This document shows, piece by piece, positions 1 through 64,000 of a DNA stretch of 64,000 nucleotides; position 1 is the first letter of the stretch; the number at the start of each line of letters is the position of its first letter. A model generated the notes under the pieces. That model did not search any database. It was given only the letters and a program-made list of their open reading frames with translations, and had not been told where the DNA came from. Source of the stretch: Octopus vulgaris (taxonomy: Eukaryota); assembly GCA_951406725.2 (NCBI GenBank), contig OX597833.1, positions 15,562,001 to 15,626,000 on the forward strand. The letters run 5' to 3'. Both the position numbers and the translations under genes were made by a program.

Positions 1-369
1 AAGTTGTCTGTGTATGGCAGGTTTGGTAGCCTTCAACTAACACTATCTCCTCTGAGACTCTGCCAGTGCAAGTTGACCAAAATTGAGAGTATAATAAAGA
101 AGGTTTGCTCTTCATTCCGTAGAAGAAAAAATTCAAATCGGACCATGTTAACACCAAAAATTATTTAAATAAAAAAGGTGCTTATTTTTCTATGAAAATC
201 CCTATTTTTTACGATTTTTTGACAGCTGTGACGCCATTTTTCAACCAGAAGCTGTGAAATGTTCACTTAAAGAGAATAACAAGCTACATAATGCAAAACT
301 TTTTACTTTTCAAAAATTCCAATTCTAAAGGGTCGAAACAAACCCGAGCAACGCCGGGCGATACTGCTA

Positions 370-370
<1 letters not shown>
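1..370 (+). mobile_element. Non-autonomous Helitron-type element (5' end lies just outside the window)
   Basis: Ends in the subterminal hairpin cccgagcaacgccggg, then CTAG|T at 367-371. A second copy lies inverted at 1188-1617. Confidence 0.75.
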
Positions 371-414
<44 letters not shown>

Positions 415-810
415 AATATACATATATATATGTATATATATATATATATATATGTATATACTTATATATATATACACATATATATATATACATATACATA
501 TATATATGTATATATATATATGTATATACTTATATATATATACACATATATATATATACATATACATATATATATGTATATATATACATATATATATATG
601 TATATATATACATACCTACATACACATATATATATACATATACATATATATGTATATATATACATACCTACATACACATATATGTATACGTATACATATA
701 TATATATATATATATATGTATATACATACCTACATACACATATATGTATACATATATATATATATATATATATACATATATACATACATACATACATGCA
801 CACATATATA
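371..810. repeat. Compound (TA)n/(TACA)n microsatellite
   Basis: Direct inspection. It produces the spurious YI-repeat ORFs. Confidence 0.95.
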
Positions 811-1187
811 TGAGAATAATCAAAATAGAAGTGGCATAATTGAATACGTGTTGATTAAATACCGTAATTGATTGAGTACAATAAGAAACGTATTTTTTTT
901 ATTGTTTGTTATAAATGTAAGAGTGCCAATTAAAATGTGTTGTTTTTATTATCATTGGAAAAAGTAGCAATTAACATGTCCCTGTATTTAGCTTTGCCGA
1001 GTGAAGTTGCGAATTGAAATTTCGCCAAAGCCGCATATACGTCAATCACTATGAGATCGATAAAATTAATACTACTAAAGAATAGGTTCGATATAACAGG
1101 TTCTTCTTTCTAAATTCCTGCCTATGTATCTATGCCATGTATCAAATGCTAAATCATTGGAATTGTTTGTTAAGGAATATTGGAAAA

Positions 1188-1617
1188 TTAGCAGTGTAGC
1201 TCGGCGTTACTGGGGTTTGTCTTTAGTTGCGCTTAAAACGGTAGACTTTGATGTCGTGTTAACAGAGTTTTGTCATAGATTCAATCTTTTTTGAAAAGTA
1301 AAAGTTTTGCATTATGTAGCGTGTTATTCTCTTTAAGTGAACATTTTTCTGGTTGAAATACACCGAAAAATGGCGACACAGTAGTCAAAAAATAGTGATT
1401 TTCATAGAAAAAAAAAGCACATTTTTGATGTAAATAATTTTTAGTGTTAACATGGTCCGATTTGAATTTTATCTTCTACGGAATGAAGAGCAAGCCTTCT
1501 TCTATCATACTCTCAATTTTGGTCAACTTGCGCCGCAGGGCCTCGGAGGAGATAGTGTTAGTTGAAGGCTACCAAACCTGCTACACACACAGACAACTTC
1601 AGCTTTATATGTATAGA
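1188..1617 (-). mobile_element. Non-autonomous Helitron-type element, full length
   Basis: Minus strand starts A|TCTATACATATAAAGCTG and ends ...cagtaacgccgagctacactgCTAA|T (decayed CTAG). Body is homologous to 1-370. Confidence 0.75.
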
Positions 1618-2307
1618 TAAGCACTATCATATACAATACATATTAAATTTAGTTCCTTATCGAGTAAAATCGAAGTTTATTATTTTACTGCCAAAAAATA
1701 TGAAGACATTGCCTGTGACAAATTTTAACAATATTAGCCTATAGCAATAAACATGATTATAATACCATTCGATTTGGTTAAAATTATTTTCCGCCCCCGA
1801 CACAAAATTGTTTTCATCATTTTTGTTAAATTCGACGGACATACTATATAATATGAATTATTTCTTTATTTTCTGATAAAACTATACACGCGATTTACCG
1901 ATAAATTGCTGAATTGTACACTTAAATCGCTAATAATCCCATTATATCCTCTAAATGCTTGTATTGTTTGTATTGAAAAGGATTCGATAAAACCAACAAT
2001 ATACGTATTGTAATAATTGAGATACTATATTAATTATTATAGTTGTTGGATATTTGTTGCCTTGAATCTTCGTTTTGTATTTCATTAAACACGTTTTTTA
2101 GCAAGATAAATTATTCATTGTAACTAATAGGTTTATTATACCACCTACTTTGAATATCGATCTAAAAATCAATGATATATTCATTGTCTATTATCTGTCT
2201 CTCAAATATTTAAGTTTCGAAACGAGTTGTTTGCGGGAAGAATCTTATCTGAAGAAACATTTCATAAGATTCTAACGGGAAACGAATTCCTTTCGCTTTA
2301 TTCAATT

Positions 2308-2342
<35 letters not shown>

Positions 2343-2423
2343 TGCGGTTTGCAATATTTAAAGATGATGAGCTTGTGCAGAAACTGACGTCGAGAAACTT
2401 TATTACATTTTATTTGCACCTTA

Positions 2424-2596
2424 TAGGCGCAGGAGTGGCTGTGTGGTAAGTAGCTTGCTAACAAACCACATGGTTCCGGGTTCAGTCCCACTGCGTGGCA
2501 TCTTGGGCAAGTGTCTTCTGCTATAGCCCCGGGCCGACCAATGCCTTGTGAGTGGATTTGGTAGACGGAAACTGAAAGAAGCCTGTCGTATATATG

Positions 2597-2627
<31 letters not shown>

Positions 2628-2812
2628 TTGTGTGTCTGTGTTTGTCACCCTAGCATTGCTTGACAACCGATGCTGGTGTGTTTACGTCCCTGTCACTTAG
2701 CGGTTCGGCAAAAGAGACCGATAGAATAAGTACTGGGCTTACAAAGAATAAGTCCCGTGGTCGATTTGCTCAAATGACTGAAACAAGTAAAAGAGTAGAA
2801 AGAGTAAAGAGT
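2424..2812 (+). mobile_element. tRNA-derived SINE family A (CORE-like box, internal microsatellite), with ~33-nt internal deletion
   Basis: A-box TGGCTGTGTGG, B-box GGTTCAGTCCC, CORE-like (a)tcttgggcaagt, internal (TA)n(TG)n, tail aaaagagt repeats. More than 12 copies in the window. Confidence 0.9.
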
Positions 2813-3097
2813 TATATAAGACACATACCCGAGAGCATCTCTACACTCATACCTAATTAGAAATAAACAAAGCTAAATGAGATTTATTATAATAACGATA
2901 CTCAACCAGTAATCCAAAATGGATTATGTTCGCAGACATACACCACGCATATCCCATTTTCCACACGGTGTATTAGAATATATTTTTATACTTCAGACGA
3001 TCCCTTGAATTAAGGTGCTCTCACATATTTAATTAATGTTTGTTAATAATATTAACGAAGTTAAGATTTAGGTGGTTCACCGCCTAACTATATAATT

Positions 3098-3640
3098 TAG
3101 GCGGTCAACTGGCAGAATCGTTAGCACACCGGGCGAAATGCGTAGCCGTATTTCGTCTGCCGTTACGTTCTGAGTTCAAATTCCGCCAAGGTCGACTTTG
3201 CCTTTCATCCGTTCCGGGTCGATAAATTAAGTACCAGATACGCACTGGCGTCCATATAATCGACTTAATTCGGTTGTCTGTCCTTGTTTGTCAACTCTGT
3301 GTTTAGCCCCTTGTGGGTAGTAAAGAAATAGGCATTTCGTCTACCGTTACGTTCTGAGTTAAAACTCCACCGACGTCGGCTTTGCCTTTCATCCTTTCGG
3401 GGTCGATTAAATACCTATTTCTTTACTACCCACAACGGGCTAAACACAGAGAGTACAAAAAAGGACAGACAACCGGATTAAGTCGATTATATCGACACCA
3501 TTGCGAAACTGGTACTTAATTTATCGACCCAGAAAGGATGAAAGGCAAAGTCGACCTCGGTGGAATTTGAACTCATAATGTAGCGGCAGACGAAATACTG
3601 CAAAGCATTTCGCCCGGCGTGCTAACGATTCTGCCAGCTC
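3098..3640. mobile_element. SINE family B: 1.4 forward units fused to an inverted full unit
   Basis: Head ctggcagaatcgttagcac, B-box gagttcaaattcc, central gcctttcatcctttcggggtcgat. Orientation flips at ~3410. Confidence 0.85.
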
Positions 3641-3692
3641 ACAGAAGCTGGTTTACTCCGTCTGAGAATACGAAAAAAAAAATACTTCGAGG

Positions 3693-3860
3693 GCAGTAGT
3701 GGCTGTGTGGTAAGTAGCTTGCTAACCAACCACATGGTTCCGGGTTCAGTTCCACTGCGTGGCATCTTGGGCAAGTGTCTTTTGCAATAGCACCGGGCCG
3801 ACCAATGCCTTGTGAGTGGATTTGGTAGACGGAAACTGAAAGAAGCCCGTCGTATATATG

Positions 3861-3910
<50 letters not shown>

Positions 3911-4110
3911 TTGTCTGTGTTTGTCCCCGTAGCATTGCTTGACAACCGATGCTGGTGTGTTTACGTCCCCGTCACATAGCGTTTCGGCAAAAGAGACCGA
4001 TAGAATAAGTACTGGGCTTACAAAGAATAAGTCCCGGGGTTGATTTGCTCGACTAAAGTCAGTGCTCCAGCATGGTCGCAGTCAAAATGACTGAAACAAG
4101 TAAAAGAGTA
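3693..4110 (+). mobile_element. SINE family A
   Basis: Full head, microsatellite, body and tail match other A copies. Confidence 0.9.
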
Positions 4111-4310
4111 TTGCCTACAGGGGGCTAAACATAGATGAAATATACAACGAGGGATAACATAAAAGGGGCAGACAAAGGGATTTAGTCGATAATATCTGGT
4201 ACTTATTTAATCAACCCCGAAAGAATGAAATGCAAATTTGACCTCGGCAGAATTTGAAATCAGAACGTAAGGGCAGACGAAATACGGCTAACGATTCTTG
4301 CACCTCACTG
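4110..4310 (-). mobile_element. Diverged SINE family B copy
   Basis: accccgaaagaatgaaatgcaaatttgacctcggcagaatttgaaatcagaacg. The flank duplicates 3620-3690. Confidence 0.75.
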
Positions 4311-4745
4311 AAGCTAGTTTTCTACGTCTGAGAATAAGAAAAGAAAATACTTCGACGCTGTTCCGGAGCGTTCACTTCATTCTAGATGTAATAATATCGT
4401 AAAGAACTAAACGCCTTTCAGGTGTTAGTTGTTTTTGTTATCAACGTACATTCTGAATTTGGTTCATGATAAAGAGTGTTATTTCACATAATTGGTAAAT
4501 TGATACAGAAGGTATCAGGGAAGTCTATGCTGGAAAATATGTACACAGAGCGTCAGCTAAGGTATGATTAGTAATTACATAGTGAGATGAGATTACGTTC
4601 GAAGGCTGGATTCGAGACGTAGCTACTAGTAATTATTGTGTGTGCATATATATATGTGTGTATATATATGTGTGTGGTTGTGCGCGCGCGTGTGTGTATA
4701 CATATATATATACATGCATATATTATATATCTACCTACATAAATA

Positions 4746-4749
<4 letters not shown>

Positions 4750-4778
<29 letters not shown>

Positions 4779-5010
4779 TTGTGTGTGTGTGTGTGTGTGT
4801 GTGTTTGTATGTTTGTGTTTGTCCCCCCTCCCCAACATCGCTTGGCAACCGATGCTGGTGTGTTTACGTCCCCGTAACTTAGCGGTTTTGCGAAAAACAC
4901 CGATAGAATAAGTACTAGGCTTACAAAGTATAAGTCCTGGGGTCGATTTGCTCGAGTAAAGGCGGTGCTTCACCATGGCCACAGTCACATGACTGAAACA
5001 AGTAAAAAAG

Positions 5011-5012
<2 letters not shown>
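4750..5012 (+). mobile_element. SINE family A, 3' half
   Basis: cttggcaaccgatgctggtgtgtttacgtcccc...gactgaaacaagtaaaa. Confidence 0.85.
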
Positions 5013-5055
<43 letters not shown>

Positions 5056-5239
5056 TTGTGTATTCTTTGGAATATATTCAGAAGATGATTCAAACCTCTT
5101 GTGGTTTGAGCTCGAACTCGCTGTGCCGTAATTGCCAGCCAAGAATAAAGTAACCTGACTGTTTTAAATTATCAGAATGAACTTTTAAAATGAACCAAGA
5201 ATATATGCCAACCATTTCGAACACAATTTTACTCCCCAT

Positions 5240-5455
5240 AACCTCGCCCTCAAATTTTAGCACAAAGCACCAATTTCGGGGGAGGGGTAAGTCGATTACA
5301 TTGATCCCTTTGCTCAATTGGTACTTATTTTATCGACCCAAAATAATGACAGGCAAAGTCGGCCTCGGTGCAATTTGAACTGAGAACGTAAAAGCGGACG
5401 AAATCTCGATCAGCATTTTATTCAGTGCCGTAACGATTCTTCTAGTTGGGCGCCT
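5240..5455 (-). mobile_element. Old SINE family B copy (older tail type)
   Basis: Diverged B head and central domain, with tail ttacccctccccgaaattggtgctttgtgc on the minus strand. Confidence 0.7.
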
Positions 5456-5575
5456 TATATTTTACCCCTAAAATTAAGATGCTATCGTCAAGTTAAGTTC
5501 TAATTTAGAGTGTGCCACATTTAGCTAAACAAATTCAATGAAAGTAATTGGCCCCCAATCCATATGCTGACGACA

Positions 5576-5790
5576 TACTCTTTTACTCTTTCACTTGTTT
5601 CAGTCAGTTGACTGCGGCCATGCTGGAGCACCGCCTTTAGTCGAGCAACTCGACCCTGGGACTTATTCTTTGTAAGCCCAGTACTTATTCTATCGGTCTC
5701 TCTTGCCGAACCGCTAAGTGACAGGGACATAAACACACCAGCATCGGTTGTCAAGCAATACTAGGGGGACAAACACAGACACACAAACAT

Positions 5791-5869
<79 letters not shown>

Positions 5870-6040
5870 TATACGACAGGCTTCTTTCAGTTTTCGTCTA
5901 CCAAATCCACTCACAAGGCTTTGGTCGGCCCGAGTCTATAGTAGAAGACACTTGCCCAAGATGCCACGCAGTGGGACTTAACCCAGAACCATGTGGTTGG
6001 TAAGCAAGCTACTAACCACACAGTCACTCCTGCGCCTATA
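5576..6040 (-). mobile_element. SINE family A
   Basis: Reverse complement of the full family A structure. Confidence 0.9.
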
Positions 6041-6591
6041 TGCTTACTTTACGTAAATATATTTTCATTCATATTATAATATTATGCAAAGCTGGTGTTG
6101 ACGACTGAAACCTATGATAAGCGTTAATAATGTTAAAAATAAATGTGCGCTGAAAAATTGCGGTTCTCTAATGAGGTACATCATTGATATCAGTTGAACG
6201 TCATTCAAGTGTCTGGACATTTCTATACTTTTATACGTTTTATATATTGCAAATGGTACTCGAATCTTAATTCGAATTCGTAGACAGGTGCGATTAGAGA
6301 GACACGGGATAAAATGTGTCACACAATGTCAATAGAGATAAATTGGAGCTAATTATTAAAGATTTAATAAGGAATGTTTAACGAAATTGAAGTTAAGAGC
6401 GCTGTAGATATTAGCATAAGGTGTTCAGATTCTAGAAGTTAACTTAGATTAATTCACAGTCATATTCTTTATATAAAAGCTGATGAAAAACTAAAACAAG
6501 AACGTTAACCATTCTCTTTCATTTTGTGACTTTATAAAAATGACTTATTTTTAGTAGATCCTCATAGAAAACCACATAAGAAAAACTGTGC

Positions 6592-7018
6592 GGATCTTTT
6601 CGGTTTGAACGGCAGTTTTTTCTAGCGGTGTCATATGAAATTGTCACCCATAATTATGACCCTAGTATCGATCTATTGCATTTTAATCTGTTTTAGGTTT
6701 AGGGTTAGTTAGCGTTAGGGGTGGAGGGAAGGGTATCGTTTTTTATTCACAAATGTAAATAAACCCAATCTGTTTCTTAAACGAGGGACATATTCATACG
6801 ACACAGAATGTTTTTTTATCTCAATGGGCGTCATTGATTGGTTGAAATTACAGAAATTGATGAAAAAAAACAACAAATATATTACAAACTATAGAATTTT
6901 CTCAATAAATCCAAGAGAAAAAATGTTTTATAAACACATTCTACCAGTATACGAAGTTTAAAATGTTTTAGTTACCTAGAAATTATGTTAAAAACTGCCG
7001 TTCAAACCGAAAACATCC
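6592..7018 (+). mobile_element. MITE (non-autonomous DNA transposon), ~29-bp TIRs, 8-bp TSD
   Basis: TIR ggat(c/g)ttttcggtttgaacggcagttttt at both ends. Flanks aactgtgc (6584-6591) and aactgtgt (7019-7026). Second copy at 43020-43444. Confidence 0.9.
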
Positions 7019-7364
7019 AACTGTGTGTTATTGTGGTATGAAATACGAATGCCTGATGGTTTCAAACAAGAAATACCCTAATACTCAATGATGAGCAATC
7101 TACGAAAAAAAGAAATAAACTTATCACAAAACTAACATCTAGGCCGAACAATATAGATCACACCCGCAGTCACCCTCACCCACAAATTATTTCTCGTACA
7201 AACTATGGAATTCTGATATCCTGGAATTTCTTTGGTGAGAACAAAATATCATTTACTTCTCCACGTGTAGAATTCTAATGGACGCAATGTAGGTTTTAGC
7301 TGCTTTTCAGCAACGGTGACGTTACAATTATCATTGAAGTTGTTCGATGTTGCATATAAACAGT

Positions 7365-7757
7365 GGATGATGGAAGCACTCCGTCGGTTACGACGACGAG
7401 GGTTCCGGTTGATCCGAATCAACGGAACAGCCTGCTCGTGAAATTAACGTGTAAGTGGCTGAGCACTCCACAGACACACTTGTACCCTTAACGTAGTTCT
7501 CGGGGATATTCGGCGTGACACAGAGAGTGACAAGGCCGGCCCTTTTGAAATACAGGTACAACAGAAACAGGAAGTAAGAGTGAGAGAAAGTTGTGGTGAA
7601 AGAGTACAGCAGGGATCACCACCATCCCCTGCCGGAGCCTCGTGGAGTTTTAGGTGTTTTCGCTCAATAAACACTCACAACGCCCGGTCTGGGAATCGAA
7701 ACCGCGATCCTATGACCGCGAGTCCGCTGCCCTAACCACTGGGTCATTGCGCCTCCA
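7365..7757 (-). mobile_element. tRNA-Arg(TCG)-derived SINE family C (resembles octopus OR-type SINEs)
   Basis: Head with A-box, ggacTCGcggtc anticodon arm, B-box gtttcgattcc. TSD catataaacagt at 7353-7364 and 7758-7769. Confidence 0.9.
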
Positions 7758-8101
7758 CATATAAACAGTAAACAAGCGCCAAATGATTTATCTATTCTAT
7801 TCGAATGGTATTAATTTTGCTGGAATTTAACAATTGAAACTTCTATCAATTATAATAAGGCTTCTGATATAGATATTTGAAAAGGAAAAATCAATAGACA
7901 AACATAATTGTCAACGGACCTGCATAAGTGTAAATCTCTTCTATTATAGATAAGAAGTGGACTATCAATGGACAACTGCTTCAAAGCATGGATACATTCT
8001 ACCTGGAGTATAAATTCACATTTATTCCAATAATCAATAGTTCAAGTTAGTAAATGTCTAAGTGATATTCAGAAACAATTACGATCTTTAACCTAAGGTA
8101 A

Positions 8102-8360
8102 TTCTTTATTACCCACTAGAGGCGACACAGAGGGGACACCACAAGACATGGGGACATAGAACATTATAATTAAAATTTATGAAAAATGAATTATTAAATA
8201 AAAAAATGATAATATGAAAGCGATGCTAACGGCCCCATCCGTTAGCATCACTTACCTGTCCTTTGGTTTTCACTGTCACTTAAATGTTCATTCCCAATAC
8301 GAAGACCATCCATATCCATTCTTACTCCGAAATACTCCTCCATATTTCTTTAAACTAAGG
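8102..8360 (-). mobile_element. Probable 3' end fragment of a Tx1/L1-type LINE
   Basis: Terminus ttctttattacccac...acacagaggggaca resembles the Tx1 end at 20349 and the SINE B tail. Contains hairpin gatgctaacgg/ccgttagcatc. Confidence 0.45.
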
Positions 8361-8539
8361 TAGAGAACGGTTGGCAATATTCTTACAGTTATAAACAGTA
8401 AATTTCACAGTGAAAATATGCAAGAAGAGCTTGGTATTAATCCTTATCGTCTTGTTATTCAAATTATTATCTAAGTCCTGAGGCTTTTAAGCCATCTCCT
8501 TATGCAAAGCTGGTGTAAATAAAGGGAAAATGCAAGCAT

Positions 8540-9150
8540 GAATATTGATACTTACAGGCGTGGGGATAAAATGGTTCCTTGGGAGAAGGGTCTTCTTTTA
8601 CAGTGCCGGGCAGACCAAAATCTTATGACTGGATTTGATAAGGTCCAACACAAGGAATTCTCGACCCTTGAGCCATTCTCTAACATCTGCCTATTATTGA
8701 TTGAAACGTATATATATACTCATGTTTTGGGTTCTAATTCTCTGTTTGCATCACAAAAAACTGTTATGTGTGTGTGTGTATGTGTGTATTTATATGTACT
8801 TGTGTGCGTATTATGTATGTACGTATGCATGTATGTAGTCATGTATTCATGTGTGAGTGTGTATCATGCATGTATGTATGTGTGCGTATTTTGTATGTAT
8901 GTATGTCATCATGTATTTATGTATGCGTGTGCATTATGTATGTATGTAATCATGTATTCATGCATATATGTGTATTTGCGTCTCCACTTGACAACCGGTG
9001 TCGATATGTTTGCGTCCCTGGACCTTAGTAATCTGGCGTAACAGACGGATAGGATAAGTACCGAAATGAAAGGAAAAATGCCGGCGGTAGGGCTATCCGT
9101 TCGGCTAAAACCAGTCGACGTGTTCCCCCAATGACTGAAACAAGAGAAAG
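8540..9150 (+). mobile_element. Highly diverged SINE family A with expanded internal microsatellite
   Basis: ccttgggagaagggtcttc...ggatttg, cttgacaaccggtgtc, aatgactgaaacaag. Confidence 0.6.
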
Positions 9151-9399
9151 ATATAAATACATGTATATGTGTTTGTGTTTGTGTTTGTGTGTGTGTGTGT
9201 GTCTGTCTGTCTGTCCGTATGTATGTATGTATGTATGTATGTATGTATATATCTATGTATGTATGTATGTATATGTGTGTGTATGCGCCTAAGAGCCCTC
9301 ATTGATGTGTATCAGAGTAGGATACAAACATCATCTAGAAAGAATAAATGCCTTGTAATCTTTGTCCTTCACCCAATTGCATTCATATTTTTCCCACTA

Positions 9400-10433
9400 T
9401 CTATATATATAAAAAGCGGAGTTTGTGTATGCGTGTGTGTATTAGCAGACGTCTGTGTATTTGTATGTCTGTGCATAATATCAATGATGGAGTGACAAGG
9501 GAGAGAAAGAAACAAAGAAGCAATGTGAGGAAGTGGCTTAAGTAATAATTATATTTCACATAAATGATTGTGTGAAAAGGTATTTCTTGCTCCAAAAAAT
9601 GAAACAGTAGCAAGGATTAACCATGAATTAATGAATAGGGTTCCAACAGTCATTAAGGAGTACAAATGAGTTGATTCAGTCGTTGATGAAAATCAAGCTG
9701 TCCATTACTCAACAAGGTTCCTTAATCATGTTGAGCAATCTGGAACGCCTCCACATAAACTTTTTCTGAAGTCCTAATAATGCTTCTAAGATATTTAGAT
9801 CCTCATAAGTTAAGGCAGTGGGACAAGTTTGATTGTGAAGACATTATCCCCTAATGTGATAGAAGCTAACATCATCATTGGATATGCCTTGTAGGAAGAA
9901 GTTTTTATTCTAAGAATTCTAATCAAACCAACAAACATGCCATTTGAGTTCAAGAGAACACAATTCCCAGTGCGACCTTGCTTCGCAATGGCTGTTAATA
10001 AAGCTGAAGGTCAGATATTGAAATCTACGGGTTCTACTTAATTGAACCTTGCTTCTCTCATGGTCAACTTTCTGCTGGTTTCTCCAGGGCTGGTTGTTTG
10101 CAATATGTGTTTGTCTATGCTCCAAACCAGAAAACAGAGAATGCTGTTTACCCAGAAGCTCTTCAAAATGAGATAGAATTTATCTCCCTTCATAGAAGTG
10201 GTAAATTTTGTATTTTCGATTATTGTTATTATTATTATTATTATTATTGTTATAATTTTTATTATTATTTTTATTATTATTTTGTTTTGTTTTATGAGTT
10301 CAGAATTGATTTCCCAATTGAAGAATAAATTCACTTGAGAATAACAAATTTCTATACAACATATTTTTGGGTTTTTTCTTCCAATATATAAAGAGTAATT
10401 TCATTCCCGGGCAACGCCGAGTGCTACTTCTAG
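9400..10433 (+). mobile_element. Internally deleted Helitron retaining both termini
   Basis: 5' A|TCTATATATATAAA at 9400. 3' hairpin cccgggcaacgccgag, then CTAG|T at 10430-10434. Encloses a helicase remnant. Confidence 0.8.
9565..10170 (+). pseudogene. Helitron Pif1-family (SF1B) helicase C-terminal remnant
   Basis: Manual translation: LAPKNETVARIN, FLNHVEQSGTPPHKL, IMLLRYLD, MPFEFKRTQFPVRPCFAMAVNKAEGQ, EPCFSHGQL, KTENAVYPEAL. Contains stops and frameshifts. Confidence 0.9.
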
Positions 10434-11079
10434 TACATTATCAAATGACAAAGTATTTGTTACGTAGGAAATCAGTAGCTAATGACGATTCTAAGCACAA
10501 ATGTAAAGTTAGCGAAATTCGTAATTACCATATCAACCCATACAACCCATTCAATGAAAATAATCTTAGAATTCTTCCATAAAAAAACTATTTTGTATAA
10601 TGTTTCGATATATCATTATGAAGCAGTAGATTACTCTGACCCAAGTTTGCTTCACTGAAAGCTATATTATTCATGTAAATCATATTTCCCTACCTAATAA
10701 ATAAAAAGAGAACAAAATTTGCATGACATATCATTTTCAACATCTATAAGGAAGCGGCGTGTTATGAGGATTTAATTCTTTAAACGAAAGCTCACTAAAA
10801 ATTCTTGTTATCTTTTTTATTCGAAAACGCGTGGAACAGAATAATGAATGGGAATATTATTAAAACATTCATCCACATTTTTAGACAGTTACTGTCATCG
10901 TAATTATCGTGCATTGTCCTGCGCATTGATGGCGCTACGATGAAAGCCTTCTTGATAAAGCGCTAGTTCTCCAGCTGCTTTGACATTCTAGTCCTTTGAC
11001 ACTAGTTTTTTTTTTTGTTTTATTGCCCATCCATCGCATCCTTTACCTGCCTCTTGATCTACTATCCGCTACTCTTACA

Positions 11080-11503
11080 TCCATGATGTTTTCCAGATCT
11101 CTGCTTCTCTGAATATGGCTATGATAGACGTGCAAAAGCCACCACCCCCCCAATGGACGGTGCTGAGTTGTCAAACATTTCGACCAAATTTTCTCAAAAC
11201 AACTTGTCCGACCGTTCCATAGGCCTCCCCTTTGAGAAACGCTGATTTAATCTAAATTTGAGACACCGGCAAAAGAAGAAATAAAGATAGACTATTTTTC
11301 TATTCCAAAGAAAAACGATTTTATTCACTTTATCTATCGTATTCTCACCTGCAATCGATTTTTGTAATTTTTGCAAGACTTATACACGCCCTTATACCGT
11401 CGGTATCTACATATCAAATTTGAGCGCAATGGGATGAAGGATGCCCGAGATCCCTCCCGGAAGGGACACACTCAGACAGACAGAACGGATTTTATATGAT
11501 AGA
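11080..11503 (-). mobile_element. Probable non-autonomous Helitron-like element (only the 5' end is clear)
   Basis: Minus strand begins A|TCTATCATATAAAA...tctgtctgtctg, like the other Helitron 5' ends. 3' end not resolved. Confidence 0.4.
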
Positions 11504-12526
11504 TGAGCCCTTATTTTTTATCAACATGTTCAGGAGTTGTCGTATTTCCCCTCTTTGTAACTCCCTTTCATTTCCCCTCAGCCGTAAATGCCTATTCTCC
11601 AAATGAGGCTCGCACTAGCATTAAAAAAAAAACTTATTTGGAACACTTTTGCTGCCCTAAATCCTGTTAAGCTTTTCCATGAACGTTCTTGCTTTGGCTT
11701 GCTATGTCCTAATTTCAGACTCACATCAGGTTTCATCAGATATTTGGATTCCAAGACACTACTACAATTCAACCTGTTCGAGTCTCTCAGTCCAGTTTAG
11801 CTTTAGTATTCACCTTCTCTTTTCCTATTACCGCCATGTTACTGTAGATTTCCCTTACTTGGAAAATTTTAGACATTTAAGTACCTCTGATACAACCCCG
11901 AATATATTCCGAAATGTTCACCGAATGTCATCAGAAACAACTAGTGCTTGTGGAGATATTTCAATCTACAAAGCTTTCTGAAACAAGGAACTGAAAATTC
12001 CCAGCATTCAAAGATTTCAAGAAATTCACTCTGAAATTCATGAAATTTGTTGGTGATAAAAATACACGAGAGCCATGTCCATGGCTAATGCCTTATCTTC
12101 GAGGTATCAGACCGACATAGGCCTTCTCATAAAATATTGAATCTTCTGACCAACCACGATCTTGCTGAAAACTTATAAGGACTGCCTTGTTCTATAATAA
12201 TCCGTTACAGATCCACCCAGGGTGAAGAATCTGCCGGATCTCTGGCGTATAAGTGAGATATTGTAAAAGCTAGACTAGTTGGGCATTAACAGTTCGCCTT
12301 TCCCTCATCTCCTTTTCTTTCTCCACTTACCTATCTCTCTCTCTCTACTTTGTGGACACATATGTGTGTATCTATGTATGTATGGATAGGTACACATACA
12401 TACATACATACTTACGTACATTCATACATACATACATACATACATACATACATACATACATACATACATACATACATACACACACACATATATGTACATG
12501 TATTCATGTATGTATATATATTTAAA

Positions 12527-13452
12527 GTTCTGAGTTCAAATTCCGTCGAGGTCGGCTTTGACTTTCATCCTTTTGGGGTCAATAAATTAAGTACCAGTGA
12601 AACACTGGGATCTATGTAATCGACTTACCCCCTCCCCCAAAAGGCTGCCTTGTGGAAAAAATGTTCAACCATTATTATTATTGTTAGGGCAGCGTGCTAG
12701 CAAAAGGCAGCGAGCTGGTAGAATCATTAGCACACCGGACAGAATGCTTGGTGGTACTTTGTCAGTCTTTATGTTCTGGGTTCAAATTATTCTGAGGTGG
12801 ACTATGCTTTATAGCTTCCAAGTGTCCGTGAAATAAGTACCACTTGAGCACTCGGAGCGATGTAATTGATTATCTCCTCCCCACCACCACAACCACTCTC
12901 CCAAATATTAGACCTTATACCTATAGCAGAAAGAATTACTAGTCTCAAATTTTACCCAATCGATTTTGCCTCTCCTCTTTTCTGGCGTTGATTGTAAACG
13001 ACTAGTCCCCACATCGAAATTTTAGGCCTTGTGCATAGAGGAGAAAATTATTATCAGCAGACAACTTGCAGACAGAATCGTTTACCATCTTACACAAAAT
13101 GCTTAATAGCATTTCTTCCAGGTCTTAAAATTATGAGTTCAAATCTGTCGGCGTTAGTTTATTTTTCATCCTTTCTGTGGGGTAGATAAAAAATAAGTAC
13201 CAGTGAAAAACTGGGGTTCAGTGTAATCGAATAAGCCCTTTTCCGTTTAAACGCTGTCCTTTTGCTACAAGGCACAAGGACTGGAATTTGGGGGAGGGGC
13301 CAGTCGATTAAGTCGACACCAGTACGCAACTGGTACTTAATTTAACGACCCCGAAAGGATAAAAAGAAAAGTCGACCTCAGAACGTAACGGCAAACGAAA
13401 TATGGCTACACATTTCGCCCGGCGTGCTAACGGTTCTGCCAGCTCGCCGCCA
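12527..13452. mobile_element. Cluster of four to five old SINE family B copies
   Basis: Diverged gagttcaaat...tttcatcc...aagtaccag motifs at ~12530, ~12770 and ~13135 (+), plus a better-preserved minus copy at 13265-13452. Confidence 0.75.
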
Positions 13453-14139
13453 TGTCACCATTATTATGGTCAATGCTTATATAATGAGTCCGTTATATTA
13501 CTAAGATAGCACTTATATGCAAAGTACGAACCTCACCTGATTTAGTCAGAAGAAGCTCAGTTGATTTAATCAACTGAGCATTGCCTGATGCACGTAGGTG
13601 CTGGCTATGTTTGCTCTTAAGTTTTGGCAAGCCAAGCATCCTTTAATAAAGAAAAGAAGAGTAACGTATGAAGGTATGTCTTCAAGGATTCAGAATTAAC
13701 TGAACGCGTTGAGAAACGTTTATTAAGCATTAATATTTATGATTCAGTATCTACGTGTCTGATTTTTCCATACATGTTGGTCAAATCTAGTTTCTCTCAG
13801 ATAGATCCGTCTTGCGATCAAAGATATTCTATCTGTCGTTTTACCTACAATGGCGAGCTGAAAAATTCCTAGCTCAAATCGTATCTCGAGAAGCCTGGTT
13901 GGAGGACCAACCTTCATTGCTCTTAGGAAAACTGAAGGGACGATTGTCAATCTGAGTGGGGAATATTCTAAATAAAATCATAATTAACTGATCTTGTATT
14001 TCCTTTTACCCAAAGGCCAGGGACTTTTCAGCACCCCTTCGTATATGTAGCACTACATTATAAAAGAATTGAATTTATGTATGTAGCATGGTGGATTTCT
14101 ATGGAGATTTGGTCGATATTTCTAGCATTAAAAATTTAT

Positions 14140-14453
14140 TTTTATTTATGCACCCTTTTCAAGCCTAGCCAGGCTCGTGGGCCCGGTTTCCCGGTTTCTT
14201 TGGAGTATGTGTTCCCCCCATCTGGACGGGACTGCAGTCCATCGCAGAGTTACTCAAGAAACAGGAAGAAAGAGTGAAAGAAAGTTGGGGCAAAAGTGTA
14301 CCACAGGGGTCACCCCTACCCTCTGCCGGAGCGTCGGGGCACTTTTAGGTGTTTTCGCTCAATAAACACACACAACGCCCGGTCTGGGAATCGAAACCGC
14401 GATCCCTCGACCGCGAGTTCGCTGCCTTATCCACTGGGGCATTGCGCCTCCAC
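14140..14453 (-). mobile_element. SINE with family C head and family D tail
   Basis: C head (gaactcgcggtc) joined to tail gcgatggactgcagtcccgtccag...ccgggaaaccggg... Confidence 0.85.
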
Positions 14454-14454
14454 A

Positions 14455-14710
14455 TAAATAAATGCGCCCTTTTAAAGCCTAGCCAGGCTCATGGGCCCGG
14501 TTTCCCGGTTTCTACGGCGTATGTGTTCCCCAGCTGGACGGGACGCCAGTCCATCGCAACGTTACCCATTTTTGCCAGCTGAGTGGACTGGAGTAACGTG
14601 AAATGAAGTGCTTTGCTCAAGAAGACAATGCGTCGCCCGGTCCAGTAATCGAAACCACAATCTTACGATCATGATGCTGACACCCTAACCACTAAGCCAC
14701 ACACCTCCAC
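14455..14710 (-). mobile_element. tRNA-derived SINE family D
   Basis: A-box tggcttagtgg, B-box gtttcgattact, CORE-like ttcttgagcaaagcactt, same tail as 14140-14453. Confidence 0.85.
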
Positions 14711-15479
14711 AGCATTTCAAATAATCACATATAATAACACCTCCTGGACGTTATGACTAATTGTATTCGTATGTATGTGTGGGTTCTGTGTATCTGAATA
14801 TCCATATTTTATAACGAAAATATCGTCTGTATCTCCTCCTCCGAGTAAACTATATTGATTGAGGTAAGAATAATCTTCTGGTTGTAGTCAACAGATACCT
14901 TTCAACCTTCCAAATAAATCTTCGTACGAATGACCTTCGGTTATCAAACATGTATTCAATGTTAAGAGGAAAAACATCACTATAAGCCAGTTATAATTGG
15001 CTTTCAAATTGGAAATGATATTTACTGAATTTACATATATTTGCGATACGCCGTAATTGATGGGAAATGAAATGTCTTGAAGCTAATTGTGTGGTATTTA
15101 GTTACACCACCTAATTCCTGCGTATAAATCTTGTCGAGTGAAGCCGTTATATATTTGCCGTAAGTAAAATAAGTATTTAGTATCATGTTTATCGATTGTT
15201 CATCTGTGAATCTCTATGAATGTCAGAGATTCGTTATATCAAGCAATTAAATGAGAATTAATATCGGTTTGTAAACACTGAAATTAAAATAGAAGAGCAT
15301 CTTCAAGTTAATTAGTCCTCGTAGTTTACTGGTATTATTTTACTGAACATAGGTCGACTGAGTCGAAAATGGCAGCGGAGGGAACTACAGACGTTTTGAT
15401 ATTTACTCTCAATTTTCTAACGTTGATTTGAAATTTTATAGTTACATAGATTCATTTGCCCAAATGTAATCTAGTGAGA

Positions 15480-15927
15480 CCCCTGGACCGTTTGCCTTCA
15501 CAGCAGCAGGCACATCTGCAATGTTTTTCTCACTTCTGCTGGTTGCGGGTCTCCCAGAACGTTCGTCAATATCGATATTTTTTCGATGTCGATATTAGAA
15601 AAGTCTGAACCACTCGTACACTTCTCTGCGGCTCATACACTCTTCTCCATACACTTTCTGCAACTTTGCGTAGACCTCTGAGCAGGTATCGCCATGACAA
15701 CTTTCTCGGCCATGGTGAATGCTACAATGCTACGATCACACGCCACATACTTTCCTTCGATGCACTGCTGTAAGCAGCGGAAGTGAACTAGAACGTTAAA
15801 ATTTAGTGCGCATACACAACAGTGTCCGAAGTCAAATTGTGCCAAGCGGCTTCACTCTGCGTGCTACAGCTTCGTTATAAATATCCGGACTATGGCGACA
15901 GTCCGGATATTTATGCATCAGTCCTCG
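15480..15927 (-). mobile_element. Mariner (Tc1/mariner) 5' fragment with transposase HTH remnant
   Basis: Starts TA|CGAGG. Translation YAKLQKVYGEECMSRREVYEWF...DERSGRPATSRSEKNI fits a mariner N-terminal HTH. In-frame stop present. Confidence 0.8.
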
Positions 15928-15964
15928 TATGTTAAGTGTGCATGTATGTGCACATAGAGTATAA

Positions 15965-16822
15965 TTGTCGATCTCAGTAATAGTCGACGCCCTACTTTTG
16001 ACCAAAAATTTAGGAATTTTCCATAGCTTCCGTATAAATGTCTACCCTAATATTTCACGAACAAGAGGACAACCTTTGTGGGAAACGAAACCTTATTATT
16101 TTGTACGTAGAAATTACAATGTTACAAACTCGTGTAGCTCATTTACTATAGCCTGCTCTATAGGTGGAGTGCAATATGCTTATATTAAATCACCTTTTAA
16201 TAGCGAGTAGTACACGTCTGTTGATGGGTGCTACATCACCATTACTATAATGTATGCACAGGATATGTTGCAAGCGTATTTCTGTTTCATTTCTGAAATC
16301 TCGATCTCACATGCACTGGTTTATTTTTCAAGAACGAACAAAAATCTGTGACCAGAGATCTCTTCTTTCCTCGTTACTGGGCATCCAAATGCCCATCTCA
16401 AAATCATCACTGTCCTTGCTAGAGCGGTTTTATAAAGATATACTACCTCATATCAATCCCATGGTCTCCAACAAATTTCTCAAACCTGGTTGTTAATGAT
16501 ACCAGAGTCCCTACAGCTACCAAGATGACAGTTACTTCTTTCATTGCCTACAGTCATACAATTTCATCTGTTAGTGGCTTATATCATCATCATCACATCA
16601 TCATCAGTACTACGGATTCTAGCTTGAATTTCAGCCCATCAAAAGTAGTGTCCATGTAATAGTCGATCCCATAAATTTAACCTTACAATGGTCTTAAAAT
16701 GGTCTTTAAAAATGGTCTTTAAAAATGGTCTTAAAATGGTCTTTAAAATTGGTCTTTAAAATGATCTTAAAATGGTCTAAAATGGTCTTAAAAAATCCGA
16801 CTTTTACACGAGTAAAAATGTC
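15965..16822. mobile_element. Probable pogo/Tc2-type MITE remnant with internal minisatellite
   Basis: Repeated gtaatagtcga subterminal motifs, right end ccgacttttacacgagtaaaaatg, (aaaatggtcttt)n at 16687-16790. Confidence 0.45.
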
Positions 16823-16825
16823 GTA

Positions 16826-17010
16826 AATATCGACATTTTTTCGGCTATCTTAGAAAAGTCTGAATCATTCGTACACTTCTGTGCGGCTCATACACTCCTC
16901 TCCATATACTTTCTGCAAGTTTGCGTAGGCCTCTGAGCAGGTATCGCCATGACAACTTTCTCAGCCATGGTCAATGCTACGATCACACGCCACATACTTT
17001 CCTTCGATGC
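16826..17010 (-). repeat. Local duplicate of mariner segment 15567-15764
   Basis: Near-identical tagaaaagtctgaa...catactttccttcgatgca. Confidence 0.9.
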
Positions 17011-17032
17011 ATATATATACATATATACATAT

Positions 17033-17310
17033 ATCACCCTGATCACTTTGACCGACCAGTCCGTCAGGCGTCCATTTGACACCACTGGTCAAAGCACGTT
17101 GTCCACTCCTCTCTAGATCGCGCCTTTCTCATCCACGTGATCCCAATCGTCCTCCTGAAATCGTAACTCCACCGTCGTGGAGGTCTTCCGGGTGGTCTTT
17201 TCCGCACGCGCGGGTACCACTCGACAACTGCGTGGGTCCAACGATTATCGGTGAGCCGGGCGACGTGTCCAGCCCATCTATACTTGCTGCGTGTATATGT
17301 CATCGCAGAG
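17033..17310 (-). mobile_element. RTE-clade LINE, 3' terminal fragment
   Basis: ORF 17064-17303 (RWAGHVARLTDNRWT...KRPPGRPPRRW...SREEW) is a typical RTE ORF C-terminus, followed by a short 3' UTR. Confidence 0.85.
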
Positions 17311-17324
17311 TATATACATTATCT

Positions 17325-17537
17325 TTTACTTTTTTTTTCTCTTTTACTTGTTTCAGTCATTTGACTGCGGCCATGCTGGATCACCGCCTTTAGTCGAGCA
17401 AATCGACTTATTCTTTGTAAGCCCAGTACTTATTCTATCGGTCTCTTTTGTCGAACCGCTAAGTTACGGGGACATAAACAAACCAGCATCGGTTGTCAAG
17501 GAATGCTAGGGAGACAAACACAGACACACAAACACAT

Positions 17538-17573
<36 letters not shown>

Positions 17574-17745
17574 ATATATACGACAGGCCTCTTTCAGTTT
17601 CCGTCTACCAAATCCACTCACAAGGCATTGGTCGGCCCGGGGCTATAGTAGAAGACACTCGCCCAAGATACCACGCAGTGGGACTGAACTCGGAACCATG
17701 TGGTTGGTTAGCAACCTACTTACCACACAGCCACTCCTGCGCCTA
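17325..17745 (-). mobile_element. SINE family A
   Basis: Full structure on the minus strand. Confidence 0.9.
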
Positions 17746-17905
17746 TACCTATATGTGTGAAGGTTTTAGGTGTTTTTTTCTTTTTCTTTCTCACGAAGAA
17801 AATGTTGTCATTACCAGGTTGAAAAAAGTGATTCGGGAAATAAATCTCGAGAAATAAGAGTTAAATACTTTTCATCTGAAACGTACATTGAGATGGTGTG
17901 CTTCT

Positions 17906-18291
17906 TGTGGAGGCACAATGGCCCAGTGGTTAGGGCAGCGGACTCGCGGTCATAGGATCGCGGTTTCGATTCCCAGACCGGGCGTTGTGAGTGTTTATTG
18001 AGCGAAAACACCTAAAGCTCCACGAGGCTCCGGCAGGGGATGGTGGTGATCCCTCCTGTACTCTTTCGCCACAACTTTCTCTCACTCTTACTTCCTGTTT
18101 CTGTTGTACCTGTATTTCAAAGGGCCGGCCTTGTCACTCGCTGTGTCACGTTGAATATCCCCGAGAACTACGTTAAGTGTACACGTGTCTGTAGAGTGCT
18201 CAGCCACTTACACGTTAATTTCATGAGCAGGCTGTTTCGTTGATTCGGTTCAACCGGAACCCCCGTCGTCGTAACCGACGGAGTGCTTCCA
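17906..18291 (+). mobile_element. SINE family C
   Basis: Full copy. TSD atggtgtgcttct at 17893-17905 and 18292-18304. Confidence 0.92.
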
Positions 18292-18464
18292 ATGGTGTGC
18301 TTCTGCATGTTAAAAATGTATCTGGCATCTGTTGTGTTGTACAATTATTCACAGAGGAAACTAGATCTCGTCTCTGATTAAGAGACAAATGTATTGTTAT
18401 TTCAAATTCTTGATTCAGAATAGTTTTTAATAAAGTCTATCGTTGAAATATTGTTCTTCTGCCA

Positions 18465-18680
18465 AGGCGGCGAGCTGCTGGAATCGTTAGAACGCTAGGC
18501 AAAATGGTTCATGTCATTTCGTCCATCTTTGCGTTCTGAGTTGAAATTTCACCAAAGTTTATTTTATGTTTTTCTCTTTTCGGAATTGTTGAACTAGGTA
18601 CCTGTTGAGCTCTGCGGTCGGTGTCACCGATTTACCCTCTCGCACAGAATATCTGCTCTTCTGCCAAAATTTGAGATCAA
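18465..18680 (+). mobile_element. Old SINE family B copy
   Basis: aaggcggcgagctg...gaatcgttag...ttctgagttgaaatt. Confidence 0.7.
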
Positions 18681-19530
18681 TATATTGTTTTTATGCTATT
18701 TTCATAACAATGTGAAATGAGGGGAAATATACGGAATAAAAGACCATTTTTTCTTTTCATAAATACAACACAGAATACAATTGCTAAATTTCTCTGAACA
18801 TCATCCTCTGCTTTACATTGTATATCAAATAATTACTTCTATTCCAAGCGAGAAAAATAGTATGAGATGAGAGCTGAAATATGAAAAGGCTATATTAGGA
18901 AGGATAGATGAAATATTGCATTCAAGGAGAAATATCTCCATCCTTTCTAAATTCGTAACAAAACGAACAAATACATCCTTTACAGTTTCTGATAATAATG
19001 AACGTATGTATGATGATTACAGATGTAACAAGGCTATGCTTTGCGGCATGGCCATTTACTCTCTCTGATCAAGCGGAAAAGAGTTCTTTGTAGTCAGAAA
19101 TGAAAGCTAATTGATCTTGAATTTAATATCTTATTTTTATATCATTTATGTTTATCCATTTTACTGCTTCATATCTCATAGAAATATTACGTTTCTTCTC
19201 AGTTGTAGAAGTCATCCTTTCCAAGCAAAATTTCAAGATGTCTATGAAAATATGTGGGAAAAACTTAATATTTACAGGTGATATTTAATTTGTTCAGCGA
19301 AAGCATCTCTATTCACTCGGTGTAAGAAAACCATGATTTGAATAGATACACGACTTAAACAATTGACTATTTGAAACAGGCTTCTTCAATTAAGAAAAAA
19401 ATAAATTGATTAATTTAAATAATTAATTATACTCTTGACACTTGCGCGCCACAGATTTTGTACCAAGTGGAGGATGCATAGTGTGGTTGCTGTGATAAGT
19501 ACAATAATTATACGTTATTTTCTTGTAACC

Positions 19531-20007
19531 TATTTCTTTATTACCCACAAGGGGCTAAACTTAGAGGGGACAAACAAGGACAGACATGGGTATTAAGTCG
19601 ATTACATCGACCCCAGTGCGGAACTGGTACTTAATTTATCGACCCCGAAAGGATGAAAGGCAAAGTCAATCTCGGCGAAATTTGAACTCAGAACGTAACG
19701 GCGGACGAAATAACGCTAAGCATTTCGCCCGCGTGCTAACGTTTCTGCCAGCTCGCCGCCTTCTTTTCTTTTTAAAAATAAATTATTAGATATATGTTTC
19801 TTTATTACCCACAAGGGGCTAAACACAGAGGGGACAAACAAGGACAGACATAGGTATTAAGTCGATTACATCGTCCCCAGTGCGTAACTGGTACTTTATT
19901 TATCGACCCCGAAAGGATGAAAGGCAAAGTCGACCTCGGCGGAATTTGAACTCAGAACGTAACGACAGACGAAATACTGCTAGGCATTTTGCCCGGCGTG
20001 CTAACGA
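19531..20007 (-). mobile_element. SINE family B dimer with 35-nt spacer inside one TSD
   Basis: TSD ttattttcttgtaacc at 19515-19530 and 20008-20023. Confidence 0.88.
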
Positions 20008-20184
20008 TTATTTTCTTGTAACCGTTTAACTTCCAATCGAAGACCAACATATATCTCAATTGTTTTTCAGTATAAACGCTTGCGATAAAGCGCTATTTGC
20101 AAGTGTTCGAAATTATTTGAAACCTTCAAAATGAATGCCACATATCTTAGGAGATTTTAAGCGAAGAAACAGGGTATACACATG

Positions 20185-20221
<37 letters not shown>

Positions 20222-20278
20222 ATAAAAATGGTAAGACAACAAAAGAATGAAAGAGACCGCGATATTATGTAAATTTAC

Positions 20279-20331
<53 letters not shown>

Positions 20332-20348
20332 TAGATAGATAGATATGT

Positions 20349-21586
20349 TTCTTTATTAGCCACACAGGGCTGCACACAGATAGAACAAATTACAAGGTAG
20401 AGCTTTTCTTTTGAAGGTTTAAGAAAGAAAAAAAAAAAAAAAAAAAAGGAAGGGGGAGTTTCGATCAAAAGGGATCGTAAAAGGAGAGAAAGAGGACAAA
20501 AAAAAGGGGGTTTAAAAAAAGGGGGGAGGAAAAAAATTGATCAATAGGGATCGTTATCACAGAAATATCAATATGAAGTGTAAAGGGGAGGACAGGTGAG
20601 GTTTACCCGTGCAAAGAAAAGCCTACGGAAAAGACCACGGTAACCTCGGTCAATGATGTCACATTTTATATTTCTTTTTTTTTTTTTTGCAAATAAGCAA
20701 CTCTCTGTTTTCGATTTCTGGGTTCATAGGATCATGCTCAAGGTGGCTTCGTCATTCATACGTGCCATTCTTGCTACATTCACCCATCTTTTTTTAAAAC
20801 ATTCGCTAGACAAAACTTGCCTCTCTACTCTCACTTTCCTTTTCAAGTGGTACTTGAAGAAGTTGATGAGGGATTGACCAGAGAGGAAAGTGTTTGTCTC
20901 CAATCCTTTCAGACGCGTCCACCAGATACATTCTTTCGCCATAGCCACAAGGATGATGAAAATAGCTCTTCCTTCCCGTTTGAAGGAAGGAGGCGTGACA
21001 ATATTGACGATAGACTCAGCTGATAAACCGACTCGTCCCACACGTGACAGCAGTTGTTCGACATAAGCCCACAGGTCGGAAATTGTTGGACACTGAACGA
21101 GTGCGTGCAGAACGGTTTCGTCGCTCTGACCGCATCTCGGGCAGGTCGGCCCCGTGTTTCTCGAGCCGTGTCTGTAGAGCTTATCCCGAACGGGTAGCGC
21201 TTCTCGGTAGCACTGCCAGGCCAGGGATCTCTGGAAGTTGTCCATGGGCCCTGGCCCGAAAGTCGTCCTGAACAGGCGGGTCAGGTACTCCTCGTCGACG
21301 TCCAGGTTCGCCCCGAGCTCGTCGTCGTACCTCCCCTCCACTAAACCCCTATAGAATGCTTTGGTTGTGTTGAAGTCACTTAAGGTCGACCCAGGACGGC
21401 AGAGTTGCTTGAGAGCAACGCGACACTCGCGGTGCCATTCGCCCTTCCTCGGCCTCTTTTTGATCCACGACTGCAGTTCGGTCATGGAGATGAGCTGCGG
21501 GAAAGCGTGCCTCACAAACGGCGACCACACCTGTTCACCGTCGTCTACATAGAGCCAGAGATGCCGCAGTCTCAGCGCGTGTCTGC
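20349..21586 (-). mobile_element. 5'-truncated Tx1/L1-clade LINE inserted in (GATA)n
   Basis: ORF2 C-terminus plus ~375-nt 3' UTR ending aataaagaaa. gatagatagatagatatgt is duplicated at 20330-20348 and 21599-21617. Confidence 0.88.
20724..21586 (-). pseudogene. LINE ORF2 C-terminal part with zf-RVT-type CCHC zinc knuckle
   Basis: Uninterrupted frame: WQCYREALPVRDKL...CPRCGQSDETVLHALVQCP...W. The listed start codon lies in the microsatellite and is not real. Confidence 0.85.
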
Positions 21587-21626
21587 GATAGATAGATAGA
21601 TAGATAGATAGATATGTATATATGTG

Positions 21627-21689
<63 letters not shown>

Positions 21690-21704
21690 ATGTGTGTGTG
21701 TGTG

Positions 21705-21911
21705 TGAGTGACCGCGTGTGTACCGTTGGCGATTTTTTTCCTCTGTCTTCGCTTCTCTGGATCTTTCCTTCTCCTATGTTTCCGACAAAGAGCTCCGCTC
21801 GAAACGTAAACCCCTCCTTCATTCCTACTTTCCTGAGCATCCAATAATACTATATTTGTTCCACGTTCTCGCGTTGTTGTGTTTTTTTTGTACTTTCATG
21901 TTTGGATTAAC

Positions 21912-21915
<4 letters not shown>
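21705..21915 (+). mobile_element. Short PLE-type non-autonomous element (same family as 40948-41155)
   Basis: Homologous ~210-bp unit ending ttggattaact then (TA)n. Contains an HHR-like motif. Confidence 0.7.
21778..21811 (+). ncRNA. Minimal hammerhead-like motif with degenerate core (CCGACAA)
   Basis: gttt-CCGACAA-a-gagc/tcc/gctc-GAAAC-GTA-aac. The G8 position is mutated, so probably inactive. Confidence 0.5.
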
Positions 21916-21988
<73 letters not shown>

Positions 21989-21994
21989 ATATAT

Positions 21995-22217
21995 ATATTT
22001 AAAATTTATAAGTTTAAATTATTTTAATAATTTTTTAATTTTTAACTTTTGTCTTTTTAAATTAAATTTATGTATTGGCTTATGGTTTTCACTGTTTGAT
22101 TTGCCTAATAGTGGTTTTATCTCTAATTTAATATAATATAATATAATATATTTATACTATAAAATTGATTTAATCCTAAATCTAATTTTTCCCTGTAAGT
22201 TTGGATTTATTCCCTAA

Positions 22218-22222
<5 letters not shown>
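21995..22222 (-). mobile_element. AT-rich PLE-associated repeat (family of 44420-44790)
   Basis: Shares tgatttgcctaatagtggtttt...ctctaatttaatataata and ccctgtaagtttggatttattccctaata. Flanked by (TA)n and (TAT)n. Confidence 0.65.
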
Positions 22223-22298
<76 letters not shown>

Positions 22299-22461
22299 AA
22301 TACATACATATATATGTATGCATTTGTATATATATATATATATATATATACATGTACACACACATGTATACGTGTATATATGTATGAATATTCATGAGAA
22401 CATACATACATAAAGATATATATATATATATTTGCGTGTGTATTTATATATATAGTCATTA

Positions 22462-22498
<37 letters not shown>

Positions 22499-23029
22499 AC
22501 ACCCCCATGGATACAAAGTGTATGGAGGAGCGTGTGTAGTTATAAGCAAATTGTTATTCGTTTATATTCAGACCGTCAGCTCTTTATAATGTTGCTATCT
22601 AGATGTTGCCAATAAGATTAATTAGATTCCGCCAATTAACCAGCTGGAAAGTAAAGCAACGTTTGCATTTTCAAAACCCTCCTTCATCGCATCATTCATA
22701 CGATAAGAAGATACATTTAGGTCAGCGCAACAAGAACAACAACGGAAAATATTTAGCACAATATAATGCTTCTCCGGCAAACTTATGAGTGCGGAAAAGG
22801 ATTTTTGAGGGTCTCGAAATTACAGAAAATATAATGGAGCATAGAAATAGATCTAAACATACTATTACATCTACTTACCATAATTATATCTAGGTGTGAC
22901 ACTTTGTAAATATACGACTGTTTAGAGTTCTTTTAATCTAAAAGTCACATAATGAGACTGAGAAAGGAAAGAAAGAAAGAAATATTCGTAAGAAGCAATC
23001 AATTTTAGACACCGCTTGAGAGCGGTGTC

Positions 23030-23073
23030 TATCTATCCATCTATCTATTTATCTATCCTTCTATATATCTGTC

Positions 23074-23125
<52 letters not shown>

Positions 23126-23185
23126 AATATATATATACATACATACAAATATATATATACATACAAATATATATATACATACAAA

Positions 23186-23216
<31 letters not shown>

Positions 23217-23275
23217 CATATATATACATATATCTATTCCTATATATATACATACAAATATATATATATATATAC

Positions 23276-23318
<43 letters not shown>

Positions 23319-23394
23319 TCTATTCCTATATATACATACAAATATATATATATATATACATATATCTATTCCTATATATATACATACAAATATA

Positions 23395-23438
<44 letters not shown>

Positions 23439-23475
23439 TCTATACATATATCTATGCATATATATATACATACAA

Positions 23476-23516
<41 letters not shown>

Positions 23517-23612
23517 GCTATACATATATATATATACATACAAATATATATATATATGTATACATACATCTATACATATATATATACATACAAAATATAT
23601 ATATATATATAT
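23030..23612. repeat. Compound TA-rich microsatellite with recurring catacaaa and tctattcc interruptions
   Basis: Direct inspection. Confidence 0.95.
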
Positions 23613-23831
23613 TCAAAAGAAAGCGCTACTAGATAAGTGTACAGAACAACTATTGTTAAGAAATCTAGTGCTGCTATTGACAGTAATTGCAGATTTCGAC
23701 GATATTTCTACGTTTCCAAGCGTATTTCTGTTAAATAAAGTAGCGTTCATTTTCTATTGTGGTAGAATCAAGCAATATCTTTAGTATATGAAAAGAATAA
23801 ATAGTTATCAACCCATTGAATACCTCTAAAG

Positions 23832-23903
<72 letters not shown>

Positions 23904-24244
23904 GGACTAATAGAAAATGGAATTTAAAAACTGTTCCCCAATTAACGACACATTTCAGGTGAAAAGAAATGCAATCTTGTCGCCAGAGAGTATTTGTTGT
24001 AGATATTAGTCAACAGATGTTGAGAACACTTCGATATATCTAAATAAAACTAGAATGTTCAAGAGATAAACGGAACGTAAGATAAGCAAACGACAAAATG
24101 CAATCCAATGGAAAATCTTACATGAATGGTATGTGGATACCATATAAAAATGAATATATCTCGTGGGATCGAATGAAGAGTAAGGGTCAAGTAAAGGACA
24201 TTTCTTTCTAATAGTGACACTCTGTATTTATATTCTTTATATTC

Positions 24245-24632
24245 AGTGGAGGCGTAATGGCCCAGTGGTTAGGGCAGCGGACTCACGGTCATAGGATCGC
24301 GGTTTCGATTCCCAGACCGGGCGTTGTGAGTGTTTATTGAGCGAAAACACCTAAAAGCTCCACGAGGCTCCGGCAGGGGATGGTGGTCATCCCTGCTGTA
24401 CTCTTTCACCACAACTTTCTCTCACTCTTACTTCCTGTTTCTGTTGTACCTGTATTTCAAAGGGCCGGCCTTGTCACTCTCTGTGTCACGCTGAATATCC
24501 CCGAGAACTACGTTAAGGGTGCACGTGTCTGTGGAGTGCTCAGCCACTTACATGTTAATTTCACGAGCAGGCTGTTCCGTTGATTCGGATCAACCGGAAC
24601 CCTCGTCGTCGTAACCGACGGAGTGCTTCCCA
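24245..24632 (+). mobile_element. SINE family C nested in an old SINE B
   Basis: TSD tctttatattc at 24234-24244 and 24633-24643. Host continues tgatttcaaattccgtc...ttcatcc. Confidence 0.92.
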
Positions 24633-24796
24633 TCTTTATATTCTGATTTCAAATTCCGTCGTAGTCAATTCTGTTTTTCATCCATTCCTGTCGATAGTAT
24701 AAGAACCAACCGGGCTTTGTGGTGGATTTAAGCGACATGTCTCATCCATTAAGATTCCAGGCTTTGTGCCTATAGTAATACTGATTAATCGGTATA

Positions 24797-25000
24797 ATCG
24801 GTTGCGGATCCGTGGAATAAGCTGCCGGACAAGATAGTGAAGATGCCGACGACCGCTCGGTTGAAAGTCTCTCTTGACCAGAAATGGCCTGAACTCTTTG
24901 CATGAACACCCTCCCTGTACATAACTCCATGTCCCCCTACATGGCCTTGCTTTTTGCTTTTTGAGCCAAAAAATTAACTTAACTTAACTTAACTTAACTT
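24797..25000 (+). mobile_element. CR1/L2-group LINE 3' end
   Basis: Translation RVADPWNKLPDKIVKMPTTARLKVSLDQKW, short UTR, (TTAAC)n tail. Confidence 0.75.
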
Positions 25001-25004
25001 GGTT

Positions 25005-26600
25005 TTCAGACGGACCTGTTCAGGTGGGGAACCTACACGCCAATGAGTTCTGAGTTTGCACATTTTTTCTGATTTCAATCCTCAGGTCTTTAAAGTACTT
25101 GCTCAATGTTTCAAACGTTTTTAAATGTGTTTTTGCCGACTAGGCCAGAAGCATCACTGAGAAGACAATTTATTTCGATATGATTTTTCATAGTGAGATC
25201 AGGTGCGGTTGCTTCTAATTCTCGATCAGTTTAAATACTAAAATTCTAAAGGCATTCTTGGCAATTTGTGATGGTTTCTGTTCCCACCAACTGTTTTTGT
25301 AAGGGGGTTTGTATATGCAGCATATTGACCAGTGTATGCACTGTGCTACCCTGTGTTGCGTTTGCAAATATTCTCTTGGTGCCAATCTACGGCATACAGA
25401 GCCCATATGATCGGTTGCCTCTCGCACCTCGTTACATATCGGGCATGATGATCTGATTTAATATTTCAGGACGTTAGTTAATGTAGTAATGGTCTGGCCC
25501 TGAGCTGCAATGATATGCCCTTTTAATTTCAAGATTGAGACCAAAACATGATCGCCACCGATGAGTAAGGCCTTGATCTACATCAGGGCCTTTTATGCTA
25601 ATTTGGTATTTGTCAGGCAGTGGTCTTCGCTACCATTTCTTTTAAAATATTGGCAACTATTTTCTTTGGCTATGGTTTTTATTTTATTTGCCTTGTCTAT
25701 CGGTAACACATGTTTTCGGTCACACTAGTAGCATTTCTCTGAAGTATATTTTCGCGATTCTATTCATTGCGTGCATCCTTTTGGCATCTTGATGTTTCAG
25801 AACAAGTCGCTTCCTTGTTGTACGTAGGCAAGTAGGCCCATTGTTGCGATCTTCACTGAGATTTGAGATTCTATTAATCGCTGCAGGTCTTCTTTTCTCG
25901 GGACTTATATACTCTCTGTATGATATTGGTTTATGCATACGATGCATTGTCATCAACTCCCATATGTTGGCATCAGCTTAATTTATTTCAGAGAGCAACC
26001 ATATTGAAAGTGTAAGTGACTATAGGCATGGCCAATGTTTTATGGCCTCAATTTTGTCTCTAGCATTCACCTCTGTTTTCAGATTGGCCTTTACTCTCCA
26101 GTAGCCACCATTCTTAATCTCTTCGTCTTCAGTGAATGTTTAATCCCATTTTCTTCAAATAATCCTAGATAGTTATAACTGTCCCGAGGTTTTAATTCTT
26201 TTATCACAGTGTCTCTATCTAGGGTTGTTACGTTGGTAAATGTATGCTGGGCGCATTTGTAAAGTCCATATTCCATTTTGTTTGTATCAATAAATTTGCT
26301 TGACTGTATGTAGGAGTCTTTGGTGTCGCTAATCATGTTTTGCGAACAGTTTCAAGTTGCCTACACGGAGGAAATGATTAACTGTTTTTCGATAGGCACT
26401 ATATCTTTAATTTGTTTTCATTCTCGAGTTCACTTAGAGGAAAGAGTTCTAAGCAGAAAAAACAAGGGATACATTTGTCTCTGAAATATTTCTCAATTAA
26501 TATTGAGTTGTCCAAATAAATACTGGAGAGCAAAGAACTGAAGATGAGAAACCTAATGCAGAGGAAGCTTGAAAGTTTTGGGATAAACCAGTCAATCATA
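25005..26600 (-). mobile_element. Decayed R4/Dong-clade (restriction-like endonuclease) LINE
   Basis: Fragments MEYGLYKCA...IKELKPRDSYNYLG and LAPREYL...HRVAQCIHWSIC. Many stops and frameshifts. Confidence 0.75.
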
Positions 26601-27104
26601 AATGGAGATGAAGTATGATTAAAGAAAGGGAATGTAGAAGTAGTGAGTGAGAAGCAGCCAGATCTAAGATTAACTATTGCACTAATGACAGGCACAATAA
26701 CATTAGTTCGGCAACTTCTGCACTTTTGGAAAAAAGACTTGAAAACGTTCTGAATCTACTACATTCAGTCCTGAAATTGCATGAGAGGAAATATATTTGT
26801 GAGTTATTAATATCATACGCTGAAGGAATGAATAAAAGGACGTCATATTTACACAAAACTGTTTGACAGTTCTTTTTTCTTTTCTTTTTCTTTTCTATTT
26901 TACTCTTACTTTCGTTTTCTTTTTGCCAATTGAAGACTGATGTTGTCATTCTACCAACGTGAGAACACTGGTTGCCTCATTCGAATTTTGGATTTCAATT
27001 TCTATATATCACTTTACATTTTGAACTCAACAAACACGCACTAGCAGTCGAAATATCGTTCAACCAATAAAACATCTATTGCAATACCACTACTACTACA
27101 AATT

Positions 27105-28430
<1,326 letters not shown>

Positions 28431-28497
28431 TTGTTGTAGGTGCTATTGTAGTTGCTGCTGCTGCTACTGATGCTTATGCTGTTGCTGTTATTGTTAT

Positions 28498-28645
28498 TCC
28501 TCCGAGGTCGACTCTGCTTTTCATCCTTTCGGGGGTCAATAAATTAAGTAGCTGTAACAACACTGGGTTCGATGTAATCGATTAGTCCTCTCTCTCCCCC
28601 AAATGTCAGGCCTTGTGCATTTAGTAGAAATGATTATTATTATTT
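28498..28645 (+). mobile_element. Old SINE family B, 3' part with (TTA)n tail
   Basis: gaggtcgactctgcttttcatcctttcggggg...caggccttgtgc. Confidence 0.75.
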
Positions 28646-29684
28646 ATTTTTATTATTGTAATTTTTGTTGTCGTCGTTGTTTTTGTTGTTATTGTTAGTG
28701 ATGTCGACGTTGATAATGATGCTGGTGCTGCTGCTGTAGTCGGTTATGCTGAATGTTATTCAATGCATTCGTATTCTCTCATTTTCTATGGTTGGGAATC
28801 GTCCAATGTTTATTCTTATTTTATATTATTGTGTTAATCGTTGCTAAATATATGCATTGCCTTGTTTACTTGTCATACTTCATCTATTCTATTCATATTA
28901 GTTTTATTACAAATAGTTTCATGATGAAGTTATCTCAATATTTTAAAACCTCCTAAAGGCCTTGAGTTGAATGCCAAATGTTTTCACAATATACGTATCG
29001 ACAACATTATCAGAACTTTCTATCTTATGCTTTTACATAATCCTACTATCTTTGGGCCTTGGCTTCGTTGATCAATTGTTGTTTTATCAGCAAGACATTG
29101 CGTTGGTTTCTTTATAAATAATCAATTATTTTGTTTTTCATGATGGTTTTAACTCCCACCCGTGTATCTTTTCAGGGTTCGTGAACTCAAGTGCCAGTCT
29201 AGTACTAGGGTGAGGATAAACAACTAACACCCTCCTTGGAGATAAAAATTCGAGCCTTCTATCGAGCAAACATTATCCTTACTAAATAATAAATAAATTA
29301 CAATCTAGGTAATAGCTCAGATTCTATTGACTATATTCATATGTTGTAAATACATAATCTAATTGGCTAATCGCGACGCAAGCGCCCGTCCCGACAATGT
29401 CAGTCTATATATCGCTGGCAGTGAGATGGATCGCTGCTATCTCAAGCGTTTGAGCGCCCATCATTAGCAAGGTCAGAGATGGTCGAACTCAAATGATCTG
29501 GTGGTCTTGTCGCTAGAAGTAGCAGGATGTTTTCTCAACGCTAACAATATCAACAAGAGTGTATTTTACGCCAGAAAGCTAATATGAGAGTTTCTTTCAT
29601 TGTATCTACCGCAGATTGTTTGGTCTAATAGAACATCCACGTTCCAATGGGGATAAATCTTTATCCCTATTTTTTAAAGAAAAG

Positions 29685-30015
29685 GTGCATGCTTCAGTGG
29701 TTAAAGCGCCGGGTTCACATACATGAAATAGTATATTCGATTCCTGGACTGGGCTGTACGTTGTGTTCTTGAGCAAGACACTTTATTTCACGTTGTTGCA
29801 GTTCACTCAGCTGTAGAAATGAGTTGCGACGTCACTGGTGCCAAGCTGTATCGACCTTTGCCTTTCCCTTCGATATCATCAGTGACGTTGTGTGGAGAAG
29901 CTGATATGCATGGACAACTGCTGATCTTCCATGAACAACCCTGCCTGGACTTGTGTTACGGAGGGAACATTTCTAGGTGCTATCCCATGGATATTCATGA
30001 CTGAAAGCGGTCTTT
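29685..30015 (+). mobile_element. Diverged tRNA-derived CORE-like SINE (family E)
   Basis: cagtggttaaag, ttcgattcctggac, gtgttcttgagcaagacacttt, ttcactcagctgtagaaatgagt. Confidence 0.7.
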
Positions 30016-30089
30016 TGATTTACTTTCTTTTCTAATATTTAGGATGATATTGTTTTCCACTATTAAAGTAATACGATTACGAAATATTT

Positions 30090-30570
30090 ATTTCTTTACT
30101 ACCCACAAGGGGCTAAACACAGAGGGGACAAACAAGGACAGACAAACGGATTAAGTCGATTATATCGACTCCAGTGCGTAACTGGTACTTATTTAATCGA
30201 CCCGGAAAGGATGAAAGCAAAGTTGACCTCGGCGGAATTTGAACTCAGAACATAGTGGCGGACGAAATACCTATTTCTTTACTACCCACAAAGGACTAAA
30301 CACAGAGAGGACAAACAAGGACAGACAAGCAGATTAAGTCGATTATATCGAACCCAGTTCGTAAATGGTACTTATTTAATCGACCCCGAGAGGATGAAAG
30401 GCAAAGTCGACCTCGGAGGAATTTGAACTCAGAACATAGTGGCAGACGAAATGCCTATTTCTTTACTACCCACAAGGGGCTAAACACAGAGGGGACAAAC
30501 AAGGACAGACAAGTTGTTTAAGTCGATTATATCGACCCCAGTGCGTAACTGGTACTTATTTAATCGACCC
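30090..30570 (-). mobile_element. SINE family B tandem array (~2.6 units, 5'-truncated)
   Basis: Junctions gaaat(a/g)cctatttc at ~30270 and ~30453. Confidence 0.9.
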
Positions 30571-30903
30571 TTAAACTTGCGCACACACACATGCGCAGAC
30601 ATTCACACACACATGCACATACATGCATACACTTGTACGCACAGAAAAAAATAAACAATCCGAGAGAATGAGACACAGGGATATTCCAATTCATTAAATG
30701 AACACGATTTGCGTAAAGACATCCCCTTTTTTCATAGGTATGAAGAGAAAAAGGCCCACATGTAAAGAGAGAGAACGAACGTGAAGCGAGAGTGAGTGAG
30801 AGAGAAAGCTAGAAAAGACAGAAAAAGAAAAATAAAAGAACGAGAGAAAGAAAGAAAATAAAGACAGAGGAAGAAGTACGGGGGGCGACGAGTGAAAACT
30901 AAA

Positions 30904-31302
30904 TAGGCGCTAGAGTGGCTGTGTGGTAAGTAGCTTGCTTACTAACCACATGGATCCGGGTTCAATCCCACTGCATGGCACCTTGGGCATGTGTCTTCTA
31001 CCATAGCCTCGGGTCGAACAAAACCTTGTGAGTGGATTTGGTAGACGGAAACTGAAAAGAAGCCCGTCATATAAATGTATATGTCTATATATATATATGT
31101 GTGCGTATGCTTGTGTGTCTGTGCTTGACAACCGATGCTGGTGTGCTTACGTCCCCGTAATTTAGCGGTTCGGCAAAAGAGACCGATAGAATAAGTACTT
31201 GGCTTACAAAGAATAAGTCCTGGGGTCGATTTGCTCGACTAAAGGCGGTGCTCCAGCATGGCCACAGCCAAATGACTGAAACAAGTAAAAGAGTAAAGAG
31301 TA
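30904..31302 (+). mobile_element. SINE family A
   Basis: Full structure. Confidence 0.9.
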
Positions 31303-31795
31303 TGTCTAATATGTTAACGTCGAACGAACGGAAATATCTCTGAATATTCAGACCGGAATTGAATAAAGTTCGCTAGACTTACGATATCAACAACTTAGTG
31401 AATATTTTGGGAGACCAACATCTCATTCTTCTTCTATTATATTTTGAATCATTCGGTATTTGTAAATAATCGATTAGTCAGCCTATAATTACCAGACAAC
31501 TTTCAGCTTAATCATCGCAAATTAAACTCCATCAATTATTAATTATCGTGTTTCCTATTCTTAATGAAAACTCTTGAATTATAAATGAGTGTATCTAGAA
31601 TTTTTCTGACGCTTTTTACTCCAATTTAGTGAATATAGATATTACACTCAAGCAAATAACACCGTATTTTCCTGCAATTAATGTAGATACACTTAATACA
31701 TTCTAATCGATGTATAATGCACAGACACAGTGTTTTCTATACTAGCACAGATTTATGTTATTCGCATAAATGCATTTACCGTCTTAAAACACACC

Positions 31796-32397
31796 TATTT
31801 CTTTACTACCCACAAGGGGCTATCACAGAGGGGACAAACAAGGACAGACAAACGGATTAAGTCGATTATATCGACCCTAGTGGCGTAACTGGTACTTAAT
31901 TTATCGACTCCGAAAGGATGAAAGGCAAAGTCGACCTCGGAGGAATTTGAACTCAGAACCTAACGGCAGACGAAATACATATTTTGTTTACTACTCACAA
32001 GGGGCTAAACACAGAGGGGACAAACAAGGACAGACAAACGGATTAAGTCGATTATATCGACAGCAGTATGTAACTGGTACTTAATTTATCGAATCCGAAA
32101 GGATGAATGGCAAAGTCGACCTCGGAGGAATTTGAACTCAGAACCTAACGGCAGACGAAATACCTATTTCTTTACTACCCACAAGGGGCTAAACATAAAG
32201 GAAACAAACAAGGACAGACAAAGGGATTAAGTCGATTACATCGACCGTAGTGCGTAACTGGTACTTATTTAATCGACCCCGAAAGGATGAAAGGTAAAGT
32301 CGACCTCGGCGGAATTTGAACACAGAACGTAACGGCAGACGAAATACGGCTACGCATTTCGCCCGGCGTGCTAACGATTCTGCCAGCTCGCCGCCCT
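31796..32397 (-). mobile_element. SINE family B tandem array (3 units)
   Basis: One head plus three bodies. TSD ccgtcttaaa(a/g)ca(c/t)acc at 31779-31795 and 32398-32414. Confidence 0.92.
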
Positions 32398-32479
32398 CCG
32401 TCTTAAAGCATACCGTTACCATACAGTAGAAAATTCTGTAATATATGGTTAGTCAAAATTATTCCTATGGTGCATAGAG

Positions 32480-32690
32480 CAGGTTTCCGGGTTCCTCTGG
32501 CGTATATATTCCTACACAGACAGAACGCCATCCCGTCGCAGGATTACACATTTTTACCAAGTCACCGGATTAAAGCAATTTGAAATGAAGTTTTGTTCAA
32601 GAACATAACACACCACCCAATTCAGGAATTGAACCTAACATTTTATGTCGTTAGTCCAACACCCTAACCACTAAGCTAAGCGTCTCGACT
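32480..32690 (-). mobile_element. Diverged SINE family D
   Basis: caccctaaccactaagc, tgaaatgaagtttttgttcaagaac. Confidence 0.65.
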
Positions 32691-32759
32691 TCTTCCCATA
32701 TTACTCAATAATTGAAAATGCAGAGGTTCACTTACTACATTAAAACAAATCAATATATC

Positions 32760-33190
32760 GATGCAGGAATGGCTGTGTGGTAAGTAGCTTGCTTACCAAC
32801 CACATGGTTCCGGGTTCAGTCCCACTGCATGGTACCTTGGGCGAGTGTCTTCTACTATAACCTCGGGCCGTCCAAAGCCTTGTGAGTGGATTTAGGAGAC
32901 GGAAACTGAAAGAAGCCCGTCGTATATGTATATATATATATACGTGTCTGTGTGTGTGTCTGTGTCTGTGTGAGTGTGTGTGGGTGTATGTATGCATGTA
33001 TGTATATGTTTGTGTATCTGTGTTTGTCCACCCCATCATCGCTTGACGTACCTTAGCGGTTCGGCAAAAGAAACCGATAGAATAAGTACTTGGCTTATAA
33101 ATAATAAATCCCGAGGTCGATCTGTTCGACTAAAGGTGTTGCACCAGCATGACCGCAGTAAAATGACTGAAACAAATAAAAGAATGAAGA
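32760..33190 (+). mobile_element. SINE family A
   Basis: Head, microsatellite and tail present. Small internal deletion. Confidence 0.85.
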
Positions 33191-33387
33191 CTATACGCTG
33201 CCAGTTTGTTTTAGCACTCGCACGAAAAAAATCATGTAGTGTTGTTGCTGCTTAGTTATATTTCGTCCGAGTTCAAATTCCGTCACGGACTACTTTATCA
33301 TTAATGCTTTCAGAATCGATGAGATAAGAACCAGTTGTAATCGATATGTCTCAAATTTCAGGCCCTGTGCGATAGTTAAAAGGATTG

Positions 33388-33458
<71 letters not shown>

Positions 33459-33460
<2 letters not shown>

Positions 33461-33825
33461 ATAGTTTTGTTTTTATAACGTGCTTTCACTTCACTACCGA
33501 GCGCAGTTCTGTGTGCCTTGGGTATGTGCTGTGATTTGTTGTGATGCTCTTATGCTTACTGTATTGAAAGTGTTTTGCGTAGGATATGTGCAGTGCCTTG
33601 TAGTGCAATTTTCTGTATGTTATATGTGTTTGTGAGTCATGGTGTTTTTGTTATGTATTTGTCTGAATATTTTTTTTTATCATACCTAATGTGCCTACAA
33701 TGAAAGGAATTGTTTCTGTTTTTCGATTCAACATTCGAGTTACCTCTATTTCCAGGTCTTTGTATTTTGAAAGTTTCTCCATTTCTTTTAGAGACACGTT
33801 GTCATCTGCTGGTATTGATACATAA
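33459..33825 (-). mobile_element. R4/Dong-clade LINE 3' fragment inserted in (TAA)n
   Basis: Translation VSIPADDNVSLKEMEKLSKYKDLEIEV...IPFIVGTLG...GTAHILRK fits the end of an RLE domain. (TTA)n on both sides. Confidence 0.88.
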
Positions 33826-33873
<48 letters not shown>

Positions 33874-34159
33874 AACGGGAGTCCTAAATGCGTCAAATAA
33901 ATGCCTTGCGTTATATATTCGTATTAATCTGTTGGAGGACAACGACACCTAGAAAGAATCACAGAGCATATTCCCATGCGAAATGCAGCAGAAGTGCGGC
34001 ACAAGCAGAGGGCAGGCAACTTAGATGCCATGACCATATCAGAGCGTTATTCCCACAAAAGTAAAAGAACAGGAAATTGTAAAGTTGGGCACCGCTACAA
34101 CCAACAATATCGCCGCAGTTAAAGAAGCATTATCAACATTAGCGTCAAGGAAAACAGGG

Positions 34160-34300
34160 GTTAAACATAAAGGGGACAAATAAGGACAGATAAAGGGATT
34201 AAATTGATAACATCGACCCCCAGTGCGTAACTGGTACTTAATTTATCGATCCCGAATGGATGAGAGGGAAAGTCGACCCCGGCGAATTTGAACTCAGTAA
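34160..34300 (-). mobile_element. SINE family B fragment
   Basis: Matches B body and tail. Confidence 0.8.
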
Positions 34301-34509
34301 TAGCATCTTGGCGAACATAAATAATGACAAGAAAAGCAGCTGTATTCACCGCAGAAACTTGAAACTGCAAAAACTGTAGGGGAAACATTAATGTCAAATT
34401 CATCAATATCAGCAATTGAGAGGCATAAATGGTGACTTACATAAATATTTGTGATCCAGTGGACATTACAAACTTGCAGTCTTTTTCTTCCTCTATTCCC
34501 GTCAAAATC

Positions 34510-34700
34510 ACAGAACTACGACATGGGAGAGTTGTGATAGAATATGCGGAAGATGTCTCCGACATGGCGTCAGAAACCAAACACAACGTTCTGATCGGTA
34601 CTGCACTGGGAGCGTACAAAGCATTGACAGGGCAAAAATTACGCAGAAAAATTCGGTGATCCTGTTAGAAAGAGTAGGACAGGGCCATGACAACCGACAT
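34510..34700 (+). pseudogene. Decayed Tx1/L1 reverse transcriptase fragment
   Basis: YAEDVS...IGTALGAYKALTG followed by a frameshifted K(I)TQKNSV, resembling the YADD...G.K.N..KS region. Confidence 0.55.
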
Positions 34701-34776
34701 TTAATTGAAGTATCCAGTCATTACATAAATTTAAATGCAGTTTATGAGACAATGGCTTAAAATTAATAGATAGTAT

Positions 34777-35192
34777 ACTCTTTACTCTTTTACTCTTTTA
34801 CTTGTTTCAGTCATTTGACTGCGGCCATGCTGGAGCACCGCCTTTAATCGAGGAACTCGACCCCGGGACTTATTCTTTGTAAGCCCAGTACTTATTCTAT
34901 CGGTCTCTTTTTGCCGAACCGCTAAGTAACGGGGACATAAACACACCAGCATCGGTTGTCAAGCAATGCTAGGGGACAAACACAGACACACAAACACACA
35001 CACGCATATATATATATACATATATACGACGGGCTTCTTTCAGTTTCCGTCTACCAAATCCACTCACAAGGCTTTGGTCGGCCCGAGGCTATAGTAAAAG
35101 GCACTTGCCCAAGGTGCCACGCAGTGGGACTGAACCCGGAACCATGTGGTTGATAGACAAGCTACTTACCACACAGCCACTCCTGCGCCTAT
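34777..35192 (-). mobile_element. SINE family A
   Basis: Full structure with (tactcttt)n tail. Confidence 0.92.
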
Positions 35193-35893
35193 TGCATGTA
35201 TATCTTTTCATATATACCACATGTATGTGCCTTGAGCAGGCTTTATAGATAGCACCTAATTTTTGTTCCCCTTACTTTGAGCTGTGCGGATTATACCGGA
35301 CTGACTTGGTGCTTCAACTTAAGTACCTAATTCAACAGAATCTTAATTATTTCTATGTATATTCTTTAACTTTTCGAACTCATATCCGGTGGTTTGCGGT
35401 GGCTCGAATTTACCGGTCTGTTCTCATAAACTCTGTGCATGCCATTTCAATTCAAAACTTAAATGTATAGATAGAGGTTGACACATTATTCTTGCCGGTC
35501 GGGATACATGTAAGCTTCTAGGTAAGGTGTATTGATTATTATCAATAGGAATATTCACCTGGTGCGACGATTGGGACCCTTAATATGTTCCTAACGTCCA
35601 AATTGCAAGAGGGAATTAAACATTTACTTTTAAGTTGTGGATGCTATATGTCATGTCACCCACAGAGAGCTTTTATCGTGAAGAGAAATAATATGCGATA
35701 ACAGTGGTGTTATAGCAGTTTTGACTGCTATTTCTAGATATGTAAGGGTTTTTGAAACCCTCTTAATTATAATTTTGACTTGTTCATAATTATAAACATT
35801 CTTCTCCTATGCATTTTATGATAACATGTTTGACCATTGGTATGCCCATAACTATTGTGTATGATATATCATCCGTACTGTATTACTGCATTA

Positions 35894-35992
<99 letters not shown>

Positions 35993-36026
35993 ATATGTAT
36001 ATATATGTATGTATATATATGTTTAT

Positions 36027-36107
<81 letters not shown>

Positions 36108-36127
36108 GTATGTATGTATGTATATAT

Positions 36128-36940
36128 AAATTAGAAAACCACCTTTTATCCAATTCAATAATGAAAGATTAAGTTATACCATTTATAAAAATTACATATT
36201 ATAAAAGATTAAATATAAGATAAAACATATAACAATGATTAAGCAATGTGCAAAATAATAAATAAAACGTATATATTTGGTATATATTTACTTTTTATTT
36301 ATTATTTTGTACATTACTTAATCATTAATAAATCTCTGAACGAGATGTAAACAGTAACCGCTCGACAATGTAAAGTATAATAGCCATCTCAATATGGCTA
36401 ACCACAAAGGGAGGGTGTTACTGAAGCTTTTAGCCCCAGGAGATCATCGTCTCCAGCTGCCTTTAGGCACACTATCTGTGCCCTTATGGTATTTGCAAAG
36501 GGAGGTCATCCCTTTCTCGTAAGCCTAAGTGATACGCACGGACCGCAGTTTCGAGGTAGTTGCCTGTTGTCAACGGGCGGTAATCACCGGTTTACGATGA
36601 AAAGGAAGACCTTGTATGCAAATACTTAAGTGTTTTTCTAGTAACTTCCGTCACTGATTTCGAAAAACTGTCTGCAAGCAATAATATATCTTGCACATAC
36701 CATAAGGGCACAGATAGTGTGCCTAAAGCCAGCTGGAGACGATGATCTCCTGGGGCTAAAAGCTTCAGTAACACTCACCCTATGTGGTTAGCCATACTGA
36801 GATGGCTATTATACTTTACATATACTTAATCATTGTTATATGTTTTATCTTATATTTAATCTTTCTATAAGATGTAATTTTTCTAAATGGTATAATTTAA
36901 TTTTTCATTATTGAATTGATAAAAGGTGGTTTTTCCTAAT

Positions 36941-36946
<6 letters not shown>
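36128..36946. mobile_element. Nested inverted-repeat cassette in (TA)n, probably PLE-derived
   Basis: Outer IR ~36128-36245/36825-36946, inner IR ~36368-36497/36690-36822, small IR ~36235-36328. (TA)n on both sides. Confidence 0.75.
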
Positions 36947-37013
<67 letters not shown>

Positions 37014-38179
37014 TTTGTGAAATTTGATTTCGTATTTCTAAATTGTGTTTGTGCTTATTTTGGGTATATATGTTTATGTACATTACTGTGTATATGCATT
37101 TGTATGTAAGAATACTTTTATATTGTGTCCTTGAATGTTTGTACAGAGGTGTATCTTGGTATATGAGGATTTAACTCCGCAATGATGTAGGAACTTTATG
37201 CATGCCCTTCTCCTTCTGTAAAATAGACATAAAAGCCATTGTCTTCTGGTATTGATGTGAGTTAAATAGAGTAAGTAGGAAATATTCATTGAGTCGTTAT
37301 TCTAAACAAACGTAAATCGTAGTAAACTCCATTTCACTTGAATTGTCCTGCTGAAAATCAAAGAGAACATCTTCAACTTTTACCTCACTTTTACCTTACA
37401 GAAGTTTGATTATTGTATTTATCGATTCGTAACGAAAGCTAATGGTATTTTGCTCTCAGCTTTTCTGTTGAAGCGGGCTAATATAAAAGAATTAACTCAT
37501 GCCCGAGTCTAAGGTTACACAAACCATTGATTCTCACTTTGTAATGTTCAAATGTCGAGAAGTTATCAAACCTCAGCGTTATTATTTGGGCTGCCTAGGC
37601 AAAAATACTATAATTTTCTGAGATGCAGAAAGGAGGGGATATAAATATGCGTGTTTCTGCCGAGAAGGAAATATCGGCTTGAAGTAAGTTTCTCGTTTAC
37701 TCTAGGGCTTAACACGTGTTCAATATTAATATCGATTTCTTTCGTTGGACTTGTATTTCAAGAGAAATAATAGTTGATTGGACAAACATCAGTGCATAGG
37801 TCATAGCAATTTATATATTTTATCGACCTGAGAGAGATAAAAGGAAAAGTTGACATCGGCTGGATTTCCTTACGAAACTTTGGTGAAGGGAAATTATATT
37901 ATATTAAATCTATGTTTGTGTTGTGCATTAGCGATGCATTCAACCATCAATTTCTCGCATAAGCTCTCTTCACTTGCAGCCATAATTTAACCGTGAGAAA
38001 CCTCCACATTCTATCCGTATATGATGCCGCTTCTGCTCCCAGCACATTGTCAATAAGATGTGTAATGAAATAGGTGTAGCGAACGGACCAATGGGCAGGT
38101 ACTGAGCGGAAATAAGTGCATACGCATTCCATACGAACACAAACAAATAACACACCTGTAGATTCATGCACACATACGT

Positions 38180-38230
<51 letters not shown>

Positions 38231-38263
38231 CATACATGCATACATAAATACATGTATATATAC

Positions 38264-38341
<78 letters not shown>

Positions 38342-38821
38342 ATGTATTGTCTGTCTCACCACTACCGCTTCAAAGCTGATGTTGGTTTGTTTGATAGGGG
38401 TTCGCACCCGCTGCTAGCAATGTACATGTATACACTGGGTACACTAGGGTGCAGTGTCGCAGCGATACACAGCTGGCAGAAGATTTGCCTAGGTTTAAAC
38501 AAGTGATAACATGGCACAACCTCTTTGATGTGGTGGTTAACTTTAAGGCCGTGCTCCAGCATGGCCGCAGCCAAACTGACCAAAACAAGTAAAAGAATAT
38601 AAGAACAAAAGAGTACATCCCCCTAATCAAGCAGTTCAGCGAAATCCGACAGATATAACTGCTACCAGGCTTACTAATGTGTACTGCGGTTTGATCGCTT
38701 CATCAAAACGTTTCTAGGCGGTGCCCCGACAGAGCCACACTTCAGAAACGTAATAGAACAGCCACTTTGATGTGGCGATTAAATTCACTTGTTAGTATAG
38801 TTACTAGTCTGAGCCCTTCTC

Positions 38822-39215
38822 ATTTTTTTATTGCCCACAAGGAGCTAAACACAGAGGGGACAAACAAGGACAGACACAGGGATTAAGTCGATTACATCGA
38901 CCCTAGTGCGTAACTGGTACTTAATTTATTGACCCCGAAAGGATGAAAGGCAAAGTCGACCTCGGCGGAATTTGAACTCAGAACGTAACGGCAGACGAAA
39001 TACCTATTTCTTTACTACCCACAAGGGGCTAAACATAGAGAGGACAAACAAGGACAGACAAACGGATTAAGTCGATTATCTCGACCCCAGTGCGTAACTG
39101 GTACTTAATTTATCGACCCCGTAACGACGAAAGGCAAAGTCGACCTTGACGCAATTTGAACTCGAACGTAACGGCAGACGAAATACCGCTAAGAATTTCG
39201 CCCGGCGTGCTAACG
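38822..39215 (-). mobile_element. SINE family B tandem array (2 units) with scrambled 5' end
   Basis: Junction gaaatacctatttc at ~39003. Confidence 0.88.
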
Positions 39216-39443
39216 TAGAGAGGACAAACAAGGACAGCTCGATTATCTCGCCCTCTTCTTGATATATTACAACCAGCAAAGTATTTTGCTTGTTGCAAAC
39301 CAATGACCTGGCTATTGCGCTGGTGCCAGCTCGCCGCCCTCTTCTTGATAAATTACAACTCTAAACTCTTCTTGATATATTACAACCAGCTATTTTGCTT
39401 GTTGCAAACCAATGACCTGGCTATTGCGCTGGTGACCAGGTAC

Positions 39444-39492
39444 TCGCAACTGAAGATGATCGAACCAACTAGAAACGGAGTCCGTCTCGCGA
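39444..39492 (+). ncRNA. Type I hammerhead ribozyme motif, partly decayed
   Basis: tcgcaa-CTGAAGA-[weak stem II]-GAAAC-ggagtcc-GTC-tcgcga. Stem I pairs 5/6, stem III is acgga/tccgt. Confidence 0.6.
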
Positions 39493-40947
39493 TCATACGT
39501 ATGTGTATGTACAAAATATACACACTTAAGATGTATGTATGTATATTTTATATATTTATGAACCCAATTAGAATTGTAAATGTATCTGTAATTTAACAGA
39601 CAGAAGTGTGATCTACATACTTTTCAAGGTGTATTACTTAGATTTCGTAACGAGAATACGTAACACAGCTTTAAGTTTAATAGAGCCGTATCTCGATTTC
39701 ATGGCCTTACCGAAACAGACTATGTTGCAACAACAAATATGCTAATGAAGTAATAAGTTTAAAAGGAAAAACATGAAGTATAATTTCCCACGAAAATCCG
39801 GTGACGAGATATAACTGTCCGAATATGTCTGAATTCAATCGAATCAAAACATAAAATATACATGGAGTAGGAAAGAGTTTGTTATATTTTCATCGTGGTT
39901 TTAAGTTACATCATTACTTATCTTTCCACTTGAAAAAACAAAAGAAGACGAAGTGTTAGCTCCCCTAACAAGAGTGAGTAAGTGAATGGGAGGGAGAGAG
40001 AGAAAAGAGAATACGCGCAAATAAATGTTACATAAACTTCTCAAGCTACGTTGTTATTACGTCGAAATATTGTATATTTAATATATAAGCAAGGTACATT
40101 GAAGATAAATTCATGTATAAATCGTTCGATAAAGTATATGGCTACCAATTTGATGCAAGAGAACTTCTTACAATATCACCCGCAGAATTTATATAATATT
40201 ATTATTATTATTATTTTTTTTTTTTTTTGCTTTAATAGAATCAGGATTACTAAGTTTAGGAAATTCACGAATGTTACAGATGTTGTGGAACGTCTGAACA
40301 GAATATATTAAAAGAAAACATTTCACTCCATCGTTCAACCAAACACATTACGAAATACATTAAGAAAAAAGAAATGTTTCTTTTGAAAGTGAAGTGTGAA
40401 TATTACGAAACATAAAGATACATAAAATAACATATAAATGTCTAATTCACGAGCGATAGTTTATGCAAGATCAGACACATAAACATCAGAAGCTGAAAAT
40501 AAATGTTATATAGTCTGAAAAAATGAATAATATTCAGGTGTTAATAGGGAATATGTTCATGAGATTGTAATAAAACACATTCGTACAAAATGTATTTAAA
40601 GAACAATCAAGAAATTCTGAATTTTACTTGCAAATTACTTAAGAATCAATAAGAATTGCGGTGAAAATTTAAATAAGTTTTAGTTTAAACTAAAACCAAG
40701 TGACTCAATGACCAATTCGGTTCAGAGAATTCAAGTCAATTTCACCCGAATAAATGTTATTAGATTTTAGAAATTAGGTTAATTATGGGATAGGGAATAG
40801 AGTAAGAGGTCTGCTTCCCAACTACAGGGTTCTGGCGTGGCAACCTGGGCAAGTATCGTTTATTATAACCCCTGGCTGGCTAATACTTCTGATTGGATTT
40901 GTTTGAAGAAAACCGAAAAAGTCAGTTGGGCAAATATATTATATAAC

Positions 40948-41150
40948 ATGTGACCTCGTGAGCACCGCCAGCAATTCTTTTTTCCTCTGTCTTCCCTTCT
41001 CGGGATCTTTCCTTCTCCTTTGTTTCCGACGAAGAGCTCCGCTTGAAACGTTAAACCCTCCTTCTTCCCTTCTTTCCTGAGCGTCCAATAATACTTTATT
41101 TGTTCCACGACCTCTCGTTGCTGTGTTTTTTTGTGTTTTCTTGTTTGGAT

Positions 41151-41155
<5 letters not shown>
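40948..41155 (+). mobile_element. Short PLE-type non-autonomous element
   Basis: Homologous to 21705-21915. Ends ttggattaact then (TA)n. Confidence 0.7.
41022..41056 (+). ncRNA. Minimal hammerhead motif with CCGACGA core variant
   Basis: gttt-CCGACGA-a-gagc/tcc/gctt-GAAAC-GTT-aaac. Stem I is gttt/aaac and stem III is the loopless palindrome ACGT. Confidence 0.65.
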
Positions 41156-41230
<75 letters not shown>

Positions 41231-41235
41231 ATATA

Positions 41236-41515
41236 TCACGTGACCGACTAGGTTATCAGATGTTGCAACACATCGCTAGTCACAATACGCTCCGTATTGT
41301 TTTAGCCTTCAAATGACGCCACCCCGCTGGCTAAGCGAGCAGGCCAACAGAAGAAAGAGTGAGAGAAAGTTGCTGCGAAAGAGTACAGCGGGGATCGTCA
41401 CCACACCCTGCCGGAGCATCGTGGAGCTTTAGGTGTTTTCGCTCAATAAACACTCACAACGCCCGGTTTGGGAATCGAAACCGCAATCCTACGACTGCGA
41501 GTCCGCTACCTCCAC
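41236..41515 (-). mobile_element. SINE with family C head and RTE-like tail
   Basis: C head and body joined to a tail ending gtcggtcacgtgat, similar to the RTE end at 17033-17100. Confidence 0.8.
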
Positions 41516-41768
41516 AATATATATATATATAGGAGTGGCTGTGTGGTAGGTATCTTGTTTACCAACCACATGGTTCCGGGTTCAGTCCTACTGCGTGTCA
41601 CCTTGGGCAAGTATCTTCTACTATAGCCTCGGGCCGACCAAAGCCTTGTGAGTGGATTTGGTAGACGGAAACTGAAAGAAGCCCGTAGTATATATGTATA
41701 TATATATATATATTTAGTGAAGGGAAGAAATGGAGCCGAACGAAGATTCTACAAAATTCCTTTTTATT

Positions 41769-41854
41769 ATTTTCTACACATGTTTCAAAGGCTGCGAATT
41801 CCCACATTCGGCTTGAATAAGGAGACCATTCTGCAGCTTTCTCTTCAGGAAAAT
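41769..41854 (-). ncRNA. Type I hammerhead ribozyme (inverted copy)
   Basis: Reverse complement of 41999-42084 with intact core. Confidence 0.8.
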
Positions 41855-41998
41855 CCAGGAATTTAAAATCTCAAAACAAATGCGCAGCAAGCTTTTCGAA
41901 CAAAACGCTCCCTAGGAGCCCATGGTAAAAATGGCACCTAGGGAGCGTTTTGTTCGAAAATCTTGCTGCGCATTTGTTTTGAGATTTTAAATTCCTGG

Positions 41999-42084
41999 AT
42001 TTTCCTGAAGAGAAAGCTGCAGAATGGTCTCCTTATTCAATCCGAATTTGGGAATTTGCAGCCTTTGAAACATGTGTAGAAAAT
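41999..42084 (+). ncRNA. Type I hammerhead ribozyme
   Basis: Stem I attttc/gaaaat (6 bp), CTGAAGA at 42005-42011, stem II gaaagctgca/tgcagccttt, GAAAC at 42067-42071, ATGT, cleavage triplet GTA at 42076-42078. Confidence 0.85.
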
Positions 42085-42292
42085 AATAAAAAGGAATTTT
42101 GTAGAATCTTCGTTCGGCTCCATTTCTTCCGTTCACTAAATATATAAAACTTCAATTATCCGCGCTAAAGCACGGGGGTGAAACCCCATGGTCGTAACAT
42201 CAACCGTCTCTTTTCTGGTGTGATTTTTGCTACACAGGTATCGGTTAAATTTTGAATAATCCGTAACAAGATAATTCATTTATCCATTTCAT

Positions 42293-42332
<40 letters not shown>

Positions 42333-43019
42333 TGTGTGTCTGTGTTTGTCACCCTATCATTGCTTGACAACCGATGCTGGTGTGTTTATGTCCCTGTAAC
42401 TTAGCAGTTCGGCAAAAGAGACCGATAGAATAAGTACTGGGCTTACAAAAGAATAAGTCCCAGGGTCGATTTGCTCGATTAAAAAGGTGGTGCTCCAGCA
42501 TGGCCGCAGTAAAATAGCGGTTCGACAATAAAGAACCGTTTTTAAAAGCAGTTTTTAAAAAGAATACACTACTCGATTTGTTCGACACAAAGCCCTTCAA
42601 GGCGGGGCACCAGCAAGGCTGCAGTGTAACAATAGAATATAAAATATGTAAATATGAAATTAGGAATTTCTCAGTTAAAATATCACAAACTGCTGGAATG
42701 AACTAAACAACAAAACATAAAACCGAAATTGAACCAGAAGGAAATAAATTACCACACTCACCGTTTCATTGTAACTTAATTCATTAATTATATCACCGGT
42801 ACTATGTCCATTTAATTAGAATCTCTAAGGAAAGAAACGCAATGGGAATGCAACAAGCAGAGACAATTAAGAACCAGACTTCGTCACGCTTGGGAATTAA
42901 GCAGGAAAGTTTTTAGAGAGCTGCTTCTGATAGGGCACGACTATCGTAATACTCCCAAGAATATTGGGTGGAAATGGTGGAGGAGTTAGGGGATGGATAA
43001 ATGAACGTAATATTTTCGA

Positions 43020-43444
43020 GGATGTTTTCGGTTTCACCGGCAGTTTTTTTTAAATAATTTCCACGTAACTAAACACTTTTAAACTTCGTATACTGGTAGA
43101 ATGTGTCAAAATAAAACATGTTTTTCTCTTGGCTTTATTGAGAAAATTCTAGAGTTTGTTAGGTATTTGTTGGTTTTTTTTTTCAATTTCTGCAATTTCA
43201 ACCAATCACTGACGTCTATTGAGGTAAAAAAAAACATTCTGTGCCGTATGAATATGTCACTCGTTTAAGAAACAGATTGGGTTTATTTACATTTGTGAAG
43301 AAAAAAAAAGATACCCTTCCCCCACCCCTAACCCTAATCCTAAAATAGATAGAAATGCAATAGATCGATACTAGGGTCATAATTATGGGTGACAATTTCA
43401 TATGACACCGCTAGAAAAAACTGCCGTTCAAACCGAAAACATCC
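43020..43444 (-). mobile_element. MITE, same family as 6592-7018
   Basis: TIRs ggatgttttcggttt and aaaccgaaaacatcc. Body is the reverse complement of the first copy. Confidence 0.9.
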
Positions 43445-44357
43445 CTTTTGAAAATTTACCATATATATTAATTAACACATAATAAATATTTTCAAAACAC
43501 TAACCGAAAATATGAGATCAAAAACACAGAAAATAAAATTACATGGGAAATATTTACGACACATGACCTGGCATTAGCGATGTGATATGCATTTTTGATT
43601 TTATCTCATATTTTTTTTTTTTTTTTGCGGTACTAAACTTCTCTTGAATTCAATACCACAAACAGTCGGTAGAAGTTTATTGAGTCTATCGAAAATTTTA
43701 AATATTTATTTATTAACAATATGGATGTTTCTGAAACATTTAATTGGATAGTAAAATATGAAATTAATTTCACACCATTTTTGTTTGGTTAAATGTAACT
43801 ATTTAGAAATTAATATATTAGCATAAGGAAAAGGAAAGGCAGAAACAGAAAGTTCAGAACTAAATTATTAGCATTATTTTGTTACGTAAAAAAGCAATGA
43901 GGTGTGAGAATCGTTAGCAGCATTTCATGTTTGTACGTTCTGAGTTCAAATCCCGCTGAATTCAGCTTTGCCTTTCTTTTTCCTTTGTCAATGAAGTAAG
44001 AAGTAGTTGAATAACACAGACGATAAAATCCATTAACCCCTTCTCCAAGCCTTGTGTTTTTGTTAAATAGGTTTATTTTGTAAGGTTCAGAAGTCGGAGA
44101 ACCGGCAGGATCAATAGCGTACCGAGCAAAAATTATTACTGTCTTTACTTTCGAATCTCTACATTTTATCCCTAAATTAGGGATAAAATTCGACAGAAGA
44201 TTCCACTTGGCGGATTCCTTTACTCGCTAAACTATACTCAGAAACCAATTGGTCCATTTATTTATTTTTCATTTCGTTCCTCTCGAATTTTATCCTTAAG
44301 TTTTGTAGCGTGTTGAATTCCTATGAGAGGATTCCTTATGAGTTTAACTATACACTA

Positions 44358-44419
<62 letters not shown>

Positions 44420-44422
<3 letters not shown>

Positions 44423-44785
44423 AATATTAGGGAATAAATCCAAACTTACAGGGAAAAATCAGATTTAGGATTGAATCCAATTTTATAGTAAAATATTATA
44501 TTATATTAAATTAGAGACAAAACCACTATTAGGCAAATCATACAATGAAAAACTTCATTGTTTAAACCTCGCCAAGATAAATATTTAAACCACCTGATGA
44601 ATGACTGTGACTCGAAAATTTAAAGAAGTTAGCAGCCATGAAACGATCGTAGTGATATATTAATTATATTTTTTTAATAATTTTGTTATATATTTAAATA
44701 ATATAAATTAAATAATCTTATGTATTGGGTTAAGTTTTTCATTGTATGATTTGCCTAATAGTGGTTTTGTCTCTAATTTAATATA

Positions 44786-44790
<5 letters not shown>
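44420..44790. mobile_element. PLE-type inverted-repeat cassette in (TA)n
   Basis: ~57-bp IR at 44499-44555/44731-44788 enclosing an HHR. (TA)n on both sides. Confidence 0.78.
44589..44656 (+). ncRNA. Type I hammerhead ribozyme
   Basis: accac-CTGATGA-atgactg...cagccat-GAAAC-GATC-GTA-gtgat. Palindromic stem III ACGATCGT. Confidence 0.78.
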
Positions 44791-44841
<51 letters not shown>

Positions 44842-45834
44842 ACACACACACACGATGGATTGAGAAAGAATATATATGCCCAAGATTTTGCCTATAGGTA
44901 ACAAACAATGTATGACAGTGTTGTGAATCCACAACCGTACTAACATATTTGGGCCTATATCAGTAATTTTCAATTTCTAAATTGAATACAAATATCATAA
45001 TATAATGACTCTTTTTTGTAAAACTTAATTATTACAATAAAATTTGCTCTAACGTATTTTAACTTAAAGAGAAATATATCTTATGACCTATTATTTTGAG
45101 AACTGTCTTAACGTAACATCTTAAATAATTGTATTTCAACGTTTTTTTCTATCATTGAGAGGTAAATATGATTGCAATATTTTAAATTAAGTTATATTTA
45201 ATAGACAACAAAGTAACTGCTTGAAATTGTTTCAAATTACTTCATACCAGAGATACATTTTCGGTTTTGGTATGTTATATATTAGTACGTGTATTTGTAA
45301 GTTTAAATCGATTCTGTATCGCATATTTATCTTTTGTATATTTTATGAAAATGAGTGGATATTTCAAACGCTTTTGTTTTCTCTTAACAAAGTGATGTCG
45401 TATAAATAGGTTTTCTATAGTATATATTTGACGTAAATCTCTGAGCATTTGTATACAGATTTTTCAAAGTATAGAACAAATTAAGATCAAATTAAACCAA
45501 GGCTATCATTATGATAGCAGGCTATCAAATGAATTAAATTTACTGAAATTTACTCTCTCATTTCTCTTTGTTTCTTAATATCATTTGCTTCGCAGCATTT
45601 ATAATAAATAACAATACAAAATATATGATAAAACCGAATGAGCATTCAATTATATATGGCAAGGGACACCAAAGTATTTATAATGATGCTTGGGAAATAT
45701 TAATTCAAATATACTTAGATTGAAAGCAAGTTGATAATCCATAGTACTCCATGATAAATGGGGAGATATCTATGTAATTCATAGTCGAAAGACTTACAAA
45801 GTTAAAAGAAAATTCGACATTTGTTTAGCACTAT

Positions 45835-46125
45835 ATGAGTGGATTTGTGAAGCCTATTATGTGTGTGTGTGTGTGTGTGTGTCTGTGTGTGTATGTGCGT
45901 GTCTCTGTGTGTGTATGTTTGTCCTCATATCACCGCTTGACAACCGCTGATAGGGTTTGTATGTTCCCATAACTTAGCGGGTCTGCAAGATACACCGATA
46001 GAATAAGTACAAGGCTTTGAAATATTATAGAGGTCCTGGCATAGATTTGTTCGACTAAAATCTTTTCAAGGCTTTGCTTTAGCATAGCTGCAGTCAGCTG
46101 ACTGAAACAAATAAAAGTATAAACG
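45835..46125 (+). mobile_element. Old SINE family A, 3' part
   Basis: cgcttgacaaccg...accgatagaataagtac...gactgaaacaaataaaa. Confidence 0.7.
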
Positions 46126-46139
46126 AATGAAAGAGCATA

Positions 46140-46401
46140 CATTAATCCATCGGCATATCGCGATTCACCTATCGCGGTTCACCTATCGCGGTTCACCTAT
46201 CGCGGTTCACCTATCGCGGTTTCTTATTTAAGCTTACTTCGATTCCTCCATGTTGTTTTGTATTTATAATAAGATTAATATATACACATTACAAAAATAA
46301 TAAACAGAAAATATTAAGTATAGTACTGTTTCTATTCCGTGGATTTTCACCTGACGCGGTTTTTTTGGAACATAACACCCGCGATAGTCGAGGGATTAAT
46401 G
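46140..46401. mobile_element. Tigger/pogo-like MITE with internal 14-bp tandem repeat
   Basis: TIR cattaatccatcg..tatcgcg / cgcgatagtcgagggattaatg, preceded by TA. (tatcgcggttcacc) repeated about five times. Confidence 0.75.
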
Positions 46402-46404
46402 TGT

Positions 46405-46548
46405 ATAGGTGGTAAGGAGCTTGCTTCCAAAGCATATGGTTCTGGGTTCAGTCCCACTGTGTTGTACCTTGTGCAAATGTCTTCTATTAAAACTTCGGGC
46501 CGACCAGAACCTTGTGAGTGGATTTGTTAGACGGAAAGGAGCTCGTAG

Positions 46549-46586
<38 letters not shown>

Positions 46587-46590
46587 AGAA
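46405..46590 (+). mobile_element. SINE family A, 5' half
   Basis: Diverged head through to the microsatellite. Confidence 0.75.
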
Positions 46591-47494
46591 AAATTGACTG
46601 TAGAGAATGGTGAAAAGAGGGTAGGTAGTTAATATAGGAATAGAAGGTTTGAGAATGAAAAGCACGAACAAAGTGACCCTTATAAATGTGAGGAAAGATA
46701 TCTGTATACAGAAAAGAAAGAATGAATGAATAAAAAAGGGAGGAGAGAGGTAGAAATATTTAGAATAGAAATACGATAAACAGACGTTCAGAAGACAATA
46801 AGGCGATTCGATAATGCGTATCGTCAATCAGGCTCCGAGAAATTATGGAAGGCTTCAGTCTGAAAGAGAAATAATTTAGGAATTAGAGACAATGAGAAAC
46901 TTAATACAACTCTGCCTAAATGTTTGGCTGCCAAGATATTTAGTAATCATCGAAGCGTAAATATCGACTAATTCACAAGACGGCATTAAAAACAGAAAGT
47001 AAATATAAATGAGGGCTAAGGTTCGACCATATTAGGAAGATATAAGCGGGAGCTAGAGATTAAATATTATATAATTAATGGAAATTTATTTAATTAAGTT
47101 ATAAGACTACGGGAATTAAGTATCAAATACAATTAAAAGGTATTATATTAAACTACTCCAGGCTTGGGTAACTATATATAATTAAATTAAGAGTTAATAA
47201 TTATCTAAACAGGGCGAAATATCGATTTATAAGAAAATGAAAACGATTAATAAAACCGTTGCCGGCAACAGGTGAATGCTTCTGACTGTTGGTTCAAAAT
47301 GCGATAAATCTTCTTTCGTAAAAATCTCAATAGACTTTTTGCTATAAAGATCTCATATACTTCCAGCGCCTTGGTAAATCATTCCATTGTTAATCGCAGA
47401 CCACGTAGTATTATAAAGGATGTTACTATTCGTGAAATATTGTTCTTCCTTATGAAGTGATTGCTTGTGTTTAGCAAGAAAAAACAAATTAACT

Positions 47495-47660
47495 AGGAGT
47501 GGCTGTGTGGTAAATAGCTTGCTTACCAACCACAAGATTCCGAGTCCAGTCCCACTACATGGCACCTTGGGCAAGTGTCTTCTACTATACCCTCGGGTAG
47601 ACCAAAGCATTGTTAGTGGATTTGGTAGATGGAAACTGAAACAAACCTGCCGTATGTATA
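47495..47660 (+). mobile_element. SINE family A, 5' half
   Basis: aggagtggctgtgtggtaa...ggaaactgaa. Confidence 0.8.
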
Positions 47661-48042
47661 TCCTACGTAAAAAGTGTATTACTGTCGTGGAGTTTCTTAC
47701 AGTAGTAGAAAAGGAATTTTTAACTCCTATTTCTAAATTCGTTATGCGGTGAAGCAATTAGCTGACCCCTAATTATAATTATGCTTATAATTATAGAATG
47801 TTTATATATATATATAAACAAAAGGGTAATAATATAGATTACTACCAGTGGCTCAGCACAAAAGACGAATTAGTCAGTAGACAAAATATTATTCATATAG
47901 GAAAATATTATTCATGTAGAAATATAATTAAGGGCTCCTAAATAAGGATGCCAAGTGGTGGGAACACAAAAAGGGGATAAATTTATCGAGAGTGAAGATC
48001 AAAAACATTTACCGATAATTTTGTGTTCCCAGCACTTGGTAT

Positions 48043-48109
<67 letters not shown>

Positions 48110-48111
<2 letters not shown>

Positions 48112-48330
48112 TGGTGTTCGATGTTGACACAGTCATAAAAGAACGCGAGCAGGAGTGAACTTACAAATCCATCGGAATAGATGAGGGCTCTGGCATTCAA
48201 CATGCCACCATAGAAGAGAAGATCAGGAACAAGTCTTAGAGGAGAGCTCGAGTAGTCCTAAAATCCGAGTTAAATACACGTAACAATGTGTTAGATATGA
48301 ATCCCTTAGCAATTTCTGTTGTAATTTTTA
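48110..48330 (+). pseudogene. R4/Dong-clade RT fragment
   Basis: IKEREQE*TYKSIGIDEGSGIQHATIEEKIR...RRARVVLKSELNTRN, homologous to the 26000-26250 region. Confidence 0.7.
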
Positions 48331-49652
48331 CATTTTCAATTTTCTATTTTTCATGTTTTTCTTATATTCTCTGTCTTCCTCCCTTTTCTCTGTCATATGT
48401 CTCAGTAAATGAGCAATCTAGTGTGCTAAAACAAGCACACCAGATTATTCATGGCCTACCAATGTATAAACAGTATGTTTCTCTGCTCTAGGCGTCAGGA
48501 AGACACTCGTCAAGAAATGGAAACAGAATTGAAAGAAGATACTAATGAAAATGACAATAATGATGGCAATAATAATAATAATATTAACAACAACAACAAC
48601 AACAACAATAAGTCTACCACTACACTTGACAGCGTTCTGGACTTATTCTTCACAAATCTCAGCAGTCAACAGTTGAAGACACAAAAATATAATTACAACT
48701 CGATTGTCCTAGTGAAATGTTCTTTCAATATAACGTTCAAAAACATTGAAAATCTACAGGTTTCTTTTGTTGTTTGTATGTCATGTTATGTCATAATTCG
48801 AATAAGCCAACATCTGCGCTCTTATATCACAAACACTCATAAACCTATCAGTCTAGCTTTACGATCGTTGTAATTAAATACAAAATTTACGACTATCTGT
48901 CAGTATATCATTTCTCCAAGTTGTTCAAACATGTAAACAGTTCTCTTTCATAATCAAGAACCATTTTAAGTCCCTCCAGGACTCAAAAGGCAGCCGCTCT
49001 CCTGAATTGATATAAAATGCCAAAGATAAACATTTGACGTGTTTACAAACTACACAGCTTCAAAAATTGTAAAGCACAGCCAATAATCTAACAAATTCGA
49101 ATGACGAGAAGTTGAAATATTTACAAACTACCAAAGTACGAAAGCTGTAAAGTGCAGCCGATATTATAACAAAAACAAAAACACTGTTAAAAATTGCAGC
49201 TAAGAGAATTTATAGCACAGCAGCAAGACTCCGTTTAGTATTGCAAAACTCCTCAGTGGATACATTTTTGTATTGGTGATTGAAACAAAAGCAAGGAGTC
49301 AAATTTAGCTCTCACATCCATAATGGAGAGTAGTTGTAACTCCTACTGCTTCCGTCACATATTGCAAGTAGCTGAATCAAGCAAAGTAATATGATGCTCT
49401 AAAATCAGGAAATGCCATGAATTATTATTATTATGCAATGCAAAAGAAACAGAGGTTCACATATGATCTTCCCGGTGGACGTGTTTCATCTGTCCCCTTT
49501 GGCCGTAAAAATGAAATATGACTCCTATCATACATTTACTCCATAGGTTGTCTCTGCAGCACTTTTGTCCAGCTTTACACAAAAAGTGTATCGAATAGCA
49601 GGCTTCAAAGATGTCTTTACATCGCGACTTTACATCCCGTCTTCACATCCCG

Positions 49653-49654
<2 letters not shown>

Positions 49655-49685
<31 letters not shown>

Positions 49686-49702
49686 TGTGCGTGCGTGCGT
49701 GC

Positions 49703-49740
<38 letters not shown>

Positions 49741-49833
49741 ATGGATGTATGTATGTATGTATGTATGTGCGTGCGTGCGTGCGTGTGTGTGTATGTATGT
49801 ATGTATGTATGTATGTATGTGCGTGCGTGCGTT

Positions 49834-49864
<31 letters not shown>

Positions 49865-50103
49865 ATGTATGTGCGTGCGTGCGTGCGTGTGTGTATGTAT
49901 GTATGTATGTATGTATGTGCGTGCGTGCGTGCGTGCGTGTGTGTGTGTATGTATGTATGTATGTATGTATGTATGTATGTATTATGTATGTATGTATGTG
50001 CGTGCGTGCGTGCGTGCGTGTGTGTATGTATGTATGTATGTATGTATGTATGTATGGATGGATGGATGGATGTATGTATGTATGTATGTATGTGCGTGCG
50101 TGC

Positions 50104-50137
<34 letters not shown>

Positions 50138-50235
50138 ATGTATGTGCGTGCGTGCGTGCGTGTGTGTGTGTGTATGTATGTATGTATGATGGATGGATGG
50201 ATGGATGGATGGATGGATGGATGGATGGATACATA
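49655..50235. repeat. Compound (GTAT)n(GTGC)n(GT)n(GGAT)n microsatellite with higher-order blocks
   Basis: Direct inspection. Confidence 0.95.
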
Positions 50236-50924
50236 TACAGATTTGCAGCAAAATCGTCAAAATAAGTAGAGTGAAATTGCCATGGGGAATTGATAATTGG
50301 TGGCAGTTTTCTTATATGGAGTATATCTCGATTTCTCTAATTTCACTTTTCTCAACTCTTCCGTGAGCCTGGACTCTCTCTGAAGCCAAACTCAAATCAC
50401 GTTGACGAGGCTTTCATCTTTTGAGCCCCAGTGTCGCTGTAATCGTTTTACACCTTTCCCAACATTGCAGGTCTTGTGCTAAAATTTAAAACAGTTGCGT
50501 ACGATGCATCTATAAACGGCATTATTCATCAAACAGTAAACAATCAAAGGGTATGTATTAGGCATTCTATAGTTGCAGATATATTTTTTTCCGGATTAAA
50601 TTTCAATTATCATTAGTCATTTTATTGTTATGATTCGTATTGATGTTTATATAAGTATTTATATTGTCTAAGCTATTATTAGCTATCGATTTTCCTGTTA
50701 TGGCTACTAAAACGTTCAACATGTTAACGAGAATATGTCTAACATTACATTAAAGAATAGACATATTAATGCCAATCTTTTTATTAATGTAATTAATAGA
50801 TCTAATATTATTATCACTACCTGTATTATTATCATCATCGGTATTGTACACATAATTATTGTATTGTATTGGCATCCTTTCTGTCTCGGAGTTTTTTTGT
50901 TTTTTTTTTGGGGGTTTTTTTTGT

Positions 50925-51205
50925 AGTCTAGTCCGGCTTTTATATTTCATGTCCTGATACATTTCCTGCTGTGGCTGTGTAGTCCTATCCTGGACAAACA
51001 CTCCCTCTGGCAGGTACCGCAAATGTAGCGAAGACTGTTCCTCGCTGGTTGTAGTGCCATAGTCTCTTGTTTACGTCTCTTCCTTTCTTTCCATTTCTCC
51101 TCTCTCTCTCTGTCACTCTTTTGTATTCCCTCTTTTACTGTACGTCGCCATTCTCCACGGTTGCCGGCAACTGCCTCCCAACCGCTAATATTGATGTTGC
51201 ACACA
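50925..51205 (-). mobile_element. RTE (BovB-like) LINE 3' fragment
   Basis: ORF 50947-51204: WEAVAGNRGEWRRTVKEG...YICGTCQRECLSRIGLHSHSRKC (terminal zinc-finger motif). Confidence 0.85.
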
Positions 51206-51786
51206 TTATTATTAATAGCAGTAATAATGCGTCATGGGGACAAAATCATTTGCGCGCCGGTTAAATTAAATTAAGTGGCGACATTTCGCCTGTCATTATG
51301 AGCAGTGTTTAACTTCCACCGGGATCACCTTTGACATCCTTTCGGGGTTGATACAATAAGTACCAGATCAGTACTGGGGTCGACAGAATCGAATAGCCAC
51401 CTCCCCCAATATTTCAAGTCTTGTGCTTATACTAGATGGAATTTTTATTAGTAGGTCCATAATCATCATCGACAACAGTAAATATAGTAATATAAACGAT
51501 ATCAGAAGTAGTATCACCAAATTTAAGGAGATAAAAATTCGTGCACAAATTTCTATTACTATTTCTACTTTAAAAAATTTAATTTCAGTTCTTGGAAACT
51601 ACAGTATTTGTGACCCGTGCTACAACTGACACACGTGCTAATCGTGGTGCTAGTATCACCAGAGCTGGCACAAGGCTAACTGACATGCTTATAGACATTA
51701 CCAGAATTATACCAGTTTTCTAGTTATTGTTGACGTCGTTATCAATCTCATTATCGGTGACCAAGCACAACGTATATTTTCCTATT

Positions 51787-52205
51787 ACTTTCTCTTTTAC
51801 TCTTTTACTTGTTTCAGTCATTTGACTGCGGCCATGCTGGAGCACCACCTTTAGTCGAGCAAATCGACCGCGGGACTTATTCTTTTTGTAAGCCCAGTAC
51901 TTATTCTATCAGTCTCTTTTGCCGAACCACTAGTTGACGGAGACGTAAACACACCAGCATCGGTTGTCAGGCAATGCTAGGGGGACAAACACAGACACAT
52001 AAACATATACACACACATACATACATATATACATATATACGACAGGCTTCTTTCAGTTTCCGTCTAACAAATCCACTCACAAGGCATTGGTCGGCCCGAG
52101 GCTATAGCAGAAGACACTTGCCCAAGATGCTACGCAGTGGGACTGAACCCGGAGCCATGTGGTTGGTTAGCAAGCTACTTACCACACAGCCACTCCTGCG
52201 CCTAT
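51787..52205 (-). mobile_element. SINE family A
   Basis: Full structure. Confidence 0.9.
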
Positions 52206-52274
52206 TCGTAACTTTATTATTTTTCTTGCAAAACAATCATTGCTATTTTTTATTACTATCATTATTACTAAGTC

Positions 52275-52482
52275 GGGATGCTGGAAAAATCGTGAGCACG
52301 AAGGGCAGAATTGTTAGCGGTATTTCATCCGTCGTTACGTTCTGAGCTCAAATTCCAACGAGGTCGACTTTGTCTTTCATCGCTGAAGGGGTCGATAAAT
52401 GAACACTGCGATCGATGTAATCGACTTACCCCGTCCCCCGAGCCTACAGGCTTTGTGCCAAAACTTGAAACCGTTATTATCA
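52275..52482 (+). mobile_element. Old SINE family B copy
   Basis: ttagcggtatttcatccgtcgttacgttctgagctcaaattcc...caggctttgtgcc. Confidence 0.75.
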
Positions 52483-52499
52483 CTAGCATATTTATATTA

Positions 52500-53015
52500 C
52501 CGCAAATTTTCGAGTATAATCCGCATTTTCCCCCCCAGAATTTAAAGATCAAAATACCTAGTGCGTACTATATACGAGGTTAAAAAGGAAAAACATTTTC
52601 TAAGCAGTATCCAAGACTCTATTTGCTGTCCGGCAATGCTTTTCGGTCGCATTATGTGATGTCGGACACGAAAATACCTTAAGCTAAGCCTGAAAGCAAT
52701 GAAGTCATAAAAGAATCATCCATAACTTGCAGTAAGCAACATTTATTAAAATAAAAGTATTCAGAACACAGAATAACATGTAAGAAAAACAATTTGCAAA
52801 CATATCTACATTCCCATATAACAGTTAAGAACCATTATTGTATTACGCATGCGCGGAAGTGTTTGCTCGACTAGGTGCTGCTGGCGTAATTACGCACGAT
52901 TCAAGTTAGAGAAGTGATGCGTATTATACACAAGGTTTAGGTTTATCAGAGGTACAGCCCCCTAAAAATCCTTGCGTATTATACTCAAGGGCGGACTATA
53001 CCCGATGATTTACGG
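52500..53015. mobile_element. pogo/Tc2-type MITE with TA TSD
   Basis: TA|ccgcaaattttcgagtataatccgc ... gcggactatacccgatgatttacgg|TA, with repeated gcgtattatac subterminal motifs. Confidence 0.8.
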
Positions 53016-54191
53016 TATACATACATACATACATACATACATACATACATACATACATACATACATACATTTAGAAGACGATACGAAAAACACGGACGGA
53101 ACATTCGAAGTCTTGAATCTTCAGTCAAGAACCGGATCATCCTCGCAATTTCGGCTGATTAATCTTGAGATTGCTCCAATCTGGCTAGCCCCAAGGAAAA
53201 TCTAAGCTAAGCGCATTAGATTCCTAGGAAGAAAGTCTCGAATGTATACAAAACAAAGACGGAATAAAGGACGATGTTACACGAATATGAATACAAAAAT
53301 ACGTAAAAACAATAATGATAATGGTAATAACAAATATAATTATATATATATATATATGACACACATTATAAAGTAAATTCACAATATGCAGGTGGTACCA
53401 TATGTGCTGCGCATATTGATATTATATATTCCTATAGACATGATACATAAATTGACAATATGCTCAAGAATTGAACAGAGACTGTTAGAGTTTATTCTGT
53501 AATCAGCAAAATATTTGAAGATACATTAATTAAAAGACGTTAATGATAATTGAAAAAGTAATGAGACTGTCAAGGGAAAAAATGTTCATGAATCTTCACT
53601 TGAGTGAATTTGAAAATAGATTCTCCGGTGGGAATTAATGAATTACATTTACCAATATGAAGAGTTGAGTTTTGCTTTATTGTTGTTTTATTATATTCAC
53701 TTATAGACATCTTAAGTGTTTCTGGTTTCCCTTTCATAGCAATTAAAAAGAAACTTTAATACATTTCAATTTAAAAGAGAGTAAAGGATGTTTCACATTA
53801 TTGTAGAATTTCTTTGTAGACACCATTGTCAGCAAATGGACCCTTTCACATTTATCTCTGTTAATTTTTCTTTTCTTGGTGTTTTTGATAATGAAGCATA
53901 CATCTGACCGTCTGCGAAGAATGGTACCCCATCATGACCGCAGTCTAAAACAAAATTCGAAAACTTAATTCTATAGATAAGGATTGTTGCTTTTTGCGTT
54001 ACGTAATACGCTTAAAAATATTTTACTCACTTCTTTTACGCTCTTTTACCTACATGCACAGGATTACGAACGCGAGGAAAGAACTTTTAGTCTGCATATG
54101 GAAATCAAATGGAAGTTGACATTTAAAATAGAAGCGAATACTATAATATTCAGCAATATACAAATAATCTTTATCTTAAAAACAAAATTAA

Positions 54192-54362
54192 TAGGCGTAG
54201 GAGTGGATGTGTGGTAAGTAGCTTGCTTACCAACCACATAGTTCCGGGTTCAGTCCCACTGCGTGGCACCTTGGGCAAGTGTCTTCTACTATAGCCTCGG
54301 GCCGACCAAAGCCGTATGAGTGGATTTGGTAGAAGGAAACCGAAAGAAGCCTGTCGTATATA

Positions 54363-54453
<91 letters not shown>

Positions 54454-54660
54454 GTATGTTGTGTGTCTGTGTTTGTCACCCCATCATCGCTTGACAACCG
54501 ATGCTGGAGTGTTTATATCCCCGTCACCTAGCGGTTCGGCAAAAGACGCGATAAAATAAGTACTAGGCTTCCAAAGAATAAGTCCTGGGGTCGATTTGCT
54601 CGACTAAAGGCGCTGCTCCAGCATGGCCACAGTAAAATGACTGAAACAAATAAAAGAGTA
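54192..54660 (+). mobile_element. SINE family A
   Basis: Full structure. Confidence 0.9.
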
Positions 54661-54859
54661 TTATTCATTTATAATTTCTTCAAACTAATAAAACCTTTTT
54701 TTTTAATAACGTGGGTGGAAAATAAACTGGATACAGTCCCGCACTTCTTCAATCATTATATCTTAGATTATTGGTGTTGCTGATTTTGTTGTTTTAAGTT
54801 AGTGTTAATTTGTTTTATACGAGCTGTCCCAAATAACCTAATACTTATTCTGTCATCAC

Positions 54860-54955
54860 TTTAGCTGGACCACTAAGTTACGAGCACGTAAACTCACCCA
54901 CATTTGTTGTGAAGCGGTGAAGGCGGGACAAACGCAGACACACGAAGACACACAT

Positions 54956-55002
<47 letters not shown>

Positions 55003-55022
55003 ACACAGCCACTCTTGCGCCT
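54860..55022 (-). mobile_element. SINE family A remnant with head fused directly to the microsatellite
   Basis: Minus strand reads ggcgcaagagtggctgtgtgg|(TA)n. The B-box and CORE segment are missing. Confidence 0.65.
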
Positions 55023-55484
55023 GTGGTCTGTTGACTTGCACATCACGTTCCGTTTGGATACTTTAAGCCGACAGAACGGTGATATATTCATTTCCTCCTA
55101 CTGTGACAAGCTTATGCATCCAGCAGTTCTTCTCGTATTGGAGTACAGACATATGGCATATGATCCAGCGTAAATACAGGTCACATCTATCACGTTGATT
55201 AATATATTTATTTGAAGTTAGCATAGATTATCAAAAGATTAGGCCGCCAATCGTTTGCGTGGCTGCATTACAAACTGGCAGGTGAGATCAGCTGCATCTT
55301 AAAGAATACTTGCTTGGCACTTTCTGATGGACATATACTGATTCTGATCCGCCCTCTGTTTCTGATCTATGCCCAGATGCAGTCAACCATTGATAGGTCA
55401 TATTTGTATTTACATAAGGATCGCTGACACTTTTAAGGCTTTGGCTATGTAATGCCTTACAGCTCTACTATATTTGGTGTTCGA

Positions 55485-56082
55485 AAGGCGGCGAGCTGGC
55501 AGAAACGTTAGCGCGCCGGGCGAAATGCTTAGCGGTATCTCGTCGGCCGTTACGTTCTGAGTTCAAATTGTGCCAAGGTCGACTTTGCCTTTCATCCTTT
55601 CGGGATCGATTAAATAAGTACCAGTTACGCACTGGGGTCGATATAATTGACTTAATCCGTTTGTCTGCCCTTGTTTATCCCCTCTGGGTGTAGCCCCTTG
55701 TGGGTAGTAAAGAAATAGGTATTTCGTCTGCCGCTACGTTCTGAGTTCAAATTCCGCCGAGGTCGACTTTGCTTTATCCTTTCGGGGTCGATTAAATAAG
55801 TACCAGTTACGCACTGGGGTCGATATAATCGACTTAATCCGTTTGTCTGTCCTTGTTTATCCCCTCTGTGTGTAGCCCCTTTTGGGTAGTAAAGAAATAG
55901 GTATTTCGTCTGCCGTTACGTTCTGAGTTCAAATTGTGCCGAGATCGACTTTGCCTTTCATCCTTTCGGGGTCGATTAAATAAGTACCAGTTACGCACTG
56001 GGGTCGATGTAATCGACTTAATCCGTTTGTCTGTCCTTGTTTGTTCCCTCTATGTTTAACCCTCGCCGGCAGTAAAGAAAAA
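55485..56082 (+). mobile_element. SINE family B tandem array (3 units)
   Basis: Junctions at 55718 and 55900 (period 182). TSD tatatttg(g/a)tgttcga at 55469-55484 and 56083-56098. Confidence 0.93.
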
Positions 56083-56865
56083 TATATTTGATGTTCGATG
56101 TTATAATCATACGATAATCCTAATTTGGGTATGTTCCGTGAGTTTATGGATTATACTAATCTCTTGACCCTGGCATTCCAAATTCGCGTCAGCGATGTGA
56201 TTGATGGTAATTCTTAAAGACACTACTATTAACAATGTTCGCTGTTATACCCATTTCAATAGCCTGAATGTATTACTCTCGCTTCAGAGAGACAGATACA
56301 TCTGAACGTTCATGTGGAAGAATCTTAACATGAACAGTTGGGCTATGTATATATTATGGCAGTTTCAAGATATCAGATCAATATTTTAATAATTTCCCTT
56401 GAGAATATGCAAAACTATATGCTATCGCCGTGCGTGGGCAATATTTTCTTAACGTCAAGAAATCCCTGGATATGTGCTGACTGACTTCAAGACAGGCCAA
56501 TCGGTATGATGCGTGGGGCAATATCCACTTATACTATTTTCTTCCCTTAAACAGCAATTACCAACAAGAATCTTTAAGAAAGACCTGGCTTCCTTCAAAC
56601 ACTACTGCGAAATGTTTTCACAATTATGGCCCGCATGCAGTTGAAATTTTCTTTAATGGTCTCGTAAAATGGAGAAAAGGGAAAACAAGGTGTACAGTCA
56701 TAACTATAGTAACAACGGTAGGAATACTAAAATAGGTGGATGCCAAACTCAGTAGAATATTTCAACACCAGCTCCTTATGACAGCATTTACCATAAGTAA
56801 CAGTAAGTACGATATAGTTCTAACTTCAAGGCATAACATATAAGCGCGCAAAACACACACGTATG

Positions 56866-56929
<64 letters not shown>

Positions 56930-56985
56930 CACACACACATATATATATATATAAATATACATATACATACACACACACACACACA

Positions 56986-57036
<51 letters not shown>

Positions 57037-57064
57037 CATACACACTCACCGTGTAGCCCCCCTG

Positions 57065-57141
<77 letters not shown>

Positions 57142-57659
57142 TCGTGTACCGGTGCCGTCAGAAATGAGAGCATGAAAATTATACGAAAAATAAATTTAAA
57201 ACTTACCTTTATCTTAACTGTTTCAACGCAACGTTTCTAGCGAAAACCCTACCACCAATGAGTTCGATTTATATTCAATGTTTTTTTACCAACATTTTAA
57301 TTAGGGTGACAGTAGTATGATGGAAACGTTATTGAAGCTCTGACCTTCTGATTTGTTAATAGTCATTGTAAATGCTGGGATAACAGGAAACTATCGTCTA
57401 CTCATACTAAAAGGAAAGGGTTGTTTCACTGGGACGGAAGCTGATGGGTGGAATAAAGGCCCCCTCACCTTTCTCACTTCTAAATATTTTTCCATGAATG
57501 AAAAAAATCCTCGATGGACAGCTCTAAGATCCGGGTCCCATTGAGTAAACATCTCATTGGGTTCGGGTTCCTTAGCAACATGAATATCGAATGCGTCGGA
57601 TTATCGAATGTTGGAGTATTGTAATACTTTGCCATGAGTTTCTTCAATTTTTGTTACCA

Positions 57660-58290
57660 ACCATATATGGTTGCTAGCCTGGTTCTCCATATGGAAAGTA
57701 CAGTACATATGTCATTGGGTTGAGATTGGGACTAAGAATGTTCAGACTGATCATAGGGACTTCATTGTTTCTTGGGTGAACCTTGAAATCTCTGTGGAAG
57801 GATGGCTCGCCGTCCGTATTGCTGAAGACCATAGCTTTTTTAGTATATGTTGGTAAATTATATTTCCACCTATCAGCAGACTAAATTCACAACAGACATA
57901 GACCTCTCTTCCTGTTGGGCATGCTGTTCCGCATGCAGGTCTACTTCTCGTAATGTTCTATAAGATGCAGCATAGACAATGTTCTCTCTGATAATCTGAC
58001 CCAATATGTGCATCTCTTCAGGTATACATCTTTCATTTGCTGCACTCTGAGCCAGCACTCCGGTAGCTTGAACACTGTCAACAACATACTGTTGTGCAAA
58101 TTGCCTCTGGTGGCATTCAACAGGATGCCAGGATGCATGTGCGAAGCCCTGTGAAAAACTTGGCCGTGCACTCTGAAGCAGAATGCACCTCGTCCTTGTG
58201 CGTCATCAATGTGAGCACCCATGGATGCGAAAGATAGAGCAGAATTAGATGACCTTGTGTTTTCTTTGAAACATGCCGTCCACTCAAAAT
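57660..58290 (-). pseudogene. Helitron RepHel N-terminal remnant
   Basis: FKENTRSSNSALSFASMGA...GRGAFCFRVHGQVFH and AMVFSNTDGEPSFHRDF...NILSPNLNPMTYVLYFPYGEPG. Confidence 0.85.
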
Positions 58291-58294
58291 AATG

Positions 58295-58803
58295 GTAGAA
58301 CATCGTAAAGCTATGACACGAGGGGATGTTGAAAAATCGGGTATAGCTGATCATGTATAGAATAACGGAGAGCCCCTCCCATGTGGGATGAAGTTAAAAT
58401 AATAGATAAAGAATACCACTGGAAAATACGAAAACTAAAAGAAGCAGCACATATGCTAGGATACAACAACCTCCTAAGCAGACCGAGTGCAGATATGGGA
58501 AGAGGTATTAATGAAGGATACAAAAATATTAGGTTTTTAAGCCCTAAAATTCACTCTATAATTGCCCACGGATATATAGCGTAATGGCTAGAAGCGCAGG
58601 TTATTAAACCCAAAATTCCGAGTTCATTTCCAAGCAGTGCCTTGAATAAATAAAGATATCAATAATAACATCAGCAAAAAAATACCTTAGAAATGAGAAC
58701 CCAGGACACCTGATGAAGGCTGGAGAGTAAATCAGCCGAAACGTTGTGGTAACAACAAACAAGATGCGGACACATAACCGTCCTATGTAAATAATGTAAA
58801 TAA
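58295..58803 (+). mobile_element. Penelope-like element 3' fragment (end of GIY-YIG domain plus pLTR/UTR)
   Basis: EHRKAMTRGDVEKSGIADHV...WDEVKIIDKEYHWKIRKLKEAAH. HHR downstream, tail (tgtaaataa)x2. Confidence 0.82.
58707..58748 (+). ncRNA. Minimal type I hammerhead ribozyme
   Basis: cac-CTGATGA-a-ggctg...cagcc-GAAAC-GTT-gtg. Confidence 0.78.
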
Positions 58804-59371
58804 TCTCTCCTTTGTGCAATGAGGTTCTCCTTTACATCTTCGAGTCTGTCATCTTACATATTGTGCTCTTGTCTCTCGTCTCGTTTATTGTGATTGATTT
58901 GATAATATATTTTTAATCTACTTTTTAATCTTCTTGCGTCCAGGCCTTCCCAAGTGAGACTGGTTGTTCTTCGCCTTTGTCTCTCTCTCTCTCTTCCTCT
59001 CTCTCTAATAGTCGCCTTTTCTCTGTTTCCTTCTCCATAGCAGAAGAAAGAGTATCAGTGAATGGCTAACACTATATACCGTTTAATAATTTATGACAGA
59101 ACAGTTGACTAAAACTATCAGTAGACTGATAACAAACACTATATGCTGTAAATAAGTTATGGGATTACGAAAAACTAAAATTATCAGTGAACTGATAACA
59201 AAAAGTATAGACTGTAAATACATACACACACGTTGGAACCGAAATGTTAGATAAAATGATATTCGTAAAATATGGCCCAGTAGGCATGGGTGTTGAAAAG
59301 TAGTAAAGTAATATATAGGTGGTGGTTTCAAATCTCTTCCAGAAATTATAAGAGATCTCGTACAAAATTTA

Positions 59372-59665
59372 TAGGTGCAGGAGTGGCTCTGTGGTAAGTA
59401 GCTTGCTTACCAACCACATGGCTCCGGGTTCAGTCCCACTGCGTGGCATCTTGGGCAAGTGTCTTCTACAGGTAGCCTCGGGTCGACCAAATCGTTGTGA
59501 GTGGATTTGGTAAACGGAAACTAAAAGAAGCCCGTCGGATATGTATATGTGTGTTTATGTGTGTGTGTTTGTATTTGTGTGTCTGTGTTTGTCCCCCACC
59601 GCTACCATTTCTTGACAACCGATGCTGGTGTGTTCTCGTCCCCGTAACTTAGCGGTTCGGCAAAC
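59372..59665 (+). mobile_element. SINE family A, 3'-truncated
   Basis: Head through acttagcggttcggcaaa. Confidence 0.88.
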
Positions 59666-60184
59666 GTATTTATGCGTGTGTATAAAAATACAGATAGATA
59701 AGATGTATATAATATAGATATTAAGCGTTATTATTTTAGACCTCTGCTTTTATCGCTCAAGAGCATGATGTGGCATATTAAATATATGAAGATAGCTGTG
59801 TGTAAAATAAGCCGATTGCTATTAAAAAGAAAGACATATGTCAAAAGTGATTTTCACTTGAAAATCCCTTTCGAAGTTATTATTATTTCTTATAAATTTT
59901 CAAACATTGTTTTACTTTACGAAATGAGATGTCAATTTGTAAATAATGTTTACACACGATAAACCCCCCACAAACACACAAACAAACAAACACATTTATA
60001 AATAATTGATGTAGACAGTGGTTTGCAATATGTTACCACAAAGGAAAACTATAATTGTCATTAAATAGGATTAAGTGCGTTAGAACACCTAAATTGCTAG
60101 AAATAAGAGCTAAGCTGATCCAATGCTGTAGTCAAAGCACATAATTATATACACATATACTGAGAGAAGCGGTAATCGCCCGAA

Positions 60185-60811
60185 GGCGGCGAGCTGGCAG
60201 AATCGTTAGCACGCCGGGCGAAATGCTTAGCCGTATTTCGTCTGCTACTACGTTCTGAGTTCAAATTCCGCCAAGGTCGACTTTGCCTTTCGGGGTCGAT
60301 AAATTAAGTACCAGTTACGCACTGGGGTCGATGTAATCGACTTAATCCGTTTGTCTGTCCTTGTTTATCCCCTCTGTGATAGCCCCTTGTGTGTAGTAAA
60401 CAAATAGGTAAGTTTAGCCCCTTTTGGGTAGTAAAGAAATAGGTATTTCGTCTGCCGCTACATTCTGAGTTCAAATTCCGCCGAGGTCAAATTTCCCTTT
60501 CATCATTTCGGGGTCGATTAAATAAGTACCAGTTACGCACTGGGGTCGATATAATCGACTTAATCCGTTTGTCTGTCCTTGTTTGTGCTCTCTGTTGTGT
60601 AGCCCCTTGTGGGCAGAAAAGAAATAGGTATTTCGTCTGCCGCTACATTCTGAGTTCAAATTCCGCCGAGAGTCAAATTTCCCTTTCATCCTTTCGATGT
60701 CGATAAATTAAGTACCAGTTACGCACTGGGGTCGATGTAGTCGATTTAATCCCTTTGTTTGTCCTTGTTTGTCCCCTCTATCTTTAGCCCCTTGTGAGAA
60801 ATAAAGAAATA
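60185..60811 (+). mobile_element. SINE family B tandem array (3 units plus partial tail duplication)
   Basis: TSD core gtaatcgcccgaa at 60172-60184 and 60819-60831. Confidence 0.92.
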
Positions 60812-61245
60812 AGAAACCGTAATCGCCCGAATGTACCGTGGAGAATTCCCTATACTGAGCGTTCACTTTCAGCTTTTACCGTAGTCTCCTTTGAAGGTAT
60901 AGTTCGACTCATTTGATTGCGAATGGAATTCACCGTCAGTATATATGTATTCGCCATAGATATCTATGAATGATTTAGCGAATGGCTAATCTGTATACAA
61001 ATAGTTCATATAGAAAGCGGTGTGTAATGTTTTATCAAAAAGATAACATATAATTTTCATTAAATATGATTAAGTGTGTTAGAACACCTACATTGCTAGA
61101 AATAAGAGTTAAAGTGCTCCATTGTTCTACAAAAAACATATTGTATACATATATGCTGGTAGAGACCGTAATCGTTCCAGAATTCCCTTTACTCATCGGT
61201 CAGTTTCGGCTTTTACCGTAGCCTCATATATTTATATATCTATAA

Positions 61246-62040
61246 GGCGGCGACCTGGCAGAAACGTTAGCGCGCCGGGTGAAATGCTTATCGGTATTTT
61301 GTCTGTCGTTACGTTCTGAGTTCAAATTGCGTCAAGGTCGACTTTGCCTTTCATCTTTTCGGGGTCGATAAATTAAGTACCAGTTATGCACTGGGGTCGA
61401 TATAATCGACTTAATCCGTTTGTCCTCTCTGTGTTTGCCCCTTGTGGGTAGTAAAGAAATATGTATTTCGAACGTCTTTTCGCACTCCAGTTCTGAGTTG
61501 ACTGTGGCTCTCATCCTTTCGCGGTCGATAAAGGTAAGTACCATCTGAGCACTGGGCTCGATGTAATCAACTTACTCCCTACATCGAAATTACGAGCCTT
61601 AATACCTATGCCTGTCCTTCTTTGTCCCCTCTATGTTTAGCCCCTTGTGGGTAGTAAAGAAATAGGTATTTCGTCTGTCGTTATGTTCTGATTTCAAATT
61701 CCGCCGAGGTCGAATTTGCCTTTCATCCTATCGGGGTCGATAAATTAAGTACCAGTTACGCACTGGGGTCGATGTAATCGACTTAATACCAATGTCTGTC
61801 CTTGTTTGTCCCCTCTATGTTTAGCCCCTTGTGGGTAATAAAGAAATAGAAATAGGTATTTTGTCTGTCGTTACGTTCTGAGTTCAAATTCCGCTGAGGT
61901 CGACTTTGCCTTTCATCCTTGCGGGGTCGATAAATTAAGTACCAGTTACGCACTGGGGTCGATGTAATCGACTTAATACCAATGTTGTCTGTCCTTGTTT
62001 GTCCCCTCTATGTTTAGCCCCTTGTGGGCAGTAAAGAAAT
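61246..62040 (+). mobile_element. SINE family B tandem array (4 units, one chimeric)
   Basis: Perfect 20-bp TSD atatatttatatatctataa at 61226-61245 and 62041-62060. Confidence 0.92.
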
Positions 62041-62064
62041 ATATATTTATATATCTATAAGTAT

Positions 62065-62325
62065 GTTTGTGCGTGCGTGTCTACGTATGTGTGTATTTAG
62101 GTTACTTGCCTGTATTTGTCCCCACCCCACTACTGATTGACAAATGATGCTAGGGAATTTATTTTCCGTAATTTTTTTCTGGGTTCGGTAAAAGGGTCGA
62201 ATGTAATTCGTAATAAATACTAGGCTAAAAAAGAAATAAGTCACGGGCTTTCTTTCTTCAACTAGAATTCTCCAAGATGGTGCCCCAGCATGGCTGCAGT
62301 CTAATGACTGAAACTAGCGAAAGAC
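62065..62325 (+). mobile_element. Old SINE family A, 3' part
   Basis: ggtgccccagcatggctgcagtctaatgactgaaac. Confidence 0.65.
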
Positions 62326-63109
62326 TATTTAGTAGCCATGTTTGATTTTATGTGCAGTCATAATAAAAACAGTTTTGTATTAATATGAAGAGTTGGCACA
62401 AAGCCAGTAATTTTAGGAGTGGAGTAAATGGTACTTCTGAAGTGTTTGCCAAAATTTGGCATTACCAAAATTGTCAACTTTCTTGCCTCCAGGGTTGTTA
62501 CATTGTGAGGTAATTGTATTTGACGCAAGTATATATCTGAGATCGATCTATAGTAAACGGTACAGTTTCTAAGTAGATTGCATTTTCTCTCTCCATTTCT
62601 CTTATCCTTGATGCCATTGGTAATGATATTACGTGAAGAAAGGATCTGATAATAATTTGAAAAACAATGCTCCAAAATGTAACCGCCTTTATATTTATAA
62701 ATGATGTTTGACAATATTGTAAGTCTGAAGACTATTCCGACTCTCTTGTTACAAAACTGGAATAAAATTTAGGACCACAAAATGCACTACAGATAGTTTG
62801 AGAAACGATTAAGTGGGTGTAATAGTAGGGTTTCTGCTATTATCTGTTGAAAACCCGATGGGTCCTGAAGGCAACTGTTATAAATATTCAAATATACTAA
62901 AGGTAGATAAAATTCTAAACTGTGTGATAAGCAGAAGCGTGACGTTCACCTATTGAATACAGGTAAACATGCTGTTCAAACGCAATCTACATTCCAGAAT
63001 TTTAATTACAACAACCAACACATGAATTCTTGCAGTGTTACTCCTACTGTGCAGTCTTCATTAAAATGACAAAGATGGAACATGAAGACCTTAACAGGAA
63101 TATTGCCTT

Positions 63110-63255
63110 CAAACTTTGGCACAAGTCCAGAAATTTAGGGAGATGGGATGTGTCAATTACATCGTCACATTATTCGATTGGTATTTTATCAACCCCGAAA
63201 GGATAAAAGGAAAAGTCGATCCCGGGCGAATTTGAACTCAGAACGTAAAGACGTA
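63110..63255 (-). mobile_element. Old SINE family B fragment
   Basis: accccgaaaggataaaaggaaaagtcga...aatttgaactcagaacgtaaag. Confidence 0.7.
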
Positions 63256-63759
63256 TTGTGACAATGATAAATTTTCATTTTATTTCCGGATTGCTAACGA
63301 TTCTGCAACCACGCGATCTTTTAATGAAAGGGAAATATTAGGAAGTTGATTAAAAATTTCAAACGTTTATGTGCACCACGATGTGTGCTCCAGTAGCGCA
63401 CAAAACCGAAGAATGGAAGACAAGAAATTACCAACCGAACGTGAATCATTTGATCAGTATTTCTGAAATGAGAAAAGGAAATTATTTTTGTTGCATGTTC
63501 GAAAAAAAAAACCGAAAAAAACTGCAGCGTTTTTAAAGATAATATTGTGAACAACTACTGCTAGAAAGAGAATCAAATTGGAACAAGAAAGTAAATATGA
63601 AAGTATGCTAGTACTTGGTCAGTTTGAAAGGCATGACAATATTAAAAACAGATAAACGGTAATGGAATTGACTAGAAAATGAGAGAAATGAAACGGGAAA
63701 TTGAGGGAATATTATTTGCAGCTCAAAAAAAGAAGTCTTCATTTCGAAATCTGTCCAAC

Positions 63760-63817
<58 letters not shown>

Positions 63818-63954
63818 GAAAAATTGTAAAAATGCAGAATGCTTGATTGAAAGAAAATTTTAATGAAATGAGAAAATGAAAAAATATATAAATATATATT
63901 TATTCAAACCGGTTTTCGTCATAGTTTGACTTATCAAGAATAGTTAGGTGAAAA

Positions 63955-64000
<46 letters not shown>

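What the first reader, a model, noticed from the sequence alone, without database searches (positions are those of the whole stretch)
41706..42295. 440-nt fold-back with an intact hammerhead on each strand, inserted into a SINE's internal (TA)n
Seen: ~215-bp near-perfect arms with a ~7-nt spacer, and full cores at 41999-42084 (+) and 41769-41854 (-) with a 6-bp stem I and an unusually long stem II. Whichever strand is transcribed, the antisense copy is made first and the ribozyme second. Knowledge: PLE pseudo-LTRs often occur as inverted duplications. Inference: the geometry would self-silence the ribozyme and make long dsRNA, while internal initiation or A-to-I editing could release it. Near-identical arms suggest a young insertion.
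Basis: partly seen in the sequence, partly recalled or inferred. Interest (0 to 1): 0.8.

Follow-up and report, generated by a model that had tools for sequence, protein, structure and literature searches.

The report
Head-to-head Penelope retroelement ends, hammerheads buried
This 590-base insert is two tail ends of an abundant repeat joined head to head inside a TA run, each carrying a hammerhead-ribozyme motif, and it is most likely the ordinary scar that a Penelope-like jumping gene leaves when it lands rather than a built-in ribozyme switch.

Summary
In detail: 214-bp arms (6 mismatches), a type I hammerhead motif on each strand (0 strict hits in 60 shuffles), inside a SINE's (TA)n. Public contigs show a high-copy family whose uninverted form runs through the whole 'spacer'. 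So the insert is a left copy (41707-41937, minus) and a right copy (41938-42302, plus) with a ~150-nt one-sided tail. Both outer ends are the same 10-mer, at sites where other copies also end in TA runs. Inverted 5'-truncated copy, tail, (TA)n target and opposite-strand hammerheads are all published traits of Penelope-like elements (PMC8557442, PMC3846280, PMC4209133), and this scan has noted the pattern in other genomes. No RT-endonuclease gene was found, so membership is inferred. Read-through RNA would bury the ribozyme, but nothing shows that this locus is transcribed or regulated, and the exact junction was not seen in independent contigs. Two modest extras: helix II is 55 nt, beyond standard descriptors, and a second family 2.3 kb away has a 39-nt one; a probable RNA run shows a weak A>G excess that includes core A14, which would disable rather than release the ribozyme. 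Known kind; low interest.

The parts
41531..41714 (+). 5' half of the host SINE (A/B-box-like head) ending in its internal (TA)n; the last ~8 nt are shared with the element end
   Evidence: 12 paralogs at 81-94% identity; alignment; Pol III boxes read by eye
41707..41937 (-). Left copy: 5'-truncated element end, antisense on the top strand, 3' end at site 1 (10-mer TAAATATATA); includes the whole apparent spacer
   Evidence: loose ends at 41937 (X1, X8) and 41933 (X3) show the uninverted element running through 41921-41937
41769..41854 (-). Type I hammerhead motif of the left copy; core intact, one A-C mismatch in stem II
41916..41937 (+). Inversion junction: imperfect hairpin (6 pairs, 1 mismatch, 1 bulge, 7-nt loop); the right copy starts where its terminal pair would prime
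   Evidence: sequence; weak, about -1.2 kcal/mol, rank 50 of 178 end positions
41938..42146 (+). Right copy, part shared with the left copy, ending at site 1
41999..42084 (+). Type I hammerhead motif: stem I 41999-42004/42079-42084, core 42005-42011 and 42067-42070, 55-nt helix II, self-complementary helix III 42070-42077, predicted cleavage after 42078
   Evidence: family variants
42085..42090 (+). AATAAA poly(A)-signal-like hexamer just after stem I (mirror at 41763 on the minus strand)
   Evidence: function not tested
42147..42302 (+). One-sided tail: family sequence between site 1 and site 2, ending in the same 10-mer TAAATATATA
   Evidence: covered by family contigs in all 4 runs; repeat D6
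42296..42515 (+). Rest of the (TA)n and the 3' half of the host SINE

Best explanation
The insert is two 5'-truncated ends of one high-copy repeat, joined head to head inside a SINE's (TA)n, and is most likely a dead-on-arrival insertion made by the reverse transcriptase-endonuclease of a Penelope-like element. Shown: the anatomy, the family, the two recurrent end sites 156 nt apart with an identical TA-rich 10-mer, and the junction on a weak natural hairpin. Inferred steps: the enzyme cut both strands of the TA tract; each target end primed a cDNA, one at site 1 and one at site 2, probably helped by about 7-8 nt of TA pairing; the 3' end of the left cDNA then paired with an antisense strand 22 nt back (the second cDNA, or itself) and fill-in sealed the palindrome; the stretch between the two start sites is the tail. 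The hammerheads are passengers from the parent's pseudo-LTR, where they likely work as same-strand dimers through helix III. Here each strand has one motif, and read-through RNA would lock it in a ~210-bp duplex that is a likely ADAR or small-RNA substrate.
For: Family: 1026, 735, 491 and 42 contigs laid in 4 of 4 runs; 20 of 24 listed runs, 4 organism codes, 9 studies hold part of the stretch. Uninverted upstream continuation through the spacer in 3 of 4 runs (one contig each). Copies ending in a TA run at site 1 (6 contigs in X1; tables 5 and 5c for X1, X2, X8) and at site 2 (X3 record 22, X8 record 32), and copies reading on through site 1 into the tail (5 contigs in X2). Hammerhead: among the 40 of 53 variant rows shown, none hits a core base in the three DNA-sized runs; the variants in basal stem II and helix III keep pairing (42022 G>A 86-93%; 42066 T>C 3-7%, giving G10.1-C11.1; 42074 G>A 25-58%, giving a perfect palindrome), while 6 rows lie in distal helix II. 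Helix III self-duplex -6.0 or -7.0 kcal/mol. Literature: inverted 5'-truncated copy plus one-sided tail and (TA)n targets (PMC8557442, passages); Penelope-13_HM lists a hammerhead on both strands (its supplement); opposite-strand hammerheads 100-700 bp apart (PMC4209133, parts 1-2 of 4); inverted pLTR overlapping the direct one by 15 bp, palindromes at junctions (PMC3846280, passages and Discussion); both strands cut and extended, two RT start sites define the tail (PMC11167929, parts 1-2 of 4). A second unrelated insert of the same build lies at 44428-44795.
Against: No RT or GIY-YIG gene was linked to the family: none among 115 of 273 filtered reading frames of the window, no hits in the pattern scans, and 0 of 5 short motifs in the PLE consensus supplement of PMC8557442 (wrapped lines could hide a match). 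The tail is ~150 nt against the published 30-40 nt. The junction hairpin is no stronger than chance along the arm. In the one Penelope-like element tested in vitro, RT starts at sites not homologous to the target, unlike the TA pairing inferred here. All pair-keeping variants are one-sided, none is a double change. The exact junction was not seen in independent contigs.
Confidence: 0.8

Rival explanations
1. Same Penelope-like origin, but built by one cDNA that started at site 2, snapped back on the hairpin at 41916-41937 and copied itself; the left arm then lost its tail by endonuclease resolution or TA-microhomology deletion at site 1. This is a variant within the best explanation, not an alternative to it.
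For: The polarity of the junction fits snap-back of the top strand exactly; the two 5' ends lie only 22 nt apart, unlikely for two independent truncations; PMC3846280 reads junction palindromes as self-priming; PMC8557442 ascribes the tail to endonuclease resolution.
Against: Needs an extra trimming step; free copies ending at site 1 already exist in the family; the hairpin is weak; 5 differences between arms would all have to be post-insertion.
Confidence: 0.35
2. The family is a non-autonomous retrozyme-like unit that borrows a Penelope-like enzyme and has no coding master of its own; this locus is an inverted pair of such units.
For: No coding partner found; very high copy number of short ends; a preprint derives animal retrozymes from pseudo-LTRs (10.64898/2026.07.22.740005, part 1 of 5 and passages).
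Against: No head-to-tail repeat at the locus; no go-back joint among the 4 joints listed; sequence continues upstream and, in one contig, downstream of site 2.
Confidence: 0.12
3. The palindrome is a fixed, self-propagating fold-back unit or a selected dsRNA/ribozyme switch, released by internal initiation or editing.
For: Both cores are intact; family sequence is in runs guessed to be RNA, with a weak A>G excess; one X2 contig joins near the same centre (41918 to 41962).
Against: The uninverted form exists; that X2 joint differs from this one; the geometry is the published by-product; A>G sites would damage the core; only one copy in 64 kb; no locus-specific transcript shown.
Confidence: 0.05
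4. Assembly or library fold-back chimera.
For: No independent contig bridges the centre; such structures trouble short-read assemblies (PMC8557442).
Against: Arms differ at 5 places; the mirror stops at the element end and does not enter the flank; the SINE halves stay collinear; the tail is family sequence.
Confidence: 0.03

Closest known systems
Insertion units of endonuclease-bearing Penelope-like elements, closest in ribozyme style to the Hydra clade, e.g. Penelope-13_HM (PMC8557442 main text passages and supplement S1/S2)
   Same: Inverted 5'-truncated copy joined at the 5' end, hammerhead on both strands, (TA)n target, 8-10-nt self-complementary helix III, GUA cleavage triplet common
   Different: Helix II region 55 nt against about 10-25 nt in the Hydra rows; tail ~150 nt against 30-40 nt; not the listed Hydra-1_Obim hammerhead; no ORF found, so no clade can be assigned
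Dual opposite-strand minimal hammerheads of Schistosoma Cercyon PLEs (PMC4209133)
   Same: Two type I motifs 100-700 bp apart on opposite strands, long helix II, palindromic helix III for dimer formation
   Different: Here helix III has 2 bp plus a 4-nt loop and helix II is much longer
Adineta vaga Pen2a-type inverted pLTR (PMC3846280)
   Same: Head-to-head copies with a short asymmetric overlap (15 bp there, 22 nt here), tail on one side, palindrome at the junction
   Different: There a full ORF and a 9-bp target duplication; here no ORF and a duplication cannot be read in (TA)n
PLE-X1_sMoe hammerhead (supplement S2 of PMC8557442)
   Same: 9-bp stem II with a ~35-nt loop, so a long helix II has precedent in PLEs
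   Different: Plant, endonuclease-less, targets 28S rDNA; marked there as deviating from canonical
Non-LTR retrozymes (PMC7229834, passages)
   Same: Short non-coding units with type I hammerheads in animal genomes, including a mollusc
   Different: Retrozymes are head-to-tail arrays with same-strand ribozymes; this is head-to-head

Membership tests
Endonuclease-bearing Penelope-like element | Single ORF with PLE-type RT and GIY-YIG endonuclease linked to the repeat | tested here: inconclusive
   None in the window or in collections that lack animal genomes; no genome held; motifs absent from one consensus set
Endonuclease-bearing Penelope-like element | Type I hammerhead with self-complementary helix III near the 3' end | tested here: met
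Endonuclease-bearing Penelope-like element | Inverted 5'-truncated copy joined head to head | tested here: met
Endonuclease-bearing Penelope-like element | One-sided tail between two recurrent 3' end sites | tested here: met
   42147-42302; family copies end at both sites; longer than the published 30-40 nt
Endonuclease-bearing Penelope-like element | Insertion into (TA)n or AT-rich targets | tested here: met
Endonuclease-bearing Penelope-like element | Partial-tandem pseudo-LTR in front of an ORF | not testable with these tools
   needs the genome assembly
Hammerhead ribozyme, type I | Conserved core and three helices | tested here: met
   descriptor and shuffles; no Rfam model matches
Hammerhead ribozyme, type I | Self-cleavage at H17 | not testable with these tools
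   contigs cannot show RNA ends (table 6 empty)
Hammerhead ribozyme, type I | Loop 1 - loop 2 tertiary contacts | not tested
   no comparative alignment of full motifs was available
Non-LTR retrozyme | Head-to-tail repeats with two or more same-strand hammerheads | tested here: not met
   no tandem array at the locus; one motif per strand; other loci not examined
MITE / fold-back DNA transposon | Fixed unit with symmetric terminal inverted repeats | tested here: not met
   asymmetric tail; uninverted form and single-arm ends exist in the family

The most novel reading that the evidence does not exclude
This genome (probably an octopus, from recalled repeat sequences) holds very abundant Penelope-like families whose hammerheads have 40-55-nt helix II arms, missed by Rfam and by the 7-17-nt spacer descriptors; the 'half-core' motifs reported for cephalopod and nematode Naiads may be real ribozymes of this type. 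Their head-to-head scars supply long dsRNA in which ADAR edits core A14 and the poly(A) signal, switching the ribozyme off, and both priming sites pair with the TA target through one element-encoded 10-mer.
Probability: 0.2. Interest if true: 0.5.

Novelty: new member of a known kind. Interest (0 to 1): 0.24.

Why it matters
As a locus it matters little: it is one of very many scars. Its value is as a clean record of how Penelope-like elements integrate, still an open question (PMC8557442 calls the origin of tandem/inverted structures unresolved): two start sites, a 22-nt offset junction and arm-specific bases let one-cDNA and two-cDNA models be told apart across copies. If the long-helix-II motif cleaves, current hammerhead descriptors undercount ribozymes in such genomes.

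Tried and rejected
No whole genome is held, so copies and inversion points could not be counted directly. Pattern scans found nothing: metagenome contigs 2 of 2 scans, prokaryote genomes, viral contigs; these collections are not animal genomes, so the blanks say nothing. Rfam: no gathering-score match in 64 kb; the 31 E-value matches are hairpin-shape or TA-repeat noise, all under their gathering scores. No RNA holder is listed as such; X3 is only guessed to be RNA. The free fold of the ribozyme regions is not exceptional (z -0.4 to -0.7; helix II alone -2.0 and -1.8). The idea that the junction sits on an unusually strong hairpin was tested and failed (rank 50 of 178). The 156-nt spacing between the end sites is not a tandem repeat. 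The 90-aa frame at 41601-41870 and its antisense frame have no Pfam match. Arm differences are not an A>G series, so there is no sign of an edited template. Paper searches: octopus + Penelope + hammerhead gave only PMC8557442 as relevant; a five-term search for a microhomology mechanism gave 0 papers; the SINE could not be named from a listing. One side alignment was made in the wrong orientation and ignored. Supplements of the bioRxiv preprint could not be seen; those of PMC4209133 were not opened and may list mollusc motifs.

Full report
Observation. The window holds a 214-bp inverted repeat at 41707-41920 / 41933-42146 with 6 mismatches. It finds 0.017 loose and 0 strict hits per shuffled window in 60 shuffles, and none in 2000 shuffles of the element. 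Rfam misses them. The insert splits a SINE at its internal TA tract: 12 long paralogs of the 5' half lie in the window at 81-94% identity, and 9 of 9 that I aligned run straight through the tract. A target duplication cannot be read in (TA)n. The repeats look like those of an octopus; that name is recalled and comes from no call.

What the public contigs add. Twenty of 24 listed runs, from 9 studies and 4 organism codes, hold part of the stretch, none more than 53% of its words. I laid 41880-42312 on four of them: 1026, 735, 491 and 42 contigs fit, so this is an abundant family. Single contigs in X1 and X8 match up to 41937 and then go on in other letters, and a contig in X3 shows the same letters from the other strand in front of 41933. 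The uninverted element therefore runs through the whole apparent spacer. The insert is a left copy (41707-41937, minus strand) and a right copy (41938-42302, plus strand) whose 5' ends are 22 nt apart. The junction lies on an imperfect hairpin (6 pairs, 1 mismatch, 1 bulge, 7-nt loop) with the polarity expected if the top strand's 3' end had paired with an antisense strand. The hairpin is weak, and ranks 50 of 178 possible end points, so it is compatible with priming but does not explain the choice of site. No listed piece bridges this exact centre. One X2 contig joins 41918 to 41962 with unknown letters between, a weak hint of a different junction nearby.

The two outer ends. 42147-42302 is family sequence, covered in all four runs. 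Both outer junctions end in the same 10-mer, TAAATATATA, within a 26-nt motif of 81% identity repeated 156 nt apart. Family contigs end in TA runs at the first site (6 in X1) and at the second (X3, X8), others read through the first site into the tail (5 in X2), and one X2 contig reads past the second into non-TA sequence. At site 1 the 10-mer is element-encoded, since the right copy carries it internally; about 7-8 nt of it match the target. That pairing helped priming is my inference; the one element tested in vitro started at sites without homology.

The ribozyme. The core is canonical. Among the 40 of 53 variant rows shown, none touches a core base in the three DNA-sized runs; the three variants in basal stem II and helix III keep pairing, and six rows lie in distal helix II. 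The window's helix III is self-complementary with two G-U pairs, and the common variant makes it a perfect palindrome (-6.0 and -7.0 kcal/mol as a duplex). This fits the dimer model of PMC4209133, in which single motifs did not cleave and dimers cleaved weakly. These are one-sided changes seen through an 85% identity filter, so they support but do not prove selection. The active monomer fold is predicted 2.1 and 6.5 kcal/mol above the best fold; the full fold-back is about -360 kcal/mol. Each strand carries one sense motif, so this locus cannot form a same-strand dimer. The SINE's Pol III transcript would probably end at 41761-41765, so a fold-back RNA needs Pol II read-through, which I could not show.

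Editing. Run X3, only guessed to be RNA, has 11 A>G among 47 changed places against 7 among 93 in the three others pooled (Fisher p 0.014, runs not independent; 0.08-0.14 run by run; 11 A>G against 5 T>C, p 0.066). Two or three contigs carry A>G at 42069 (core A14), 42083, 42089 and 42092. This is weak, family-level, and could be diverged genomic copies. If real it would disable the motif (my knowledge of the A14 requirement). Heavy editing of Penelope repeats in lizard and of repeats in octopus is published (PMC5625713, passages).

Comparison. Every structural trait is in print for Penelope-like elements: inverted 5'-truncated copy, one-sided tail and (TA)n bias (PMC8557442, passages); a Repbase element with hammerheads on both strands and octopus families that prefer (TA)n (its supplement); opposite-strand motifs 100-700 bp apart (PMC4209133); short overlaps and palindromes at inverted junctions (PMC3846280); cutting and extension of both strands with two start sites that define the tail (PMC11167929). 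The defining ORF was not found, so it works like, and most likely is, such an element, with clade unknown. Differences are of degree: a 55-nt helix II (one plant precedent of about 53 nt) and a ~150-nt tail. A second, unrelated insert at 44428-44795 has the same build and a 39-nt helix II (0.01 relaxed hits per shuffled window in 100 shuffles), so the long helix recurs in this genome. Earlier notes of this scan describe the same pattern in other genomes; they are unchecked and I count them as agreement only.

Verdict. Real, well explained, a new member of a known kind. Interest 0.24. The most novel reading left open is a class of long-helix-II hammerheads silenced by editing (probability 0.2, interest 0.5 if true).

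Noticed in passing
window 44428-44795: Second (TA)n-flanked insert of the same build from another family: 64-bp inverted arms 44493-44555 / 44732-44795, ~65-nt one-sided tail, hammerhead core 44594-44651 (+) with palindromic helix III, 39-nt helix II and 3-bp stem I; an 8-bp hairpin sits at its inversion junction.
   Followed up: partly
window 36128-36950: Nested inverted repeats between two (TA)n tracts: outer ~130-nt arms and inner 131-bp arms (36368-36498 / 36691-36821, 95%); no hammerhead core found.
   Followed up: partly
run X2, loose end behind 42302: One contig continues past the second end site in non-TA sequence; it may be the onward run of the parent element and a handle for finding its ORF.
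   Followed up: no
window 42208-42239: Polypyrimidine run ending in CAG, the deepest part of the family profile in X1, X8 and X3 and shared with a subfamily that has different flanks; looks like a 3' splice site, which would fit the intron known in pseudo-LTR regions.
   Followed up: no
window 43020-43444: 425-bp element with 33-bp terminal inverted repeats and an 88% paralog at 6592-7018; MITE-like.
   Followed up: no
window 20727-21773 (-) and 40978-41160: LINE remnant with a zf-RVT domain; a neighbouring 186-bp piece (21734-21919) recurs at 88% just left of the SINE, also beside a (TA)n.
   Followed up: no
window 27139-28426: 1.3-kb (TAA)n array with regular interruptions.
   Followed up: no
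window 30079-30570, 31793-32347, 38822-39187, 55534-56051, 60413-60811, 61598-62041: Dispersed short arrays (2-3 units) of one ~184-bp unit; tandem organisation, no hammerhead hit by my descriptors.
   Followed up: no

What the first reader, a model, noticed from the sequence alone, without database searches (positions are those of the whole stretch)
55469..56098. SINE B forms ~183-bp tandem arrays that re-enter at the same point in its anticodon-like loop
Seen: at seven loci (3331, 30270/30453, 31977/32163, 39003, 55718/55900, 60442/60627, 61665/61855) the tail ...aaagaaata joins ggtatttcg. That point lies in the loop of a 12-bp head hairpin (cgggcgaaatgc-ttagcg-gtatttcgtctg). The tail end gaaata is complementary to tatttc. 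Four arrays have one head and one TSD around all units. Inference gives two models. (1) The RNA is cut in the anticodon-like loop and ligated to its own paired 3' end, giving a circle copied by rolling-circle RT; no hammerhead is visible in the unit. (2) The Tx1 endonuclease targets gc|ggt within the SINE with homologous 5' joining; two TSDs (19530, 31795) also begin GGT. Either would be an unusual amplification route.
Basis: partly seen in the sequence, partly recalled or inferred. Interest (0 to 1): 0.78.

Follow-up and report, generated by a model that had tools for sequence, protein, structure and literature searches.

The report
Octopus SINE that jumps as chains
A common short retrotransposon in an octopod genome mostly sits as chains of one promoter-bearing head plus 2-4 headless 183-base copies; the chains likely began when one copy landed inside another copy's head and were then likely copied around as whole linear RNAs, and the circular-RNA route first proposed is not supported.

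Summary
The arrays are real: 13 tail|(G/T)GTATTTCG junctions in 7 loci; four arrays have one head and one 16-21 bp TSD. The ~45-nt tail matches the 3' end of an L1/Tx1-type LINE fragment in the window (83%/47 nt). The same junction occurs in contigs of three runs with different organism labels. Against rolling-circle copying: units of one array were not identical at birth (23 subset-shared variants, at most 6.7 expected); first units G1/J1 of different arrays are sisters; last units group with solo copies; heads carry C/A at the junction letter in 5 of 9, junctions in 0 of 13; no ribozyme found. TSD-verified targets do resemble GGTATTT (20 of 35 letters, p about 3e-4, post hoc, n=5). Best reading (0.6): a full copy inserted by TPRT at GGTATTT inside another SINE head; Pol III read-through made that composite a multimer master, which retroposes whole and gains or loses units by homologous switching or crossover. 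Related to known SINE multimers and TSD-(SINE)n-TSD arrays; a new variant. RNA level untested.

The parts
55469..55484 (+). left TSD of array H (16 bp, starts TATATTT)
55485..55533 (+). tRNA-derived head of array H with A-box-like sequence; present once per array
   Evidence: box assignment from knowledge of tRNA layout
55517..55546 (+). 12-bp head hairpin; re-entry point is the last loop base (55534)
55534..55717 (+). unit H1 (B-box-like sequence, central body, LINE-like tail ending AGTAAAGAAATA)
55718..55899 (+). headless unit H2
55900..56082 (+). headless last unit H3 with solo-type 3' markers (3 of 7)
56083..56098 (+). right TSD of array H
60183..60811 (+). array I: head + 3 units, with a 34-nt tail fragment after GGTA at 60407-60441; 20-bp TSD
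61244..62041 (+). array J: head + 4 units; 21-bp TSD; extra GAAATA at the 61855 junction
61462..61664 (+). unit J1b: diverged old family-A body starting at the same junction, capped by a young B tail
31796..32395 (-). array F: head + 3 units; 17-bp TSD starting GGTAT
30089..30570 (-). array E: 5'-truncated, 3 units; no TSD found; followed by AATATTTCG
38822..39240 (-). array G: head + 2 units; head carries an ~18-nt piece like its own tail; no clear TSD
3097..3413 (+). array A: head + unit + 83-nt partial unit, joined to inverted copy B
3409..3640 (-). copy B: head + unit, tail followed by GGTATTT
19531..20009 (-). solo-type copies D and C (AATAAA tails), 35-nt spacer, one shared TSD starting GGTTAC
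20346..21587 (-). 5'-truncated L1/Tx1-type LINE fragment (zf-RVT ORF end + 3' UTR) whose last ~47 nt match the SINE tail; likely partner family

Best explanation
The arrays are TSD-flanked chains of one SINE head plus headless 183-bp units, and they are most likely whole retroposed copies of multimeric source elements whose junction was likely first made when a full-length copy inserted at the GGTATTT site inside another copy's head. Steps: (1) shown: the SINE tail matches the 3' end of an L1/Tx1-type LINE, and every TSD-verified copy ends at the same register, AAAGAAA+2 nt. (2) shown on n=5, post hoc: target sites resemble GGTATTT, which the SINE head itself contains. (3) inferred: a nested TPRT insertion there gives new full copy + headless resident copy; the resident's own head is left upstream. 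(4) inferred: Pol III starts at the single intact head and reads on, because the unit consensus has no T4 run and TATTT at each junction is only a leaky terminator, so RNAs of 1-4 units arise. (5) inferred: the LINE RT starts at any tail, probably helped by pairing of the downstream GGUAUUU with the nicked target, and inserts the chain with one TSD. (6) inferred: units are gained, lost and mixed by homologous template switching or unequal crossover, which keeps the junction exact. The common re-entry point is therefore mostly inherited and occasionally remade (J1b).
For: One TSD per chain in F, H, I, J, starting 1-2 nt after AAAGAAA in 5 of 5 TSD-verified SINE insertions. Tail-LINE match 83%/47 nt, E 2e-8 within the window; LINE ORF has zf-RVT, and its 67%-identical full-length relative matches LINE-1 ORF2p best (E 3e-50; R2 4e-24). 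Targets 20 of 35 letters match GGTATTT, p 3e-4 against window background. Inheritance: letter before GTATTTCG is C or A in 5 of 9 young heads but in 0 of 13 junctions, p 0.005; arrays A, F, I have C heads yet G/T junctions. The commonest loose end at that point reads tail-AGTAAA+GG in 325 contigs (X15) and 716 contigs (X5, another organism label), and the joint is also in X14. Position structure: marker 42A in 5 of 6 first units and 0 of 11 other array units, p 0.001 (a CpG site); G1+J1 sisters 95/89; solos C1, D1 group with G2, I3, J2, J3 (85/91, not starred); G1+G2 rejected as a clade, p-AU 0.03. Local relatedness: within 9.0% vs between 10.7%, p 0.00015. No T4 run in arrays A, E, F, G. TATTT terminates 42% of SINE transcripts in mammalian cells (PMC8466645, passages). 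RNA:target annealing and internal RT starts are proposed for SART1Bm and R1Bm (PMC7265360, passages). Tx1-mobilised SINEs with target preference for another repeat exist (PMC4494074, results read).
Against: Only 7 arrays and 5 verified targets; the target test is post hoc, and 2 of 5 targets match only 2-3 of 7 letters. Whole-unit distance shows no position effect (p 0.33; halves p 0.09-0.62), and solo-type tails in last units (4 of 6 vs 2 of 11) are not significant (p 0.11). AU tests do not reject one clade per array for F, H, I, J (p 0.06-0.38), and E is one side of a branch. No source locus with the left-behind head was seen, and the matching joint is not among the 15 joints shown of 601. 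TATTT also lies in the head, so Pol III must pass it first; terminator strength in octopus is unknown. The model does not explain why the tail end is complementary to the unit start. Transcription was not shown.
Confidence: 0.6

Rival explanations
1. One ancestral dimer; all longer arrays arise after insertion by ordinary DNA-level duplication (unequal crossover, conversion), as proposed for SINE-derived satellites.
For: Within-array similarity; sister pairs F2/F3 (94/88) and the E group; 9% within-array divergence leaves time; published view for sSat and clam arrays (PMC10702118, PMC11481361).
Against: Needs a separate duplication at 5 of 7 loci in 64 kb. Simple crossover from a dimer predicts middle 5' = last and middle 3' = first, which H and I do not fit. 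Chains ending with internal-type tails before GGT/AATATTTCG (E, F, B) look like internal RT starts. J1b needs another event.
Confidence: 0.15
2. The RNA is cut in the hairpin loop, ligated to its own 3' end, and the 183-nt circle is copied by rolling-circle RT.
For: Fixed junction; in the headless fragment the 5' end is predicted to pair with the tail (P 0.49-0.86 in F1, C1, I1; 0.01 in H1); E, F and J last units are close kin; the junction is abundant in contigs of a run guessed to be RNA (uninformative on circles).
Against: Only 6 variants are shared by all units of an array, against 23 shared by subsets (at most 6.7 expected); 14 markers shared with other loci are polymorphic inside arrays; H2/H3 and I2/I3 differ at such markers. 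Junction letter does not follow the array's own head. No Rfam ribozyme at E<=10, no exact hammerhead core on either strand. In full-length RNA the tail pairing has P<=0.002 because the head arm wins. A pure circle has no head, yet arrays start with one.
Confidence: 0.1
3. Each array is built in place by repeated sequence-specific insertion of new monomers at C|GGTATTT with homologous 5' joining.
For: Target resemblance; last units often solo-type; J1b; the GGTA-flanked 34-nt tail fragment in I could be a truncated nested insertion; Tx1 families often target repeats (PMC4494074).
Against: Junctions should keep the resident head's letter (C/A in 5 of 9) but never do (0 of 13); units from unrelated donors would not be more alike within arrays; last units are not clearly older (2.7-9.3% vs 4.8-7.1% from consensus); verified targets are loose.
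Confidence: 0.08
4. RT stops at the hairpin loop (cut or modified RNA) and jumps without homology to the 3' end of another SINE RNA, remaking the junction in each event.
For: Junction uses the exact RNA 3' register; mosaic units; extra GAAATA at 61855 and the tail-like piece in head G suggest RT stutter or switching.
Against: Uniform GG plus AGTAAA junction type across loci and organisms; position-specific markers.
Confidence: 0.07

Closest known systems
TSD1-(SINE)n-TSD1 arrays of the blood clam Scapharca broughtonii (PMC11481361, passages read)
   Same: Mollusc tRNA SINE; first copy with full head, later copies head-truncated at one position; one TSD around all
   Different: There, first and middle copies also lack the tail end and arrays are about 3% of copies. 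Here every unit ends at the exact TPRT 3' end and chains are the majority form in this window (7 of 9 young loci).
SINE-derived satellites (sSat) of squamates (PMC10702118, late results and discussion read)
   Same: Tandem units made of part of a SINE with a longer terminal unit; 115-180 bp periods
   Different: sSat are long, subtelomeric and explained by DNA-level amplification; these are dispersed 2-4-mers, each with its own TSD.
Multimeric SINEs (Dip/B1 multimers, B2 dimers, Alu-type dimers; PMC8466645 passages, PMC10702118)
   Same: Head-to-tail chains that may retropose as a unit; TATTT as moderate terminator
   Different: Those are chains of full-length SINEs; here internal units are headless with one fixed internal junction.
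SINEU-3 / Tx1-Mar of crocodilians (PMC4494074, results read)
   Same: SINE mobilised by Tx1 with target preference for another repeat; tandem insertions
   Different: Tandems there are separated by TSDs and the target is a Mariner element, not the SINE's own head; here the preference is weak.
Non-LTR retrozymes (bioRxiv 10.64898/2026.07.22.740005, passages read)
   Same: Dispersed monomers to multimers of a short unit
   Different: They carry a type I hammerhead in each unit and relate to Penelope elements; no hammerhead here, and there is a Pol III head and LINE tail.

Membership tests
tRNA-derived SINE with LINE-derived tail | Variable-length TSDs | tested here: met
   16-21 bp at C/D, F, H, I, J
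tRNA-derived SINE with LINE-derived tail | tRNA-related head with A and B boxes | tested here: inconclusive
   Box-like motifs by eye; ARAGORN and Rfam give no tRNA hit
tRNA-derived SINE with LINE-derived tail | 3' end shared with a LINE | tested here: met
   83% over 47 nt with the end of the LINE fragment, E 2e-8
tRNA-derived SINE with LINE-derived tail | Pol III transcription | not testable with these tools
   Only contigs of runs guessed to be RNA were available
Deu/Nin-domain SINE superfamily | Central conserved Deu/Nin domain | not testable with these tools
   Resemblance recalled only; no reference sequence was available. tRNA-Deu SINEs are listed for O. vulgaris (PMC13282606)
Tx1 clade (partner LINE) | L1-type ORF2 with RT and C-terminal zinc motif | tested here: met
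   zf-RVT; relatives with PF00078+PF13966; best PDB match LINE-1 ORF2p
Tx1 clade (partner LINE) | RT phylogeny inside Tx1 rather than L1 proper | not tested
Non-LTR retrozyme | Type I hammerhead in every unit | tested here: not met
   No Rfam hit; no exact core on either strand of 7 arrays, 1-mismatch hits scattered and not conserved
Non-LTR retrozyme | Circular monomer RNA | not testable with these tools
   No raw RNA reads offered
SINE-derived satellite (sSat) | Tandem units from part of a SINE with longer terminal unit | tested here: met
SINE-derived satellite (sSat) | Long homogenised arrays, subtelomeric | tested here: inconclusive
   In this window at most 4 units, 9% apart; no genome held
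Target-specific Tx1/SINE system | Most copies at one fixed target sequence | tested here: not met
   5 verified targets match GGTATTT at 2-5 of 7 letters: a bias, not specificity

The most novel reading that the evidence does not exclude
The junction is a self-renewing device. Leaky Pol III termination at its TATTT leaves RNAs ending in GGUAUUU, the same 7 nt that open each unit. This terminal redundancy steers TPRT to GGTATTT-like sites (the SINE's own head included, and sites that hand the new copy a terminator) and lets a cDNA that has reached a unit start re-prime on another RNA's tail in the normal TPRT register. Units would then be added during reverse transcription, an LTR-like strand transfer in a LINE-mobilised SINE; a ligated 183-nt circle as a side intermediate is not excluded.
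Probability: 0.25. Interest if true: 0.75.

Novelty: new variant of a known kind. Interest (0 to 1): 0.5.

Why it matters
SINE tandem arrays are usually put down to DNA recombination after insertion. Here the chain itself appears to be the mobile unit of an abundant octopod SINE, with a junction fixed at the RT start site and a target bias that matches the element's own head. With thousands of datable copies in public octopus assemblies, it offers a direct test of how SINE multimers and SINE-derived satellites start, and of RNA-target pairing in Tx1-type retrotransposition. It also matters for repeat annotation (SINEs are 11.6% of O. vulgaris, PMC13282606) and for circRNA calls: the genomic junction mimics a back-splice or circle junction.

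Tried and rejected
No whole genome held. Tail pattern: 0 hits in metagenome, viral and prokaryote contigs; LINE protein in metagenome contigs gave one weak 32% locus, not used. Raw DNA run X21 laid only 15 of 12.9 million reads, so it gave no genome-wide junction count or target logo. Contig word depths (unit/head about 4.5 in X15, 2.0 in X5, 4.8 in X14) are not copy number or expression, and the runs differ in organism; not used as evidence for a circle. Rfam: only preQ1-II at E 5.2, chance. Crude recalled-motif scans for twister, HDV-like, pistol and hatchet cores found nothing; these are weak tests. Whole-element folding is not above shuffles (z -1.1, -1.2). The D1 row of the fragment-pairing test was dropped because the script picked the wrong cut site. 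A2 (83 nt) and J1b were left out of distances and the tree. A C at target position -1 (3 of 5 sites) was too weak to separate endonuclease preference from RNA pairing. Earlier scan notes: one unrelated phage hit, then none. Literature searches showed no description of these octopus arrays. Ohshima and Okada 1994 (octopus SINEs; seen only as a citation), Repbase, Dfam and SINEBase could not be seen and may already hold this family or a dimer consensus; bioRxiv supplements were closed.

Full report
Setting. The window is AT-rich, microsatellite-rich animal DNA. A LINE ORF fragment at 20724-21590 (-) has relatives at 60-70% identity, one from Argonauta hians, so the source is probably an octopod (inference). 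No genome is held. A BLAST of the head plus first unit gives 40 hits. They fall into an older family A (head + body + a different tail; about 10 decayed copies) and a young family B (2.7-9.3% from its consensus) with the tail in question.

B occurs at nine young loci: A, B, C/D, E, F, G, H, I, J. Seven contain tail|unit junctions, 13 in all, at periods of 182-190 bp; the junction motif is far above chance (15 vs 0.26). F, H, I and J each have one head and one TSD of 16-21 bp; C and D share one TSD. The junction is not a local oddity. With solo copy C as reference, the joint from head position 19711-19712 back to the tail end appears in contigs of runs X15 (22 contigs in three rows), X5 (40) and X14 (3), which carry three different organism labels. 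The top loose end there reads tail-AGTAAA+GG in 325 (X15) and 716 (X5) contigs. Ordinary full-length head-to-tail joints also exist (2, 38 and 2 contigs). The tool says counts were incomplete.

Anatomy. The head has A- and B-box-like motifs and a 12-bp hairpin found in both families (89% of cells paired in 14 heads, slid controls 35-52%, covariation not above shuffles). By tRNA numbering (my knowledge) the re-entry point is position 44/45, not the anticodon loop. The last 47 nt of B match the end of the LINE fragment at 83%. That LINE is L1/Tx1-like (zf-RVT; best solved match LINE-1 ORF2p); the label Tx1 was not tested by phylogeny. In 5 of 5 TSD-verified insertions the TSD starts 1-2 nt after AAAGAAA, without poly(A), so RT starts at a fixed register. 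The array junction uses exactly that register. This argues that the junction was first made by a retrotransposition event, not by a random DNA duplication (inference).

Were units copied from one template? No. Units are somewhat closer within arrays (9.0% vs 10.7%, 16 and 120 pairs, p 0.00015). But across six arrays only 6 variants are shared by all units, and 23 by a subset (at most 6.7 expected by chance); 14 markers found at three or more loci are polymorphic inside an array. In the tree of 21 units only E is one side of a branch (88/78). G1 and J1, first units of different arrays, are sisters (95/89). The solos C1 and D1 group with G2, I3, J2, J3 (85/91, not starred). G1+G2 is rejected as a clade (p-AU 0.03); F, H, I, J are not rejected (0.06-0.38). 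Marker 42A is in 5 of 6 first units and 0 of 11 other array units (p 0.001, a CpG site). Against this, whole-unit distance by position is not significant (p 0.33), nor is the solo-type tail in last units (4 of 6 vs 2 of 11, p 0.11).

Is the junction remade or inherited? The letter before GTATTTCG is G in 4, C in 3 and A in 2 of 9 young heads, but G in 11 and T in 2 of 13 junctions (p 0.005). Arrays A, F and I have C heads and G/T junctions. Cutting and ligating an array's own RNA, or inserting into its own head, would carry the head's letter over. So most junctions are inherited, and the shared type in other organisms suggests an old founder. One case looks independent: J1b is a decayed family-A body that begins at TGTATTTCG right after a young B tail, as expected if a B copy landed at that site in an old A copy and the composite was later transcribed from the B head and retroposed. 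The extra GAAATA at 61855 and the GGTA-flanked tail fragment in I may be further events, but have other readings.

Target bias. The upstream TSD copies begin GGTTACA, GGTATGC, TATATTT, AGAAGCG, TATATTT: 20 of 35 letters match GGTATTT (background mean 1.97 of 7; p 3e-4; post hoc). The unverified ends of E and B continue AATATTT and GGTATTT. This is a bias, not site specificity. It could come from the endonuclease (Tx1 families often prefer other repeats, PMC4494074, results sections read) or from pairing of RNA downstream of the tail with the nicked target, as proposed for SART1Bm and R1Bm (PMC7265360, passages). TATTT is a moderate Pol III terminator (42% in B2 constructs, PMC8466645, passages), and arrays A, E, F, G have no T4 run. 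So read-through RNAs of 1-4 units ending in GGUAUUU are plausible; this is extrapolated from mammals.

The circle. No ribozyme family reaches E<=5 and no exact hammerhead core lies on either strand. The tail cannot compete with the head arm in full-length RNA (P<=0.002; duplex -0.5 to -3.6 vs -14 to -18 kcal/mol in F1, C1, I1, H1). Once the head is removed, tail:start pairing is predicted in 3 of 4 usable copies (P 0.49-0.86). So the complementarity is real and unexplained by my model; it could have helped the founder event. No raw RNA reads were offered, and the one raw DNA run laid was uninformative (15 reads).

Mechanism (0.6). Nested TPRT at GGTATTT in a SINE head made a full copy followed by a headless one. 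Pol III read-through turned this into a multimer master. The partner RT starts at any tail and inserts the chain with one TSD. Homologous switching or crossover changes unit number and mixes markers while keeping the junction exact. Shown: structure, register, tail homology, marker patterns, target resemblance. Inferred: transcription, founder event, how units are added. Rivals: DNA-level growth from a dimer (0.15), circle (0.10), repeated in-place self-targeting (0.08), fresh RT jumps (0.07).

Comparison. The nearest description I found is TSD1-(SINE)n-TSD1 in the blood clam (PMC11481361, passages), then squamate sSat (PMC10702118, late results and discussion), full-length SINE multimers (PMC8466645) and SINEU-3 (PMC4494074). 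It fails the retrozyme test (no hammerhead; bioRxiv 10.64898/2026.07.22.740005, passages). The O. vulgaris repeat paper (PMC13282606; first third read, supplement searched) lists tRNA-Deu SINEs and L1-Tx1 but I saw no mention of these arrays. Nine searches showed none either; PMC4758252 and PMC4824008 were seen as passages only. Repeat databases and the 1994 octopus SINE paper could not be seen. Verdict: real, a new variant of multimeric SINE, less exotic than first proposed; interest 0.5.

Noticed in passing
window 19516-20024 (-): Two solo-type copies (5'-truncated D, full C) with a 35-nt AT-rich spacer sit inside one TSD: a second kind of multimer retroposed as a unit. D's tail continues like the LINE end (AAAGAAACATAT).
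   Followed up: partly
window 39217-39237 (-): The head of array G has about 18 nt replaced by a piece resembling G1's own tail, suggesting head-tail template switching or templated repair.
   Followed up: partly
window 3641-3690 and 4301-4356 (-): Copy B and the older copy at 4291 share about 56 nt of 5' flank (~85% alike): a 5'-extended subfamily or a local duplication.
   Followed up: no
window 3097-3640: Array A and copy B form an inverted pair joined through an AAATA microhomology, with no spacer.
   Followed up: no
window 4291 (-) and 43910 (+): Older copies that lack the 5' arm of the head hairpin, apparently deleted between TTAGC repeats.
   Followed up: no
window 13050-13452: Two old family-A copies in tail-to-tail orientation, forming an inverted repeat.
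   Followed up: no
joint 19762->19596: 42 contigs in X5 and 16 in X14 join a head to an A-type tail with 64 letters between: family A also forms full-length head-to-tail dimers.
   Followed up: no
window 20346-21587 (-): The LINE fragment is inserted in a (TATC)n/(TA)n microsatellite with a TSD-like repeat, as some Tx1 families prefer microsatellites.
   Followed up: partly
window 27139-28426: A 1.3-kb (TAA)n array with higher-order periodic variants.
   Followed up: no
   Followed up: no
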